A stretch of DNA of 64,000 bases from Nitrosopumilus sp. GTDB lineage: Archaea; Thermoproteota; Nitrososphaeria; Nitrososphaerales; Nitrosopumilaceae. Positions 1-64,000 of this stretch are shown in pieces. A model generated the notes under the pieces. The model searched no databases. It worked only from the letters and a program-made list of their open reading frames with translations, and was not told the DNA's origin. The stretch lies in NCBI GenBank assembly GCA_965207075.1, contig CBDBLO010000002.1:1536001-1600000 (forward strand), written 5' to 3'. Every line of letters begins with the position of its first letter. The stretch's first letter is position 1. Position numbers and translations under genes: made by a program.

Positions 1-58
1 CATCACCGTCTTCTTCTTCCTCATCATCATCATCATCATCATTATAGCCATCATCATA
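1..58. repeat. Imperfect (CAT)n/(CTT)n trinucleotide microsatellite
   Basis: catcatcatcatcatcatc run visible directly. Confidence 0.8.
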
Positions 59-113
59 CAAACGGCGCCCAGGTCCGCCCCAAGAATGCAGATGGCGCAC
101 GCCGAAGCAGACA

Positions 114-539
114 TCAGACCAGAGATTCGTCGCTTACCTCGATCGGCTTGCGCCCCATAAACCCAGAGTCCATATCGTGCCAGAACTTTATCTCAGGCTC
201 GCCTGCCTTCCAGCACAGCCACACGTCCTCGTCGAACCTCTTTGAGGGAAAGTCGACCAGCCCCTCGTCTATCCCCTTGAGAGAGACGCCGGTCGCCTCG
301 AGCACCTCGATCGAGCGATACAGTTTCGTTACGGCCGCGTTGAGCTCCTGCTTTATCTCCATGTACGCCTGCACGTTTCCTCCGCCCGGGTTATCCTGCC
401 CCCCGCCAGGCGCAAGCGTCTCCTGCAGCCTCCGCTCGATGCCTTTTATGGCAACCCTTCTCTCGGCAACCTCGCGGAACTTTTGCGCGACGTCGGGAAG
501 GGCCTCGTTGGCCTCAGATATCGTAAAGTATCTGAACAT
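114..539 (-). CDS. DUF2203 family protein
   Basis: MFRYFTISEANEALP...GLVDFPSKRFDEDVWLCWKAGEPEIKFWH...GFMGRKPI matches the DUF2203 pattern; start placed at ATG 539, downstream of an AT-rich promoter segment at ~560-575. Confidence 0.85.
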   Translation of the reverse strand: MFRYFTISEANEALPDVAQKFREVAERRVAIKGIERRLQETLAPGGGQDNPGGGNVQAYMEIKQELNAAVTKLYRSIEVLEATGVSLKGIDEGLVDFPSKRFDEDVWLCWKAGEPEIKFWHDMDSGFMGRKPIEVSDESLV

Positions 540-658
540 GCAAAAAGGCCGGCACGCGGTATTAAAAATCTTAACAGCGTCTTTCGGCCCTTGTCCCGGC
601 CGCGCTTCCCTGAGGCCGTGTGCGATCAAATAATATACCGATTGTGCGTTGGCGCGGC

Positions 659-934
659 ATGCAAAAGATAAAGTGCTCTCACATTTTGGTTGCAAAGCAG
701 AGCGAGGCCCTGTCCGTAATGGAGAGGCTCGGAGCCGGTGAAAAGTTCGGCAAGCTTGCAAAGGAGGTGTCGACTGACGCGCCGAGTGCAAAGAGGGATG
801 GAAACCTGGGATACTTTGCCAGGGGCAGGATGGTAAAGTCGTTTGAGGAGGCCGCCTTTAAGCTCCAGGTGGGACAGGTGTCTGAACCCGTAAAGTCAGA
901 GTACGGCTACCACATAATCAAGAGGACCGCATGA
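659..934 (+). CDS. Parvulin-type peptidyl-prolyl cis-trans isomerase
   Basis: [44 protein letters not shown] rotamase motifs. Confidence 0.95.
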
Positions 935-955
935 GGGGACGTCGGCCGGGGACCG

Positions 956-2650
956 CTAGAGGTACTCGTCAAGCCCCCCCTCGGCAGCGGGCCGTTTTGC
1001 GCTCGAGGCGCCGCGGGCGGAGGCGCGTCCCCGGCCGCCGTTGTCGCTATCGCCATCATCATCATCATCGCCATCATCATCATCATAGTCGTCGCCAACG
1101 GCAGCAGCATCGTCACCGTCAACGGCAGCAGTAGCAGCGACAACAACAGCATCATCACCGCCCCCGCCCTGCCTGTTGAGGTCAAGCATCCCGGACATCG
1201 TGCCCCCCATGGACTCTGCAATCTTGGTCTTGCGCTTGCCTATCCAATAGTACGTCTCGTCTATGGTCCCCTTTGCAATCAAGACGATCAGGCGGCCAAC
1301 CGTCCGGCGGCCCGTCCGGCCCCGCCTCTGCACGTACCTTATCGAGCTCGGTACGTTGTCATAAAATATGACGTGGTTTACCTCGGAGATGTCAAGCCCC
1401 TCCTCGCCCACCCGCGTGGCCACCATTATGCGGAACTCCCCGTCCCGGAACCGCCTCACCGCCTCCACCTGCTGCTTTTGTTTTAGCCCGGTCTGGCCCG
1501 CCTTTCCTATCAGCTTGCCGGACGACACGCCCATCCCGTCAAGCGCCTCGCATATCATGTCTACAGAGTCCCTATAGCTCGTGAATATCAGGATCTTGCC
1601 GTCTATGCCGCCGACCAGCTCAGTCAGCTTTGCAATCTTCGGGTGCTCGATGCCGCCCCTCTTTGCCCTGTCCGCGAGTCTGAGCGCCTGCGCAAAGTCA
1701 GCGTCGGCCTCGAAGAGCGCCTTGGCGCCCGAGTCCTTTTTCTTGCGCGCCCTCTCGCAGAACTTTAGAAACGGCGTGATGCCGTGGGCCTCCAGAATGC
1801 CCAGTGCGTAGTGTATGCGTATCGCGGCAAACAGCGGCGTGGCGGCCCCGCGGTTGCGCCGCAGGACATAGTCGCGCAGGCGCAGCAGGCTTGAGAGGGA
1901 CGGGTCCTCTCCCACGCTGACGCGGCGGGCCCTGAGGGTCTCGCACCGGGACTTTAGCGCCCTCTTCAGGAGGGACTGCATCTCCCTGAGCTCGGGCGTC
2001 AGGTCTACTTGAAACCACTCGGTCTCCGTCTTCTGCACGTACGGCCTTACGTCGGGGCTCGACTCGTTGCGCTCGGCCACGCTTGCGATGTGCAGCCTGG
2101 CCATTATCTCCGTCGCCCTGTCCCTGTCGCTTGGCAGCGTGGCAGTCATTCCGAGGATGCGGGGGCCGGCCGGCTCTAGCATCTGGGCGATTGCAGAGTA
2201 GGCATAGTCGCCCACGGTGCGGTGGGCCTCGTCGAATATCACCAGACCAAACGCGTCGGGGGATATCATCCCCCGCCTGAGATCATTTCTTGCGATTTCG
2301 GGCGTGGCGCACACGACACTGGCGCCCCACAGCTTCTTGCGCCTTGCCGCGGAGTCCTCGCCCGTGACAAGCGAGATGTCGTCTATGGTGAGCGCGTTTT
2401 GCAAAAACTCGTGATGCTGGTTTACCAGCACGCGGGTCGGGGCCAGGAACAAAACCGCGGCGGGGCCGTCGTCAGGGCAGGACGCCATGTGCGACGCTAT
2501 GACCTGAAGGGCGACGGCGGTCTTTCCCAGTCCGGTCGGGAGCACCACGACGCAGTTCTCCCTTGATGCCTGCTCCGCCACGTTCACCTGGTACTCGCGG
2601 TGCTCGATCGTGTTTTTTCGCACATACCGCATCTCTACGTATCGCGTCAC
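956..2650 (-). CDS. SF2 DEAH helicase (Hef/FANCM-like, no ERCC4 nuclease domain), acidic low-complexity tail
   Basis: LPTGLGKT, DEAH, MTAT, ATRVGEEGLDI, QRRGRTGR motifs; start inferred at GTG 2650 (ORF is open to 2740). Confidence 0.9.
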   Translation of the reverse strand: MTRYVEMRYVRKNTIEHREYQVNVAEQASRENCVVVLPTGLGKTAVALQVIASHMASCPDDGPAAVLFLAPTRVLVNQHHEFLQNALTIDDISLVTGEDSAARRKKLWGASVVCATPEIARNDLRRGMISPDAFGLVIFDEAHRTVGDYAYSAIAQMLEPAGPRILGMTATLPSDRDRATEIMARLHIASVAERNESSPDVRPYVQKTETEWFQVDLTPELREMQSLLKRALKSRCETLRARRVSVGEDPSLSSLLRLRDYVLRRNRGAATPLFAAIRIHYALGILEAHGITPFLKFCERARKKKDSGAKALFEADADFAQALRLADRAKRGGIEHPKIAKLTELVGGIDGKILIFTSYRDSVDMICEALDGMGVSSGKLIGKAGQTGLKQKQQVEAVRRFRDGEFRIMVATRVGEEGLDISEVNHVIFYDNVPSSIRYVQRRGRTGRRTVGRLIVLIAKGTIDETYYWIGKRKTKIAESMGGTMSGMLDLNRQGGGGDDAVVVAATAAVDGDDAAAVGDDYDDDDGDDDDDGDSDNGGRGRASARGASSAKRPAAEGGLDEYL

Positions 2651-2755
2651 GCCCGCAGGGCGGCGTGGAGTTTTTTTATCCTTGTGGTCTGGGCGGCGCG
2701 CGCCGGCCGCCGCATCGCTATACATAATACCGAATCGCATCAGAGACCAAGCAAG

Positions 2756-3409
2756 ATGGAAGAAGGCGACAAGTTTGACAGGCCCGACTGGGACGAGTAC
2801 TTTATGCTGCAGGCGGAGCTTGCAAAGCTTCGCTCAAACTGCATTGCGCGCAAGGTGGGGGCCGTGATCGTGAGGGACCGCCGCCAGATCGCAACGGGGT
2901 ACAACGGCACTCCGCCGGGCATAAGGAACTGCTACGAGGGGGGCTGCGACAGGTGCCAGAGGCGCGTGAAGGGACTCGTCGCGTCAGGCGAGGATCTGGG
3001 GCGCTGCCTGTGCAACCACGCGGAGGCAAACGCCATAATGCACTGCGCCATACTGGGCATAGAGGCGTCCTCGGCGAGCAGCGCCACGCTGTACACCACG
3101 TACGTGCCGTGCCTCGAGTGCACAAAGATGGCAATCACGATAGGAATCAGGAGGTTCGTGTGCCTGGAGGACTACACGGAGAGCGCAAGCCAGCTGACGC
3201 GCGAGGCCGGGGTGACCATACAGAAGATAGACCGCAGCAGGATAGACAGGTGGGCAAGGCAGATAATATCAGACGAACGCGCTGAACCGGCTCCGGCAGT
3301 TGGGGCTGCCAACGTCGCGGGGGCAGGCGCGCAAAACGGGGCTGGCGCGGGAGGGGGAGGAGAAGAGCAAGCAGAAGAGGTGGAGGATGAAGCCGCAAAA
3401 TGCGCGTAA
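2756..3409 (+). CDS. dCMP deaminase
   Basis: RPDWDEYFM, ATGYNG, HAEANA, PCLEC zinc deaminase motifs. Confidence 0.93.
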   Translation: MEEGDKFDRPDWDEYFMLQAELAKLRSNCIARKVGAVIVRDRRQIATGYNGTPPGIRNCYEGGCDRCQRRVKGLVASGEDLGRCLCNHAEANAIMHCAILGIEASSASSATLYTTYVPCLECTKMAITIGIRRFVCLEDYTESASQLTREAGVTIQKIDRSRIDRWARQIISDERAEPAPAVGAANVAGAGAQNGAGAGGGGEEQAEEVEDEAAKCA

Positions 3410-5970
3410 ACATCGGCGAATCCTCAAACCCGAAATCGATGCCCCCCTCCATGCTGGTCTCCGCCGCGTACGACGGCGCCTCCAAAAAGGCGCTGCTGAA
3501 GTTCTACGATCCGGAGTCCAAGGAGCTGTACCTGTGGTGGGATGAGACGGGGCACAAGCCATACTGCTACTCAAAGCTTAGCCCGGAGGAGCTGGGGCAT
3601 CTGAAGTCAAGGGGCGACATACTTGACATCAGTCGCGTCAAAAGGTACAGCCTGGCCGACGACTGCATGATGGAGGTCTCAAAAATAACCGCGAGCGATC
3701 CGCTTGCAATAGGCGGCAAGCCCTACGGCGACGACACGGAGAGGAGCGTACGCGACATAATAGAGACGTGGGAGTCAGACATCAAGTACTACGAGACGTA
3801 CCTGTACGACAGGCGGATTGTCGTGGGCAGGTACTACAGGGCGCAGGAAGGCAGGCTCGAGCCCGTCGACATCGAGATATCCGACGAGGTGAGCCTGGCG
3901 CTCAAGAGCCTGCTGTGGGACAAAGTGGACAGCGGAAGCATGGTCGACGAGGCGGAGTTTCGCAAGTGCATATCGGACTGGGCCGACCTGCTCAACCAGC
4001 CCATACCGGAGATAAAGCGGCTGAGCGTGGACATAGAGGTCGAGTCAGTCGAGGGCAGGCTGCCGGACTCCAAGATTGCAGACAACACGGTAACCGCGAT
4101 AGGCCTTGCCGGCACGGACGGGTTCGGGCGCGTGCTGGTGCTAAAGACGCCCGGCACGCCGGAGGGCACAAACGAGCTCGGGCCCGACATCAGGGTCGAG
4201 TTCTACGAGCCGGACTGCGAGGCGCAGATGATACGGGACGCGTTTGGGATAATGGAGTCGTACCCGTTCATACTCACATACAACGGAGACGACTTTGACC
4301 TGCCGTACCTGTACAACAGGGCGGACAGGCTCGGCATAAGAAACGAGGACAACCCGCTGCACATGCTAAAGGACTCGGCCACCCTCAAGCGGGGCGTACA
4401 CATAGACCTGTACAAGACCATGTCCAACCGCTCGTTCCAGATATACGCGTTCGGCCAGAAATACACGGACTTTTCACTCAACAGCGTCTCAGTGGCGCTG
4501 CTCGGCAAGCAGAAGATAGACTACGGACTGAAGTTTGACGAGATGTCACTCTACCAGACTGCCAACTACTGCTACCACGACGCGCTGCTCACGTACGAGC
4601 TGACCAGCTTCGGGGACGGCATACTGATGAACCTGCTTGTGACCATATCGCGGATCGGGAGGATGCCCATCGACGACATCGCAAGGCTCGGGGTCTCGCA
4701 GTGGATCCGCAGCCTGCTGTACTATGAGCACCGCGTCCGCGACTGCATCATACCAAAGAGGGACGAGCTTGCAAAGCGCACAGAGGACGTCACGGCAGAC
4801 GCGGTCATAAAGGACAAAAAGTACAGGGGCGGCCTCGTGGTGGAGCCGCAGAGCGGCGTCCACTTTGACGTCGTCGTGATGGACTTTGCAAGCCTGTACC
4901 CGAGCATCATAAAGGTGCGCAACCTGTCCTACGAGACGGTCAGGTGCCCCCACCCCGAGTGCCGCAAGAACTCGATACCCCAGACAAAGCACTGGGCGTG
5001 CTCGAAGAGGAACGGGATCACGTCAGAGATAATAGGGTCTCTGCGCGACCTGAGGGTCAACTACTACAAGAGCCTGTCAAGAAAGGAGACGCTCACGGAG
5101 GTGCAGCGCCAGCAGTACACGGCGGTAAGCCAGGCGCTCAAGGTCATACTCAACGCAAGCTACGGCGTGATGGGGGCCGACATATTCCCCCTGTACTTTC
5201 TGCCCGCCGCCGAGGCCACCACGGCCATAGGCAGGCACACCATACTGGAGACCATAAAGAAGAGCAAGGACGCCGGCGTCGACGTGCTGTACGGGGACAC
5301 GGACTCGCTGTTCATCAAGAGCCCCACGGCAGAGCAGGTACAGTACATGATAGACGAGGCCAAAAAGGACCACGGGGTCGACCTGGAGATCGACAAGGAG
5401 TACAGGTACTGCGTCCTGAGCAACCGAAAGAAGAACTACCTCGGGGTCTCAAAGTCAGGCCAGGTGGACGTAAAGGGGCTGACCGGCAAAAAGTCGCACA
5501 CGCCGCCGTTCATCAGGAAGTTGTTTGCAGACATACTCGGGGTGCTGGCCGGCGTGCAGAGCCCCGAGGAGTTCGAGCAGGCAAAAGGCGTGATATCGAA
5601 GATGATACAGGAGTGCGGCAAGAGGATAGAGGGCCTTGAGATACCCCTCGACGAGATGGCATTCAGCATGATGCTCAGCAAGGCGCCCTCAGAGTACACA
5701 AAGACGCAGCCGCAGCACATCAGGGCCGCGCGCCAGCTTGACGGCATCAAGGAGCTGAAGAGGGGCGACAGGATCTCGTTTGTAAAGACCATCGGAAAGC
5801 CCGGGGTGAGGCCGCTTGAGATTGCGCGCAAGGGCGAGATTGACACGACAAAGTACGCGGAGTTCCTCGAGTCGACCCTGGAGCAGGTCACGTCCACGAT
5901 GGACATGGACTTTGACGTCATACTCAAAAAGCCAAAACAGTCGGGGCTCGACCAGTTCTTCTGGGGATGA
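3400..5970 (+). CDS. polB: Family B DNA polymerase (PolB1 type)
   Basis: DIE exonuclease motif, YNGDDFD, DFASLYPSII, KVILNASYG, YGDTDS; C-terminal PIP-like QSGLDQFF. Confidence 0.97.
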   Translation: MRVNIGESSNPKSMPPSMLVSAAYDGASKKALLKFYDPESKELYLWWDETGHKPYCYSKLSPEELGHLKSRGDILDISRVKRYSLADDCMMEVSKITASDPLAIGGKPYGDDTERSVRDIIETWESDIKYYETYLYDRRIVVGRYYRAQEGRLEPVDIEISDEVSLALKSLLWDKVDSGSMVDEAEFRKCISDWADLLNQPIPEIKRLSVDIEVESVEGRLPDSKIADNTVTAIGLAGTDGFGRVLVLKTPGTPEGTNELGPDIRVEFYEPDCEAQMIRDAFGIMESYPFILTYNGDDFDLPYLYNRADRLGIRNEDNPLHMLKDSATLKRGVHIDLYKTMSNRSFQIYAFGQKYTDFSLNSVSVALLGKQKIDYGLKFDEMSLYQTANYCYHDALLTYELTSFGDGILMNLLVTISRIGRMPIDDIARLGVSQWIRSLLYYEHRVRDCIIPKRDELAKRTEDVTADAVIKDKKYRGGLVVEPQSGVHFDVVVMDFASLYPSIIKVRNLSYETVRCPHPECRKNSIPQTKHWACSKRNGITSEIIGSLRDLRVNYYKSLSRKETLTEVQRQQYTAVSQALKVILNASYGVMGADIFPLYFLPAAEATTAIGRHTILETIKKSKDAGVDVLYGDTDSLFIKSPTAEQVQYMIDEAKKDHGVDLEIDKEYRYCVLSNRKKNYLGVSKSGQVDVKGLTGKKSHTPPFIRKLFADILGVLAGVQSPEEFEQAKGVISKMIQECGKRIEGLEIPLDEMAFSMMLSKAPSEYTKTQPQHIRAARQLDGIKELKRGDRISFVKTIGKPGVRPLEIARKGEIDTTKYAEFLESTLEQVTSTMDMDFDVILKKPKQSGLDQFFWG

Positions 5971-5974
5971 TCCT

Positions 5975-6280
5975 GTGGAGCACCACCTGGTCGACGACTA
6001 CATACTGCACGTGATAGGGATACTGGCCGGCGTGCTGATACTGGCCGGATGGGTCGAGCAGATCTACAAGGGGTACAAGACAAAGCACCTGAGGGACGTC
6101 TCAAACTACCTGATGATATTCATCGGGGCCGGGGCCGTCCTGTGGGCGCTGTACGGCGTGCTTGTGTCCGACGTCTTCATAGTAGGGACGAACGTGGCCG
6201 CCGTGATCCTGATGATCACGGTCCTGATGATGAAGAAGGCATACGCGCGCAGGTCCAGGGCGGCGGCCGGCCCTGCCTGA
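5975..6280 (+). CDS. SemiSWEET/PQ-loop-like small membrane protein
   Basis: Three hydrophobic segments, QIYKGYKTKHLRDVS and LWALYG pattern; GTG start 4 nt after the polB stop. Confidence 0.75.
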   Translation: MEHHLVDDYILHVIGILAGVLILAGWVEQIYKGYKTKHLRDVSNYLMIFIGAGAVLWALYGVLVSDVFIVGTNVAAVILMITVLMMKKAYARRSRAAAGPA

Positions 6281-6359
6281 CCCGGCGGCGGCCGCTGCCG
6301 CGGCAGGGCGGCACGTATCATATAATAATCAACGGCGGGCACCACCAACCGGGGACGTA

Positions 6360-7160
6360 ATGCTTGTCATAAACTGCAAAAACTACGCGGAGGTGGCGAC
6401 TGCGCCGAGGGTCAGAAGGCTGGTCAGGGCGGCGTACGGCGCCGCGGCCAAGCTGGGCGTCGAGGTATGCGTGGCGCCCCCGCAGCACATGATCGGGGTG
6501 GCAGCAGAGGAGGCCGCATCCATGGCGAGGAAACGGCGCGGCGCCGGCCCCTCCCCATCGCGCCGCCGCCCTCGCCGCCGCCTGCTGCGCATACTTGCGC
6601 AGCACGCAGACGTCCAGCCTGCCGGAAGCACCACCGGATACGTGATACCCGAGCTGCTAAAGGCGGCAGGGGCCGAAGGCAGCATAATAAACCACAGCGA
6701 GCACAGAATCAAACCAGCAGAGATTGCGGCCGCAGTCAAAAGGCTGCGCGACGCGGGCATGACGTCCATTCTCTGCGTCCGCAACGTCAGGGAGCTCAGA
6801 AAGTACGTGCCGCTCGGCCCGGACTACGTGGCCATCGAGCCCCCGGAGCTTATCGGTTCGGGAAGGGCCGTCTCCACCGAAAGGCCGGAGATCATATCGG
6901 GCGCGGCAAGGGCGGTGTCAGAACCGCCGCGCGCGAGTGCGGCGTCGAGAGAATCGTCATCATCATCATCAGTAACGGCAACAACCCACGCAAGACCGCA
7001 GCTGCTCTGCGGGGCCGGCGTGGTCTCGGGCGCCGATGTTGCAAAGGCGGCAGAACTGGGCTCGGTGGGCATCCTGGTCGCAAGCGGCATAATAAAGAGG
7101 GGTCCGGCGCAGTGGAGGGGCGCCATAATGGATCTTGCAGGACCGCTCTCCGCGCGCTGA
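6360..7160 (+). CDS. tpiA: Triosephosphate isomerase (archaeal type) with two low-complexity insertions
   Basis: VINCKNY, NHSEHR, AIEPPELIGSG, LCGAGV, GILVASG. Confidence 0.93.
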   Translation: MLVINCKNYAEVATAPRVRRLVRAAYGAAAKLGVEVCVAPPQHMIGVAAEEAASMARKRRGAGPSPSRRRPRRRLLRILAQHADVQPAGSTTGYVIPELLKAAGAEGSIINHSEHRIKPAEIAAAVKRLRDAGMTSILCVRNVRELRKYVPLGPDYVAIEPPELIGSGRAVSTERPEIISGAARAVSEPPRASAASRESSSSSSVTATTHARPQLLCGAGVVSGADVAKAAELGSVGILVASGIIKRGPAQWRGAIMDLAGPLSAR

Positions 7161-7247
7161 TCGGGTGCCGGCGCCCGGCCGCCACACCGAAGCCGGGCAC
7201 GGTTAGTTGGTTTAATACACCCTTGGAAGCTCCCGTTAATGCGGCAC

Positions 7248-9941
7248 ATGAAAGAGATATACGCGTTTGAAGAGGGCGACGGGCAGAACCGCAAGCTGCT
7301 GGGCGGCAAGGGCGCCGGGCTCTGCGAGATGACCAGGCTGAAGCTGCCCGTCCCGCCAGGATTCACCATCACCACTCAGGTATGCGACGCATACTACCGA
7401 AACGGCAAAAGCCTCCCAAGGGGACTGATGGCAAAGGTCTCAAAGCACATAGCAAGGGTGGCAAAGAAGACCGGAAAGGGGTGGGGTTCGCCGGACAACC
7501 CGCTGCTCGTATCAGTCAGGTCCGGGGCCGCTATATCAATGCCCGGCATGATGGACACGATACTGAACCTCGGCCTCAACGACGAGACCGTCAGGGGGCT
7601 TGCCGCCAAGAGCTCCAACCCGAGGTTTGCATGGGACTCTTACAGGAGGTTCGTCCAGCTCTTCGGCAAGGTCGTGTTCGGCATAGACGACAGGCTGTTC
7701 GACAACGTGATGAACGCGAAGAAAAAGGAGAAGGGGGCAGAAAACGACTCGGACCTGGACGCCGGCGCGCTGGAGGAGATCACCGTATCGTTCAAAAAAA
7801 TATGCGCCGACAGCGGGCACGAGTTTCCGACGGACCCGACGGCCCAGCTGGAGCTGGCAATTACGGCCGTGTTTGACAGCTGGATGGGGGAGAGGGCAAT
7901 AGTATACCGCGCAAAGAACAAGATTACAAAGGACATTGCGGCCGGCACCGCGGTCAACGTGGTGGTCATGGTGTTTGGCAACATGGGAAGTGACAGCGCC
8001 ACGGGCGTGGTATTCACGAGAAACCCCGGCGACGGCTCAAGGCAGATCTACGGCGACTATCTCCAGGACGCCCAGGGCGAGGACGTGGTGGCCGGCGTAA
8101 GGACCGGCAAGCACGTGAGCGAGATGAAGTCGGAGATGCCCGAGTCATACAGGCAGCTTGAAAAGACGTGCAGCATGCTTGAGAAGCACTTTAGGGAGCC
8201 CCAGGATATCGAGTTCACGGTGGAGCAGGGCAGGTTCTACCTGCTGCAGACCCGCAACGCAAAGATGAACGCGGCAAGCATGGTGCGCACGTCAATAGAC
8301 ATGGTAAACGAGAAGATGATAAGCAGGGACAGGGCCATAACCAGGCTCAACGCGGAGCAGTTGGAGCAGCTGCTGCACGACATGCCCGACCAGTCTGAGA
8401 TTCCAAAGTATGAAAAGCTGGCCACCGGGATTGCAGCGTCTCCGGGGGCCGCAAGCGGGGCGGCCATATTCGACGTCAAGAAGGCTGCCTCAATGGGCAA
8501 GGACGGCCACAGCGTCATACTGGTAAGGGAGGAGACAAAGCCCGAGGACGTCCCCGCGTTCTTCGAATCGCTGGGAATACTGACCAGTCGCGGCGGCAAG
8601 TCGTCGCACGCGGCGGTGGTAGCAAGGGGCATGGGCAAGCCGTGCATAGTCGGATGCGCCGACCTCAAGATCACGGAGACGGGGTGCACCACGTCCGGGG
8701 GCGTCCGGATATCGGAGGGCGACATAATTACGATCGACGGCAGCACCGGCAGCGTGTATGCCGGGAGCATACCCACCATAAAGCCCGAGATCACCCCAGA
8801 GTTCCGCAAGATCCTCGACTGGGCCGCCAAGGCAAAGAGGCTCGGCGTCAGGGCCAACGCCGACACGCCCGCGGCGGCCGCGCTCGCCCGCAAGTACGGG
8901 GCGCAGGGAATAGGTCTGTGCCGCACGGAGCGCATGTTCAACCAGAGCGACAGGCTCGTACTCTTTGTAAAGATGATAATGGCAGCAGACAAGGGGCAGC
9001 GTGAAAAGCTCCTCAAGAGGCTCGGCAGGCTTCAAAAGAGCGACTTTGTAAAGATACTGACTGCAATGGAGGGCTACCCGGTCACGATCAGGCTGCTTGA
9101 TCCACCGCTCCACGAGTTTCTGCCAAACCCCGAGGCGCAGGCCGCAAAGGTCAAGAGCATGGAGGGCGGCAAGGGCAAGGCGTCAAAGTCCGATTTGGAG
9201 GAGGCAAGAATCGTCCTGGAGCGCGCAAGGGAGCTGGCTGAGATAAACCCGATGATGGGGCACCGCGGCGTGAGGGTCGGGGTCACATACCCGGAGATAT
9301 ACCGCATGCAGATACGGGCCGTCTTCGAGGCGCTCGCCGCGCTCGCCAAAAAGGGAACAAAGGCAAAGCCGCAGATAATGATACCGCAGATAAGCAGCGT
9401 CGAGGAACTGGACCACGTCAAGCAGATATACGACGAGGTAAGGCGAGAGGTCGAAGAGGCAAACGGCGGGCTCAGGCTGAACGTGAACTTTGGGACCATG
9501 ATAGAGGTGGTCAGGGCCGCGCTGACGGCAGACCATCTTGCCCAGACGGCGGAGTTCTTTAGCTTTGGGACAAACGACCTCACGCAGGGCACGTTCAGCT
9601 TTAGCAGGGAGGATGTGGAGGGCAAATTCCTGCCCGAATACATGGACAAGGGGCTGCTAGAGCAGAACCCGTTCCAGTCAATCGACAGGAGCGGGGTGGG
9701 CCGTCTGATGAGGCAGGGAATACTCCTAGGACGCAAGGCCCGCAAGGACATGGAGATCGGCATATGCGGGGAGCACGGGGGCGACCCCGACTCTGTCGTG
9801 TTCTGCCACGACGAGTCCCTGAGCTACGTGAGCGCGTCCCCGCATCGCATACCGATCGCGATCGTGGCCGCCGCGCAGGCAGCCATCAAACAAAAGGCGC
9901 TCTCCAAGGGGAAAAAGAAATCCAAGGGGAAAAAGCAGTGA
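7248..9941 (+). CDS. ppdK: Pyruvate, phosphate dikinase
   Basis: LLGGKGAGL, SVRSGA, GGKSSHAAVVARG (phospho-His), GLCRTE, FSFGTNDLTQ, GICGEHGG. Confidence 0.97.
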   Translation: MKEIYAFEEGDGQNRKLLGGKGAGLCEMTRLKLPVPPGFTITTQVCDAYYRNGKSLPRGLMAKVSKHIARVAKKTGKGWGSPDNPLLVSVRSGAAISMPGMMDTILNLGLNDETVRGLAAKSSNPRFAWDSYRRFVQLFGKVVFGIDDRLFDNVMNAKKKEKGAENDSDLDAGALEEITVSFKKICADSGHEFPTDPTAQLELAITAVFDSWMGERAIVYRAKNKITKDIAAGTAVNVVVMVFGNMGSDSATGVVFTRNPGDGSRQIYGDYLQDAQGEDVVAGVRTGKHVSEMKSEMPESYRQLEKTCSMLEKHFREPQDIEFTVEQGRFYLLQTRNAKMNAASMVRTSIDMVNEKMISRDRAITRLNAEQLEQLLHDMPDQSEIPKYEKLATGIAASPGAASGAAIFDVKKAASMGKDGHSVILVREETKPEDVPAFFESLGILTSRGGKSSHAAVVARGMGKPCIVGCADLKITETGCTTSGGVRISEGDIITIDGSTGSVYAGSIPTIKPEITPEFRKILDWAAKAKRLGVRANADTPAAAALARKYGAQGIGLCRTERMFNQSDRLVLFVKMIMAADKGQREKLLKRLGRLQKSDFVKILTAMEGYPVTIRLLDPPLHEFLPNPEAQAAKVKSMEGGKGKASKSDLEEARIVLERARELAEINPMMGHRGVRVGVTYPEIYRMQIRAVFEALAALAKKGTKAKPQIMIPQISSVEELDHVKQIYDEVRREVEEANGGLRLNVNFGTMIEVVRAALTADHLAQTAEFFSFGTNDLTQGTFSFSREDVEGKFLPEYMDKGLLEQNPFQSIDRSGVGRLMRQGILLGRKARKDMEIGICGEHGGDPDSVVFCHDESLSYVSASPHRIPIAIVAAAQAAIKQKALSKGKKKSKGKKQ

Positions 9942-9959
9942 CGGCGCTGCCGCGCCGGC

Positions 9960-10030
9960 TCCGCTCCACACTACACTACTCCGCTCCACACTACTCCACA
10001 CATCATTCCACACATCATTCCACACCACCC
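9960..10030. repeat. Degenerate C/A-rich tandem repeats (TCCGCTCCACACTAC x2; TCCACACATCAT x2-3)
   Basis: Visible in the ppdK-CBS intergenic region. Confidence 0.7.
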
Positions 10031-10094
10031 CTTCCTCCAACCGCTCCCCCGCATTCTCACAAACAAAAAATAGAGACCACCCCTCCACCATTCC

Positions 10095-10655
10095 GTGCTA
10101 CCAAGGATAGACACAATCAAGCAAATGAGGCTCAAGGCGGGAGCCACGCAGAAAAAGCTCGCGGACATGACGGGCGTGAGCACCTCGATGATAAACCAGA
10201 TAGAGTCGGGGCGCACAAAACCCAGCTATGACACCGCGCGGAAGATATTCGACGCACTGGCCAAGCTGGAGGACTCGGCGGATCCCCACCGCGCGGGCGA
10301 CTTTTGCAGCAAGGACATGATCATACTGAACCCCGACTGCACGCTGCACGAGGCGATAGAGAAGATGGACGAGCACTCCATAAGCCAGATCCCCATATTC
10401 GAGGGCGACTCGAGGGTGGTCGGGGTCATCACGGAGGACGGCATAGTGAAGCGCATCACCGACGCCGGCGAGCACAGCCTCAAGAGCACCAAGCTGGAGG
10501 AGGCCATGGAGCCCGCTCCCCCCATCGTGGACTACAACACGCCCGCGAGGGCCCTGGTTCCGCTCATACGCTACTCCAAGTGCATAATGGTCTCAAAAAA
10601 GTCCAAGATAATAGGAATAATCACGGCGTCTGACACGCTAAAGATGATGGAATGA
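10095..10655 (+). CDS. XRE-type HTH + CBS-pair transcriptional regulator
   Basis: TQKKLADMTGVSTSMINQIESG HTH; SISQIPI, GVITE, GIITASD CBS motifs. Confidence 0.9.
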   Translation: MLPRIDTIKQMRLKAGATQKKLADMTGVSTSMINQIESGRTKPSYDTARKIFDALAKLEDSADPHRAGDFCSKDMIILNPDCTLHEAIEKMDEHSISQIPIFEGDSRVVGVITEDGIVKRITDAGEHSLKSTKLEEAMEPAPPIVDYNTPARALVPLIRYSKCIMVSKKSKIIGIITASDTLKMME

Positions 10656-11051
10656 CTATTTCGGGTGCGAGCACAGCTCGGCAAGCACGCCGCACAGCGA
10701 CTTTGGGTGCACGAACGTCACCATGGTGCCCTCCGAGCCGGGCCTGACGTCCCCCAGGAACCTGACCCCCGCGTCCTTCATGCGGCCCACCTCGCCCTCT
10801 ATATCGGAGGTCTCAAGGGCGACGTGGTGCAGCCCCTGCCCGCGCGTATCGAGGAACTTTTTGATCGGGCTCGAGTCGCCCACCGGCTGCATCAGCTCTA
10901 TGCGCCCGTTCTCCATGCGGATTATCCCCACGCGGACGCCCTCCGACTCCACGGTCTCAAACTCGACGGAGTCGGCCCCCAGCGCCTCCTTGTAGGTGCG
11001 CGCGGCCTCGTCCAGATCGTTTACTGCGATTGCCACGTGGTCTATCCTCAT
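10656..11051 (-). CDS. mce: Methylmalonyl-CoA epimerase
   Basis: RIDHVAIAV, GLHHVA, FVHPKS..GVLAEL VOC-fold motifs; adjacent to the mutase. Confidence 0.93.
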   Translation of the reverse strand: MRIDHVAIAVNDLDEAARTYKEALGADSVEFETVESEGVRVGIIRMENGRIELMQPVGDSSPIKKFLDTRGQGLHHVALETSDIEGEVGRMKDAGVRFLGDVRPGSEGTMVTFVHPKSLCGVLAELCSHPK

Positions 11052-11057
11052 GTCCAG

Positions 11058-12683
11058 TCAGAACACCTCCTTTGGCTCGTACTGCCCGAACACTTCCCTA
11101 AATGCGTTGCTTATCTCCCCGGTGGTGGCCGACGCCCTTGCCGCGTCGATGATGTACGGCATCAGGTTCGCGCCGCGGTCCTCGGCCGCCTCGGACAGGG
11201 CCGACATGGACCTGGACCACCGGCCCGCGTCCCTGGACGCCCGGAGCTGCTTGAGATCCTTCTTCTGCTGGCGCTCCACCTTGAGCCCGACCCGGAGCAG
11301 ATCCGGCTGCCTCTCGTCCGGATCCTCGTACCGGTTGACCCCGACCACGACGCGCTCGCCGTCGTCGGCCTCCTTTTTGAGCCTGTATGCATTCTGCCTT
11401 ATCTCGGACTGGAAGAAGCCGCGCTCGATCGCCCGGACGGAGCCGCCCATCTTACGTATCCTTCTGAGGTACTTCCACACCGCATCCTCCATCTTGGAGC
11501 AGAGATCCTCCAGGTAGTACGAGCCGGCCATCGGATCCACCGTCTTTGTGACGCCCGACTCGTGGGCCACGATCTGCTGCGTGCGCAGTGCAATCTTGGC
11601 CGACTCCTGCGTCGGAAGCGCAAGCGCCTCGTCGCGCGAGTTCGTGTGGAGCGACTGGGTGCCACCCATGACGGCCGCCATGGTCTGGATCGCCACCCGG
11701 ACTATGTTGTTGTCAGGCTGCTGCGCCGTCAGCGACTCGCCGCTTGTCTGGGTGTGAAACTTTAGCTGCAGCGACTTTGGGTTTCTCGCGTGGAACACCT
11801 CCCTGAGGATCTTGGCGTACACGGTGCGGGCCACCCTGAACTTTGCCACCTCCTCAAAGAACTCTATCGTGCAGCAGAAGAAGAACGACAGCCTCGGGGC
11901 AAAGTCGTCAATCTTCAGCCCGCGCTCAAGGCAGGTCTCGATGTATGCGATTGCGTTGGCAAGCGTAAAGGCGACCTCCTGCGTGGCGGTGCACCCCGCC
12001 TCCCTCATGTGATACCCGGATATCGATACCGGATACCACGAGGGCACCTCCCTGGCGCAGTACTCGATCATGTCCCCGATGAGCCGCATCGACGGGGCCG
12101 GCGGGTAGATGTACGTGTTCCTTGCAATGTACTCCTTGAGTATGTCGTTCTGCGTGGTGCCGCGCAGCTGCGCGGGCTCAAAGCCCTGGGATTCGCCCAC
12201 CGCGATATAGTATGCAAGCAGGGTGGACGCGGTAGAGTTTATCGTCATGGACGTGCTGACCTTGCCGAGGGGTATGCCGTCAAACGCCCGGAGCATGTCC
12301 CGCACGGACGTGATCGAGACGCCGACTTTGCCGACCTCGCCCTCGGCCTGCGGGGAGTCGGAGTCGTATCCGATCTGGGTGGGAAGATCAAAGGCCATGC
12401 TGAGTCCGGTCTGCCCCTTCTCCAGCATGAACTTGAAGCGCTCGTTTGTCAGTTTGGCATCCCCGAACCCGGAATACTGCCGCATGGTCCACAGCCTGTC
12501 GCGGTACATTCCAGGGTGTATTCCGCGTGTGAAGGGGTACCGGCCCGAGTCCCCTGCCGCTGCGGTAATGCCGCTTTTCTTGCGCGAGTAGATGCGCTTG
12601 ACCTCAAAGTTTGAGTCTGTAAAGGGGTTTGGGGCAGCCGCCTTCTTGTCGCCCCGTTTTGCCGTGGCTCCCGCTGCCATCAC
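11058..12683 (-). CDS. Methylmalonyl-CoA mutase, large (substrate-binding) subunit
   Basis: YPFTRG, WTMRQYSGFG, AFDLPTQIGYDSD, QNDILKEY, GGTQSLHTN; no DxHxxG B12 domain. Confidence 0.95.
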   Translation of the reverse strand: MMAAGATAKRGDKKAAAPNPFTDSNFEVKRIYSRKKSGITAAAGDSGRYPFTRGIHPGMYRDRLWTMRQYSGFGDAKLTNERFKFMLEKGQTGLSMAFDLPTQIGYDSDSPQAEGEVGKVGVSITSVRDMLRAFDGIPLGKVSTSMTINSTASTLLAYYIAVGESQGFEPAQLRGTTQNDILKEYIARNTYIYPPAPSMRLIGDMIEYCAREVPSWYPVSISGYHMREAGCTATQEVAFTLANAIAYIETCLERGLKIDDFAPRLSFFFCCTIEFFEEVAKFRVARTVYAKILREVFHARNPKSLQLKFHTQTSGESLTAQQPDNNIVRVAIQTMAAVMGGTQSLHTNSRDEALALPTQESAKIALRTQQIVAHESGVTKTVDPMAGSYYLEDLCSKMEDAVWKYLRRIRKMGGSVRAIERGFFQSEIRQNAYRLKKEADDGERVVVGVNRYEDPDERQPDLLRVGLKVERQQKKDLKQLRASRDAGRWSRSMSALSEAAEDRGANLMPYIIDAARASATTGEISNAFREVFGQYEPKEVF

Positions 12684-12838
12684 TTCGTCTGCATACGACG
12701 GGTTTAAAAATCTAAGATCGTCGGCTGGCGCGGGTGCTGCAGCACGGGACGGGCACCGGAAGGGAGGGGGGCGGGGAGTAAGCGGCCAAGCCGCACGCGG
12801 GCACGCGTTGCAGGCGGCCGTAAAAGCCGGAAATCCGA

Positions 12839-13873
12839 CTAGGGGCGGCGGCGACTGCTGCTACTGCTGCTGCCAAGAAGCGATTCTGTAAGCCGGTCTG
12901 CGGCGTCAAGCGGGCTTGACTTGCCGGACGCGAGCCTCCCGATATACCTCTGCGCCGCCTTGTCAGAGTCTACCATCTCGTCCACCGCGGCGCGCACGTT
13001 TGACGTTATAATCTCCCGAAGCTCCGCGTCAAGCTTGGCGCGTCTCAGATCCCCCGTCTTTTGGGCCCTGGCCAGCGCGGCCATCTCCATCAGGGCCTTT
13101 GCGAACTTTGCAATCGTGGGACTGCGCTTTGTAGACGTCTTTAGCACCACGCGTCCGGGCACGAGTCTGGATCCCTTGCGGCCGCCGTGGGGGGCGGCGG
13201 CGGCGGTAGCAGCAGCATTGTCATTGCCGCTGCCGATCTCGGCCCTGTCAGCTATAAAGTCGCGCACCGCGTCGTACAGCCTGTCGGCCCCCTCCAAGTC
13301 GCACTTGTTCACCAGGTACATGTCCCCGATCTCAGTCAGCCCTGCCTTTATCGCCTGTATGCTGTCCCCCGTGTGCGGGTTGAACACGACCACCGTAACG
13401 TCCGCTATCGTGGATATCTCCACCTCGGTCTGTCCTGCCCCGACGCTCTCGATCATTATGGGATCAAACCCAGCGTACTCCAGCACGCGTATGCTGTTGC
13501 GCAGTGACGAGGAGACCGCCCCCGTCGCCCCCCTGGACGCGATGCTGCGGATGTACGTCCCCGAGTCGGCGGATTCCGCCATTCTGACGCGGTCTCCCAG
13601 GATGGCGCCGCCCGTGATGTGACTGGTGGGATCCACTGCAAGCACGGCCGGCTTGGCGCCCATGCGGTTCAGCGCGACCACGGTCTTGTTTATGAGGGAG
13701 CTCTTGCCGGCTCCCGCGGGCCCCGTTATGCCGATTATGACTGAGTCGCCCGTGTGCGGGAATATTTTTTTGATCAGCCTGCGCGCCCCGGCAGGGTCGT
13801 TCTCCACCAGCGAGATCGCCTTCGCGACTGCCTGGCGCCTTCCCTTTTTCAGGTCTGCCAGCATGCCGTCCAT
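12839..13873 (-). CDS. meaB: MeaB/ArgK mutase-associated GTPase
   Basis: GITGPAGAGKSS, AVDPTS..GGAILGDRVRM, ESVGAGQTE, NKCD. Confidence 0.93.
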   Translation of the reverse strand: MDGMLADLKKGRRQAVAKAISLVENDPAGARRLIKKIFPHTGDSVIIGITGPAGAGKSSLINKTVVALNRMGAKPAVLAVDPTSHITGGAILGDRVRMAESADSGTYIRSIASRGATGAVSSSLRNSIRVLEYAGFDPIMIESVGAGQTEVEISTIADVTVVVFNPHTGDSIQAIKAGLTEIGDMYLVNKCDLEGADRLYDAVRDFIADRAEIGSGNDNAAATAAAAPHGGRKGSRLVPGRVVLKTSTKRSPTIAKFAKALMEMAALARAQKTGDLRRAKLDAELREIITSNVRAAVDEMVDSDKAAQRYIGRLASGKSSPLDAADRLTESLLGSSSSSSRRRP

Positions 13874-14027
13874 GCAGTACACGCCAAGACACGGAATAAA
13901 ACTTGTAAGGACAGCGGGGGCGGGCGGGCGGGATCTCGCCGCGGCAGGCAGCCGCAGGGGCACCGGGGGCGCAGCCCCGACGCACGATACCAGTAAAACT
14001 AAAAAAACAACCAAAACAAGAGCAGGT

Positions 14028-14402
14028 ATGATCGAAAAGGACGATCTCGGCAAGGTGATGAGCTTTGTCGCAAGCAGGTGGGCCGCGGAGTCGAGGGATC
14101 CCGACTCAAAGCTGATGTCCGACCTGCCAAACGACTTTTGGATGAACTCGGTGGGGGGAAAGACCGCCAACGGGGGGTTCTGGGTCACATCCCTCATGTA
14201 CACGGAGAGCGAGGCCGACGCGGCTGCATTCAGGGAAGTACTGCTGAGGTGGCAGTCCCGCGGCAACAGCCGGAACGGCGCGGCGGCGGGAGGGGCGGGT
14301 GCAAGCTCGGGGCCGGACCTGATAAAGATAAGCAAGATGCGCAGCGGAAATAGCGGCGGAGGGGGCGGCGCAGAACCCCCCGGCCCGGAAAAAGAAGAGT
14401 AA
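14028..14402 (+). CDS. Hypothetical protein
   Basis: ATG after an A-rich promoter-like stretch; plausible protein sequence with a Gly-rich tail. Confidence 0.55.
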   Translation: MIEKDDLGKVMSFVASRWAAESRDPDSKLMSDLPNDFWMNSVGGKTANGGFWVTSLMYTESEADAAAFREVLLRWQSRGNSRNGAAAGGAGASSGPDLIKISKMRSGNSGGGGGAEPPGPEKEE

Positions 14403-14459
14403 CCGAGCCCGCCTGCGTCGGCAACATTTTTGACGGGCCCCCGCCACGAACCACCATAC

Positions 14460-16142
14460 ATGGCGCAGGACGGATTCACCGCGAAGGAGAGGCGGGCGCT
14501 TGTGGGCCACTTCTCGAACACCGACGGCAACGTCTTTGCCATCACGACCCCCCGCCAGGTTGACCGCGGGGCCCTGATGTCAAGGTACAGCCGCACCGCG
14601 AAGGGGATGCGCCGCGTGTTCCTAGACGAGTTCCTCTCAGACGACACGCGCGGGGAGAGGTTCTACGAGAGGGTGCTCGCAGAGTACGGCGACGACTCGG
14701 TCGCGGAACTCGGCGAGGCCCAGATAGCGATAGAGGGCCTCTCAAACATAGCGGTAAAGACCATACAGGACAGGAGGATAGGGCTCTCATACCTGGAAAA
14801 GTCGTCCAGGTACGTCACCTGGAACAAGAGAGACGGCGACGGCAGGTACATGTTTTACCGCGAACCGGCCATAATGGCATCCAGACATGCAGACACGTAC
14901 GAGGAGTCCTGCAACGCCTCCTTTGACGCGTACTCGGCCGCAGTCGACCCCATGCTGAAATACGTGAGGGAGAGGTACCCCATAGGGATGTACATGTTCA
15001 GGGACTCGAAGAGTGGCCAGGAAAAACCGTATGACAAGCTGAGGCTCGAGTCCGACGCCTCCGCTGCCAGGGGCATATACAACGGTTCCACGAGGGCAAA
15101 GGCGCTCGACATACTGAGGGGGCTGCTGCCGGCGGCCACCATGACAAACGTCGGCATCACGGGAAACGGGCGCGCATTCGAATACCTGCTGTCGATACTG
15201 GGATCGTCCGGCCTGGCCGAGGAGCGAGACATCGGGGCGGCGGTAAGAAAGGAGCTTGACGGCGTGATAGGCGCGTTCGTAAAGAGGTCAGACGGCAGGC
15301 ACGGCCGGGAGCTGCGCGCGTACCTTGAGCGCGCCAGGCGCGCCGCAAAGAGGGGGGCGGCAGAGGCGCGGATGGAACCCGCGGCGCGGCCGGCGGGGTG
15401 GCTCACTACACTCGCAGAGTACGACACGGAGGAAAAGGCAATCAACAAGATAGTCGCGTCGGCCATCTACGAGCACGCCGCCGGCGCGGGCCACACGTAC
15501 GGCGGCGCTCTGCGCCGCGCAAAGAGGATACCAATGGGGCAAAAGGAGCGCATCATAAACAGTATGGCCAGGCTCAGGTCAAACAGAAGGCACAGGCCAC
15601 CCAGGGCGTTTGAGGCCGCGCAGTACACGTTTGACCTGTGCAACAACTTTGGCATGTTCAGGGACATGCACAGGCACCGCATGCTGACCATGCACAGGCA
15701 GCTGCTAACGGCAAGGCACGGGTACAGCATCCCAGAAGAGATGGACGCCATAGGCATGGGCGACGCATACAGGGGGGCGCTTGACGGCTCCAAGGACGCG
15801 TTTGAGAGGATAGCCAAGAGGCACCCGGAGCAGGCGCAGTATGTAGTCAGCTTTGCGTACAACTATCCCTATATGATCAGGATGAACCTCAGGGAGGCGT
15901 GCCACATGATAGAGCTCAGGACCATACCGCAGGGGCATGCCGACTATAGGAGGGTGGCGCAGCAGATGTACATGCAGATCAGGAGGGTGCATCCGAGGCT
16001 CTGCAGGATAATCAGGTTTGTGGACCTCAAGGAGTATGACCTTGAGAGGTTCGAGTCGGAGAAGAGGACGTCAGATAAGAGGCGCGCCGCAGACGGGAGA
16101 AGCGGCGGCGGGCGCAGGCCGCACCCCAAAACCAACAAATAG
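14460..16142 (+). CDS. thyX: FAD-dependent thymidylate synthase (two-domain ThyX)
   Basis: [41 protein letters not shown] motifs. Confidence 0.9.
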
Positions 16143-16169
16143 AATCACCGCACGGTAAGATTGCGCGCA

Positions 16170-16712
16170 ATGGACGACAACCAAGCATCATCATCATCAC
16201 CACCACCACCATCACCACCACCACCACCACCATCATCATCACCACCACCACCATCAAATAGGAAGCAAGAAGACAGCCACAGGAAGCCCCGTCGGGATCC
16301 AGGCGGCAGCAGCGCCCACGCAAGGACCCCGGACGAGTGGAAGAAGGTACTCGAGCCTGACAGGTACGAAGTGTGCATAAACCACGGGACGGAGCCGCCG
16401 TTTTCCGGCAGATACGACAGATACAGCCCCGATGGCAGGTACATGTGCGCCTGCTGCAGGGCAGAACTGTTCTCTTCCGACGCAAAGTTCGACTCGGGAT
16501 CTGGCTGGCCTAGTTTTTGGAGGCCCGCGTCTGATGGCAACATAGAGTACGTGCAGGACACCTCCTACGGCATGACGCGCACAGAGGTCAACTGCGGCAG
16601 GTGCGGGGCCCACCTCGGGCACGTCTTTGATGACGGGCCCGCGCCCACAAACCTCAGGTACTGTATCAACTCGCTCTCGCTGATACACGAAAGCGACTGC
16701 AGGGGCGGATGA
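16170..16712 (+). CDS. msrB: Peptide methionine (R)-sulfoxide reductase with an N-terminal Ser/Pro run
   Basis: GTEPPF, KFDSGSGWPSF, HLGHVFDDGP, RYCINS. Confidence 0.95.
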   Translation: MDDNQASSSSPPPPSPPPPPPSSSPPPPSNRKQEDSHRKPRRDPGGSSAHARTPDEWKKVLEPDRYEVCINHGTEPPFSGRYDRYSPDGRYMCACCRAELFSSDAKFDSGSGWPSFWRPASDGNIEYVQDTSYGMTRTEVNCGRCGAHLGHVFDDGPAPTNLRYCINSLSLIHESDCRGG

Positions 16713-16877
16713 CCGCTGCAGGGGCGGACTGCTACCAGTCTTGCCGCTGCAAAGGATCGGGACGGGCAAGCTGCGGTGAGCTGCTGAGGCCTGCAAAGAC
16801 GGCGGCCTGAAAGGACAAAAGGCACGTGCGCAACCGTTCGGCCTCCTCCCCCGCTGTGCGCCCGCCGCCCGGTCAAG

Positions 16878-19229
16878 TCAGCGGCAGACGAGCACTGCCG
16901 GCGTCTCCAAAGAGGGCTGCTGAACCCACGCATAGGAGCCGTCAGGGGAGGACCTGACCGTAAACGTGGTAAATGACAGGGGGGATTCCAGGTCCCCGGC
17001 CTCATTAAGTTGAAAGTCGCCCGTTATCCCGGTTCCCAGGTCGTGGTGACTGTCACGAAGCTGGTGCAGCGGATCCTGAATGTGCCCGTTGGCAACATCG
17101 GCAAAGATGTCCTTTACCGCCGCGTCCGTTGCAAAGGAGGTGATCACGGCGTCGCCGAGAATGTGTACGGCGTCATATGAAGTATGCAGGTACGGGCTGG
17201 GTGCTATGTCCGGATCCAGCCGCCTGAGCTGCTCGGTCAGGTGGTCCGTCTCGCCCGTCCCCGGGACGTGATATATCGAGCTAGTCAGGCCCACCGACTC
17301 AGCAAAGGCCGCCACGTCGGAGGCCAAAATGATGGAGGTGGAGGTCGTAATGCCGCCCGTGCCGTACCATGTTACCGTCCCGGCGTCGTCAAGGCCGGCG
17401 TCGGCCAGAATGGCCCTCACCAGATCTATAAAGTCCGCGTGAAACCCAACAAACAGGACGGCGATTCCGTCGGGACCCGCGCCCGGCGTTGCGTCCAAGG
17501 CGCCCTCCAGCTGCCGCGCGAGGCCGGCAAAGTCCACCGTGCCTATGTCGGCGCTGTACGTGACGGTGCCCGACACGGTTCCGGTGTAACTGTCGCGAAA
17601 CGCAGACACCATGTCGCGCCCCCACACGTCATCGCGCTGCACTATAACGACGTGCGTCTTGCCGTCGTCCGCAAGCGTCTGGGCTATGAACGGGGCCTGC
17701 TTTCTGTCGTCCGGAACGAGGCGGAAGAGGCTGTCACCGGGTATCGCCAGCTCGGGCGCGGTGGAGGACGGCGAGACCATGACAAGATCGTTGCTGTCGG
17801 CGTAGGGCAGCAGGGCCTTGGCGGCCGCGCTGGTGGTAGGCCCCACAAAGTAGTCGATCTGCTTGTTGACGTGCGCATCGGTTATCGCCGCCACGGGGTC
17901 GTCGTCTATCACGACCGGGGTCACAGTTACCTTGTAACCGCTGCCAAGCTCCAGCTGCTCCAGGTTGAAGTCGTTGGCGCCTATCTCCATGGCCTTTTGG
18001 CGGTTGACGTCGTTAAACGAGTCGGGATCAAGTAGGAGCAACATGCCTATCGTGATCTCGGCCTGGAGGAATCGATCCCACATGAACGTGCCGTCGTCCT
18101 CCTGCACGACCCGGTACGCCGTAAACGCGCTGGGCTCCCTGAGGTCCCCGGTAGCGTCCAGCCGGTAGTCGCCCAGGGCCCCCACGTGCCTGTCGGCGAC
18201 GTCGATAAAGCTGGCCGCTACACGCACGGGATCGTCGGCCCCGACGTGTTTGATGGCCTCCCCGATGATGCGAGCCGCGTCATAAGAGGTATAGACGTAC
18301 TGGTTGATCTCTCCGCGCACCCTGGAGGCGAGCCTGTCCTTGACGGACTTTGTAAGGTCCGACTCGGAGATGAAGAATATGGTTGCCGTCAGGTCCACCC
18401 TGTTGGCAAGCGGGCCCGCCACCTCATGCTCCACGATCAAGGGCTTGTTTGCCACCCCGTCGGCGCCGTACCACCTCACGTCAATCACGCTGTCCAGCGC
18501 CGGATCCTCGGACACCGCCTCAAACATGCGGATCAGATCACGCTCAAATCCCAGGTATAGCACGGCCGTGTTTATGTCCCGCGCCGTAAACGCATCCAGC
18601 GCGGCCTTTAGGTCCGCGGCCACCTGCGCGTGATCCTCCGCGGTATGGTCAAAGGGTATGCTGACAAACGTCACCTCGCCGTAATTTGCAGGAATGCCCT
18701 CGGCCAGTCCGCGTCCCCAGGCGTCGTCCCGGTATACCGTAACAATGTGCGTCTTCTCGTCTCCCCTTAGGATCTCGGCAACAAACGGGGCCTGCTTGGC
18801 GTCGGAGGGCGCGAGTCTAAACGTGGTGTCGCCCGCTATTGCAAGGCGCGCCGCCGTGGACGACGGCGACACTATAAGGATGTCGTTGTCGTCTGCGTAT
18901 TCGCGGACCAGCTCTACATTGCCGCTTCCCGTCGGCCCCACGTAGTATCTTGGCCCGTTGCCGTTGTCGTACGCCTGCTGCAGCGCGGCCAGCGGATCGT
19001 CTCCCAGGGAGTAGCTCGTGATGCTCAGCCTGTAGTCGGCGTTGGCCGCGTTAAAATCATCGACGGCGAGCTTCATGGCCTCGAACCGGTCGGCGTTGCT
19101 CGGCGCCTGTGTGAGGAGGGCACCTATCTCCACGGTAGTGGTCTGGGCATGCGCGTCATCCGTAGGAGTCACGAGCAGCAGAGGGATCGCAACGAGTGCC
19201 AAGAGTCCGATAACGGGCGCGCTCCGCAT
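16878..19229 (-). CDS. Secreted protein with two tandem type-1 periplasmic-binding (LivJ/branched-chain amino acid-like) domains
   Basis: Signal peptide ending AHA; duplicated GP(T/G)S..., VSPSSTA..LAI.GD..FRL.P.D.KQAPF, RDD.WGR and (T)SYDA motifs. Confidence 0.88.
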   Translation of the reverse strand: MRSAPVIGLLALVAIPLLLVTPTDDAHAQTTTVEIGALLTQAPSNADRFEAMKLAVDDFNAANADYRLSITSYSLGDDPLAALQQAYDNGNGPRYYVGPTGSGNVELVREYADDNDILIVSPSSTAARLAIAGDTTFRLAPSDAKQAPFVAEILRGDEKTHIVTVYRDDAWGRGLAEGIPANYGEVTFVSIPFDHTAEDHAQVAADLKAALDAFTARDINTAVLYLGFERDLIRMFEAVSEDPALDSVIDVRWYGADGVANKPLIVEHEVAGPLANRVDLTATIFFISESDLTKSVKDRLASRVRGEINQYVYTSYDAARIIGEAIKHVGADDPVRVAASFIDVADRHVGALGDYRLDATGDLREPSAFTAYRVVQEDDGTFMWDRFLQAEITIGMLLLLDPDSFNDVNRQKAMEIGANDFNLEQLELGSGYKVTVTPVVIDDDPVAAITDAHVNKQIDYFVGPTTSAAAKALLPYADSNDLVMVSPSSTAPELAIPGDSLFRLVPDDRKQAPFIAQTLADDGKTHVVIVQRDDVWGRDMVSAFRDSYTGTVSGTVTYSADIGTVDFAGLARQLEGALDATPGAGPDGIAVLFVGFHADFIDLVRAILADAGLDDAGTVTWYGTGGITTSTSIILASDVAAFAESVGLTSSIYHVPGTGETDHLTEQLRRLDPDIAPSPYLHTSYDAVHILGDAVITSFATDAAVKDIFADVANGHIQDPLHQLRDSHHDLGTGITGDFQLNEAGDLESPLSFTTFTVRSSPDGSYAWVQQPSLETPAVLVCR

Positions 19230-19534
19230 GTATGCCCGCGTATGTGAAAATTTTATAAAACTATTGGCAAGGGTTCCGCCTCCCGACCCGACCCGCGCAC
19301 GCCCGGGGTCCCTGCGGGCGGCGACATGGCGCGCCCATGGGAGCAGCGAGGGCAGGGTTGGCAGGAGCGGGGAGGGGAGCCAACTCGGTCACATATGGAG
19401 CGGCGCCAAGGATCAAAATCATAAAATAACTCGCAGGAGCCGTGTGGATCGGATTGTACAGGACATGCGCGGTGGCCCGTAATGCGTGCTCGGACTGCAG
19501 TGGTTTGCGCCGCGCCGGGGACAGGTGACACGGC

Positions 19535-20611
19535 ACGAGGATAATACTTTGCGGGTTTGGCGTGGTGGGGCAGAGCCTTGCAAGACTGTTCGAGTCAAGG
19601 GCCGACGACCTGTACATCGGGTACGGGCTAAAGCCGCGCATAGTGGCGGTGTCCGACAAAGGCGGCATGGCGTGCGACACGACGGGCCTGGACTGCGCGA
19701 GGCTCGTCAGAGCAAAGGAGCAGAAGGGGACGGTCGCGGCGTACGGCGGCGGTTCCAGCGGCAGGGACGGCGGGGCCCCGGGCAGCAACAGCAGCAACAG
19801 CAGCAACAGCAGCCCTACCGTCGCAGAGATGGCCGAGGCCGTATCCGGCGCGGACGTGCTTGTGGAGACCACCCCTAGCAATTACAAGGACGCCGAACCC
19901 GGCATGTCCAACATTACGGACGCAATGAAGAGGCGCATGCACGTGGTCTCGGTCAACAAGGGCCCCCTCGCGCTCGCGTTTCCGTCCCTAAACGAGCTCG
20001 CAGCGTACAACCGCGTAATGTTCAGGTTCAGCGGGACGGTGGGGGGCGGGACCCCGATACTCGACTATGCAAAGAACAGCCTGAGCGGGGAGCGCATAAC
20101 CTCATTTAGCGGCATACTCAACGGCACCACGAACTACATACTTTCTGCAATGGCAGAAGGCATGTCGCCAAAGGCCGCGCTGCAGGACGCGCGCAGCAAA
20201 GGGTACGTGGAGGCCGACGAGTCGCTTGATCTGGACGGCCTGGACGCGGCCGCAAAGCTGGTCATACTTGCAAACTGGGTCATGGGCATGAAGGTTACCA
20301 TGCCGGACGTGAGCTGCACCGGAATCCGCGGCGTCACGTCGGCAGACATCAAGAGGGCCGCAAAGAAGAACAGGGTCGTAAAGATGACGGCCGCCTGCGG
20401 CAACGACGCGCTGACGGTGGCGCCCGTTGCCATACCAAGGGACGATCCACTCTGCGTAAACGGCACGCTGAACGCGATATCGTTCACGTCGGAGCACTCG
20501 GGGACCCAGACCATAATAGGGCGCGGCGCCGGCGGGACGGAGACGGCAAGCGCCATACTCCGGGACCTGCTGTACATAAGGCAGGGCATCACCTCGGGGG
20601 CGTACGGTTGA
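19535..20611 (+). CDS. hom: Homoserine dehydrogenase (apparent ACG start)
   Basis: In frame from 19535: (T)RIILCGFGVVG Rossmann motif, NKGPLA, TVGGGTP, GILNGTTNYIL, DAAAKLVILAN, GRGAGG.ETASA. Confidence 0.93.
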   Translation, partial: TRIILCGFGVVGQSLARLFESRADDLYIGYGLKPRIVAVSDKGGMACDTTGLDCARLVRAKEQKGTVAAYGGGSSGRDGGAPGSNSSNSSNSSPTVAEMAEAVSGADVLVETTPSNYKDAEPGMSNITDAMKRRMHVVSVNKGPLALAFPSLNELAAYNRVMFRFSGTVGGGTPILDYAKNSLSGERITSFSGILNGTTNYILSAMAEGMSPKAALQDARSKGYVEADESLDLDGLDAAAKLVILANWVMGMKVTMPDVSCTGIRGVTSADIKRAAKKNRVVKMTAACGNDALTVAPVAIPRDDPLCVNGTLNAISFTSEHSGTQTIIGRGAGGTETASAILRDLLYIRQGITSGAYG

Positions 20612-21102
20612 AAAGATCGAACCTCGTATCAAAAAGCGAGACGGCGGCGATACTGGGCAGGATATCGGCCGAGTGGAAGGGCGCGTTTGCACCCGTACCC
20701 AAGATAAAGAACCTCAGGGTGCACGCACTTGAAGACGGCTCCCAGATAGTCACGGGCCCCGGCACCAGGATCGCAAGGACCAGGGACGGCCGCTACCTGC
20801 CACTCCTCACGGAGACCGGGCTGCTTGAGAGGTTCCCGCACGTTGTAGTCGACATGGGGGCCGTGCGGTTCGTATGCAAGGGGGCCAACCTGATGAGGCC
20901 CGGAATCACCAAGTTCGGGGAGTTTGAGAAAGGCGACATTGTCTGCATACGCGACGAGTCGCAGGGCAAGTATCTGGCAGTCGGGGTGGCAACAGCGTCA
21001 AGCAGTGACGCCGAGGCTGCCGAAAAGGGAGAGGTGTTAAAGAACCTCCACTACGTATCAGACGCGGTGTGGGAGGCCGCAAAGGAGATACGCGAGCAGT
21101 GA
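20608..21102 (+). CDS. PUA-domain RNA-binding protein (MCT-1/Tma20-like)
   Basis: VVVDMGAVRFVCKGANLMRPGI, KGEVLKNLHYVSD. Confidence 0.88.
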   Translation: MKRSNLVSKSETAAILGRISAEWKGAFAPVPKIKNLRVHALEDGSQIVTGPGTRIARTRDGRYLPLLTETGLLERFPHVVVDMGAVRFVCKGANLMRPGITKFGEFEKGDIVCIRDESQGKYLAVGVATASSSDAEAAEKGEVLKNLHYVSDAVWEAAKEIREQ

Positions 21103-21232
21103 CGCCGGGCCCCCATGGGGAGCAAGACGTGTTTTACCAAACCTGCAGCGATGGTCCGCGCCAGCGCCCCCTCCGTCGTCTCATAATTGCCCTGCACCTG
21201 ATCCCGGGCCGCCTTTTGCGCCCAAGGGGGCG

Positions 21233-21880
21233 CTATACAGTCGCGGTGCCACTGCCGGCGGCGGCGGTAGCGGTAGCGGTGGCAAGATTAACGCCCTCGG
21301 AGAGCGTCTCTATCTTTTCACCCGTTATTACCATGATGTCCGTGCCGTCGCCGCTCGCAGCATCGCGCATGGACGCAGAGGCGACGGCCTTTTTGGCAAG
21401 CGACACGGCCTCGTCCCTTGACATGTTGGGCTTGAACTGCGGGTCGAGCACGCCGAGCGCCATCTCGGCCCCCGTTCCGACGGCCGCATAGTCATCGGGC
21501 AGTACCGAGCCCAGCGGATCAAGCGTGTACAGCACGGGCTTGCCGACCACGCCGCCTACGATGACCTGCGTGAGCAGTGGGAAATACCTACGCTCGTACA
21601 TCATGTTTGACATCATCTTGGCAATCGTATTGGTCGGGATGTCCCGCTTGAGTTCCATCTTGCGAATTTTTGCAAGGGCGGAAATCTGCAGGGACAGGAT
21701 CTGCATGTCGGCCACAAGGCCGGCGCACGCGGCCCCGACCCGGGGCGTGATCTCAAAGGTCTTCTTGGTGGACTTGCTTACGAGAAAGTTACCAAATGCA
21801 ACCCTGCGCTCGCTTGCAAGCACCACGCCGCCCTCAAACGTCACGCCAACGGCAGTCGCACCGGGCATGTACATTGACAT
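21233..21880 (-). CDS. psmB: Proteasome beta subunit
   Basis: GATAVG, GVVLASERR, AGLVADMQ, TLDPLGS, RDAASGDG. Confidence 0.93.
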   Translation of the reverse strand: MSMYMPGATAVGVTFEGGVVLASERRVAFGNFLVSKSTKKTFEITPRVGAACAGLVADMQILSLQISALAKIRKMELKRDIPTNTIAKMMSNMMYERRYFPLLTQVIVGGVVGKPVLYTLDPLGSVLPDDYAAVGTGAEMALGVLDPQFKPNMSRDEAVSLAKKAVASASMRDAASGDGTDIMVITGEKIETLSEGVNLATATATAAAGSGTATV

Positions 21881-22002
21881 GTATTCTGCACTTTGGGTTC
21901 ATAATTAAAGGGTTTACTAGGATCACTTGCGCGGGGCCCCATCAAGACATTCAGGACCTCTCGTCAATCAGGTTTTTATAGCTAGCAGGCACGTCACACA
22001 CC

Positions 22003-22419
22003 ATGGGAACAGCTGAGATCAAGGACGGAATACTCAATGACGCCGTGTTCATGGGCGTAAGGGCGTCCGTGGGAGTGATATTCATACTGCACGGGATGGG
22101 CAAGTTCAACCCGGGGTTTGCAAACGCGCTGCCAAACATGGGACTTCCGCCGGAGCTGCAGATCCCGATAGCGCTGGCAGAGGTAGTGCCAGGCATACTG
22201 CTCATAATAGGCGTGCTCAGCAGGTTCTCCGGGGCGCTGCTGGCGATTGTAATGATGGGCGCCATATTCCACGTAAAGGGGGCCCAGAGCATGACGGGCG
22301 ACAGAGGGGTCGAGTTTGACGTCATACTGCTTGCCGCATCGCTGCTCATAATGGTTGCAGGCCCCGGAAGGATTGCAATAGCCCAGGCCGCAAGGCGCAT
22401 TCCGAGGATACTGCACTAG
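22003..22419 (+). CDS. DoxX family membrane protein
   Basis: R...G.IF..HG..K, AE...GILLIIG..SR, GPGRI motifs. Confidence 0.88.
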   Translation: MGTAEIKDGILNDAVFMGVRASVGVIFILHGMGKFNPGFANALPNMGLPPELQIPIALAEVVPGILLIIGVLSRFSGALLAIVMMGAIFHVKGAQSMTGDRGVEFDVILLAASLLIMVAGPGRIAIAQAARRIPRILH

Positions 22420-22465
22420 ACGCGGGCCGCCCGTATAGCGGCAGCCTTTTACCTACACGCGTCTG

Positions 22466-23998
22466 TCAGCCCTGCCTGCCGAACATGTCCATTATCCGGC
22501 ACATGCAGGCGGCGGTCTTTTTGAGCAGATCTATGCGCGCAAACTCGTTTGGCGAGTGGATTTTAGAGAACACGTACGTGCCGCCCACCGAGACGCACGG
22601 GGCCCCCAGCGCCTTCTGGAAGGCGTGCATGGGCCCCGTGGCGGGGTTCGATATGCACACCACGGGCTCGGAGCCAAACGATGCCGACGCGGCGTCGCGC
22701 ACGTGCCGTACAAGCTGCTCCGACGGGTCCGTCCGCGCGGCCGCCTCGTGGTGAAGAATCCTGGCCTGCACGTCTGCAAAGCCGTTTGCCTCCAGATGCC
22801 TTGTTATGAGGCCAAACTGCCTTGAGGGCACCATGTCCGGCACCAGCCTAAAGTCAAGCTTCGCAACAGCAACTGCGGGCAGCACGGTCTTGGCGCCGCG
22901 ACCCGAATAGCCTGAGGATATGCCCGCAATGTTGCAGGTGGCCGCGCCCGCAAGCGCCTTTTTGGCCCCGAGCCCCCGCAGTCCCCCAACAAAGCCGTCC
23001 ACGCCGTACTCCTTCCTGAAGGACACCTCGTCGAACTCCTCGGCCTCAAGCAGCCGGACGTCGCGGGCAGTGAGCCTCCGGACGTCGTCGTACCAGCCCG
23101 ATATGGTGATGCGGCCGTCGGCCCTGCGCATGGTGTTTAGCGCCTCGACTATGCGCCACGCGGGGTTCTTTATCAGGACCGCCAAACTGGAGTGCGCGTC
23201 CCTGGAAGGCCCCCTGGCCGTCAGCTCGACGTACAAGAGCCCCTTCATGCCCAGCCCGACTATGGGGCGGCCGCGCGGGTCCACGTATCCAAACTCCCAT
23301 ATGACGCCGTCGCACGCAAACTTCCTGCGGTACCGTGACAGGTACCGCGGGAGGTGCCCGCTGCCAATCTCCTCCTCCCCCTCTATGACGAACTTTATGT
23401 TGCACGGCACGTCCCCGGTCTCCCGGATGTACGAGCCCACCGCCCGGATTCTCGCGGCGATCTCGCCCTTGTCGTCTATCGCGCCGCGCCCGTACACACG
23501 GTTTCCGCGCCGGACGGCGTCAAACGGGCCGTACCGCCACAGCTCGACAGGCTCCTCGGGCTGCACGTCATAGTGGTTGTAGAACAAGAGGGTCTTGCCG
23601 GGGTTCGACTCCGAGCGCCTCTCGGCATACACCACCGGCGGCGGCGACGGCGACGACGACGGCGATAGCCCGGCGCGGGTCCCGGACGCGCGCCCTCCGC
23701 CCGGCTTCAGGTACAGCACCTCGGAGTCAAGTCCCGCGTCCTCAAGCATCGAGCCCAGCAGGAGGGCGCACTCCTCGAGTCCCTCGCCCCTCGCAGAGAC
23801 GCTCGGCTGCCTGATCATCTTTTGAAGGTCCAAGACCATCCTCTCGGTGTCAGCGGCAACCCCGGACAGGGCGGCCTCAAGTCCGGAACCCTTGGCGCGG
23901 CCGTTGCTGCCGTCGGCGGCATCCGCGGTTGTGGCGCCGGCACGGCCGCTGCCGCGTGCAGCGCGCCGTCTTTGCGAGCCGTGCACCTTGCGCGCCAT
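22466..23998 (-). CDS. M20/M25/M40 family metallopeptidase
   Basis: YNHYDVQP, YGRGAIDDKG, EGEEEIGS, HSPNE. Confidence 0.92.
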   Translation of the reverse strand: MARKVHGSQRRRAARGSGRAGATTADAADGSNGRAKGSGLEAALSGVAADTERMVLDLQKMIRQPSVSARGEGLEECALLLGSMLEDAGLDSEVLYLKPGGGRASGTRAGLSPSSSPSPPPVVYAERRSESNPGKTLLFYNHYDVQPEEPVELWRYGPFDAVRRGNRVYGRGAIDDKGEIAARIRAVGSYIRETGDVPCNIKFVIEGEEEIGSGHLPRYLSRYRRKFACDGVIWEFGYVDPRGRPIVGLGMKGLLYVELTARGPSRDAHSSLAVLIKNPAWRIVEALNTMRRADGRITISGWYDDVRRLTARDVRLLEAEEFDEVSFRKEYGVDGFVGGLRGLGAKKALAGAATCNIAGISSGYSGRGAKTVLPAVAVAKLDFRLVPDMVPSRQFGLITRHLEANGFADVQARILHHEAAARTDPSEQLVRHVRDAASASFGSEPVVCISNPATGPMHAFQKALGAPCVSVGGTYVFSKIHSPNEFARIDLLKKTAACMCRIMDMFGRQG

Positions 23999-24921
23999 CA
24001 GGCGCCATCCCCGCCGCCGGCATCCCCGGACTCCGCGCGCCCGCGCGCGTCAATCCGGTCATACTCAAAGACGGCCGCGGGAATCGCCTCGACCAGGTCG
24101 CTTGCCAGCAGGTGGTGGCCCCGCCCGGACGCGGCAATCTCGCCTGCGCGCCCGTTGGTGTATGCGGCGGCTACCGCGGCCTGCATCGGGTTCCTGCACG
24201 TGGCAAGCGCCCCGGCGGCCACGCCTGCCAGGACGTCGCCCGTTCCGCCCACCGTCATTCCGGGCACGCCCGTGCTGCACAGGCAGGTGCCGGTACCGTC
24301 GGATATGACGTCCGTGCGCCCCTTTAGGAGTACCGTGACGCGGTGATCAGAGGCGTGCTCAGATACGACGCGTATTCTCGAATCCATGTCAGACGCCGGG
24401 GGCACCGCTACGCCAAAGAGGTGCTCAAACTCGCCGGGATGCGGCGTGACGATACAGTTGGAACCGGGCAGCAGGGGCAGCACGTCCGGTACGAGCGCCG
24501 ACGCGTCAAGGACCAGACGCACGTCCATCTCGATCAGCGACTTTACAAGTTTCAGCAGCGCCCCGCGCTCGGCCACGGCGAGCCCCATTCCAATCGCGGC
24601 GGAATCGAGCCCCACGGGCAGCATCCCGAGAAGCTTCGTGGCAGAGCCTCGGGTCAGCTTGGCATCGGCCATCGGCACCACAATCAGGTCGGGTGACGCC
24701 GCCCTGGTGGCTGACACGTTATGCTTTGGCACCGCCGTGTACACCAGGTCGGAGCCGAACCTCAGGGCCGCGAGGGATGACAGTATCGGGGCCCCGTGGT
24801 ACAGGTAGCTGCCGCCCACCACGAGGGTCTTGCCGTTCTGCCCCTTGCGCGAGTTCTCGTCCCGGGCAGGGAAGAGCGCAGAGGCGTCGGTTCCGGACGT
24901 GACGACCGGCACGCCGTACAT
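23998..24921 (-). CDS. nnrD: ADP-dependent NAD(P)H-hydrate dehydratase
   Basis: SRKGQNG, VVGGS..YHGAP, VLDASAL, TPHPGEF, GGTGDVLAG; start uncertain. Confidence 0.9.
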   Translation of the reverse strand: MYGVPVVTSGTDASALFPARDENSRKGQNGKTLVVGGSYLYHGAPILSSLAALRFGSDLVYTAVPKHNVSATRAASPDLIVVPMADAKLTRGSATKLLGMLPVGLDSAAIGMGLAVAERGALLKLVKSLIEMDVRLVLDASALVPDVLPLLPGSNCIVTPHPGEFEHLFGVAVPPASDMDSRIRVVSEHASDHRVTVLLKGRTDVISDGTGTCLCSTGVPGMTVGGTGDVLAGVAAGALATCRNPMQAAVAAAYTNGRAGEIAASGRGHHLLASDLVEAIPAAVFEYDRIDARGRAESGDAGGGDGA

Positions 24922-25079
24922 CGTTTCCCCGATGCGTGAGAGATCAAAGCCTGTTGGCAACACGCATGGGCGCATCGCGGGGAAATAAATTTCTGTTCAA
25001 TCTCGCGGCGCGGGCGCGCTGCCAGAAGGGGCCAGTCGTGCAACCGTGCAGGATGAACGGTCCGGGGGGAGGGGCGCCA

Positions 25080-26165
25080 TCACGCTGCCTTGGGTTTTTT
25101 CGCAGGCGCGGCCTTTCTTGAGGCCGGGGAGCCCTTTGGTGACGCTGTGCGCCCACCCTTTCTGGATCTTGGCGGATCGGGTTTTTTCGTGGCGCGGCGC
25201 GCCTTGGCAGAGGGCTTTGCGCGGGCAGTGTCGGTGGCGCCGGCGGTGGCAGAAGGGTTGTCGCCGTCGCCCCCGCGGCCGTCACTGCCGTCGTCGTCGT
25301 TGCCGCGATCGGCGGCGATGGCGCCATGCGCGTCCGCGTCCCTCTCAAAATAGGCCTTGCGCGCAAAGCACAGGTACGTGGTGTGCCCTATGCCCTGGAA
25401 GGAGTGACGCGTCTTGCCCTGCCGGGCCTCTATATTGCGCAGTATGAGTTCGGTGGACTCGATGTCGGTAAACTCGTTCTCGACAAGCGACGCGGAGAGC
25501 TTCTCAAGCTGGTTCATGGTGGGGCATACTGCAAACACGCAGCCGCTGCCCCGCAGCATGCGCCTGACCTGGGGCAGCACCCCCCACGGATCACCCACGT
25601 CTATCAGCGCCACGTCGGCGCCGGATACGGGCAGTTCGGTGGCAGGGGCGCCGCCGTCACTGCCTGCATCATCCGTCACGTCCAGCTCCTTTATGTCCAG
25701 GTTCTGAAGCGTCACGTACTTTGAGACGCCCGCGCGGTCGATGTTCTTTTGCGCGATCGCCATGAACTTGGAGTCCACGTCAAAGGAGTAGACGTGCCCC
25801 CGCGGCCGCACCACGTTGGCCACAAACGACGTGAGCGAGCCGCTGCCCGTCCCCACCTCGAGTACCTTCTGCCCGCTGCCAATCCCCGCGCGCGCCACTA
25901 TGTATCCCAGCTCCTTGGGGTACACGATCTGCGTTCCGTGCTGCAGCTTCATGGTATAGTCGTACAGCGTGGGCCGCAGCAGGTAGACGTACTTGGACTT
26001 GTTTGTGGTCAGCCTGGAGCCGTACTCCTTCCCTATTGCGTCAGAGTGCCTCAGCACCCCAATGTGGGTATGGAGCACATCCGCGCGAGCTATGCGCACG
26101 AGCCATTTCTTTGAGCGGTTGTAGTAGAACAGGACGTGCGAGTTCTGCTTTATCTTGTCGGCCAC
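25080..26165 (-). CDS. trmI: tRNA (adenine-57/58-N1)-methyltransferase with a basic low-complexity tail
   Basis: TQIVYPKE, VLEVGTGSGSLT, DVGDPW, GHTTYL. Confidence 0.9.
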   Translation of the reverse strand: MADKIKQNSHVLFYYNRSKKWLVRIARADVLHTHIGVLRHSDAIGKEYGSRLTTNKSKYVYLLRPTLYDYTMKLQHGTQIVYPKELGYIVARAGIGSGQKVLEVGTGSGSLTSFVANVVRPRGHVYSFDVDSKFMAIAQKNIDRAGVSKYVTLQNLDIKELDVTDDAGSDGGAPATELPVSGADVALIDVGDPWGVLPQVRRMLRGSGCVFAVCPTMNQLEKLSASLVENEFTDIESTELILRNIEARQGKTRHSFQGIGHTTYLCFARKAYFERDADAHGAIAADRGNDDDGSDGRGGDGDNPSATAGATDTARAKPSAKARRATKKPDPPRSRKGGRTASPKGSPASRKAAPAKKPKAA

Positions 26166-26327
26166 ACATGCGCGGCCGGCGGTTTGGATAATAATCTACT
26201 GTTTGCGCGTGAGGATGCACAAAGCCGGGGGTAGTTCTGGCGCGAAGCAGGCAGAAGGAGGAGAAGCGGAGGCGACGTATGGCGTCCGGGCACGAGCACG
26301 CCGGGGGAAGGTCCCTTGCGCACGCGG

Positions 26328-27047
26328 TCACTGCAAAATGAACATGGTCCACTGGTACCCGCCAGGAGCCGGGACGGCCTCTAGTATAATGTCGGTTCCC
26401 CCGAGCCCCGATATCGTGGACTTTAGCGGCCTTCCGTCCGCGCTGTCCCCCAGCAGGGATTCGGCCTTGGCCATCCACGCCGACACCGACTCGAATCCGC
26501 CGGGCTCTTGCTCGCGCCAGCAGTCGCACACGAGCCCCGCTATCACACCCTCAAATATCGCGTCTGCGTGCCCGCGGCCCGTGCTGATGGGCGGGACGGG
26601 GTCAAGCGCTATGACCGCCACCACCGGGGAGCTTGTGTCGCCGCCCAGGTTGACGTTCCCGACGGTGATGCCGTTTGCGTCCACAATGCCGCTCGTGGTG
26701 CAGTACGAGGTGGACGTCAGCCCGCCGTCGGCCTCGGCGTCATAGTACGCGCAGTACTGGGGTATGGTATGATCCGTGATCGGCGCAGGCTGAGACAGCG
26801 AGAGTCCGCGCGCCTCCAGCTCCGCAGAGACGCGCTCAACGTCATAGTACGTGAAGACCTCGCCAAGGTCTACTTGCTCCTGTTGTTGCGGCGGGGACGT
26901 CGGGGTCAGCAAATCTGACGGGGACGGGGCCGGCTCTTGCGGGGACGCCGGCAACTCCGCTGTCGGGCCGCCGGATGCCAGCAGCCCCGCAAAGGACACC
27001 GCGGCCGCGGCGCCGAGCAGGATGGGCAGCATCAGTATCCTTCGCAT
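26328..27047 (-). CDS. Hypothetical secreted/membrane-anchored protein
   Basis: N-terminal hydrophobic segment; Cys-containing acidic body. Confidence 0.65.
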   Translation of the reverse strand: MRRILMLPILLGAAAAVSFAGLLASGGPTAELPASPQEPAPSPSDLLTPTSPPQQQEQVDLGEVFTYYDVERVSAELEARGLSLSQPAPITDHTIPQYCAYYDAEADGGLTSTSYCTTSGIVDANGITVGNVNLGGDTSSPVVAVIALDPVPPISTGRGHADAIFEGVIAGLVCDCWREQEPGGFESVSAWMAKAESLLGDSADGRPLKSTISGLGGTDIILEAVPAPGGYQWTMFILQ

Positions 27048-27110
27048 TATACCATAACTGCACGCGTGCAGAAATAAGGATTTGCCGCAGGCCGGGTCCG
27101 CCGGCTCGCC

Positions 27111-27602
27111 TCAGATCGAGATGATGGAGAGCCTCGAGTCCTTTGAGATGCCGTGCATCTCCACAAAGCCGGCCGTGACCTCCAAGATGTACGTCGCCAT
27201 GCCTCCGGGCACGATGCTCTGGCAGGTGGTGATCTCGAGCGCCGTCTTGCACGGCTGCACGCCCTGCTCTATGTGCACCACCGCGCCATCCTCGTCAAAC
27301 CATATCATGTCAAGCGGAAACTGCATGTTGAGCATCCACAGCGAGTACGCCCCGGGCTCTTGGAACACGAATATCATCCCCTGGTCGTAGGGCAGCTGCT
27401 CCTGGAACATCAGTCCCCTGACGCGGCGCGGCTCGGTGTCCGCTATCTGGACCTCCAGGGCCACGTCGTCCACCATTATCATGCCGCGCGGAAACTCGAC
27501 GGTCTCAAGCTTGCTATCCTGGGGTATCGAATAGATCCCGGCCACACCCACGATCACGGCCGCAATCGATATGGGTACGAGTATCTGCGCGCGCGTCGCC
27601 AT
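27111..27602 (-). CDS. DUF192 family protein
   Basis: IADT...R.RGLMF, GMIFVF, WMLNMQFPLDMIW, YILEV.AG. Confidence 0.9.
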   Translation of the reverse strand: MATRAQILVPISIAAVIVGVAGIYSIPQDSKLETVEFPRGMIMVDDVALEVQIADTEPRRVRGLMFQEQLPYDQGMIFVFQEPGAYSLWMLNMQFPLDMIWFDEDGAVVHIEQGVQPCKTALEITTCQSIVPGGMATYILEVTAGFVEMHGISKDSRLSIISI

Positions 27603-27686
27603 GATCGGCGTGCCGCGTGTCGTCTTAAAATTGTACTTGCGGCGTCGAGTCCGAGATCCGGCTGCATGGGACGGTCCGCACGCGCG

Positions 27687-28031
27687 CTACAGGTCCCGCA
27701 TCGTGGAGATGGTGTTTTTTGTCACGTGCCCGATCTCGTGTATGGTCGAGCTGTTGTACCTCTTCTCGAGGTAACGTCCTGCCAGGATCATGGGGGCCCC
27801 CACGGCGCACGTGACGCCGGTCGGCTCCGGAATCCAGAGCATGATAAAGCCGATCTTTTGGATCTTTTTTCCGGGGGCGGGCGCGTTCCTCAGGTACTTT
27901 AGGGAGCCGTCGGATATGGCGTTGTGCCCCACCCTTGCGACGTCCTTGTACAGATCGGAGCGGGCCGAGGCAGAGTGCGATATGCGCCTGAGGCGTTCCA
28001 TGCGCCTGCGCACAGGGTCGTCCGGATGCAT
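27687..28031 (-). CDS. Hypothetical protein
   Basis: Coherent ORF with KIGFIMLWIPEPTGVTCAVGAPMILAG segment; start uncertain. Confidence 0.6.
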   Translation of the reverse strand: MHPDDPVRRRMERLRRISHSASARSDLYKDVARVGHNAISDGSLKYLRNAPAPGKKIQKIGFIMLWIPEPTGVTCAVGAPMILAGRYLEKRYNSSTIHEIGHVTKNTISTMRDL

Positions 28032-28237
28032 GATCGAACATGACAGAATAACTAGATAAGGACTCACCATCCGCGGACGGCGGCAGGCAGGCAGCCTCCA
28101 CCGCGAGCACGTGGGCGCGGCGAGGGCATGCATGGAGTCCGTACGCGACGCGCGTGCAAGCGCGCCCACGCCTGCACGACACAGGCAGGGACGGCATTGA
28201 AAACACCCAATTATACCCGACTGCCCGTCACAAGGGT

Positions 28238-28753
28238 ATGGCAAGGGACAGCAGACGCCTAGAGTCCATAAAGGCGGCCCACAAGTCCGAGCGCCTCCGC
28301 TCCAGCTCCCGCATGGAGGACTACCTAGAGGTCATTGCAGAACTGGTGGAGCTCAAGGGATACGCCACCACGCTTGACGTCTCGAGGTACATGGATGTCA
28401 GCGCGCCCAGCGTCACGCAGATGCTCAAGAGGCTCGACGAGCTGGGGCACATAGAGCACGAGAAATACCGCGGAATAAACCTGACGCCCAGCGGGGCCCG
28501 CATAGCAGAGGGCATAAGGCAAAAGCACGATACGCTCATCGAGTTCTTCGGGATGCTCGGGATCAGGCACGACGCGGCAAGCCAGGACGCCGAGGGCATA
28601 GAGCACCACCTCAACCCGGAGACCACCAGACAGCTGCGAAAGTTCGTCACGTACCTGAAGGCAAACCCGGGCGTAATATCCGGATTCGGGGGGACGTCCC
28701 GGAAAGAGGACGGCAAGCCAGCAGGCAAGACGGACTCGGATGCCGCGCGCTAG
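28238..28753 (+). CDS. DtxR/MntR family metal-dependent regulator
   Basis: MEDYLEVI, VSAPSVTQMLKRL, AEGIEHHL. Confidence 0.92.
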   Translation: MARDSRRLESIKAAHKSERLRSSSRMEDYLEVIAELVELKGYATTLDVSRYMDVSAPSVTQMLKRLDELGHIEHEKYRGINLTPSGARIAEGIRQKHDTLIEFFGMLGIRHDAASQDAEGIEHHLNPETTRQLRKFVTYLKANPGVISGFGGTSRKEDGKPAGKTDSDAAR

Positions 28754-28781
28754 ATACAGTAGCAACAATAGTAGTAGCCTG

Positions 28782-30923
28782 TCAGTCGGCCAGCCTTACC
28801 ACAATATCGCGTTCTGGCAGGTCGGCGTCAAGTATGGCGCGGCCCCCCGGCGCGCGCGTCGAGATCTTTACGACGCCCTTTTTGTTCGTCCACCCGGTCG
28901 CAATCTGCCTGCCGTCACGGCCCACAATCTCGACGTTTCTGGAGGGGTGCTTTCGGCCCACGTCTATGAGGATCAGATTGCGGTTGCTTGAGAATGAGAA
29001 CTTTAGCTCGGCAGCGGCGGCGTCAGAACCGCGCCTGCGGCGCCTCCCAGAAGAGCGCGACGGGCGGCGTTCGCGGCCGGATCGGTAGTTGTCGTAGTCG
29101 GCGGCGCTGCCGCAATCATCATCATCATCATCACTACCATCGTCGCCGCTGCTGCTGCTGCGGCTGTTGTTACTGTTGCCGTTGTCATCAAAATCGACGC
29201 CTCCGTTGTAGCTGCCCCCGTCAATGCCGTTGAGATCCTCATACTCGGCGTCCGACGCGCCATAACGGCCTCCCGCATCGCCGTCCTCGAGCGGTGCATC
29301 CAGGCCTGCCGCCTCCCGGCTTTCTTGCATCTCCTCCCGGGTCCGGACGTCAAGGTGGACGCCGAGGTGGTCCTGGAGCTGTTCTATCTTGGAGCCGCCC
29401 TTGCCTATTATGCGAGCCTTGTGCTTTTTTGAAACAATGATCTTGGCCCTGTCCTCGGACGTGAACTCCACCTCTGCGCGCCTGTCGTACTTTCTTACCA
29501 CCTCGAGCACCTTCTCAGAAGCCAGCCTGTAGATCCCCCCGCGGCTCTTCCCGTCGGCCTTGTCCGGCGATATCGGCACTATCACGTTCTCCTCGCCAAA
29601 CGTGTACACCTCGTATGCCGCGCGGTTGCGCTCAAGGTCCCTCACCACTATCACGGGCCTCGCAAGGTCCGACTCGGTCATGCCCGACGGCACCTTTACC
29701 TCCAGCCGGAGGTCGTACACGGTGTCTATCCTGCCGGCCCTGACGAAGATCACCGTGTCAAGCACGTTTGGAATCATGCCAAGCTCTATCTTGCCGATGA
29801 ACCGCTGTATGGCGTCGATGGGCGAGTTTGCGTGCACCACGCCGACCATTCCGACCCCGGTCATCCTCAGATCCGCAAACGTCTCAAAGTCCTCCCTGCG
29901 GCGCACCTCGTCAAATATGGTATAGTCGGGCCGCACAAGCAGCAGTATGTCAGCCGTGTTCTCAAAGCTGCCCTCAAGCTTGCTGTACTGCGTGACGCCC
30001 GAGTCCACCTGCAGGTCCCTTGGCGACTCGAACGTCTTTACGATCTGGCCCTGCTGGTGGTAAAAGTTCCCCAGGCTGGAGGCAAGTGTGCTCTTTCCGG
30101 AGCCAGGCGGCCCCGCAATCACGATGCCCTCGGCCATCCCGCCGAGCCTCTTTGTGAGGGCTTCTGACACGTCGTAGTCGGACAGGGACATCTTCGTCGT
30201 CGGATGCACGATCGTAACCTCAAGGGATTCAGAGAAGGGGGGGCGCGTCATTGCAATGCGATAGTCCCCGTGCTGTACCACGGTGGCCCCCTCCATGGAG
30301 ATCTCAACCGTGCTCTGTTCCGTGGCGTGTACGGCGTCAATGATCTGCGAGGACAGCGTCTCAAGGTATTGCCGGTCAAGCGGGTCAGACGGAATCTCCA
30401 CCAGCTTGAACTCGCCGGGCCTGCCCCTCTTTGCAAGGGGCGGCTGTCTCTCCTTTAGGTGGACGGACATCGTATCAGAATCAAAGAACCGCAGAAACTC
30501 CAGATCCTCCTCGGAGGGCCCGCGGGCGGCGTCGTCCCTCAGAAAGACGGCCGGGATACCCTGGGACTTGGCGGCCAGGTGCTGCACCTTGTCAGACGTG
30601 TAGAGTGTGGCGCCCTCGTCCCTTGCCACGTCGGTTATTATCGCGTCTATACGCCCTGACCCGGCGAGGTCTATATCGGCAGACGAGACGTGCTGGCCCC
30701 TGTGGGACACCTCAAGTCCGAACTGTCCGGCCGTCTCGCGGAGGTGGTCAAGTCTCTGTAGTCCCACGAACCCCTGTCCGCGCCCGGACGAGGCCTGGGA
30801 CTGCAGCTCGTCGACCACTGCCTGCGGAATTATCACCTCAACGGAGCGTATCGAGCCGGATTCAATCTGGGATGCAAGCTGTCCGCTTATCACGACGCTT
30901 GTGTCTGCCACAACCTTGTCCAA
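28782..30923 (-). CDS. PIN-ATPase-KH protein (PINA family) with an acidic low-complexity insertion
   Basis: VADTSV PIN motif, GPPGSGKST, ESPRDLQV, RPDYTIFDEVR, IIGKGG KH motif. Confidence 0.92.
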   Translation of the reverse strand: MDKVVADTSVVISGQLASQIESGSIRSVEVIIPQAVVDELQSQASSGRGQGFVGLQRLDHLRETAGQFGLEVSHRGQHVSSADIDLAGSGRIDAIITDVARDEGATLYTSDKVQHLAAKSQGIPAVFLRDDAARGPSEEDLEFLRFFDSDTMSVHLKERQPPLAKRGRPGEFKLVEIPSDPLDRQYLETLSSQIIDAVHATEQSTVEISMEGATVVQHGDYRIAMTRPPFSESLEVTIVHPTTKMSLSDYDVSEALTKRLGGMAEGIVIAGPPGSGKSTLASSLGNFYHQQGQIVKTFESPRDLQVDSGVTQYSKLEGSFENTADILLLVRPDYTIFDEVRRREDFETFADLRMTGVGMVGVVHANSPIDAIQRFIGKIELGMIPNVLDTVIFVRAGRIDTVYDLRLEVKVPSGMTESDLARPVIVVRDLERNRAAYEVYTFGEENVIVPISPDKADGKSRGGIYRLASEKVLEVVRKYDRRAEVEFTSEDRAKIIVSKKHKARIIGKGGSKIEQLQDHLGVHLDVRTREEMQESREAAGLDAPLEDGDAGGRYGASDAEYEDLNGIDGGSYNGGVDFDDNGNSNNSRSSSSGDDGSDDDDDDCGSAADYDNYRSGRERRPSRSSGRRRRRGSDAAAAELKFSFSSNRNLILIDVGRKHPSRNVEIVGRDGRQIATGWTNKKGVVKISTRAPGGRAILDADLPERDIVVRLAD

Positions 30924-31220
30924 TCAAGGGGACGGCCCCGGCTCGTGATAAAACCCTTTGTATGCAGACACGTGACGCGGCACGGCCCGGGCGCCGGAAA
31001 AAGAGAGGCGCATGTGACAAGGTGGTGGTGTTTTTTTTTTTGGTGGTGGTGGTGGTGACGGTGGCGGCGGGAATGATGACGATGTTGCTGTTGTTTGGTG
31101 GTGGCGGGGACAGCGGAAGAGGGGGCGAGGCCATGCGGCATCAAGACTCAAGAAATACGCGCCAAACGGGCCGGAAAATCCAACATCGCGCCGCATATTC
31201 ACGACTCTTGACTGCACGGC

Positions 31221-31373
31221 ATGGGAAGGCTGCGGCGCGCGCAGAACACAAAGTTCTACGAGGACTGCGCAGAGTATTTCAAGGCGCTCCGGTCAAAGGG
31301 CTCCACGGACTTTGAATTCGAGGACGAGTACTATTTCACAATGCCCGGAATTTCCGGCAAGGCCGAAAATTGA
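31221..31373 (+). CDS. Small hypothetical protein (50 aa)
   Basis: MGRLRRAQNTKFYEDCAEYFKALRSKGSTDFEFEDEYYFTMPGISGKAEN; below the ORF-track cutoff, fills an intergenic gap. Confidence 0.65.
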   Translation: MGRLRRAQNTKFYEDCAEYFKALRSKGSTDFEFEDEYYFTMPGISGKAEN

Positions 31374-31474
31374 CAACTGCGCGTCCATGAACCGGGCGCG
31401 GGGGCGGCAAACGGGCCGGCAGGAACCACAAGCCAACAGTAAGAGTTTAGGAGAGGGGCGCGTCACGCAGAGAC

Positions 31475-32938
31475 ATGGACGGGCATCTGGAGGACCTGGC
31501 CTGCGGGGCAGTCAGGTATGCGTCAGGCCTGCCGGGGGTCGCATACTGCGACGCCAGGGCAGAGACGCGCATCGGCACGCGTGTACTCGTGGAGAACGGC
31601 AGGATCGATCATGTCAGGGACGTGTCGGATTCAGGGCTCGGCGTCAGGATTCTTGACGGCGGACGCGTCTGGAGGTTCGTGTCAGTATCCAGTCCGGAAT
31701 CGGCAGACGAGGTGAAAGGCGCCATAGACTGCGCCGGCACGGGGGCGCGAAAGGTGGAGGAGGACGGGCCGCATGCCGGAAGGGCGGCTCCATGCGCCAG
31801 CATCGCACTGCGCGACGTCAGGCCCCGCACCGCAAGGATCACCCGCCGCGTTGCAAAGAATCCCGACCCCGACTCGATCATGTCGCTGGGACTTGAGTGC
31901 AGCAAGTCCATCTCAGGCATGCCGCACATAACAAACTCCGTTGCGGCCCCGCAGTTTGAAAAGGTCTCAAAATACTTTACAAGCAGCGAGGGCGCCGACA
32001 TACTTGAGGAGTATACTGACACCACAATCTCAATGACCGCGACTGCGACTGCGGACAATGCAAGGAGCGGGGGCCGTATTACGCGCACAGTCGACTCGAC
32101 TGTCGGCGGCAGGGGGGGACTGGAGGTGGTAGACGGCAAGTCACACTCAAGGGGCCTGTACGTGGCGTCAAGGGCCTCTGAGCTTGCAGCGGCCGGCACG
32201 GCAAGGCGTGTGGCCGACGCGGATGTCGTAATGAACCCGAACTTTGTGGCCCTGCTTGTGCACGAAATCCTGGGCCACCCCTCAGAGGCCGACCGCGTGA
32301 TGGGAAGGGAGATGGCGTGGGCCGGGGGGGCGTGGTGGGGCGGCATGATAGGCGGCAAGATAGCATCAGAGCCGCTGAGCGTGTTTGACGATCCAACCGC
32401 GCCCGGCAGCCTCGGGTGGTACGACTATGACGACGAGGGGGTCAAGTCCTCAAAGACGCAGCTGGTCAAGCACGGCGTCCTGCAGGGCCACATGCAGAGC
32501 AGGGAGACTGCCGCCGCGTGGGGCGCCGAGCCCACGGGCAACATGAGGGCCGCCGGCTACGGGTTCATGCCGCTGATACGCATGGCCTGCACGTGCATAG
32601 AACCGGGCGACCACGCCGTCGACGAGATGATCCGGGACATCAGGGACGGATATGCAATATATGACATGAAGATACCGTCAATAGACATGAACAGGTACAA
32701 CTGGAGCATCTCGTGCCAGTACGCGCGTAAGATCACAGACGGCGAGCTGGCAGAGACGGTAAGGGACGTCGTAGTGTCCGGGACGGCTCCGGGCCTCTTC
32801 GGATCGGTGTCGGCGTGCGGCAAGGACTTTGAGGTAACGCCCATAACAAACTGCGGCAAGGGGGATCCGATGCAGTCCCTTGCGATGGGAAACGGCGGCC
32901 CCTCCATACGCGGCAAGGCCACCGTGGGCAGCATATGA
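31475..32938 (+). CDS. TldD/PmbA family metalloprotease (TldD type)
   Basis: LLVHEILGHPSEADR (HExxGH), DDPT, DDEGV, CGKGDP.Q. Confidence 0.92.
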   Translation: MDGHLEDLACGAVRYASGLPGVAYCDARAETRIGTRVLVENGRIDHVRDVSDSGLGVRILDGGRVWRFVSVSSPESADEVKGAIDCAGTGARKVEEDGPHAGRAAPCASIALRDVRPRTARITRRVAKNPDPDSIMSLGLECSKSISGMPHITNSVAAPQFEKVSKYFTSSEGADILEEYTDTTISMTATATADNARSGGRITRTVDSTVGGRGGLEVVDGKSHSRGLYVASRASELAAAGTARRVADADVVMNPNFVALLVHEILGHPSEADRVMGREMAWAGGAWWGGMIGGKIASEPLSVFDDPTAPGSLGWYDYDDEGVKSSKTQLVKHGVLQGHMQSRETAAAWGAEPTGNMRAAGYGFMPLIRMACTCIEPGDHAVDEMIRDIRDGYAIYDMKIPSIDMNRYNWSISCQYARKITDGELAETVRDVVVSGTAPGLFGSVSACGKDFEVTPITNCGKGDPMQSLAMGNGGPSIRGKATVGSI

Positions 32939-32956
32939 GACGGAGAAGAGGGGGGA

Positions 32957-33559
32957 GTGCGAGGCAGCGTGACGGCCGCAAGACTGGATGACATAAGGGC
33001 AGACGTCGAGTCATGCCAAAGGTGTGGCCTCTGTGCCACGAGAACCAACGCGGTGCCGGGCAGCGGGGGGTGCGGCGCGGACATTATGCTGGTAGGCGAG
33101 GCGCCGGGCAGAAGCGAGGACGTACGCGGCGAGCCCTTTGTGGGCGCCGCGGGCACCAGGCTGGCCGGAGCCCTGGCCAGGGCGGGGCTTGCAAGGGGCG
33201 ACGTCTACATCACAAACGTGGTAAAGTGCAGGCCTCCCGACAACCGCGTCCCGACTGCCGACGAACGGCAGCAGTGCTCAGAGTACCTCCAAGCGGAGAT
33301 CGAGGCGGTCAATCCGAGCATTATCTGCATACTCGGAAACACGGCATTCGGATCCATCCTCGGGGGATCCGAGATTACAAAGAACAGGGGAAAGACCGCG
33401 TCCATGAACGGCAGGATGTACTTTGTCACCATACACCCGGCCGCGACCATATACAACCAGGAACTAAGGGGCACGTTTGATGCAGACATCAAGAACGCAG
33501 TACGGATTGCCGCGGAGATCAGATCCGGAAAGGTGATAACGCCTGACATCTCATACTGA
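32957..33559 (+). CDS. udg: Family 4 uracil-DNA glycosylase (4Fe-4S)
   Basis: CQRCGLC, VGEAPG, PFVGAAG, NVVKCRPPDNR, TIHPAA. Confidence 0.94.
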   Translation: MRGSVTAARLDDIRADVESCQRCGLCATRTNAVPGSGGCGADIMLVGEAPGRSEDVRGEPFVGAAGTRLAGALARAGLARGDVYITNVVKCRPPDNRVPTADERQQCSEYLQAEIEAVNPSIICILGNTAFGSILGGSEITKNRGKTASMNGRMYFVTIHPAATIYNQELRGTFDADIKNAVRIAAEIRSGKVITPDISY

Positions 33560-33577
33560 CGGCCCGTACGGGACCAG

Positions 33578-34163
33578 ATGCCGCGACGACTCGCTCCCCC
33601 TGCCAAGAGAATTTTACGCGCGCGACACGGCCACGGTGGCAAGGGACCTGCTTGGCGCCACGCTGGTAAGGAGGGCGGGCGGGCAGACAATCTCGGGGGT
33701 CATATCCGAGACGGAGGCATACGGGCACAGCGACGATCCGGCAAGCCACGCGTACAGGAACAAGACGCAGAGAAACCGGGCAATGTTCGGCCAGGTCGGC
33801 AGGGCGTACGTCTACTTTACGTACGGGATGCACTACTGCTTTAACGCAACGGCCAGGGACGCGGACAGTTCGGAGGCAGGGGCCGTGCTGATCAGGGGGA
33901 TCATACCAAGGAAGGGCGTCGCCACAATGATGAGAAACCGCAAGACACAGAACGCGCGCATACTGGCAGACGGCCCTGCAAAGCTCACGCAGGCCATGTG
34001 CATATCCTCAGGGCAATACGGCGAGGATCTCACGACGAGACCGAGGCTCTGCATCACAGGCAATCCCGACTACGACGTGGCGCGTCACGACATCGTCGAG
34101 TCGACAAGGATCGGAATCAGGGAGGCCACAGGCAAGCCCTGGAACTTTAGGCTATCCGCGTGA
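33578..34163 (+). CDS. DNA-3-methyladenine glycosylase (MPG/AAG); start ambiguous, possible 1-nt frameshift in a C5 run
   Basis: LPREFYARDT..VARDLLG, ETEAY, YVYFTYGMHYCFN, AVLIR, GPAKL, RIGI. Confidence 0.88.
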
Positions 34164-34346
34164 TGCTGCAGCCGGACCCAGTACTGTCATTTGCACCCCG
34201 AAGGTCAGCGCGGTACCAAGCCAAATGCGGGCAGCCTTCAGAGTCAGGATCTTGGTAACAGCACCGTGTCGCAGAGGACAAGGACGGGAGAAAGGCAGGC
34301 GTCAATCGCAAGCCAAGTGACAATCACCGGTTACTGCCATCAGCGC

Positions 34347-35156
34347 TCATAAATCGGCATGTCCACGGCCGCCCTTGTCGTCGCGGTCATTGTCGTCGCG
34401 GTCGTTGTCGTCGCGGTCGTTGTCGTCGCGGTCGTTGTCGTCGCGGTCATTGTCGTCGCGGTCGTTGTCGTCGCGGTCAACTGCAACCGAACTGTCGTTT
34501 TTACTATCACGGGCATCATCGCTTGCATCATCAAGCGTCCACGGGGCGACCCTGCCCATGACGCGCCGCCAGTCAAGCCTCAAGAGCAATATCACCACCA
34601 AGGTCATAGATGCGCCAAATATCACAATCCCCACATAGATGGGCGTCGGGCTCTCAATATCCTCCATATACGGCTCTACAAGCGACAGCCCCAGATAGTG
34701 CGATACGAACACGATTACATAGCTCAGCACAAGCTTGCCGGCCAACGTGGCCACGAGAAACCTCTTGGGATCGTACTTTGCAAGCCCCAGCGGGATGTAC
34801 ACAAGATCGTCGGGGATCGGAGTTGCCGCCGCAACAAACGTAGCGGCCGCCCCGTACCGCTTTACAAGCCTCTCAAACGGCCGCATGCGGTCACGCGTAC
34901 TCTGCTTGATTATGCGCCTCCCCTCGTAGCTTGCAAGGAATATTATCTGCTTTGCAGCTGTGGCGGCAAACGCCGAGGTCAGGGCGAGCACATGAAGATC
35001 AAACTTGTCCCCCACAGACATTGTTGCAAGGAGCAGAAAGCCCGGCAGCGGGACAAACGGAACAAGCGAGCCTATGAAATTGACCATTATCAGGCTCAGA
35101 TAGCCGACCTCGGGGGCAAATGGAAAGAGGTCGGCAAAGTCCACAAGCCACGTCAC
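34347..35156 (-). CDS. VTT/DedA (SNARE-associated) membrane protein with a C-terminal DRDDN repeat
   Basis: Multiple TM segments; AATPIPDDLVYIPLGL motif. Confidence 0.85.
   Translation of the reverse strand: MTWLVDFADLFPFAPEVGYLSLIMVNFIGSLVPFVPLPGFLLLATMSVGDKFDLHVLALTSAFAATAAKQIIFLASYEGRRIIKQSTRDRMRPFERLVKRYGAAATFVAAATPIPDDLVYIPLGLAKYDPKRFLVATLAGKLVLSYVIVFVSHYLGLSLVEPYMEDIESPTPIYVGIVIFGASMTLVVILLLRLDWRRVMGRVAPWTLDDASDDARDSKNDSSVAVDRDDNDRDDNDRDDNDRDDNDRDDNDRDDNDRDDKGGRGHADL
34375..34479. repeat. 15-bp coding tandem repeat x7 (TTGTCGTCGCGGTCR)
   Basis: Units start at 34375, 34390 ... 34465; encodes (DRDDN)6-DRDDK on the minus strand. Confidence 0.95.
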
Positions 35157-35315
35157 ATGCAGGATTATTTAACCTTCAAACGCCACCTCCGCGCCAATGC
35201 CCGGTGCGGCGGCGGCGCCAGCGGCACGGGCAATGCCGGAGAACGGAGCCTTTCAAAAAACCAGTGCCGAAAATTCTGGAAATAGCATAAATACGCGCCC
35301 CATACACAAAGCGGC

Positions 35316-35693
35316 ATGACAAGAAGGGAAGACCTCGCAAAAGTCTGCGACCAGATCGCCACGATCAGTCCCTACATACGGTTTGTAGGGGTCATAGACG
35401 AGCACGGGACGCTCATCGCATACAGAAGGAGGGACGAGCTCGCCCCGCTGCTTGACAAAAAGGACACCAAGTACCAGTTCTCCCACATCGCCATAAAGAC
35501 CGATCTTGAGAGCTTCTTTGACGAGAACCTAGGCGAGGTAGAGTTCGTGTGGGAGGAGCGGGAAAAGGTGCAGATCATATCGTTTGCCATCGGGAAGAAC
35601 CGCATCTGGGTGTCAATAGACAAGATGGTCGTGCGCTCAGAGGTGCTCAGGATAGTAGACGCATGCTTGCCAATAGCAAAAAAGTTCCACTAG
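35316..35693 (+). CDS. Hypothetical protein (roadblock/profilin-like fold suspected)
   Basis: IRFVGVID..G.LI pattern; TATA-like CATAAATA ~25 nt upstream. Confidence 0.7.
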   Translation: MTRREDLAKVCDQIATISPYIRFVGVIDEHGTLIAYRRRDELAPLLDKKDTKYQFSHIAIKTDLESFFDENLGEVEFVWEEREKVQIISFAIGKNRIWVSIDKMVVRSEVLRIVDACLPIAKKFH

Positions 35694-35885
35694 CCAGTCC
35701 CCACACCGGCCTGCGGGTTTAGAAGAAAGTCCTGCAATATCGGTATCTCCGCACGCCACAATAGGACACATGATGGAATAACAAATTATTCTTCAAGCAT
35801 TCTGGCATGCTCAGATCATGTGTCTTTCACACAACAAGCAACAAATGCAAAATGGCATCTGCCATGAACTCATGAAACCTGCGCA

Positions 35886-36560
35886 ATGATCACATCATCA
35901 AACAACCCCATACAGGATTCAAATAGATCACAGTTGACAGATTTCAAGAGGGGGTTTGGGAGTCTGAGAACCGGGTTTTTGACGGCAATAGCTGCATTTC
36001 TGTTAATTATTCCATGGGTCGACAATGTGGGGCTTGAGTTCGGCCAGGTCCAGGTAGACGGAATATCCGTTCATGCTGCTGTCGCCATGACTTTGGCTAT
36101 CCTGTTTTCGATGGTGTCGTGGTCGGTGCTTTCGTGGGTGTCAAAAAGCATCAAGCCCACGGGCATCCTGCTAAGTGTGATTACAGGGGCATCCCTGATG
36201 ATTCCGTTTGTTCAGGTCCTTGGGCCCATGGCTTCAGCGCTCGTAGGGGCAGTGGCGGGGCTTTCGGCATTTATGCTCCAAAAAAAGATGTCAAACCCTG
36301 CAAGGAACCGGCCCGTTGCGGTTGCCATAATTACACTTGCAGCTGCGCATCTGGCCCTCACGCTCTTAATCTTATCAGCGAGTTCGCACATATGGGATAC
36401 TGGTGACGGCATAGGTGCATGGACCGGCACGGCAGAAGGCATCGAGAAACGCGGCTTTGAGAACGTCTTTAACAACGGAATCGGGTTTGCCTACCTGGCA
36501 GTGACCGTTCCGTCACTTGCGATGGCCGTGTGGGCAATTCAGAGGAAAAATGAAGGCTAG
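35886..36560 (+). CDS. Membrane protein, locally resembling ammonium-transporter (Amt) helices
   Basis: Several TM segments; W..LSW...KP.G and GPMASALVGAVAG; lower-GC segment. Confidence 0.55.
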   Translation: MITSSNNPIQDSNRSQLTDFKRGFGSLRTGFLTAIAAFLLIIPWVDNVGLEFGQVQVDGISVHAAVAMTLAILFSMVSWSVLSWVSKSIKPTGILLSVITGASLMIPFVQVLGPMASALVGAVAGLSAFMLQKKMSNPARNRPVAVAIITLAAAHLALTLLILSASSHIWDTGDGIGAWTGTAEGIEKRGFENVFNNGIGFAYLAVTVPSLAMAVWAIQRKNEG

Positions 36561-36927
36561 ATACAAGATTACGGTAACAGCAGTCCTGCCGTTTGTGGTC
36601 CTTGACCTGCCCTTCTTCGCATACATGACCGTAATTAATGACGCTTTTTTTGATACTGGTCCCACCCCACATTATTGGAGCATGCCCATCCACACCAAGG
36701 TCTCTGGGTTGAGCTATGTTTATGGAACAGAGGAAAGAGAGACTTGCGGAATTCAGAGCACTGAGGCCTTTGGCGTCATGCGCAAGACAGCATCAGCGCA
36801 CCTTAGAATAATACGGCTGGCCTCGATGCACACATGTATCTCAACAGAAAAGCTTCAAAATATGCAGGAACTTCTTTGGATCGGCGCCGTGATCATGTCC
36901 TTCTTCGTTCCCCAAAGCCATGCTTGA
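36550..36927 (+). CDS. Hypothetical protein, possibly degraded
   Basis: MKARYKI + hydrophobic N-terminus; the 3' half looks unconvincing. Confidence 0.35.
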   Translation: MKARYKITVTAVLPFVVLDLPFFAYMTVINDAFFDTGPTPHYWSMPIHTKVSGLSYVYGTEERETCGIQSTEAFGVMRKTASAHLRIIRLASMHTCISTEKLQNMQELLWIGAVIMSFFVPQSHA

Positions 36928-37062
36928 CGGGCAGAACCAAGTATGTCTAAGCTGTTGGTTAATTTTTCACGAGCGCTTTGGCATGGGGGCCTCTCTTGTT
37001 GCATTGCCGATTAAAAAAAAGACATTGATGCTACGCCACAACGCCAAATATCACAACCTCAA

Positions 37063-40000
37063 CTACCGGCAGACTCGCGCAGTAAACGTTCCAGGCACAA
37101 GTTCGCTGCGTATGTCCGAGGAATAGTACCCGGTTCCAAATACCAGGCCGTCATCAAGTACAAGCCAGGCGCGCTTTGTCTCCAGCTCGCCCGTTATGGG
37201 GGACGTGTGATCATAGACGACCCACGCGCCAGCCTCCCTGCTTAGTTCGTCTAAGAGGCCTTGGGTAGACACTGCAAGGGCGATGGCATCCCAGTCATGG
37301 GTATCGCCTATGCTGGCGGAGTTGACTCCCTGCGCCAGGGTCGTGCCGGATGCGGAATCTACAACAAAAGAGTACTTGGAGTCGGGCACGTCTGGAATTG
37401 CGTTGATCGACTCGATAATTGCCGCCCTGCCGTCGCGCCAGTACTCCAGTACGCGGCTGTGCGTTAGCGACTGCACGTCGGTATCGAGCACATAATAGCC
37501 GGACCCGAACACGAGTCCGTCGTGAAGCTGCAGGTAGGAGCGCTTCAGCTGCTCTATGCCCGTGGCGGGATTGTGGAATATGTAGGCAACCCACAGGGAG
37601 CCCTTCGCGCCCAGTTCCGTAAGGACGTCGTCGACTGACCGGGGGGACGTGTCCAGAATGGTCTCTGGTTGGCCCACCCTGTCGGGCACCACGCCGTCGG
37701 CAAGCCGGGTCCAGTTGGCGGCATCTATCACAAAGGGATACAGCGCATCAGTAGTGATGGGCTGATCGGGCGTGATTATGTCCACCCAGGCATCGTTGGC
37801 TTTGTTGTTCTCGTAAATTTCTATTGCGCCGCGAACCTCAAACTTGACATCGGTTTGTGGAATGTCAGAGGAGTAGTGTCCCGTTCCGAACACCAGACCA
37901 TCATGCAGTACAAGCCACGAATGCTTTAGTTCCGGCTTGCCCGTTACCGGGGATATGTAATTGTAGGTTGCCCACGCGCCTGTCCCCCTGCTCAGGCTTT
38001 CCAAGACATCGGATGCGGGCATTACGGAAGTTATGACATCCCAGTCGGTTGCCGTACCCACGCGAGCAGGATCAACATTTTGAGCCAGCGTTATGCCGGT
38101 TGCGGAGTCAACTGCAAAGGCATACATGGTGATAGGCACGGGCGGAATCGTATTGATCGACCCGAGCGTCGCGGCCCTGCCGTCGCGCTCGTATTCCAGT
38201 ATGCGGCTGTGTGCCAACGACTGCACCTTGGAGTCAAGTACGTAATAGCCGGATCCGAACACGAGTCCGTCGTGCAGCTGCAGGTAGGAGCGCTTCAGCT
38301 GCTCGATGCCCGTGGCGGGATTGTGGAATATGTAGGTGACCCACAGGGAGCCCTTCTCATCCAGTTCCGCAAGGACGTCGCCGACTGACCTGGTGGACGT
38401 GTCTAAAATGGTCTCCGGCTGGTTCACCCTGCCGGGTACGACGCCGTCTGCAAGCCGGGTCCAGGTGGCGGCATCTATCACAAAGGGATACAGCGCATCA
38501 GTCGTGATGGGCTGGTCGGGCGTGATTATATCCACCCACGCGTCGCCGTCCTTGTTGTTGTTGTAGATGTTTATCGCATTGCTGACTGCATACTTGACAT
38601 CGGATTCCGGAATCTCAGACGCATAGTATCCCGAACCCAGTACGAGTCCGTCGTGCAGGACAAGCCATGTGCGCTTGATCTCGATTTCGCCGGTTACGGG
38701 ATTCGTGTGCCGGTAGTTTACCCACATGCCGGGCGCATCTGTTATCGTACTCATAATCATCTCAGCGGGGAGCACCGCGGTTATGGCGTCCCAGTCTGCA
38801 ACAGGGAGGGGGGAGCCTGTCAGGGCCGGATCCACGCCCTGGGCCACGGTAATGCCGGTCTGCGGGTCAACTGCAAAGGCATATGCGGTGATCGGTCTTT
38901 CGGGCACTGTGCCGATTGCCCCGAGCGCGGCGTCCCTTCCATTGGTGTTGTACTCGACTATGTTTGCGTACACCGCGGCCTGGACGCCGGAATCAAGTAT
39001 GTAGTAGCCGGATCCGAACACGAGTCCGTCTTTTAGCTGGAGGTACGTGCGCTTTAGCTGCTCGACTCCCGTGGCAGGGTTGTGAAACGTGTATGTCAGC
39101 CACACGCTGCCCGTCTTCCTGAGATCTGCAACCACGTCCTGCACGGATCTTCCCGAGGTGTCCAAGATCCGTTCGGGCTGCCCCACCCTTCCGGGCACCA
39201 CGCCGTCTGCAAGCCGGGTCCAGGTTTCGACGTCAATCACAAACGGATACAGGTCATCAGTTACGATGGGCGCGTCGGGGGTGATGATATCCCTCCATGC
39301 GTCGTTGGCGCTGTTGGACTCGTAGATGAACCGCGCGTAATCGGTCACCGACTGGGTGTCGGCGTCTGCAATCGTATAGGCGCCCACAAACGTGTAACCA
39401 TCATAAAAGTGGGTCCAGCCGCGCTTGATCTGCGTTATTCCGGTGTTGGCGTTGAAGAACGCAAACTCGGTCCAAAACGTAGTTCCGTCCGGAACGTCGG
39501 AAAATGCGCCCCCGTCACCCGTCGTTATCCTCAGGTGCGGCGGGAGGGGCCCGACCAAGAAAGGCACTGTGCCGTGCGCAAGTATGTGCGTCTCGTTTCT
39601 CACTGCAGGAAAAAGGTCCAGTCTGTTGAGCGCGCCGGAGGTGATTATGTCAAGTCCGTTTTGCGGATCGTTTCTGTACGTGTAGAGCGCGTCGTCAATC
39701 ACGGCCTGCAGCCGAATGTCGGGCAGCGAGAGGCTTGCGCCAAATATGTAGCCGTCGTGCAGTACGAGGTACGTGCGCGTGAGCTGGTCGGTCCGGGTTG
39801 CGGGGTTCAAGTCCATGTGCCATGCCCAGACTCCGGCTCCGCCCGCATTTCGCAGTTCGGCCATGATGTCCCGCAGGGGCCTGTCTGCCGCCTCAAGCTG
39901 CTCGAAGCGCTCGCCCACCAGCGCGGGCAGCCTGCCGTGTGCCAGCACCTCCAGGGTCGCCGCGTCCAGTACGAAGTTTGATTGCGTCGACAGTCGATCA

Positions 40001-40968
40001 AATGCGTCCGGCGTTATCATCCCAAAGGCGCCGGTTCCATGCACCTCGTATGCCATGACTGCAGAGTCCACCAGTGATTTTACCTGGGAGTCGGGTGGAT
40101 AGTAGCCGGATCCAAACACATAGCCGTCATGCAGGTAGAGCCAGGAGAGTTTGAGCTGCGTTATGTCCGTGGCAGGGTTGTGAAACGTGTACGTCACCCA
40201 CGCAGAGCCGGTTGTTTCCAGCTCCATGCGGACGTCGTCGACTGACCTGGCCGCAGTGTTCAGGATGCCCTCCGGCTTTCCCACCCTGTCGGGCACCACG
40301 CCGTCTGCCACCCTGATCCAAGACGAAAAGTCGATCACAAACGGATACAGATCATCAGTCACAACGGGCTCGCTTGGGGTTATCATGTCAAAGGCGCCGG
40401 TCCCGTACGTCTCGTACTGGACCACCACATTTTCTATCAAAAGCTGAACCTCAAAGTCGTCCAAAAAGTAACCGGCAGAGAATATGTACCCGTCATCATG
40501 CAGGTGCAGCAAGGCCCGCTTTGCCTGCGGCTGGCCGTTTTCAGGGTTTGTCTCCATGTGCTCGATCCAGATCATCCCGTCACGCTCCAGGCCGGCTCGG
40601 ATCTGACCAACTGACGTGTCTGCGACATCAAGCGGCATCTGCCCCACGTACAGAGGGCCCGCCCCGTGCGCTACGACCTCCAGAGTGTTGCTGCTTATGA
40701 CAAGCGGGATTGGCGCATCGGAAGTGGAACTCCTCGCGTTTGTAATTATATCAAACGCACCACGGCCGTTCTGAGAGTACAGCGCCAATGCATCAGCCAC
40801 GGCTTTTTGAACCTGCGCGTCAATGCCGCTCTGGTCAAATCTGAGCCGATCTTGAGGGTCTCCATCTACTGCAAATGCGGGAGTCATGCATGCGACAAGT
40901 GCAAGTATGACCGCAGAGGCAATTGATACCGGGTTTGGGCGATTGGAATGCAGAGTGTTAGAAAGCAT
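37063..40968 (-). CDS. Large secreted protein with 10 tandem single-Cache-like domains
   Basis: Signal peptide ending AFA; ten ~120-130 aa units ending in W..Y.F.NP.TG..Q.K..Y..L.DG.VFGSGYY-like motifs; DNA duplication with 750-bp period (e.g. 37741 vs 38491). Confidence 0.85.
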   Translation of the reverse strand: MLSNTLHSNRPNPVSIASAVILALVACMTPAFAVDGDPQDRLRFDQSGIDAQVQKAVADALALYSQNGRGAFDIITNARSSTSDAPIPLVISSNTLEVVAHGAGPLYVGQMPLDVADTSVGQIRAGLERDGMIWIEHMETNPENGQPQAKRALLHLHDDGYIFSAGYFLDDFEVQLLIENVVVQYETYGTGAFDMITPSEPVVTDDLYPFVIDFSSWIRVADGVVPDRVGKPEGILNTAARSVDDVRMELETTGSAWVTYTFHNPATDITQLKLSWLYLHDGYVFGSGYYPPDSQVKSLVDSAVMAYEVHGTGAFGMITPDAFDRLSTQSNFVLDAATLEVLAHGRLPALVGERFEQLEAADRPLRDIMAELRNAGGAGVWAWHMDLNPATRTDQLTRTYLVLHDGYIFGASLSLPDIRLQAVIDDALYTYRNDPQNGLDIITSGALNRLDLFPAVRNETHILAHGTVPFLVGPLPPHLRITTGDGGAFSDVPDGTTFWTEFAFFNANTGITQIKRGWTHFYDGYTFVGAYTIADADTQSVTDYARFIYESNSANDAWRDIITPDAPIVTDDLYPFVIDVETWTRLADGVVPGRVGQPERILDTSGRSVQDVVADLRKTGSVWLTYTFHNPATGVEQLKRTYLQLKDGLVFGSGYYILDSGVQAAVYANIVEYNTNGRDAALGAIGTVPERPITAYAFAVDPQTGITVAQGVDPALTGSPLPVADWDAITAVLPAEMIMSTITDAPGMWVNYRHTNPVTGEIEIKRTWLVLHDGLVLGSGYYASEIPESDVKYAVSNAINIYNNNKDGDAWVDIITPDQPITTDALYPFVIDAATWTRLADGVVPGRVNQPETILDTSTRSVGDVLAELDEKGSLWVTYIFHNPATGIEQLKRSYLQLHDGLVFGSGYYVLDSKVQSLAHSRILEYERDGRAATLGSINTIPPVPITMYAFAVDSATGITLAQNVDPARVGTATDWDVITSVMPASDVLESLSRGTGAWATYNYISPVTGKPELKHSWLVLHDGLVFGTGHYSSDIPQTDVKFEVRGAIEIYENNKANDAWVDIITPDQPITTDALYPFVIDAANWTRLADGVVPDRVGQPETILDTSPRSVDDVLTELGAKGSLWVAYIFHNPATGIEQLKRSYLQLHDGLVFGSGYYVLDTDVQSLTHSRVLEYWRDGRAAIIESINAIPDVPDSKYSFVVDSASGTTLAQGVNSASIGDTHDWDAIALAVSTQGLLDELSREAGAWVVYDHTSPITGELETKRAWLVLDDGLVFGTGYYSSDIRSELVPGTFTARVCR

Positions 40969-41167
40969 AAGGCTAGGGCAGATTCCACAAAATACAGCCG
41001 CTTTTGTCACTACTGTCCATATGTGTAGTCTTATTTATGTCTCGACCCCCGCTGCGCGGCAAATTCGGCCGGCGTCACGTATCCGGTGGCAGAGTGAATA
41101 CGGCAATTGTCGTGGTACCGAAGAACCGGCGTTGGCAGCGGCCGGAATGAGGGCACGGGCAGGGCGG

Positions 41168-42445
41168 TCACGGCGACAGCCTGTCCGGATCCCGGGGGTA
41201 CAGCACGACCTCGCGGACGTTGTCCACGCCGGTCATCACCGCCATGAGCCTGTCAAGCCCCATGCCCCAGCCGGAGTGCGGGGGCATCCCCCATCCAAAC
41301 GACTCCAGGTGATCCTCAAACTGCGCGGGATCCAGCCCCTGCTCTGCAAGCCTGGACCTCAGCGTCTCCGGGTCGTGCAGCCTGGTGCCGCCGGAGGACA
41401 GCTCGAGGTACCCGTACTGCAGGTCAAACGAGCGCGACAGTTCCGGGTGCCCGTCCTTCTCCCTTATGTAGAACGGCTTTAGCTTTATCGGCCAGTCGGT
41501 CAGAAAGAAAAAGCCCGGATGGTTGCGCCCTATCAGCCGCAGGTGCGAGTCGAGCAGGTCGTCGCCGAACTCCACCTCTTGGCCGCACTCCCGCAGCTCT
41601 CCGACGCACTGCTCGTAGGTCACCCTCTCAAACGGCGCCTCCGGAGTGGGCACGACGCAGTCTATCACGTCCTGCTCCTCGACGCAGTCCGACGCCACCT
41701 GCCTGCACGCCGACGCGACAAGCCTCTCAAGCACCCCCATCACGTCGTCATAGTCCATAAAGGCCGCCTCTATGTCCACGCTGGTGAACTCGGTCAGGTG
41801 TCGGCCCGTGTGCGAGTTCTCGGCCCTGTAAAAGTTAGATATCTCAAAGACCCTCTGCAGTCCTATGGTCATCTGCTCCTTGTAGAGCTGCGGGCTCTGC
41901 GCAAGGTACGCCGTCTTTCCAAAGTATTCCAGCGAGAAGAGGTTGGCCCCGCCCTCGCTCGCGCTCCCGATTATCTTGGGGGTCGTAATCTCGATGAACC
42001 TTTCTGACGTCAGCGCGCCGCGGAGCGCCTGCAGCGCGTGGTGCCTCATCTTGAATATGGACGCGGTACGCTGGTTCCTCATGTCCAGCGCCCGGTGGTT
42101 GAGCCGGGTGTCAATGTTGCTCTCAAGGCGCCCGAGTGGGTCGACTGGCAGCGGGTGGGACGCCCTGGCAAGCACCACGATCTCGTCGGCCAGAACCTCA
42201 AAGGAATGGTCCCTGGCCCTGGTCTCCTGTATGGTACCGGACACCGATATGACGCTCTGGCGGCTAAGCTCCGGCACGTTTTCGTCCTTTATCACTATCT
42301 GCGCGAGGCCGGTCACGTCGCGGAGCGTGGCAAAGGAGAGCTTTGCCATCCTCCGGTAGTCCTCAATCCAGCCAGATATCGTGACGGTCCGGCCCATCAT
42401 GTCCTCGCCGAGGTCCGCAATGTCATGCGTCCGCACAAACGTCAC
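41168..42445 (-). CDS. aspS: Aspartyl-tRNA synthetase (archaeal; probably non-discriminating)
   Basis: LRDVTG..Q, SEGGANLF, YLAQSPQLYKE, YRAENSHTGRHLTEF, GMPPHSGWGMGLDR. Confidence 0.95.
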   Translation of the reverse strand: MTFVRTHDIADLGEDMMGRTVTISGWIEDYRRMAKLSFATLRDVTGLAQIVIKDENVPELSRQSVISVSGTIQETRARDHSFEVLADEIVVLARASHPLPVDPLGRLESNIDTRLNHRALDMRNQRTASIFKMRHHALQALRGALTSERFIEITTPKIIGSASEGGANLFSLEYFGKTAYLAQSPQLYKEQMTIGLQRVFEISNFYRAENSHTGRHLTEFTSVDIEAAFMDYDDVMGVLERLVASACRQVASDCVEEQDVIDCVVPTPEAPFERVTYEQCVGELRECGQEVEFGDDLLDSHLRLIGRNHPGFFFLTDWPIKLKPFYIREKDGHPELSRSFDLQYGYLELSSGGTRLHDPETLRSRLAEQGLDPAQFEDHLESFGWGMPPHSGWGMGLDRLMAVMTGVDNVREVVLYPRDPDRLSP

Positions 42446-42550
42446 CGCACCGTCACCCCGTGTTCCCCCGCAGGTCGGCGCGGCAGTGGCGCTGCATGCT
42501 GTGGGGCTGCCTACGTGCTGTTTATATCCATTGGTCGTGCCCACCGCATA

Positions 42551-43600
42551 ATGGGCGGCTCGGATCGCGGTGCGGGGGACGGGGGCAGCCTCATACGCGT
42601 GGACGGGCTTTCGGCGGCATACCGCACGCACGGCAGGGGGGGTGGTGCCAAGGGCGGCAGAAACATGGTGCATGCCGTGTATGACGTGGACTTTGAGCTG
42701 AAAAAAGGGCAGACCCTCGGTATTGCAGGGGAGAGCGCCTGCGGCAAGAGCACCCTGGGGCTTGCAGTCATGAGGATGCTCGATCCCGACGCGGTGGAGA
42801 CGTCAGGCAGGATAATGTGCGGCGGCGAGTCCATACTCGAGATGCCAGAGTCCGGGTTTGACGCGGATTTTCGGTGGAAGCGCATCGCGATGATATTCCA
42901 GGGGGCCATGAACTCCCTTGACCCGGTCTTTACTATACGCGAGCAGTTCTCAGAGGTGCTCTCAAGGCACGGGTACGACGGTGACGCGGACGAGGCCATA
43001 TCGCGCGCAGTCAGGGAGGTCAACCTTTCGGAGTCCGTACTGTCCAGGTACCCGCACGAGCTGAGCGGGGGCATGAAGCAGCGCGTGGTCATTGCGATGG
43101 CGCTCTTGCTAAAGCCCGAGCTGGTAATCGCCGACGAGCCGACCACCGCCCTCGACGTGCTGGTGCAGGCCCAGGTAATATCGCTGCTAAAGTCGCTCAA
43201 GTCAGACGAGGGCATGTCGTTTATACTGATAACCCACGACCTGGCAGTCCTCTCAGAGATTGCAGACGTGGTGGGCATAATGTACGGCGGCCAGATAGTA
43301 GAGTTTGGCAGCCTGCAGGAAGTGTACGAGAACCCGAGGCACCCGTACACGCAGGGGCTTCTAAAGTCGATACCCACGATGCGGGGCGGGCCGCCAAGCT
43401 ACATAGCCGGAGTGCCGCCCGCGCTCTTCGAGGAGCCAAGGCAGTGCAGGTTCATCGACAGGTGCCCGCACGCCATGGAAAAGTGCACCACGCCACCGCC
43501 AAAGTTCGAGACCAATACCGGGTACGCCATGTGCTGGCTGGAGGAGGAGTCGGCTTCCCAACCCGACGCGGCTGCGCCGCCGCCCAGAGAAGGCATCTGA
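42551..43600 (+). CDS. Oligopeptide/dipeptide ABC transporter ATP-binding protein
   Basis: GESACGKST, YPHELSGGMKQR, ADEPTTALD, HPYTQGLL, Cys-rich C-terminal domain. Confidence 0.93.
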   Translation: MGGSDRGAGDGGSLIRVDGLSAAYRTHGRGGGAKGGRNMVHAVYDVDFELKKGQTLGIAGESACGKSTLGLAVMRMLDPDAVETSGRIMCGGESILEMPESGFDADFRWKRIAMIFQGAMNSLDPVFTIREQFSEVLSRHGYDGDADEAISRAVREVNLSESVLSRYPHELSGGMKQRVVIAMALLLKPELVIADEPTTALDVLVQAQVISLLKSLKSDEGMSFILITHDLAVLSEIADVVGIMYGGQIVEFGSLQEVYENPRHPYTQGLLKSIPTMRGGPPSYIAGVPPALFEEPRQCRFIDRCPHAMEKCTTPPPKFETNTGYAMCWLEEESASQPDAAAPPPREGI

Positions 43601-43601
43601 C

Positions 43602-43654
43602 GGCGCGGCGGACAAAGGCGCGGCGGACAAAGGCGCGGCGGACAAAGGCGCGGC
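43602..43654. repeat. 15-bp intergenic tandem repeat GGCGCGGCGGACAAA x3.5
   Basis: Perfect units at 43602, 43617 and 43632, plus a partial copy. Confidence 0.92.
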
Positions 43655-43697
43655 CGCCATGCCAACGTTTATTCGAACATTGCGCAGATAGCGCCTC

Positions 43698-43937
43698 ATG
43701 ATAGATCCAAAGGATGCAAAGGATGTGGCAGAGACCCTGGGCAACAACCTGATCGGAGTCGCGCATGATTCCAAGAACTTTGAGAAGCTGCCGGACAGCT
43801 ACTGGGGATACTTTGCAAGGGGGCACGACTCGAACGGCGCGTTCGGCGTGATCATAACATATTCAGAGGACAAGGAGGACGTAGACGCCCTGATCTCCAT
43901 GTACGAAGAGTGGGCCGAGAGGAACAAGCGCGGATAG
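43698..43937 (+). CDS. Hypothetical protein
   Basis: TTTATT ~25 nt upstream of the ATG; typical codon usage. Confidence 0.7.
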   Translation: MIDPKDAKDVAETLGNNLIGVAHDSKNFEKLPDSYWGYFARGHDSNGAFGVIITYSEDKEDVDALISMYEEWAERNKRG

Positions 43938-43965
43938 TCCGGTCCGGAACCGAAGGTCAGGATTG

Positions 43966-44097
43966 CTAGCGCGTCTCCTGCAGCAGTCTTCTGTACCCCT
44001 GACACTCCTTGCATACGGGCTTGCCCTTGTATGCGGGATTGCCGTCCTTTATCTTTAGGGTTCCAGCTGCGTTCTTGCAGATACAGCAGGTGACCAT
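43966..44097 (-). CDS. Small zinc-finger protein (CxxC...CxxC)
   Basis: MVTCCICK...KPVCKECQ, 43 aa. Confidence 0.7.
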   Translation of the reverse strand: MVTCCICKNAAGTLKIKDGNPAYKGKPVCKECQGYRRLLQETR

Positions 44098-44201
44098 CAC
44101 GCGGGCAGCAGGTACGCCGCAATATGTGTGCACCGCAGACGGGGGACAGGAGGCGCGCCGGGGAGCCGCACGCATAAAAGCGGCGCCGTCATACAGGTGA
44201 C

Positions 44202-44567
44202 ATGGCCGAGTGCGAATTCTGCGGGTCCATGTTCGGTGACAGGACCTGCTACTTTTGCGACAGGCGCTGCTGCACGTCGTGCATGACAGACGACAGGTCG
44301 AGGTGCAAGAGGTGCTATATCGACAAGAGGAGACTGGGGTGGGTCCGGCTCGTGAAGAGAAACAAGCTTGTCGTCATATTTGCAGGGCTGCTGTGGCTGT
44401 ACGCGGTCTTTCCAGGGCCTTTCCTGCCGGGACTCGACCCTACGTTCTACACCATATCGCTGGTCGCCGCGGCACTCATAATGATCCCCATCTGCCTGGC
44501 CCTGTTCTTCTGGTCGCTGAACCCCCCCAACTCGGATATAGGGCGGCGCGGCAAAAACAGGGACTGA
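44202..44567 (+). CDS. Cys-rich zinc-finger protein with two C-terminal TM helices
   Basis: CEFC, CYFC, CCTSC, CKRC followed by hydrophobic segments. Confidence 0.75.
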   Translation: MAECEFCGSMFGDRTCYFCDRRCCTSCMTDDRSRCKRCYIDKRRLGWVRLVKRNKLVVIFAGLLWLYAVFPGPFLPGLDPTFYTISLVAAALIMIPICLALFFWSLNPPNSDIGRRGKNRD

Positions 44568-44645
44568 CCTAAGGCGGCAGAAGCGAAGGCGGACAGTTGC
44601 AGATGAGACATAACAGGCGCCAAAAGCCGCGGAGAAAAGAGACGG

Positions 44646-45695
44646 TCAGATGTTGTCCTCTTTTATCCTGCGCACCACGTGCTTTGTGAACTCCGACGTG
44701 GTGCACGAGCCGCCCACGTCGGTCGTGGCAATTCCTGACCGCGCAAGCCCCAGCACGGCGGACTCTATCAGGGCCGAGCCGCGCATGCACGACTCGTCGT
44801 CGTTGCGGCCGCCAAGCCAGTCGAGCATCATCGACACGGACAGTAGAAACGACGACGGGTTGGCCACGTTCTGGCCGGCAATGTCAAACCCGGCCCCGTG
44901 CACGGGTTCGAACAGCGCGAACCTGTCCCCTATGTTTGCGGCGGGCGCCATCCCGAGCCCCCCCACAACCTGCGACGACTCGTCAGACAGGATGTCGCCA
45001 AACAGGTTCGTAGTCACGATGACGTCAAACTCCTGCGGCTGCCGTATGAGGTTCATGGCGCACGCGTCCACGTACATCTGATCAAAGGAGACGTCCGGAT
45101 AGTGGTCTGCGACAGACGCGCACGCGCCTGCGAACAGCCCGTCTGTCACGCGCATGACGTTTGACTTGTGCACGCACGTGACGCGCATCTTGGAGCCGCG
45201 GCGCCTGGCAGTCTCAAACGCGTGCCGCGCGATCCGGGTCGACGCCTCGCGCGATATGACGCGCAGGGCCACTGCCGCCTGGCCCCGGTCGACCTCAAAC
45301 TCCTTTCCCGTGTAAAGATCCTCGGTATTCTCCCGGACTATAACCATGTCAATGTCGTCCCTGAGCGCGGGGGTGCCCGGGTACGAGCGGGCGGGCCTTA
45401 CGTTGGCATACAGGTCAAGCGTCCTCCGCAGCACCACGATGACATCGGCCGCGGACTCCCCCACGGGCGCCTTCAGGCACGCGTCAGACTCGCGTATGGC
45501 AGAGAGCGTCTCTGCAGGAAGGGCAGAACCCGTCCTGGCAAGCGCGCCGTCGCCCGCCTCTAGGCGCACGACGTCAAGGTCGGGGCCGCCCCCGTCAGAG
45601 ACGGCCTCGATGACGGACAGCGCGGACTCGGAGAGCTCGGGGCCTATCCCGTCGCCGGCGATCATCGATATGGAATACACAGAATTCACGAACAC
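44646..45695 (-). CDS. leuB: 3-isopropylmalate dehydrogenase (isocitrate/IPM dehydrogenase family)
   Basis: GDGIGPE, IVRENTEDLY, HKSNVM, NLFGDILSD, FEPVHG; context next to leuA; true start may be GTG 45680. Confidence 0.85.
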   Translation of the reverse strand: MFVNSVYSISMIAGDGIGPELSESALSVIEAVSDGGGPDLDVVRLEAGDGALARTGSALPAETLSAIRESDACLKAPVGESAADVIVVLRRTLDLYANVRPARSYPGTPALRDDIDMVIVRENTEDLYTGKEFEVDRGQAAVALRVISREASTRIARHAFETARRRGSKMRVTCVHKSNVMRVTDGLFAGACASVADHYPDVSFDQMYVDACAMNLIRQPQEFDVIVTTNLFGDILSDESSQVVGGLGMAPAANIGDRFALFEPVHGAGFDIAGQNVANPSSFLLSVSMMLDWLGGRNDDESCMRGSALIESAVLGLARSGIATTDVGGSCTTSEFTKHVVRRIKEDNI

Positions 45696-45849
45696 TGCAT
45701 GAAATTTAGGATTTGTGGCGGCCGGTACGGCTGCCGCGAATCAGAAGGGTGGCGCCCGGCATGCCGGACATCAGCAATGCGCCAGCTTACCGCGCGGCGT
45801 GTGAATAAAGAGGCGATGCAGTGGCGTCAACGGCAGGCAGGCAGTGGTG

Positions 45850-46026
45850 CTATTGGTCGCCGCCTGCAGCAAAGGTGACCTTTTTGCCCTTTACGGTAAA
45901 CCTGACCTTCTCCGGATACCCCAGCATCTCCATGATCGGCTTTGGGATCCTACACAGGTGACTTCCAAGTCCGTTGTGGTTTACATTCATCTCAAATTCA
46001 CGTGCTCCCTTCTTCCAGCGAGACAT
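45850..46026 (-). CDS. Small AbrB/SpoVT-like putative DNA-binding protein (58 aa)
   Basis: MSRWKKGAREFEMNVNHNGLGSHLCRIPKPIMEMLGYPEKVRFTVKGKKVTFAAGGDQ; own TTAAAAG TATA-like element; below the ORF-track cutoff. Confidence 0.7.
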   Translation of the reverse strand: MSRWKKGAREFEMNVNHNGLGSHLCRIPKPIMEMLGYPEKVRFTVKGKKVTFAAGGDQ

Positions 46027-46286
46027 GTGATTGCATATGTAGAGTTACTTTTAATGCTTTTGATCAGATCCCGCAGGGATTCCAGCTCCTCGGAAATTCA
46101 CGCCTGCCGGGCTGTGTTTTCAGACCTTGTGGCAGGGGATCTGAATACATAGATCCCACGCCTCATCGCGCGCGGGCTAGGCACGGCGGGCCGGCCCGCA
46201 TGGGTTTCCGCAGGCCGGGGCCGAAGGGGATCACCGGCGGGCCGGCAGTCGGCGCATGTCGCGAGCCTGCGACGGCGCGGCAGGCG

Positions 46287-47921
46287 TCAGTCCTGCTTGG
46301 TTTTTTCCTGCATCATACTCTTTAGCATAATGCGGTTGATGCCCTCGATTACGGCCTTTACGCTCGTAGTGACTATATCCTCCCCCACCGACTTTGCAGA
46401 GACGGAGTTGCCGTCGGCGTCCTCCACGGATATGGTAACCTCGCAGAGCGCAGAAGAGCCGCCAGATATTGACGCGAGCCCGTAATCCTTGATGCGCAGC
46501 TCCGACGTCCTGTCTGTTATGCGCTCAATTGCGTTGAGCGCGGCGTCGACGGGGCCCACCCCGTAGTCGGTTCCGTAGAACTCCTCGCCGTCGATGTCAA
46601 GCTTTACAAACGCATAGGGCATGGTGCCGATTCCAGTGGACACCGAAAAGCCGGTCAGGTGCACGAGCTGCTTTATGCCTCGATCGCCAAGCACCTCGCT
46701 TGCAAAAGACAGTAGCTCGACGTCGGTCACGTACTCGCCCCGGTCGCCGAGCGCCTTTACCCTCTCTAGTATCTGCTTTGACTGCTCCTCGTCCGGCTCT
46801 ATCCCGTATTCTTGCAGCATGGCGTTCATCCCGTGTATGCCGGCGTGCTTGCCCACGTGGAGCCAGCGGCGGCGCCCCACAAGCTCCGGGCTTATCGGCT
46901 CGTACGTAAGCGGGTTGTTGAGTATGCCGTGCGTGTGTATCCCGGACTCGTGGCCGAATGCGTTCTCCCCCACGATCGCCTTGTTTGGCTGCACCTGTAT
47001 CCCCACCACGCTTGAGATGTACCTGGACACGTCGTAGAGCTGCTCGGATACGATTCCAGTCTCGTATGTGGCCCCGCCAGGCACGCCATTGCCGCGGCCA
47101 TCGCCGGTCCCGTGCGAGAGGCACTTGAGGGCCATTGCCAGCTCCTCAAGCGAGGCGTTGCCGGCCCTCTCGCCGATGCCGTTTATCGTAACATGCGCGC
47201 ACGAGGCCCCCGCGCCGATGCCGGCAAGCGCGTTTGCAACCGCAAGCCCAAAGTCATTGTGGCAGTGCACGCTGATGGGAAGCCCCCCCGAGGCCGATAT
47301 CGCGTCGGCCGTTATTGCCGCCACATACTCGGGCGTCGCATAACCGACCGTATCGGGGATGTCAATCCGGTCGGCCCCTGCAGACGCTACCGCCGAGAAC
47401 ACCTCGCCGAGAAACTTGCGGTCTGTGCGCGTGGCGTCCTCGGCCGAGAACTCCACCTGCATGCCCCGGGACTTTGCATACTCTACTGCGTCGACTGCCC
47501 TCCGCAGCGCATCCTGCCGGGACATCTTCAGCTTGTACTGCAGGTGCAGGTCGGACGTCGCGATAAACGTGTGGACGTACCGGAGGCCGGCGTCCGCGGC
47601 AGAATCAATGTCCCTGCGGTTTGCGCGCGCAAGGCCCGCGACTTCGCAGGAGAGCCCGTCAGATGCAATCATGCTTACTGCCTTGTGCTCCCCCTTTGAT
47701 ATGACCGGGAAGCCGGCCTCGATTGCGTCCACACCGAGCCGGTCAAGCCTGCGCGCGATCTCCAGCTTTTGCTCCGGCGACATCGATATGCCCGGCGTCT
47801 GCTCCCCGTCACGCAGGGTGGTATCAAAGATGCGGATTCTTCTCGGGTTCGCGCCGCTGCCGCTGTTGTCGTTGTTGCCGCGTTCGCCGCCGTCCGCGGC
47901 GGTTCGGTTCTCGTGTTCCAT
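46287..47921 (-). CDS. leuA: 2-isopropylmalate synthase (or citramalate synthase)
   Basis: DTTLRDGEQTPG, HCHNDFG, GERAGNA, HESGIH, C-terminal GVGPVDA regulatory domain. Confidence 0.88.
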   Translation of the reverse strand: MEHENRTAADGGERGNNDNSGSGANPRRIRIFDTTLRDGEQTPGISMSPEQKLEIARRLDRLGVDAIEAGFPVISKGEHKAVSMIASDGLSCEVAGLARANRRDIDSAADAGLRYVHTFIATSDLHLQYKLKMSRQDALRRAVDAVEYAKSRGMQVEFSAEDATRTDRKFLGEVFSAVASAGADRIDIPDTVGYATPEYVAAITADAISASGGLPISVHCHNDFGLAVANALAGIGAGASCAHVTINGIGERAGNASLEELAMALKCLSHGTGDGRGNGVPGGATYETGIVSEQLYDVSRYISSVVGIQVQPNKAIVGENAFGHESGIHTHGILNNPLTYEPISPELVGRRRWLHVGKHAGIHGMNAMLQEYGIEPDEEQSKQILERVKALGDRGEYVTDVELLSFASEVLGDRGIKQLVHLTGFSVSTGIGTMPYAFVKLDIDGEEFYGTDYGVGPVDAALNAIERITDRTSELRIKDYGLASISGGSSALCEVTISVEDADGNSVSAKSVGEDIVTTSVKAVIEGINRIMLKSMMQEKTKQD

Positions 47922-47922
47922 G

Positions 47923-48405
47923 TCACACCCCGCTCCTCTGCAGCGCCGCCACCCCGGTCCTGGCCACGTCCACGATTCCAAACGGCGCGGCCAGCTCCTC
48001 AAAGGCCTTTATCTGGTCAGGAGTGGCCGTCAGCTCCACCATTATCGAGTCGCGCTTTACGTCGTGTATCTTTCCCCCGTACGCGCCGGCCATCTTGTTT
48101 ATCTCCATGCTGTCGCTTGCATTGCCCACCTTTATGCGGAATATGCACAGCTCCCTGAACACGGTCATGTTCTCATCAAGCCGGTCCACGCGTATGACGT
48201 CTATCATCTTGTCGAGCTGTTTTACTATCTGATCTATCTGCTTGTCATCCCCGTACGTGGTGATGGTCATTTTCGAGTAGTCGGGATTGGCCATCACGCC
48301 GACAGAGATGCTGTCTATGTTAAAGTTGCGCGCGCGGAACATGTGGGTCACCTTGAACAGGATGCCCGGCTTGTTCTCCACCACCAGGGACAGGATTGCC
48401 CACAT
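47923..48405 (-). CDS. ilvN: Acetolactate synthase small subunit
   Basis: VENKPGIL...FRARNFNIDSISVG ACT domain; ARTG. Confidence 0.94.
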   Translation of the reverse strand: MWAILSLVVENKPGILFKVTHMFRARNFNIDSISVGVMANPDYSKMTITTYGDDKQIDQIVKQLDKMIDVIRVDRLDENMTVFRELCIFRIKVGNASDSMEINKMAGAYGGKIHDVKRDSIMVELTATPDQIKAFEELAAPFGIVDVARTGVAALQRSGV

Positions 48406-48504
48406 TATGGCGCCACCGTTATCCCTGTATCAAGCAATCCTACGGACGCCGTTGTCGTTGTCGTTGCGGTAGTAACCGCAGCCTTACCCGCTGCCATGTT
48501 AATC

Positions 48505-48537
48505 GTTATCATCATCATCACCACCATCATCACCATG
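48505..48537. repeat. (CAT/CAC)n microsatellite in the ilvB-ilvN spacer
   Basis: atcatcatcatcaccaccatcatcaccat. Confidence 0.8.
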
Positions 48538-48541
48538 CAAA

Positions 48542-50251
48542 TCACGAGGGGAGTATCATGTCCTTGAGCGGCGTGCCCGGAGCCACAAAGGGGAGCACGT
48601 CCTCCTCGGGGTCAATAGGTATGTCGATCACAGTCGCAACGTCGCTTGCAAGGGCGGCCTTGAGGGCAGAGCCCAGCTCGTCCAGGGACTGGGCCCTGAT
48701 GCCCTGGGCCCCGTACGATTCGGCAAGCTTGACATAGTCCGGGCACCGGCCCTGATCCACGCCAATCATGCGGCGCTCATAGAACGTGCGCTGCCACTGG
48801 GCCACCATCCCAAGCGAGTAGTTGTTTATCAGGAATACGATAACCGGAATGTCCTCAAGTACGGCGGTGGCAAGCGAGTTCTCAGTCATGTTAAAGCTGC
48901 CATCCCCCGCAATGTCCACGACATGTACGTCGGGCCTGGCGACCTTTGCCCCGATCGCGGCGGGGAACCCCCACCCCATGGTGCCGAGCCCGGTCGAGCT
49001 GAAAAAGGTGCCCGGGTGTATCACGTCAAAGAACAGGGAGGCCCACATCTGGTGCTGCCCGACCTCCGTGGTCACTATGGAGTCGGCCGGAAGCAGTTCG
49101 CGGAGCTTTCGGAGTATCTTGGCCGCCCCCATCTCGCCGGGGTGTATCTTGAGGTTTTCCTTCCAGTACGACTTGGTCTCCTTGGCATTCTTGAGCCACG
49201 CGGTCTCCTCTACGAGGCGCGGCTTGTTCTCCAAAAGCTTCAGCATGATGCGCAGGGAGGCCCTGACGTCGCCCACCACGGCCACGCTCGTAGTCTGGTT
49301 CTTTCCAATCTCCGCGGGATCCACGTCCATGTGGATTATCTTGCGCCGGCGCTCAAAGTCCTCAAACGTCCCGACCGACCTGTCAGAGAACCTTGTGCCG
49401 ATCGCAAGCACGCAGTCGGCCTGGTCTATGATGCGGTTTGCCTCCGCGTGCCCGTGCATCCCTATGGGGCCCAGCGACAGCGGGTGGTTCTCTGGAAACG
49501 CCCCCTTTCCCTTGAACGTGGTGACGACTGGAATCATCAAGAGCTCGGCCAGCGCCTGAAGCTCTGCAAAAGCCGACGAGATTATGGTGCCGCCGCCGGC
49601 AAGTATCACGGGCCTCTCCGTGTTGAGCAGGATGGCAATGGCGCGCTCCACGTTTGTAACGTCCGGGTCGGTCCACGGGTGGTATCCCTTTATCTGGAAC
49701 TCGTTTGGAAACACCATGTCAGCCTCGTTCTGCTGCACGTCCTTTGGGATGTCAATCAGCACGGGGCCAGGCCTGCCGGTCTCGGCTATGAAAAAGCCCT
49801 TCCTGACCGACTCGGGGATCTCCGATGCCGCACGGGGCTGAAACGCGTACTTTACGACCGGGTTTGCCATGCCGATTATGTCACTCTCCTGGAACGCGTC
49901 GCGCCCTATCATGGACACGGGCACCTGTCCCGTCACCGCCACCATAGGCGCAGAGTCGGCCTGCGCGGTCGCAATGCCAGTCAGTATGTTCGTGGCGCCA
50001 GGGCCCGACGTCGCAAAGCACACGCCCGGCTTTCGGCTGACTCGCCCAAAGCCGTCTGCCATGTGGGCCGCGGACTGCTCGTGCCTCACCAGTATGTGCC
50101 GTATGTCGCACCTTGCAAACTCGTCGTACATTGGCAGGTTGGCGCCGCCTGGCAGTCCAAAGACCTGTCGGACGCCCTCCTTCTCCATTGCCACCATCAG
50201 CGCCTTTGCGCCCGACATGTGTTGCGCTTCGCTTACGAGATCGCTTGCCAT
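48542..50251 (-). CDS. ilvB: Acetolactate synthase large subunit
   Basis: FGLPGGA, RHEQSAAHMADG, TSGPGATN, GQHQMW, GDGSF..N TPP motif. Confidence 0.96.
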   Translation of the reverse strand: MASDLVSEAQHMSGAKALMVAMEKEGVRQVFGLPGGANLPMYDEFARCDIRHILVRHEQSAAHMADGFGRVSRKPGVCFATSGPGATNILTGIATAQADSAPMVAVTGQVPVSMIGRDAFQESDIIGMANPVVKYAFQPRAASEIPESVRKGFFIAETGRPGPVLIDIPKDVQQNEADMVFPNEFQIKGYHPWTDPDVTNVERAIAILLNTERPVILAGGGTIISSAFAELQALAELLMIPVVTTFKGKGAFPENHPLSLGPIGMHGHAEANRIIDQADCVLAIGTRFSDRSVGTFEDFERRRKIIHMDVDPAEIGKNQTTSVAVVGDVRASLRIMLKLLENKPRLVEETAWLKNAKETKSYWKENLKIHPGEMGAAKILRKLRELLPADSIVTTEVGQHQMWASLFFDVIHPGTFFSSTGLGTMGWGFPAAIGAKVARPDVHVVDIAGDGSFNMTENSLATAVLEDIPVIVFLINNYSLGMVAQWQRTFYERRMIGVDQGRCPDYVKLAESYGAQGIRAQSLDELGSALKAALASDVATVIDIPIDPEEDVLPFVAPGTPLKDMILPS

Positions 50252-50261
50252 CGTGCTGCAA

Positions 50262-50384
50262 TCACATCCAGAGCCGGGATCCGGCGGCGTGCGATGCCGC
50301 GCCCGGAGCCGGCTCTGCCATGGCGTCCGCGGCGTGCGCCCTAGGCGCCTTGGCACGCGCGCACATCGTCACTAGTATCATCAT
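50262..50384 (-). promoter_or_regulatory. Candidate leader ORF (MMILVTM..., 40 aa) upstream of ilvB
   Basis: ATG ATG ATA CTA GTG ACG...TGA ends 10 nt before the ilvB ATG; function speculative. Confidence 0.35.
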
Positions 50385-50415
50385 ATTCAAACCACATAAA
50401 TAACCTGCGTCACAT

Positions 50416-50430
50416 CTAATAAAGTTTCCC
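50416..50430 (-). promoter_or_regulatory. Putative BRE-TATA element for the ilvB cluster
   Basis: GGGAAAC-TTTATTAG on the minus strand; alternative TTATTTAT at 50396-50403. Confidence 0.5.
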
Positions 50431-50437
50431 AATCATT
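50430..50437. repeat. Target-site duplication CAATCATT, copy 1 of 3 (others at 51865-51872 and 53133-53140)
   Basis: Exact 8-mer abuts every IS end. Confidence 0.92.
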
Positions 50438-50464
50438 AATTCTGTTTCCTAATTGCACCAGTAG

Positions 50465-50489
50465 GCACCCGCCTGGCCGGGTGTTTTTT
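50465..50489 (+). terminator. Hairpin + T-run just inside the left end of IS-A
   Basis: GCACCCG-cctggc-CGGGTGT followed by TTTTT. Confidence 0.5.
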
Positions 50490-50655
50490 GCATGTTAGTC
50501 AGGTATTTTTCGCCTTGGGTGTTAAGTGTGCATGACACGATGTCCCACCGCACACAAATGATGGGACAAAGATGCCAGGCACAAGGCATACTTGCAGGGC
50601 ATGGCTTTAAGCATGGCGCGGCGGCGCGGTCCGTCCGCAGAGGAGGGGACTGTCC

Positions 50656-51792
50656 GTGAGCAGGGCCGGGCGCGGCGCGGCTGCAAAGACTGACAACGAA
50701 AAGTACGTCAGGCGCGGCGCGGATCTGGTCATTGAATATGATCCGGAGTGGGAGGATGACGTAAGGCGCGCAAACGAGGGCAAGGTGGGCGCCCCGTACC
50801 AGTACGCGGACACGCTCATCATGCTGGCCGCCGGCATCAGGGTCGCGCAGGGGGTCCGGTACAGGCAGCTCCAGGGGATGGTCGGCAAGATGATAGGCAG
50901 GTCCAACGCGCCCGTGTTCAGCCAGCTGTGCAAGCGGATCAACGGGCTTGACGCGGACATCCGCCGGGGCCCGGACGGGATGGTGACGGTGTCGGACAGG
51001 GAGGGGCCGCGGGTGCTGGCGCTCGACGCGAGCGGGCTCAAGCAGCACAACAGGGGCGAATGGATGAGGGCCAAGTGGAAGGTGAGGCGGGGCTTTGTAA
51101 AGATGCACGTGCTGGTCGACACGGAGACCATGAAGATACTCGCGCTGGAGGTCACCGACGACTCCGTGGGAGACCCGACCATGTTCGAGTCGCTGCTCGG
51201 ACAGGTCGTGGACGCGGACGGCGCCAATGCGGAGGACGGCACGCGGCACGCGGAGCCGCCCGCCGCGCCCCGCTCCGACGGCGGCGGTCCGAGGTACGAA
51301 AACCTGCTCGCGTCCGGCGTCTCCCCGCTCGCGTCGTTCTTCCCGGGCGCCCCCCGGGACCGGACCGCGCCCGACCTCCTGCTCGGCGATGCCGCGTACG
51401 GCTCAAGAAAAAACATATCCGCGTGCGCGCGGGCCGGGGTGACACCGGGCATTGCGCACACCGTCAACGTGACGGCGCGCGGCAAGGGATCCGGAGACGC
51501 GTGGGGCATGTCGGTAAGGGACCAGATGGGCGGAAGCCCCGACGCGACGCGCCTGGACCTGATGGGCAGGGAGCAGAAGAGGGAGAACCAGACGTACTGG
51601 AAGGCCCGCATAGGCTACGGCTTTCGCTGGCTCGTGGAGAGCGTGTTTTCGGCGTTCAAGCGCCTGTTCGGAGAGCACCTGTTGGCCCTCAAGTGGGAAA
51701 ACATCGTGCAGGAGGTAAAACTCAAGGTGATCCAGTACAACAAGTGGAGGGACGAGTCGATAGTGCGGGAGGCGGGAGGCGGGACGTCCTGA
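50656..51792 (+). CDS. IS5-family DDE transposase
   Basis: LALDASGLK, GFVKMHV, GDAAYGS, YGFRWLVESVFSAFKRLFG; GGAGGGG SD before the GTG. Confidence 0.93.
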   Translation: MSRAGRGAAAKTDNEKYVRRGADLVIEYDPEWEDDVRRANEGKVGAPYQYADTLIMLAAGIRVAQGVRYRQLQGMVGKMIGRSNAPVFSQLCKRINGLDADIRRGPDGMVTVSDREGPRVLALDASGLKQHNRGEWMRAKWKVRRGFVKMHVLVDTETMKILALEVTDDSVGDPTMFESLLGQVVDADGANAEDGTRHAEPPAAPRSDGGGPRYENLLASGVSPLASFFPGAPRDRTAPDLLLGDAAYGSRKNISACARAGVTPGIAHTVNVTARGKGSGDAWGMSVRDQMGGSPDATRLDLMGREQKRENQTYWKARIGYGFRWLVESVFSAFKRLFGEHLLALKWENIVQEVKLKVIQYNKWRDESIVREAGGGTS

Positions 51793-51872
51793 TGGCATGA
51801 CGCCCATGTCGCCGTCCGATAGGGACTCGGCAGGCATCCAGATGGCGAATTAGGAAACAAAGTTCAATCATT

Positions 51873-53132
51873 TAGTCTGTTGCATAACTCAGCACAGCCC
51901 GTCACAAGAGCCATGTCCTGACATGCCGTCTGATGTTCCTACGCTCCTACCTCCTGCCACCTGTTGTACTGGGCCGCCCTGAGTCGTATCTCCTGCACCA
52001 TGTGTTCCCACTTGCGCGAGTGCATGTGGTCCCCGAACATCCTCTTGAACGCGGATATGATTATCTCGATCAGCCACCTCCTGTTGTAGCCCACCCTGCT
52101 CTTCCAGTACCTCTTGTTCTCCTCCCTCTCCTCCATGCCGATGCTGCTTACGCGCGTCTCCGGACTGCCTCCGAGCTGCTCCCGTACCGCCTCGCCCCAC
52201 GCGTCACCCGTGCCCATGCCCCTGGCATTGCACCTTGCCTGGATTGGAATGAGCGGCCTGATGCCCATGTCCTTGCATTCCTGCACGTTGGCCCGTGAGG
52301 CGTATGCCCCGTCTGCCATCAGGCATGCCCCGCGGGAACCGGGCCGCCGGCCGCACAGCAGCGCAAGCGGCGACATGCCTTCTGCAAGGTTGTTGGGCGG
52401 GGGCAGATCCACGCGCGGTATCGGGCCGCCTGCCGCGCCCGTCCTTCCGCGGATTAGCGCCGCGCGCCCGCCCGGCCTTTCCCGCCGTTTACGGTCCCTC
52501 CGCCCCGCCACGGTTCCCAGCAGATCCTCCAGCACCGGGGAGTCGCCCACCTTGTCGTCGGTCACCATCACTGCAAGTATCCTCTTGGTGCCTGCGTCTG
52601 CCAGCAGGTGTATCTTGACAAACCCCCGCCTGACCCTCCACTTTTGGCGTATCCACTCCCCGCGGTTGCACTGCTTGAGGCCCGACGAGTCTGCCAGCAG
52701 CATCATGTGCGCGCTCCCGTCCGAGACGCGGACAAGGCCGCCGTCGATGTCCACGTCAAGGCGGTTTATCCTCCTGCACAGTATGGAGTAGTGCGGCGAG
52801 TCATGTCCCTCCAGCATCGCTGCAAGGAACCCGGACAGCTGCCTGTACTGCATTCCCAGCGCGGTCCTCAGCGCGGCCGCGGCCATGATCAGCCCGTCGG
52901 CATACCTGAACGGGGCGCCCTCCTTGGAGCAGTTGGCCTCCGTCAGGTCTTCCTCCCAGCCCGGATCATGGGCCACTGCCAGCCCCTTTCCGCGCCTGAC
53001 GTATTTTGCATTGTCAGTTGCCAACAGATATCGTATCCAGCCGTGATCTTTAGCTTTTTCGGTTTGGCGTGGTTAGATCAGCGGGTCATCTGTATTGCAC
53101 CGGGCAATTCTGGGGAGTTATGCAACAGACTA
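51873..53132 (-). mobile_element. IS5-family insertion sequence B (1260 bp)
   Basis: Perfect 18-bp TIRs TAGTCTGTTGCATAACTC (51873-51890) / GAGTTATGCAACAGACTA (53115-53132); flanked by CAATCATT. Confidence 0.94.
51939..53024 (-). CDS. IS5-family DDE transposase
   Basis: LADSSGLK, GFVKIHL, ADGAYAS, YNRRWLIEIIISAFKRMFG. Confidence 0.93.
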   Translation of the reverse strand: MATDNAKYVRRGKGLAVAHDPGWEEDLTEANCSKEGAPFRYADGLIMAAAALRTALGMQYRQLSGFLAAMLEGHDSPHYSILCRRINRLDVDIDGGLVRVSDGSAHMMLLADSSGLKQCNRGEWIRQKWRVRRGFVKIHLLADAGTKRILAVMVTDDKVGDSPVLEDLLGTVAGRRDRKRRERPGGRAALIRGRTGAAGGPIPRVDLPPPNNLAEGMSPLALLCGRRPGSRGACLMADGAYASRANVQECKDMGIRPLIPIQARCNARGMGTGDAWGEAVREQLGGSPETRVSSIGMEEREENKRYWKSRVGYNRRWLIEIIISAFKRMFGDHMHSRKWEHMVQEIRLRAAQYNRWQEVGA

Positions 53133-53462
53133 CAATCATTCACGGTAACTGCCGACCCGCGGTTACAAACCCGTCGGCGTCTGTCAGAGGCAACCACCAG
53201 AATACCAGTTTGCCACGGCGGCACGCACCCATATGGCCGCGTATCAGGGACGCGCTCGAGTTGCGGCCCGACGGCGCGTATAACCTGCAGAGTCCAAAGC
53301 CGTCGGCAATGCGGCGCGCCGCCGAGCCTCCCGCCGGAGGGCAACCGACGCAGGCCGCTTCCATTCAGGATGGTCGCTTGTCTGACGCACCCCGCCAGGC
53401 CACCGCATCGCGTCACCTTTCCGCAGATTGTCATTCGTTAATAACCCCCGCCCTGCCACAAC

Positions 53463-54209
53463 ATGCCGATGAATGACAACGTCAAGAATGTCATCTACGC
53501 GGTTGCGGCTGTGTTGGTGACTGTTCCTGCATTGCATTACGCGGGAGATTACGTCCAGTTTCACCGGCACATGATGGGCCTCGACATTGACGACGGCTCC
53601 TGCGATGCTGCCTGCGCGGCAGAGCTCATGACCGGGTGGTATGACGAGTATGAAGAAGGCTATGCGTGCGTGGAGGTCAGCCCGGACAGGTACGTCTGCC
53701 GGCCACCGCGCGGGGCCGACAACCTCCTGAGGGAAGGCTACCAACCCATGCAGATAGCGGCGCCCAACTTGTCGCACGGCGAAATCTTTGTTGTCGCGGC
53801 CGACGGCAGCGACAGAGGCTTCTACCAAGTCGGCGAGGTGGTCTTGGTTGACAAGCAAGCGGACATAATCACGATCAGCTTTTACGCCCCCGAGCCGGCA
53901 GGTGACAGTGACGCAATCCACATGGCCCAGATGTCGCCCGGCGACACCTACGTGCAGTGTCATCTGGAGATGCAAGACCTCTTCCATCTGGTGGAGTACA
54001 CAGGGACGTTTGATCTGGACGGGACGACGATGGCGGAGTTCTGGGCCGCCCACATAGGGCCCCAGCCGCCCGAGCTGTCGCCGTGCGACCCCAAGAAGGT
54101 AATCAGCAGGAGCCTCCAGATTGACTACGATCTGGGGCTGCCCCCGTACGAGGAATTCGAGCGCGTGTTCATGGAAAAGCAGTCGCGGCAGCACGGCCCG
54201 CTCCCGTGA
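53463..54209 (+). CDS. Hypothetical secreted/membrane-anchored protein
   Basis: N-terminal hydrophobic segment; paired Cys; TTAATAA ~20 nt upstream. Confidence 0.7.
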   Translation: MPMNDNVKNVIYAVAAVLVTVPALHYAGDYVQFHRHMMGLDIDDGSCDAACAAELMTGWYDEYEEGYACVEVSPDRYVCRPPRGADNLLREGYQPMQIAAPNLSHGEIFVVAADGSDRGFYQVGEVVLVDKQADIITISFYAPEPAGDSDAIHMAQMSPGDTYVQCHLEMQDLFHLVEYTGTFDLDGTTMAEFWAAHIGPQPPELSPCDPKKVISRSLQIDYDLGLPPYEEFERVFMEKQSRQHGPLP

Positions 54210-54381
54210 TTTTCGCTTGACGCCGCGTTCGGCCTTTGCGTGCATGATCTGCAGAGTGCGGTCTATTTTTAGGCGGCTGCCGGAACTCCCGTTGTCGGTA
54301 TCGGGATGGCGTCCGTAGTACAAAAAAGGAGGCGGGCCTGCTCACAAGGTTTAAACCGATACCGCATGTGACAACAGCGGC

Positions 54382-54786
54382 TTGGGCGAGAGCGGCAGCG
54401 TAATCAGCGTGATCGAGGAGTTCTTCAGGGCGGGGATCACAAAGGACCTGTCGAGGCTCGGGGAGATACAGCTTGACGACTCGAGGTTCTCGAGCTTCAG
54501 CGACCTGCCGCCGTACGACCTCAAGGGGTACAGGGAGACCATTGAGCTCGAAGAGCTGCGCTTTGTGAGCATATCGGACTATTCATACGAGATAAAGAAC
54601 CCAAAGATAAGCGTGTACGATGACGCGGCGGTGGTGGCAGCAGAACTGGTGCAGACCGGCATGCTGGTAGACAACAAGTCGTTTACAGGCAAGCACATGA
54701 CCGTGTCGGGACGAGCGACGTTCGTACTGATAAAGGATGGCGCCGCATGGAAGATAGTCCACATACACCTCTCAAGGACGGACTGA
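54382..54786 (+). CDS. NTF2/SnoaL-like fold protein
   Basis: DDAAVV, GRATFVL.K....WKIVHIHLS C-terminal signature; TTTAAA ~30 nt upstream. Confidence 0.8.
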   Translation: MGESGSVISVIEEFFRAGITKDLSRLGEIQLDDSRFSSFSDLPPYDLKGYRETIELEELRFVSISDYSYEIKNPKISVYDDAAVVAAELVQTGMLVDNKSFTGKHMTVSGRATFVLIKDGAAWKIVHIHLSRTD

Positions 54787-54829
54787 CCGGGAGGTTAGAA
54801 GCTGCTGGCGTCCTCGTCATCGTCGCGCG

Positions 54830-56026
54830 CTAGCCGGACTTTGCCAAGTCAAGATACATGCGATACGCCTGGTCCACGTCGTTTGCGCCGTGAACGATGG
54901 AGCGGACCGCGCGTATCATTGCGACCGGGTGGTCTGACTGCCATATGTTGCGCCCCATGTCCACCCCTACCGCGCCCCCGCGTATGGAATTGTATGTGAG
55001 CTCCAGCGCGTCCCGCTCGGGTATCTTTTTCCCGCCGGCAACTATAATCGGGACGGGGCACGACCTTGTGACCTTTTCAAAGTCCTCGCAATAGTACGTC
55101 TTTACAATGTGCGCGCCCTGCTCGGCGGCGATCCTGCACGCAAGCGACAGGTATCTGGCGTCCTTGCCGAGTTCCTTGCCGACTGCCGTGACGGCGAGTA
55201 CCGGGATGCCGTACTCCTGCGCCTGGCCTACAAGCCGACCTAGATTCGCTATGGTCTGGTACTCGTACTTTGAGCCGACAAAGATGGAGAGCGCAAGGGC
55301 CGAGGCGTTGAGCCTTATGGCGTCCTGTATGGATACCGTGACATCCTCCTGTGATAGATCCTCCCCTATGATGCTAGAACCGCCGGATACGCGAAGTACC
55401 ATTGGGGTCCGGGTGGTCGGAGGAACCGACGTGCGCTGGACTCCGCGCGTCAGCATGAGCGAGTCGCAGTATTCCAAGAGGGGGGCTATGACCCTGTCGG
55501 GCTCCTCGAGCCTCTCAGTGGGCCCTAGAAAGTATCCGTGATCCACGGCAAGCATAAGGGCGCGGTTGTCCTCGGGCCTGATTATGGATGCCATTCTGTT
55601 TGCAAGCCCCCAGTCCATTCCGCCAAGATTCGGGCCGCGCGTGGCAACAACAGTGGCGGCTGAGTTGGCAGTCGTCGTCGCAGCACCGTTCCGTCCTTTC
55701 TGCGGCTTGGAGTTCGGTGTCTTTGTCGCCCGTTTTGGCTCGGGGGCAGATGCGGGTTTTGTCTTGGTAGGATTCGGGGCCGCCGCCTCTGCGGCCGTCG
55801 CGGCGTATCCGGAGTGGACGGTTGCCAGCCTCTCCTTGCCTGCCTTTGAGCGCGGCTTTGTCCTGAGCTTGGTACCGCAGCACTGGCAGTGCATGTTTGC
55901 AGTGTCAAAGAACACGCCGCACGTGTTGCAGCGGCGCTGCCCCACCTCGTATCTGCCCCTGCCGTCGGCCGGCTTGGAGGCCTTTGAATCGACACACATC
56001 TGCTTGCACTCCAACACTGAACGCAT
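54830..56026 (-). CDS. Zn-ribbon domain fused to an LsrF-like class I aldolase/thiolase
   Basis: Aldolase domain begins MDWGL at 55618 (MLAVDHGY, IVKTYY, AGGKK, MGRNIWQ); in-frame N-terminal CxxxC/CxxC/CxCC domain; likely start TTG 56014. Confidence 0.88.
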   Translation of the reverse strand: MRSVLECKQMCVDSKASKPADGRGRYEVGQRRCNTCGVFFDTANMHCQCCGTKLRTKPRSKAGKERLATVHSGYAATAAEAAAPNPTKTKPASAPEPKRATKTPNSKPQKGRNGAATTTANSAATVVATRGPNLGGMDWGLANRMASIIRPEDNRALMLAVDHGYFLGPTERLEEPDRVIAPLLEYCDSLMLTRGVQRTSVPPTTRTPMVLRVSGGSSIIGEDLSQEDVTVSIQDAIRLNASALALSIFVGSKYEYQTIANLGRLVGQAQEYGIPVLAVTAVGKELGKDARYLSLACRIAAEQGAHIVKTYYCEDFEKVTRSCPVPIIVAGGKKIPERDALELTYNSIRGGAVGVDMGRNIWQSDHPVAMIRAVRSIVHGANDVDQAYRMYLDLAKSG

Positions 56027-56069
56027 GCCGCCCGTCTAAATATAAGCCTAGACGGGTGGCCGCCGCGGG

Positions 56070-57149
56070 TCAGTCGCCCGTAATTATTATCTTCATCGCC
56101 CCGTCTCCCGCGCGCGCGTGCTCAAACGCCCTCTGCGAGTCGGACAGGCCGTAGGAGTGCGTGACGAGCCGGCCGACGTCGATCTTTCCAGACTCGATCA
56201 GTTCGAGTGCCTCGGCGGTATCGCGGTCAGACGCGGCATAGCTTGTAAGAAGGGTGATCTCGCGCGAGTAGATGTCGGCCATGTCTGCCTCCATCGTCGC
56301 GCCCTTTGACGGCACGCCGAACATCATCACCGTGCCGCCCTTGCGCGTCATGGATATCGCGTCCGCGAGGGCCTGAATGCTGCTCGTGGCCACTATCGAC
56401 ACGTCGGCGCCAAGCCCCCCGCTCTGGCCCAGTATCACGTCCCGCCGCGAGCCGTCATCGGAGCGCACCGTCCGTACGGCCGACGGGGAGTCCTCTCCCA
56501 TTACACCCGATGCAAACTGCAGGCGGTAGTCGTTCAGGTCAAGGCACGTTATGCTCGACGAGTTCCGCATCGCCGCAAGCATGACGTGCATTATACCGGT
56601 CGGCCCCACGCCGTACACTGCCACGCTGTCCCCAGGACGGTGGTCGATCTTGCGCCACGCCCTCACGCAGCACGCAAGCGGCTCTATCATCGCGGCCTCG
56701 GCAAACGTGGTGGAGTCAGACAGCTTTAGGACGCCCCCGTGCGAGACGTTCCATGCAGGAACCACGTACCGCTCCGAGAGGCCGCACGGCGACAGGTTGG
56801 TCTCGTAGTATCTCGGGCACATGGTCTCCTGTCCGTGCGCGCATAGGTGGCACGAGTAGCACGGGACGTGGTGATGCGTAAAGACCCTGTCGCCCCTGGA
56901 GAACCCTACGGGGCGTGCGCCGCCATCGGGGTCGTCAGCGACAGGCTCCCCCACGTCCGCCACGACCCCGGCAGGCTCGTGGCCGAGCCGCATCGACGGC
57001 TGCCCGTACTGCCCGAACACCTTCTCAAGGTCAGAGCCGCATATGCCACAGGCCTTCATCTCGACTACGAGTTCGCCGGGCCCCGGCCTGGCATCCTCAT
57101 TATCAAGCACCCTCACCTGCGATGGCCCCGCCACCGTTACGGTCTTCAT
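56070..57149 (-). CDS. Zn-dependent alcohol/polyol dehydrogenase (MDR family)
   Basis: CGICGSD, GHE, CxxCxxC.......C, GVGPTG. Confidence 0.92.
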   Translation of the reverse strand: MKTVTVAGPSQVRVLDNEDARPGPGELVVEMKACGICGSDLEKVFGQYGQPSMRLGHEPAGVVADVGEPVADDPDGGARPVGFSRGDRVFTHHHVPCYSCHLCAHGQETMCPRYYETNLSPCGLSERYVVPAWNVSHGGVLKLSDSTTFAEAAMIEPLACCVRAWRKIDHRPGDSVAVYGVGPTGIMHVMLAAMRNSSSITCLDLNDYRLQFASGVMGEDSPSAVRTVRSDDGSRRDVILGQSGGLGADVSIVATSSIQALADAISMTRKGGTVMMFGVPSKGATMEADMADIYSREITLLTSYAASDRDTAEALELIESGKIDVGRLVTHSYGLSDSQRAFEHARAGDGAMKIIITGD

Positions 57150-57218
57150 TAGAATCGGATGCGCGCGGCCAGCCATAAATAGAATGCCAATTGGGTCACC
57201 GCTAGCAGACGCTGGCAG

Positions 57219-57512
57219 TCAGACCCCAAGGATCTTTTTTAGCATCGCCCTGTAGTCGACCTCTGTCTTTTCGCTTCCGGCCGCAGGCAGTGCAAACACT
57301 AGGGCGGACTTTTCTGCGCGCAGCGCCGTCAGCGCGTCCCCGATCTCCTTTGTCACGTCGTCGCTTACCAGCACCAGCCCCACATCGGAGTCGTCGGTCA
57401 GCTTGCGTATGTGCCCGAGCGCCTCGCGCGGATCCTCGGATATCACGCCCTGGACCCCAGCAAGCTGAAAGCTAGTAACAAATGACTTGCTACCAACCGT
57501 GACTACTTTCAT
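57219..57512 (-). CDS. atpF: A/V-type ATP synthase subunit F
   Basis: VG....VT.F.LAGV motif, 97 aa, ends LKKILGV. Confidence 0.88.
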   Translation of the reverse strand: MKVVTVGSKSFVTSFQLAGVQGVISEDPREALGHIRKLTDDSDVGLVLVSDDVTKEIGDALTALRAEKSALVFALPAAGSEKTEVDYRAMLKKILGV

Positions 57513-57547
57513 GCCCTGCCGACTGCCCGTTCCAATTTAACCCTATT

Positions 57548-57784
57548 GCGGCCGCCGTCGTCTTCGAGGGGGATCGCCCCCTCCCCCTTGCGCACCATGC
57601 ATGTGCTCTGGAACCCCGATGCGCAAGGTGGATCTCGATACGGAACAGGGCCGTGCGCACACTCTTGTGCCCATCAGTTGGCCGCCGGCTCACGCTCAGG
57701 CCGTTGAAGTTCTACACCCAGAATGGCAGGACATGGAGAGTCCGGAAACGAATGCGGGATAGACCCGAGGGTGCGTATGGCCGC
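57548..57784 (+). ncRNA. Candidate structured non-coding RNA (~240 nt), family unassigned
   Basis: Ends pair (GCGGCCG/TGGCCGC, extended by GTCTTCG/CGAGGGT with G-U pairs); internal stems 57586-57594/57620-57628 and 57566-57572/57577-57583; no convincing ORF. Confidence 0.55.
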
Positions 57785-57840
57785 CACGCGGATCACGTTA
57801 GTCAGAAAGGTTGATTTACCGCCAGTCTCGACCGCACTGC

Positions 57841-58140
57841 ATGGCAGAGTACGACACTACAAAAGACGTCTACCTCTTCTTACACGGCAGGATGGACCTC
57901 AGGGAAAAGGCGACGGCCGCCCTGACATCCTCGGGATTTGATGCGGACAAGATAACAATGGCAAGGCCAGATGCCGTGGGGAACGTGGACGACTACATGG
58001 CCATGCTCTGGATGCCGCCCAACCCGGATCACATAAAGATACAGCGCATAACAAAGGTCGAGCAGGTGGAGCCGGAGGGCATGATAGGACTGTGGAAGGG
58101 CGTATCCAGCGACGTGATAGATACAATACCGCTTGGGTGA
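57841..58140 (+). CDS. Hypothetical protein
   Basis: MAEYDTTKDVYLFLHGRMDL...; typical codon usage. Confidence 0.75.
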   Translation: MAEYDTTKDVYLFLHGRMDLREKATAALTSSGFDADKITMARPDAVGNVDDYMAMLWMPPNPDHIKIQRITKVEQVEPEGMIGLWKGVSSDVIDTIPLG

Positions 58141-58141
58141 G

Positions 58142-58441
58142 CTAGCTAAAGCCGGCCCCGAACTCGGAGCCCTGGTCAAGTATGCTTGTGCCCCGGCCGC
58201 GACTGCCGCCGCTCTCATCAGAGGCCTTCATCTTACGGTACAAGAGGGCCTCGTATACGACGTTCAACGCCTTTTCGTCCTTGTTCTCGTCGGATTCTGA
58301 AATGCCGCATGCGTCAAGGCGCACCTGCCGCGCATACGGCTCAAGCTTGCCGTGGTCCTGCTCGTCGGCAGGGATCCCGTCGTGCAGCATCAGGTTTGCC
58401 AGTCTCTCCACTTCTGAGTTGATTCCGATCTCATCGGGCAT
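58142..58441 (-). CDS. Hypothetical protein
   Basis: Convergent ORF ending GSEFGAGFS; start uncertain (58441 or 58465). Confidence 0.65.
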   Translation of the reverse strand: MPDEIGINSEVERLANLMLHDGIPADEQDHGKLEPYARQVRLDACGISESDENKDEKALNVVYEALLYRKMKASDESGGSRGRGTSILDQGSEFGAGFS

Positions 58442-58588
58442 CTGCACGCATTCCTCCCATGTCAACTATGGATACGCGCAGGAACCCTATTAACTGTGGC
58501 ATTTGGGAAGGGGCGCCAGCCCATGACCAGACATCCCCGTGATACGCCAACGGCGACAACCACCTACAGAGACAGCAGCGCAGGTGCC

Positions 58589-58963
58589 TTATAGTTCCGG
58601 CACGAGCCCCCGTACAAAATCGTCAAACTCCTCGTCGCCAAACACAATCACCTCGGCCTTTCCAGAGTCCAACGCAACGCGGGCCGACTTTATGTGATAG
58701 CACGATGGATCCCCGCCGCGCGTCATCGCAAAATAGAACGCGCGGCACGAGCAGAACCCCATGCCCGAGTCCACCCAGTGCTCGCCCCCCTTTCCCACCA
58801 CGGTCATTACGCTCCTCCCACTCGGTTCAAACCGGTGCACCTTCACCCTGCCTGCCGACGCGGTAGATAGGGCCCTGGCGGCAGCGGAATCCGGGGGGGC
58901 GTCGGCCTCCGTACCAGCTGCTGCCGAGGAAGAGTCATGCGCGCTCACAACGGTTAGTCGCAT
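58589..58963 (-). CDS. SWIM-type zinc-finger protein
   Basis: CSC...CYH (CxCxnCxH). Confidence 0.8.
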   Translation of the reverse strand: MRLTVVSAHDSSSAAAGTEADAPPDSAAARALSTASAGRVKVHRFEPSGRSVMTVVGKGGEHWVDSGMGFCSCRAFYFAMTRGGDPSCYHIKSARVALDSGKAEVIVFGDEEFDDFVRGLVPEL

Positions 58964-59172
58964 GCGGTGCGTATAACGCTATGTCCCATCCAAGGATACC
59001 CGGGGCGGCCCATCATGCGTGCGGAGCGCGTGGCGGCGGTGGCTGCCGGCGAGGGGTCCGGCGGCAGCGGAGCCGCAAGGCACCTGCGCACCACGGGCGT
59101 GTCCCTGTCCGTCGCGCGCTGTCGTCACGGCGCTTGGCGGCGCCTATTCTCAGACCACCGTCGTCGTCGTCG

Positions 59173-62100
59173 TTACCGATTGCCGCTGCCGTCAGAATAC
59201 GACGGCAGATGATCCCTTGTCGTCTTGTTTGTGCGCAGCCACTCCAAAGTCTTTACAAAAGAGTCTGCAAGCTCGACTGTAGTCAGGACCGGGACCCCGA
59301 GCTCGAGCGCCTTGCGGCGGATCTGGTACTCGTCCTCCAGCATCCCGACGTATTTTTCCAAGGTCGAGGTGCTCGGTATGTTGAGTATAAAGTCAATCTT
59401 GCGCTCGTACAGCAGGTCCGCGATGTTCGGCTTGCGGTCCGGCTCGGATATCTTGTGGACCGTGCGGACCGGCCCCACCACCTCGGAGATGAACTCTGCG
59501 GTGTGCTCCGTTGCCATGATCTCAAACCCGAGATCCTTTAGCTTTGCGATTGCCGGAATCAGCTTTTCCTTGTTCCTGGCCCCGCCCACCGTCACCAGCG
59601 CGGCCCCGGAATCGGGCAGGTTGTACCCCACGGAGGTGAGCCCCTTTGAGAGGGCGTCGTAAAAGCTGTTCCCAAAGCAGGCGGCCTCGCCTGTCGACTG
59701 CATCTCGACTCCCAGCGCGATATCGGCCCCGTCAAGCTGCATAAAGGAGAACTGCGGCACTTTTATCCCGTACGTGGCGGTGCGGCGCCACTTCTCCTCG
59801 GGTATGGGGCTCAGGGGCTTGCCGAGAATCGCCCGGGCCGCAAGCGCGATGAGGTTTGAGCGCACGAACTTTGAGACAAACGGCATGGACCGTGAGGCCC
59901 TTATGTTCAGCTCTATCACGTACACCTGCCCGTCGCTCACCAGAAACTGCAGGTTGAACGGGCCCCTCACGCCAAAGGTCAGGGCAATCTTCTTGGTGTA
60001 CTCGGTGATGGTATCTATGGTGTTGTTGCTCAGGCGCCAAGGCGGGATGCACATCATGGCGTCCCCCGAGTGCACTCCGGCGCTGTCTATATGCTCCACG
60101 ATCGCCCCTATCACCACGTCCTTGCCGTCGGCCACGCCGTCCACGTCGACCTCCAGCGAGTTGAGCATGAACTTTGATATCACGACCGGGTGGTCGGGCG
60201 AGACGTCGGCAGCCTCCCTGACATACGTGCTGAGCTCGTCCCGGGACCACACCACCTTCATTGCGGCGCCGGACAGCACGTACGAGGGCCTCACTATAAC
60301 CGGGTAGCCGACTGAGGCCGCAAAGGCGCGCGCGTCTGCCATGCTGGCAAACGCCTGCCATTCCGGCTGCCGTATGCGCAGCTTGTCAAGCTCGGCGCTG
60401 AACTTTGAGCGGTCCTCGGCCCTGTCGACGTCGGAGGCGGCAGTTCCCATGATGTGGACGCCGCGGCGCGCCGCGCCCAGCGTAAGGTTGTTTGCAGTCT
60501 GCCCCCCAACGCACGTTATGACCCCCTTTGGCCTCTCAAAGTCTGATATGTCAAGCAGCCTCTCCTGTGTTAGTTCCTCAAAGTAGAGGCGAGAGCAGAT
60601 GTCATAGTCGGTAGAGACCGTCTCGGGGTTGCAGTTAACTACGACTACGTTCTTCTCGCCGTTCTCCTGCAGTCCCCACACCATGTTTACGGTCCCCCAG
60701 TCAAACTCCACGCTGCTTCCTATGCGGTAGGGCCCCGCCCCCACCACCACGATTCCGCGGTCGTCGGGGCCGGACAGGTGTACATCGTCGTGGCCGCCCC
60801 CGTACGTCACGTACAGGTAGTTTGTCACGGCGGGCCATTCGGCCGCTAGCGTGTCTATCTGCTTTACAGACGGAGTGACGCCCATCGACTTGCGCCATTC
60901 TCGGACGGCGTCAGGGGACGTCTGGCGCGCACGCGCTATCTGCGCGTCGGAGAATCCCGCCTTTTTTGCCTCCCACATGAGGCGTGCGGGCACCTCGCTG
61001 CTGCTACTGCCGCCGCTGTTGTCGCCGCCGCTGCCTGCTCCGGTTCTGCCGCCTTTGCCGTCGTTTGAGGCGAGCCTGTCGGCAACCTGCACCACGTGCC
61101 GTATCTTTTCTATGAACCACGGGTCGATCGCAGACAGCTTGTATATCCGCTCGGTGCTTATCCCCATTTTGATTGCGGTCGCCACGTTGTACAGTATGCG
61201 GTCGTCATGGTGCGAGAGGCGCTCCTCTATCTCCTCGACGTCCGGGGCGCGGCCGTCGCCACCCTCATTGTGGCCATATATTGTATAGTCCGCGCGGTTC
61301 AGCATCAGTCCGTCGTTCCCAATGTCAAGCATGCGTATCGCCTTTTGCAGCGACTCCTCAAACGTGCGGCCCACCGCCATCACCTCGCCGACAGACTTCA
61401 TGGTGGGGCCGAGGCGCCTGTTGGCCATCTCAAACTTTGCAAAGTCCCACCGGGGATGCTTGCAGACCACGTAGTCAAGGGACGGCTCAAAGCAGGCCGT
61501 GGTGCTTTTCGTAATGCGGTTGACAAGCTCGGACAGCTTGTACCCGAGCCCTATCTTGGCAGACATGTACGCAAGCGGGTATCCGGTCGCCTTGCTTGCA
61601 AGCGCCGAGGATCTCGAGAGCCGCGGGTTTATCTCAATTGCCACGTACCGGTCAGAGTCCGGCGCCAGCGCGTACTGTATGTTGCACTCGCCCACAATCC
61701 CCACGTACGAGGTGGCCCGCAGGGCGGCCGAGCGCAGCATGTGGTACTCGGCGTTGTCTATGGTCTGGGACGGCGCCACCACGATGTTGTCGCCCGTATG
61801 CGCCTTCATGGACAGGACGTTCTCCATGTTGCACACGATTACGCTGTTCCCCGAATAGTCCTGCATGACCTCGTACTCGATCTGCTTCCACTCGCCCACG
61901 TACTCCTCTATCAGCACCTGCCCCACCAGGCTCGCCTTTATGCCGCGCTCCACAATCTCGTGCAGCTCGATCTCGTTGTACGCGACGCCCCCGCCGCGCC
62001 CGCCAAGCGTGTACGCCACCCTGATTATCACCGGGTACGAGAGCTCCTCTGCCACGGCCTTTGCGTCTGCAAAGTTTGTCACGGTCTTGCTCCTCAGCAC

Positions 62101-62547
62101 GGGCACCCCCGCCCCGCCCATGGCGTCCTTGAAGAGCTGCCTGTCCTCGGTATTCTTGATGCCCGATACCGGAGTGCCGAGCACGCGTACGCCGTATTTG
62201 GCAAGCACGCCGGACTCGTCAAGCTTGACGCCGCAGTTGAGCGCGGTCTGCCCCCCGTACGCGAGCATTATCCCGTCAGGCCGCTCGGCCTCTATTATGG
62301 AGGATACGTAGTCTGGCGTGACGGGCAGCAGGTATACCTTGTCTGCGAACCGCGTGTCAGTCTGGATCGTCGCAATGTTCGGGTTTATCAGCACGCTGTC
62401 CAGTCCGTCCTCGTGTATGGCCTTGAGGCACTGGCTGCCGGAGTAGTCGAAATGGCGGCCGTTTCAGCGGCTTTCGCCGGCCTCTCCGATCTTGATGGCC
62501 CCGCTTCCAAGCACGAGTATCTTCTTGAGCGTCTCATTCTTTGGCAG
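59173..62547 (-). CDS. carB: Carbamoyl-phosphate synthase large subunit; join(62473..62547, 59173..62451), CTG start, 1117 aa if spliced
   Basis: Exon 1 (M)PKNETLKKILVLGSGAIKIGEAGE; exon 2 FDYSGSQC...; two ATP-grasp domains and an MGS-like tail; GGAGGTGA SD upstream of the CTG. Confidence 0.93.
62452..62472 (-). other. Candidate 21-nt bulge-helix-bulge(loop) mRNA intron in carB
   Basis: AGCCGCTGAAACGGCCGCCAT contains an in-frame TGA; folds GGCG-AA^A-GCCG-(CTGAAA)-CGGC-CGCC-AT^T; removal restores GGC GAA TTC GAC TAC. Confidence 0.85.
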
Positions 62548-63910
62548 TTGCTGTTATCACCTCCTCTGCATCCTGCAAGCGTGATGTTTTTTGGGTGTTG
62601 CTGTCGCTGCTGTCGTGGCTGCCGCTGCTACCGCCGTTATCGTTACCGTTGTCGCTACCATTGCTGCCATCCTGCGCGCGCCCGCCGGCCGCCTCGCCCG
62701 GCCCCCCCTCTATGAGGTCCCTCAAATTCTCAAACACGAACCGGCAGTCGTAGGGACCCGGCGACGCCTCCGGGTGGAACTGCACTGCGATGCACCGGCT
62801 CGACTTGTGTTTAATGCCCTCCACCGTGTCGTCGTCGGCGTTTGAGAACCACAGGTCAAACTCAGAGTCCCGCAGCGAGTCGGGGGATATTCCGTACCCG
62901 TGGTTCTGGCTCGTCACGTACGTCTGCCCGGTCTCAAGGTTGGTGCAGGGTTTGTTCTGGCCCCTGTGTCCGTACTTTAGCTTGTACGTGCGGGCGCTTC
63001 CCGCAAGGCCCAGTATCTGCGCGCCCAGGCATATGCCCAGGGTCGGGACGTCGTCTTTTATCAGGCGCGCGGCAGTCTGTACGGTCTCCTTGCATTTCTC
63101 CGGATCTCCGGGCCCGCTGCTGATGACGACGCCGGCCGGGTCGTACGACATCACGTCCTCGTACGGGGTGTTCCACGGCACCAGTATGGCGCCGTATCCA
63201 AGAGAGCGTACGTTGCGCAGTATCGCATGCTTTGCGCCCGTGTCGATCACTACGATCGGCCTCTTTTTTTCCCCGCCTCCGTCGCCGTTGCCTCCCCCGG
63301 CCGCGCGCTGCGCACCGCACCCGTACGAGCGCGGGGACTTGGTCGACACTGCATCCATGAACTGCTCTGACGTATACCTGGGCGACTCTGCAAGTCTGGC
63401 CCTTATCAGGTCCGCGTCAATCTCAGAATCAGACACTGCAAGGGCCGCCATCATCACGCCGCCCGTCCGGAGCCCCTTTGTAAGGGCCCTCGTGTCCAGA
63501 CCGGATATTCCCGGGATGCCCTGTCCGTGCATCCATTCGTCAAGAGTCATGTGCATGTTCCAATGGCTCGCGACAAGGGAGAGCTCGTGCACTACGAGCC
63601 CGCGGGCCTGTATGCGGTCCGACTCGAAGAATCTCGGTATGCCGTCCGCGTCGAGTGCGGACGGGTCAGGCACCCCGTAGTTCCCCACAAGCGGATAGGT
63701 CAGCGTGAGTATCTGCCCGTTGTACGACGGGTCGGTCAGGGCCTCCGTATACCCGACCATTCCAGTATTGAACACGATCTCCCCAAATACGGTGGTAGAA
63801 CTCCCAAAGCCATCTCCCTCAAGGACGGTTCCGTCATCAAGGATCAGCTTTGCGTGCTTTCCTGCGTGACTAGATTCCTTTATGGTTATTTTTAACCCTC
63901 GTGGAGTCAA
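62534..63910 (-). CDS. carA: Carbamoyl-phosphate synthase small subunit with a low-complexity tail
   Basis: GEIVFNTGMVGY.E.LTDPSY, SSGPGDP, GICLG, HRGQN, QNHGY, QFHPEA; start uncertain. Confidence 0.95.
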   Translation of the reverse strand: MTPRGLKITIKESSHAGKHAKLILDDGTVLEGDGFGSSTTVFGEIVFNTGMVGYTEALTDPSYNGQILTLTYPLVGNYGVPDPSALDADGIPRFFESDRIQARGLVVHELSLVASHWNMHMTLDEWMHGQGIPGISGLDTRALTKGLRTGGVMMAALAVSDSEIDADLIRARLAESPRYTSEQFMDAVSTKSPRSYGCGAQRAAGGGNGDGGGEKKRPIVVIDTGAKHAILRNVRSLGYGAILVPWNTPYEDVMSYDPAGVVISSGPGDPEKCKETVQTAARLIKDDVPTLGICLGAQILGLAGSARTYKLKYGHRGQNKPCTNLETGQTYVTSQNHGYGISPDSLRDSEFDLWFSNADDDTVEGIKHKSSRCIAVQFHPEASPGPYDCRFVFENLRDLIEGGPGEAAGGRAQDGSNGSDNGNDNGGSSGSHDSSDSNTQKTSRLQDAEEVITATAKE

Positions 63911-63915
63911 GGCGG

Positions 63916-63930
63916 TTTAAATTTAAATTT
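63916..63930. promoter_or_regulatory. Palindromic AT-rich TATA-like element upstream of carA
   Basis: TTTAAATTTAAATTT in a GC-rich background. Confidence 0.55.
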
Positions 63931-64000
63931 TATGAAACGGATCGCAGTCGCCCTGCGCCAGGGGACGGGCAGCATGCCGCCTGCAGCGTGGCGGATTGGG

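Follow-up and report, generated by a model that had tools for sequence, protein, structure and literature searches.

Two different IS5-family elements, designated IS-A and IS-B, stand in series at one 8-bp target in the 64-kb DNA stretch analysed here (hereafter, the window), and comparable stacks occur at different sequences in other genomes, with the spacer always equal to the duplication length. Sequence comparison suggests that the later insertion was probably directed to the end of the resident relative and re-duplicated its flanking repeat, possibly through tethering of the incoming complex. The basis for this reading is end-state genomics, not observed insertion events.

Structure of the array

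The window holds exactly three copies of the octamer CAATCATT, each abutting one or two element ends, which gives the array CAATCATT-IS-A(+)-CAATCATT-IS-B(-)-CAATCATT (Table 1). Because three or more matches were also obtained in 16 of 100 shuffles of the window, the copy number by itself is unremarkable; the positions of the copies are remarkable. The two elements are arranged tail to tail, and the junction joins the ends located downstream of both transposase genes.

Table 1 Features of the array and of the adjoining sequence in the window.
Feature	Position	Strand	Remarks
Orphan A-type left-inverted-repeat-like sequence	50418..50437	+	AATAAAGTTTCCCAATCATT; 12/20 bases shared with the left end of IS-A (hand alignment)
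Target-site duplication copy 1	50430..50437		CAATCATT
IS-A, IS5-family element, 1427 bp	50438..51864	+	Inverted repeats 50438-50454 and 51848-51864; two further copies
IS-A transposase gene, 378 aa	50656..51792	+	ORF, profile matches
Target-site duplication copy 2	51865..51872		CAATCATT; 8-bp spacer between the right ends of IS-A and IS-B
IS-B, IS5-family element, 1260 bp	51873..53132	-	Inverted repeats 51873-51890 and 53115-53132
IS-B transposase gene, 361 aa	51939..53024	-	48% identical to the IS-A transposase
Target-site duplication copy 3	53133..53140		CAATCATT

An earlier sequence-only reading of this DNA had described two IS5-family elements at a single 8-bp target, and the three repeat copies bracketing both elements bear out that description. 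Its further claim that two separate events had taken place in the same 8-bp register was likewise supported. Neither an empty nor a single-occupied allele of the locus was found in the related genomes and metagenome contigs searched; hence, the empty site is still a reconstruction. In the metagenome contig collection, a 24-mer of the left flank plus the repeat and a 22-mer of the IS-B end both gave 0 matches. The neighbouring ilvB gene was 78% identical in the closest genomes compared, and their intergenic region did not align.

IS-A and IS-B as IS5-family elements

Both elements are intact, with one long ORF each. The terminal inverted repeats of IS-A, AATTCTGTTTCCTAATT and AATTAGGAAACAAAGTT, are 17 nt long and 88% complementary, and those of IS-B, TAGTCTGTTGCATAACTC and GAGTTATGCAACAGACTA, are 18 nt long and 100% complementary. 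Two other copies of IS-A in the genome (100% and 99.65% identical) begin and finish at the same bases but are flanked by different 8-bp duplications, and the boundaries of IS-A are therefore fixed independently of this locus. IS-B is a single-copy element (one full-length match).

The two transposases matched Pfam DDE_Tnp_1 (PF01609; 66 and 71 bits, cut-off 23) and DDE_Tnp_1_5 (PF13737; 35 and 46 bits, cut-off 28.1), as well as the NCBIfam IS5-family model NF033579 (transpos_IS5_2; 186.5 and 186.1 bits, cut-off 140). The IS5-family signature consists of the catalytic residues D, D, and E together with Y-(2)-R-(3)-E-(6)-K. From alignment alone, the corresponding residues were predicted to be D124, D245, Y321, R324, E328, and K335 in IS-A (counted by hand on the alignment of the two transposases) and D112, D238, Y313, R316, E320, and K327 in IS-B, all of them invariant alignment columns. 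Judging from the profiles, the predicted D-D-E residues and signature, the short inverted repeats, and the fixed-length duplication, IS-A and IS-B are assigned to the IS5 family. They belong to one clade of such elements, in which the duplications are 8 bp, or 9 bp in some bacterial relatives, and the inverted repeats have a conserved core, TGTT(G/T)C(A/C)(C/T)AA, at positions 6-15 from the tip. The DNA of IS-A and IS-B aligned only in patches (66-70%), so that the pair is not a duplication, in agreement with the earlier claim of two different elements.

Junctions in contigs from sequencing runs

The array could be an assembly artefact in which an IS-A allele and an IS-B allele of one site were joined in series; the genome was assembled from a mixed sample, and contigs break at the ends of the multicopy IS-A. 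The junctions were examined in Logan contigs from four runs, which are possibly the same data as the assembly. One contig (run X19, record 16) covers 51837-53600 and contains the IS-A end, CAATCATT, IS-B, and the right flank in one piece; another (run X20, record 21) covers 51837-52126 with the IS-A end, CAATCATT, and the start of IS-B. Both have 36 letters to the left of the boundary between the repeat and IS-B. The left flank into IS-A (50000-50467) is covered by records of X19, X20, and X22, and no single record covers the whole array. Among the loose ends listed, neither an IS-A end followed by the right flank CAATCATTCACGG nor a left flank followed by IS-B was found. Since the IS-A/IS-B junction is carried by contigs of two runs (X19 and X20) from two studies, collapsed alleles, which the earlier reading had named under possible refutations, are unlikely. 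With the same architecture present in several other assemblies as well, an artefact is very improbable.

Target sequences of the clade

A perfect 8-bp duplication was observed in 18 of 21 delimited elements of the clade, comprising 16 different 8-mers with no consensus. The duplications of IS-A and of its 88% relative elsewhere in the genome (IS-A'), namely CACAGAAC, TCGCGCCG, TTAAGATA, and TGATGCGC, are likewise unrelated in sequence. These results do not uphold the strong sequence-specific site, common to the clade, that the sequence-only reading had put first. That reading had also named two observations that together would speak against it, unrelated duplications at other copies and a failure ever to stack; the first was found, whereas the second is contradicted by the stacks described below. 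Its alternative proposal, targeting of the end of a resident element, is favoured by the occurrence of stacks at different sequences with a spacer of exactly one duplication length.

Spacing between neighbouring ends

We searched 401 Nitrosopumilaceae genomes for two outward-facing ends separated by N{14,22}, which corresponds to ends 4-12 bp apart. Six genomes matched, five besides that of the window, and all had N=18 (5+8+5), i.e., 8 bp between the ends; the reversed-pattern control gave one match over nine spacings. The end motif was derived from the window and its relatives, and the match of the window itself is therefore expected by construction. When the search was widened to N{5,35}, nine places were obtained, six at N=18, two at N=5, and one at N=34, while seven genomes matched in the control (31 spacings). 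Consequently, exactly 8 bp separated six of the seven non-overlapping pairs of ends lying 0-30 bp apart. In the species collection, 5 of 46 matches at N=18 came from Nitrosopumilaceae or Thaumarchaeota records, and none of 68 did so at N=19.

This spacing bears on the idea that the adjacency arose by chance and was kept by selection: insertions beside an existing element spare genes and so persist, with no targeting involved. The genomes are indeed small and gene-dense, and IS copies cluster regionally, as with four matches in the first 50 kb of one genome (G071). However, selection would allow any position in or near the resident rather than one exact distance, and by our own estimate random insertion into one given 8-bp register of a 2.2-Mb genome has a probability of about 1e-6. 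We regard this explanation as decidedly improbable.

Stacks in other genomes

The further stacked arrays that the earlier reading had proposed to look for were found in three genomes; counting the window, this makes four complete stacks in which a triple repeat encloses two different elements. In a genome of the same genus (G311), the arrangement is ATGTAAAC-[1372 bp]-ATGTAAAC-[1425 bp]-ATGTAAAC; of its two elements, IS-C is intact, with another copy at 98.7%, whereas stops break the transposase reading frame of IS-D. In an Acidobacteriota genome (L076), three copies of CGCGGCAG surround a pair of elements with 67.7% identity (1035 and 1041 bp), and in an Anaerolineales genome (L091), three copies of the 9-bp GGCGAGGAA surround a pair with 75% identity (1151 and 1200 bp). 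The stack with the 9-bp repeat indicates that the spacer length tracks the duplication length.

Other partners were smaller or incomplete. In G036, a B-type IS with ACATGTAA at its far flank adjoins a MITE of 130 bp, which has a perfect duplication, TTCCTTTT; in G071, the neighbour of a full IS (duplication GGGGCAAC) is an end remnant of about 55 nt, with about 50 nt of homology to the right end of the element by eye; and in G093, an 81-bp MITE adjoins another end. Based on these sequences, the stacking partner does not have to be active; MITEs, end remnants, and decayed elements also occur in this position. Of the six family matches, the one in G067 may result from assembly: the same element lies there in tandem and is interrupted by the end of a contig. 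In L072, the 8-bp spacing was observed without a matching direct repeat, and the flanks are inverted 8-mers.

A head-to-tail order prevails among the stacks (G311, L076, L091, G067, and G071 with its end remnant), as would be expected from tandem duplication of one element plus its repeat, followed by divergence or by recombination between the copies. The window pair, in contrast, is tail to tail, an orientation that contradicts this origin for the window, and protein identity within it is no more than 48%. The interiors of the elements in L076 and L091 differ by 25-32%, whereas there is no difference among the three repeats or in the end sequences, which makes divergence in place impossible. 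Tandem duplication is thus scarcely credible.

An orphan inverted-repeat-like sequence beside the array

To the left of IS-A, the A-type left-inverted-repeat-like sequence AATAAAGTTTCCCAATCATT ends with 8 nt that are repeat copy 1 itself. Its core, GTTTCCCAAT at 50424-50433, begins 6 nt left of the repeat and is the sole match in the window outside IS-A; among 13 matches in the 2.23-Mb genome, it is the only one that is not the end of a delimited element. A third, degenerate element to the right of the array, marked by the orphan sequence, was considered and rejected, with no transposase or repeat partner in support: tblastn (E 1e-3) detected no transposase similarity at 53141-54400, and a search allowing one mismatch gave no partner for the repeat core.

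Given the orphan GTTTCCCAAT, the site itself, rather than a resident end, could have attracted both elements. The locus would then be an intrinsic hot spot, in which the 8-bp site and its surroundings are preferred through sequence, bendability, or an inverted-repeat-like motif and the elements chose it independently. Besides the orphan core immediately left of the repeat, AT-rich flanks at many insertion sites agree with this idea, as does an IS-B copy in a related strain (run X1) whose duplication and flank are also A-type-repeat-like by eye. However, the outer flanks of the other stacks lack such a motif, the stacks lie at unrelated 8- or 9-mers, and single copies have no target consensus. 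In addition, the first insertion leaves only half of the original context, and yet the second occurred in the exact register. The far flank of the resident in G036 differs from the near one, and hence the re-used 8-mer there is defined only by the adjoining end. An intrinsic hot spot is therefore unlikely, although less so than the explanations discussed above.

Proposed route of end-directed insertion

For insertion directed to a resident end, the following sequence of steps is proposed. One element would first be resident, flanked by its CAATCATT duplication, and the second would insert beside it, its target being precisely the 8 bp that border the resident end. One strand transfer would occur at the junction between the resident end and the flank and the other 8 bp away, and after repair these 8 bp would be present three times. 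The incoming transposase-DNA complex may be tethered or attracted to the terminal inverted repeat of its resident relative, perhaps assisted by transposase already bound to the resident. Because the repeat core is held in common, such end targeting would act across diverged elements. As to order, IS-A is somewhat the better candidate for the later arrival, considering its 100% identical copy elsewhere in the genome.

A broader proposal, which we put forward tentatively, is an evolved homing of the whole clade, in ammonia-oxidising archaea and several bacterial phyla: the transposase complex might recognise the conserved repeat core wherever a relative is resident, even if this is a MITE or a dead end remnant, and integrate into the abutting duplication.

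Comparison with known systems

In the target immunity of Tn3, Tn7, and Mu, resident ends influence where a second copy lands and DNA with the own ends is avoided; the elements studied here appear to have the opposite sign, seeking resident ends. The targeted conservative reaction of IS26 needs two IS26 copies and is not known to create an additional IS copy or duplication, whereas a new duplication was made in the present arrays and the partners differ. IS5 subgroup names, including ISH1, are used as in ISfinder. By features rather than by sequence relatedness, IS-A and IS-B resemble ISH1 and other IS5-family elements with 8-9-bp duplications in the DDE transposase and the short terminal inverted repeats, and they share the 8-bp duplication length with ISH1. 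In the report on Halobacterium, ISH1 has the 8-bp duplication AGCCGCCA, 'ISH1 + TSD' is given as 1,130 bp, and one ISH1 is listed at 1,122 bp (PMC7002104). Preferential insertion adjacent to a resident copy, which builds IS arrays, is described for IS26 (PMC4196232).

The report on IS30 describes 'IR-targeting', i.e., integration beside a resident inverted repeat in addition to ordinary target choice, and likens it to the targeted transposition of IS911 (PMC9333248). There, an element aims at its own IR and yields solely an IRL-IRR junction bearing 2-bp target repeats; this junction is reactive and reversible, and the element moves by copy-out-paste-in circles (PMC9333248). The arrays described here are similar in that insertion is directly beside a resident terminal repeat, as read from end states (six of six family matches 8 bp apart). 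They differ in that the partners are different elements with 30-75% identity and the transposases are of the IS5 family rather than IS30- or IS3-family enzymes. The spacer is a complete duplication of 8 or 9 bp, regenerated on either side, not 2 bp as in IS30 or the 2-3 bp of IS30/IS911-type elements, and the window junction joins two right ends. Unlike the reactive IS30 junctions, the arrays have lasted long enough for decay of one partner (G311). An own-IR target with IRL-IRR-only junctions and a 2-3-bp spacer is thus not what was observed.

In the titles and abstracts of the literature searched, no report of end targeting in IS5-family or thaumarchaeal elements, or of end-directed stacking in the IS5 family, was found; end targeting is described there for IS30, IS911, and IS26. 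The excerpts of a thaumarchaeal IS survey that report tandem casposons and proviruses do not mention stacked IS (PMC6563490).

Target choice sets the damage and the genome rearrangement caused by transposable elements, and end-directed insertion has so far been documented for a few bacterial families moving via circles (IS30, IS3, and IS26-like). Sequence comparison suggests a comparable habit in IS5-family elements, operating between diverged elements with the full duplication regenerated, in archaea and bacteria. If true, it would explain the origin of IS clusters in streamlined symbiont genomes, provide a simple assay system with a 25-60-bp end as bait, and supply an annotation rule, namely that two ends exactly one duplication length apart are a stack and not a composite element or an error. 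If the clade-wide homing were also true, it would amount to a safe-haven strategy suited to small, gene-dense genomes that produces mixed IS arrays, the functional opposite of target immunity.

The locus in a related strain

Run X1 represents a related strain with 6 differences in 437 nt of the left flank. Its flank contigs end at 50437 (+1 letter) and resume at 53133 (-2 letters). The same run holds a 98%-identical IS-B copy at another site with the duplication GTTTCCAT; by eye, this duplication and its flank resemble the A-type repeat.

An array of two different IS5-family elements

The window (C2:1536001-1600000) belongs to a genome of 2.23 Mb in two contigs. In the window, CAATCATT had exactly three copies: one abuts IS-A on its left, one fills the gap that separates the elements, and one abuts IS-B on its right. 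The transposases of both elements matched Pfam DDE_Tnp_1 and DDE_Tnp_1_5 and scored above the cut-off of the NCBIfam IS5-family model NF033579; by alignment, both kept the D, D, and E residues and the Y-R-E-K spacing, which we take to be the IS5-family transposase signature, and they shared 48% identity. These results bear out the sequence-only reading that two different IS5-family elements occupy one 8-bp target, an arrangement called a stack here (ends apart by one duplication length; complete where the same direct repeat stands three times). Since the ORF of IS-A lies on the plus strand and that of IS-B on the minus strand, the pair is tail to tail, and this orientation excludes a tandem duplication followed by divergence as the origin of the array.

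Coordinates of the features in the window and in related sequences
Feature	Sequence	Positions	Strand	Remarks
Acetolactate-synthase-like ORF	window	48542-50356	-	divergently oriented; array lies between this ORF and the 1.2-kb stretch
IS-A	window	50438-51864	ORF +	17-nt imperfect terminal inverted repeats; 378-aa ORF
IS-B	window	51873-53132	ORF -	perfect 18-nt terminal inverted repeats; 361-aa ORF
Stretch of ~1.2 kb	window	53141-54381		from array to SnoaL-like gene
Long ORF	window	53463-54209	+	overlaps the next
Long ORF	window	53244-54323	-
Skipped segment	window	53308-53424		115 bp, one X20 contig
SnoaL-like gene	window	54382-54786
MITE-like element	G000 (window's genome), C1	27683-27970		288 bp
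Overlapping ends	G036, C1 (L038 ~2480-2520)	1535486-1535510		TTAGGAAACAGAGTTTGTTTCCCAA
Two ends 8 bp apart	L072	3090-4121		spacer TAAAATAG
IS110-family element	L009	1479-2896		ORF 1673-2764
A-type IS	L020	2577-4137		two tandem left-end repeats, 94 bp apart
Contigs with 39-mer	L088, L097, L105, L106, L121, L123, L127, L139, L142, L145			Omnitrophota

The 1.2-kb stretch had no counterpart in the closest genome, G002, where the ilvB and SnoaL-like homologues are ~300 bp apart. Neither of its two long ORFs matched a Pfam family.

Read contigs over the array

Contigs of four sequencing runs were placed on 50000-53600. Record 16 of X19 (51837-53600) and record 21 of X20 (51837-52126) each ran from the terminal 28 nt of IS-A across the repeat into the beginning of IS-B, and 50000-50467 was covered by records of X19, X20, and X22. 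Of the loose ends listed, those that follow the end of IS-A carried the flanks that belong to its two other copies, and none carried the right flank of the array. The evidence against collapsed alleles, which the sequence-only reading had named as a way to its own failure, is thus good; it is not final, because the assembly's own data may be among these runs and the whole array is spanned by no single record.

In X1, a sponge metagenome run with a related strain that differs at 6 positions over 437 nt of flank, the flank contigs stopped at the boundaries of the array, and IS-B was found at 98% identity at another site with the duplication GTTTCCAT. One X20 contig also had a different flank after the IS-B end (TCAAACCC...). 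IS-B at these other sites indicates that the element is mobile in the lineage. An X20 contig (depth 19.8 vs ~200 around) skipped 115 bp to the right of the array; the population includes a minor variant with this deletion.

Copies and target sequences

The genome contained three copies of IS-A (100%, 100%, and 99.65%), two of IS-A', its 88% relative, a short element on C1, and one IS-B, single-copy and intact. The 100% identical twin elsewhere suggests that IS-A moved recently. The other copies had the same boundaries as those in the window, and the 8-bp duplications of the other IS-A and IS-A' copies were CACAGAAC, TCGCGCCG, TTAAGATA, and TGATGCGC. Among 21 delimited elements of the clade, from this and other genomes, the duplication was perfect (8/8) in 18, matched at 7/8 in one, and was mismatched in two; the 18 perfect duplications comprised 16 different 8-mers without a consensus. 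A sequence-specific target shared across the clade, as earlier proposed, is therefore wrong. Unrelated duplications had been set beside a failure to stack as evidence against the earlier reading; the former is what we found, and the latter is not, as stacks occur in other genomes.

The MITE-like element has A-type ends (AACTCTGTTTCCTAATT on both sides) and lacks a transposase; no matching 8-bp duplication was present in its flanks at the boundaries that we set.

Stacks in other Nitrosopumilaceae

All ends of the clade had the core TGTT(G/T)C(A/C)(C/T)AA in common at positions 6-15. When 401 Nitrosopumilaceae genomes were searched for two outward-facing cores separated by 14-22 bases, matches were obtained in six, the window's genome and five others; the window's own match follows by construction from a motif derived from the window and its relatives, unlike the other five. 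The gap was 18 in all six, corresponding to 5 + 8 + 5, and the reversed pattern, used as a control, gave one match. With the gap widened to 5-35, nine places were obtained: the six already found at 18, two at 5, where the ends overlap (one in G233), and one at 34; the control matched in seven genomes over 31 spacings. The stack-bearing genomes had 4 to 18 transposase-like matches each, which are not copy numbers.

In G311, of the same genus, the structure was ATGTAAAC-[IS-C, 1372 bp]-ATGTAAAC-[IS-D, 1425 bp]-ATGTAAAC. An intact ORF of 356 aa is present in IS-C (32% identity to the transposase of IS-A), which has one more copy at 98.7%, whereas stops interrupt the reading frame of IS-D. It seems that an active element inserted next to an old one. 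In G036, of a different genus, a B-type IS adjoins a 130-bp MITE that is flanked by a perfect TTCCTTTT duplication. The far flank of the IS reads ACATGTAA; as the two differ, the re-used 8-mer is defined solely by adjoining the end. G071 carries a full IS with a GGGGCAAC duplication abutting an end remnant, ~50 nt homologous by eye to the element's right end, just after the stop codon of a host gene (L013 is the same place). An 81-bp MITE in G093 (flanks GAACTCCA and GAACCCCA) abuts another end, and G067 has a tandem of the same element with CTGCCTCT, which carries no weight as a stack because the contig end cuts the second copy. Stacking is thus real and recurrent.

Other arrangements of ends were also observed. 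Two outward-facing ends in G036 overlap by 5 nt without a spacer. L072 (Nitrosopumilus sp.) is new relative to the family stacks; the far flank of its left element, CTATTTCA, resembles the reverse complement of the spacer, so that the flanks are inverted, not direct, 8-mers, and either the element repeats exceed the assumed length by 8 nt or there was an inversion. In L009, a B-type IS that retains its perfect ATGCCTAA duplication has an IS110-family element (Pfam PF01548 and PF02371) inserted into its left inverted repeat; at the left edge of the insert, the initial 10 nt of the interrupted repeat (TAGTCTGTTG) occur again. In L020, the outer end, in which a B-type tip is combined with an A-type core (TAGTCTGTTTCCTAATTA), is the one that the CAACAAAC duplication matches.

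Stacks beyond the family

For 185,579 species, one genome each was scanned for two outward-facing cores at a fixed gap N. At N = 18, 46 stretches were obtained, in each of which the distal ends were examined for a matching repeat; four were stacks of the family search (identical strings), and one was L072. L076 (Acidobacteriota by record title) contained a complete stack, CGCGGCAG-[1035 bp]-CGCGGCAG-[1041 bp]-CGCGGCAG, whose elements are 67.7% identical to each other and weakly similar to the query transposases, and L068 (Poribacteria) a 331-bp MITE with a ACTTAAAT duplication beside another end. The match in L056 was its own tandem 115-bp repeat unit and 38 others of the 46 had no matching repeat at a distal end; these were taken as chance or unrelated.

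At N = 19, 68 stretches were obtained, none from Nitrosopumilaceae or Thaumarchaeota records. L091 (Anaerolineales) contained a complete stack with the 9-bp repeat GGCGAGGAA three times and elements of 1151 and 1200 bp (75% identical), and L088, L129, and L151 had a 9-bp duplication beside a second end. With 8 bp in L076 and the family and 9 bp in L091, the spacer tracks the duplication length of its own elements. Tandem duplication is excluded in L076 and L091 too, as the repeats are perfect and the interiors differ by 25-32%.

A near-constant 39-mer, TTATGCAACA AAACA GGTTCAAAC AGAAA TGTTGCATAA, occurred on many contigs of several Omnitrophota MAGs and varied solely in the five bases before the second core. 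This block was rejected as a set of stacks; the 39-mer is apparently a portion of a repeat unit composed of the same end core.

Probable insertion at resident ends

For a random second insertion, we estimate the chance of hitting one given 8-bp register of a 2.2-Mb genome at ~1e-6, and selection that keeps insertions at harmless sites cannot account for the exact register. The simplest account is that the later element was guided to the end of a relative already resident, the other route that the sequence-only reading had offered, and the recurrent stacks with exact duplication-length spacing make it fairly probable. One strand transfer would occur at the junction of the resident's end with the flank and the other 8 (or 9) bp further out, whereby the resident's duplication would be duplicated again; the shared repeat core would be a plausible handle for recognition across diverged elements.

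End-seeking is known for IS30, IS911, and IS26, and the stacking described here would be a new variant of that behaviour. IR-targeting by IS30 involves solely IRL-IRR junctions, which have 2-bp repeats and are reactive, its steps being likened to IS911 targeted transposition (PMC9333248), and IS26 units insert preferentially beside another IS26 (PMC4196232). The IS-A/IS-B clade likewise appears to seek a resident end. It departs from those systems in that different elements are partners, a complete duplication is restored, the ends are spaced by 8-9 bp, two right ends meet at the junction in the window, the arrays persist for long, and the transposase belongs to the IS5 family. The 8-bp duplication length is shared by ISH1 of Halobacterium (PMC7002104). 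The literature searched, as far as its text was available, contained no report of end-directed stacking for IS5-family or thaumarchaeal elements, and the main-text parts of a thaumarchaeal IS survey (PMC6563490) made no mention of it.

The 20 nt left of IS-A, AATAAAGTTTCCCAATCATT, match the IS-A left repeat at 12 of 20 bases (hand alignment), and their core, GTTTCCCAAT, is the only one of the genome's 13 such cores that is not an element end. This sequence may have been left by an end that was resident at an earlier time, in keeping with iterative end-seeking. Alternatively, an IR-like sequence in the target itself may attract these elements, which would favour a hot spot for this locus; the X1 site of IS-B likewise resembles an A-type repeat by eye. 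The geometry at this orphan sequence differs from that of the stacks in that the duplication overlaps the inner half of the IR-like sequence.
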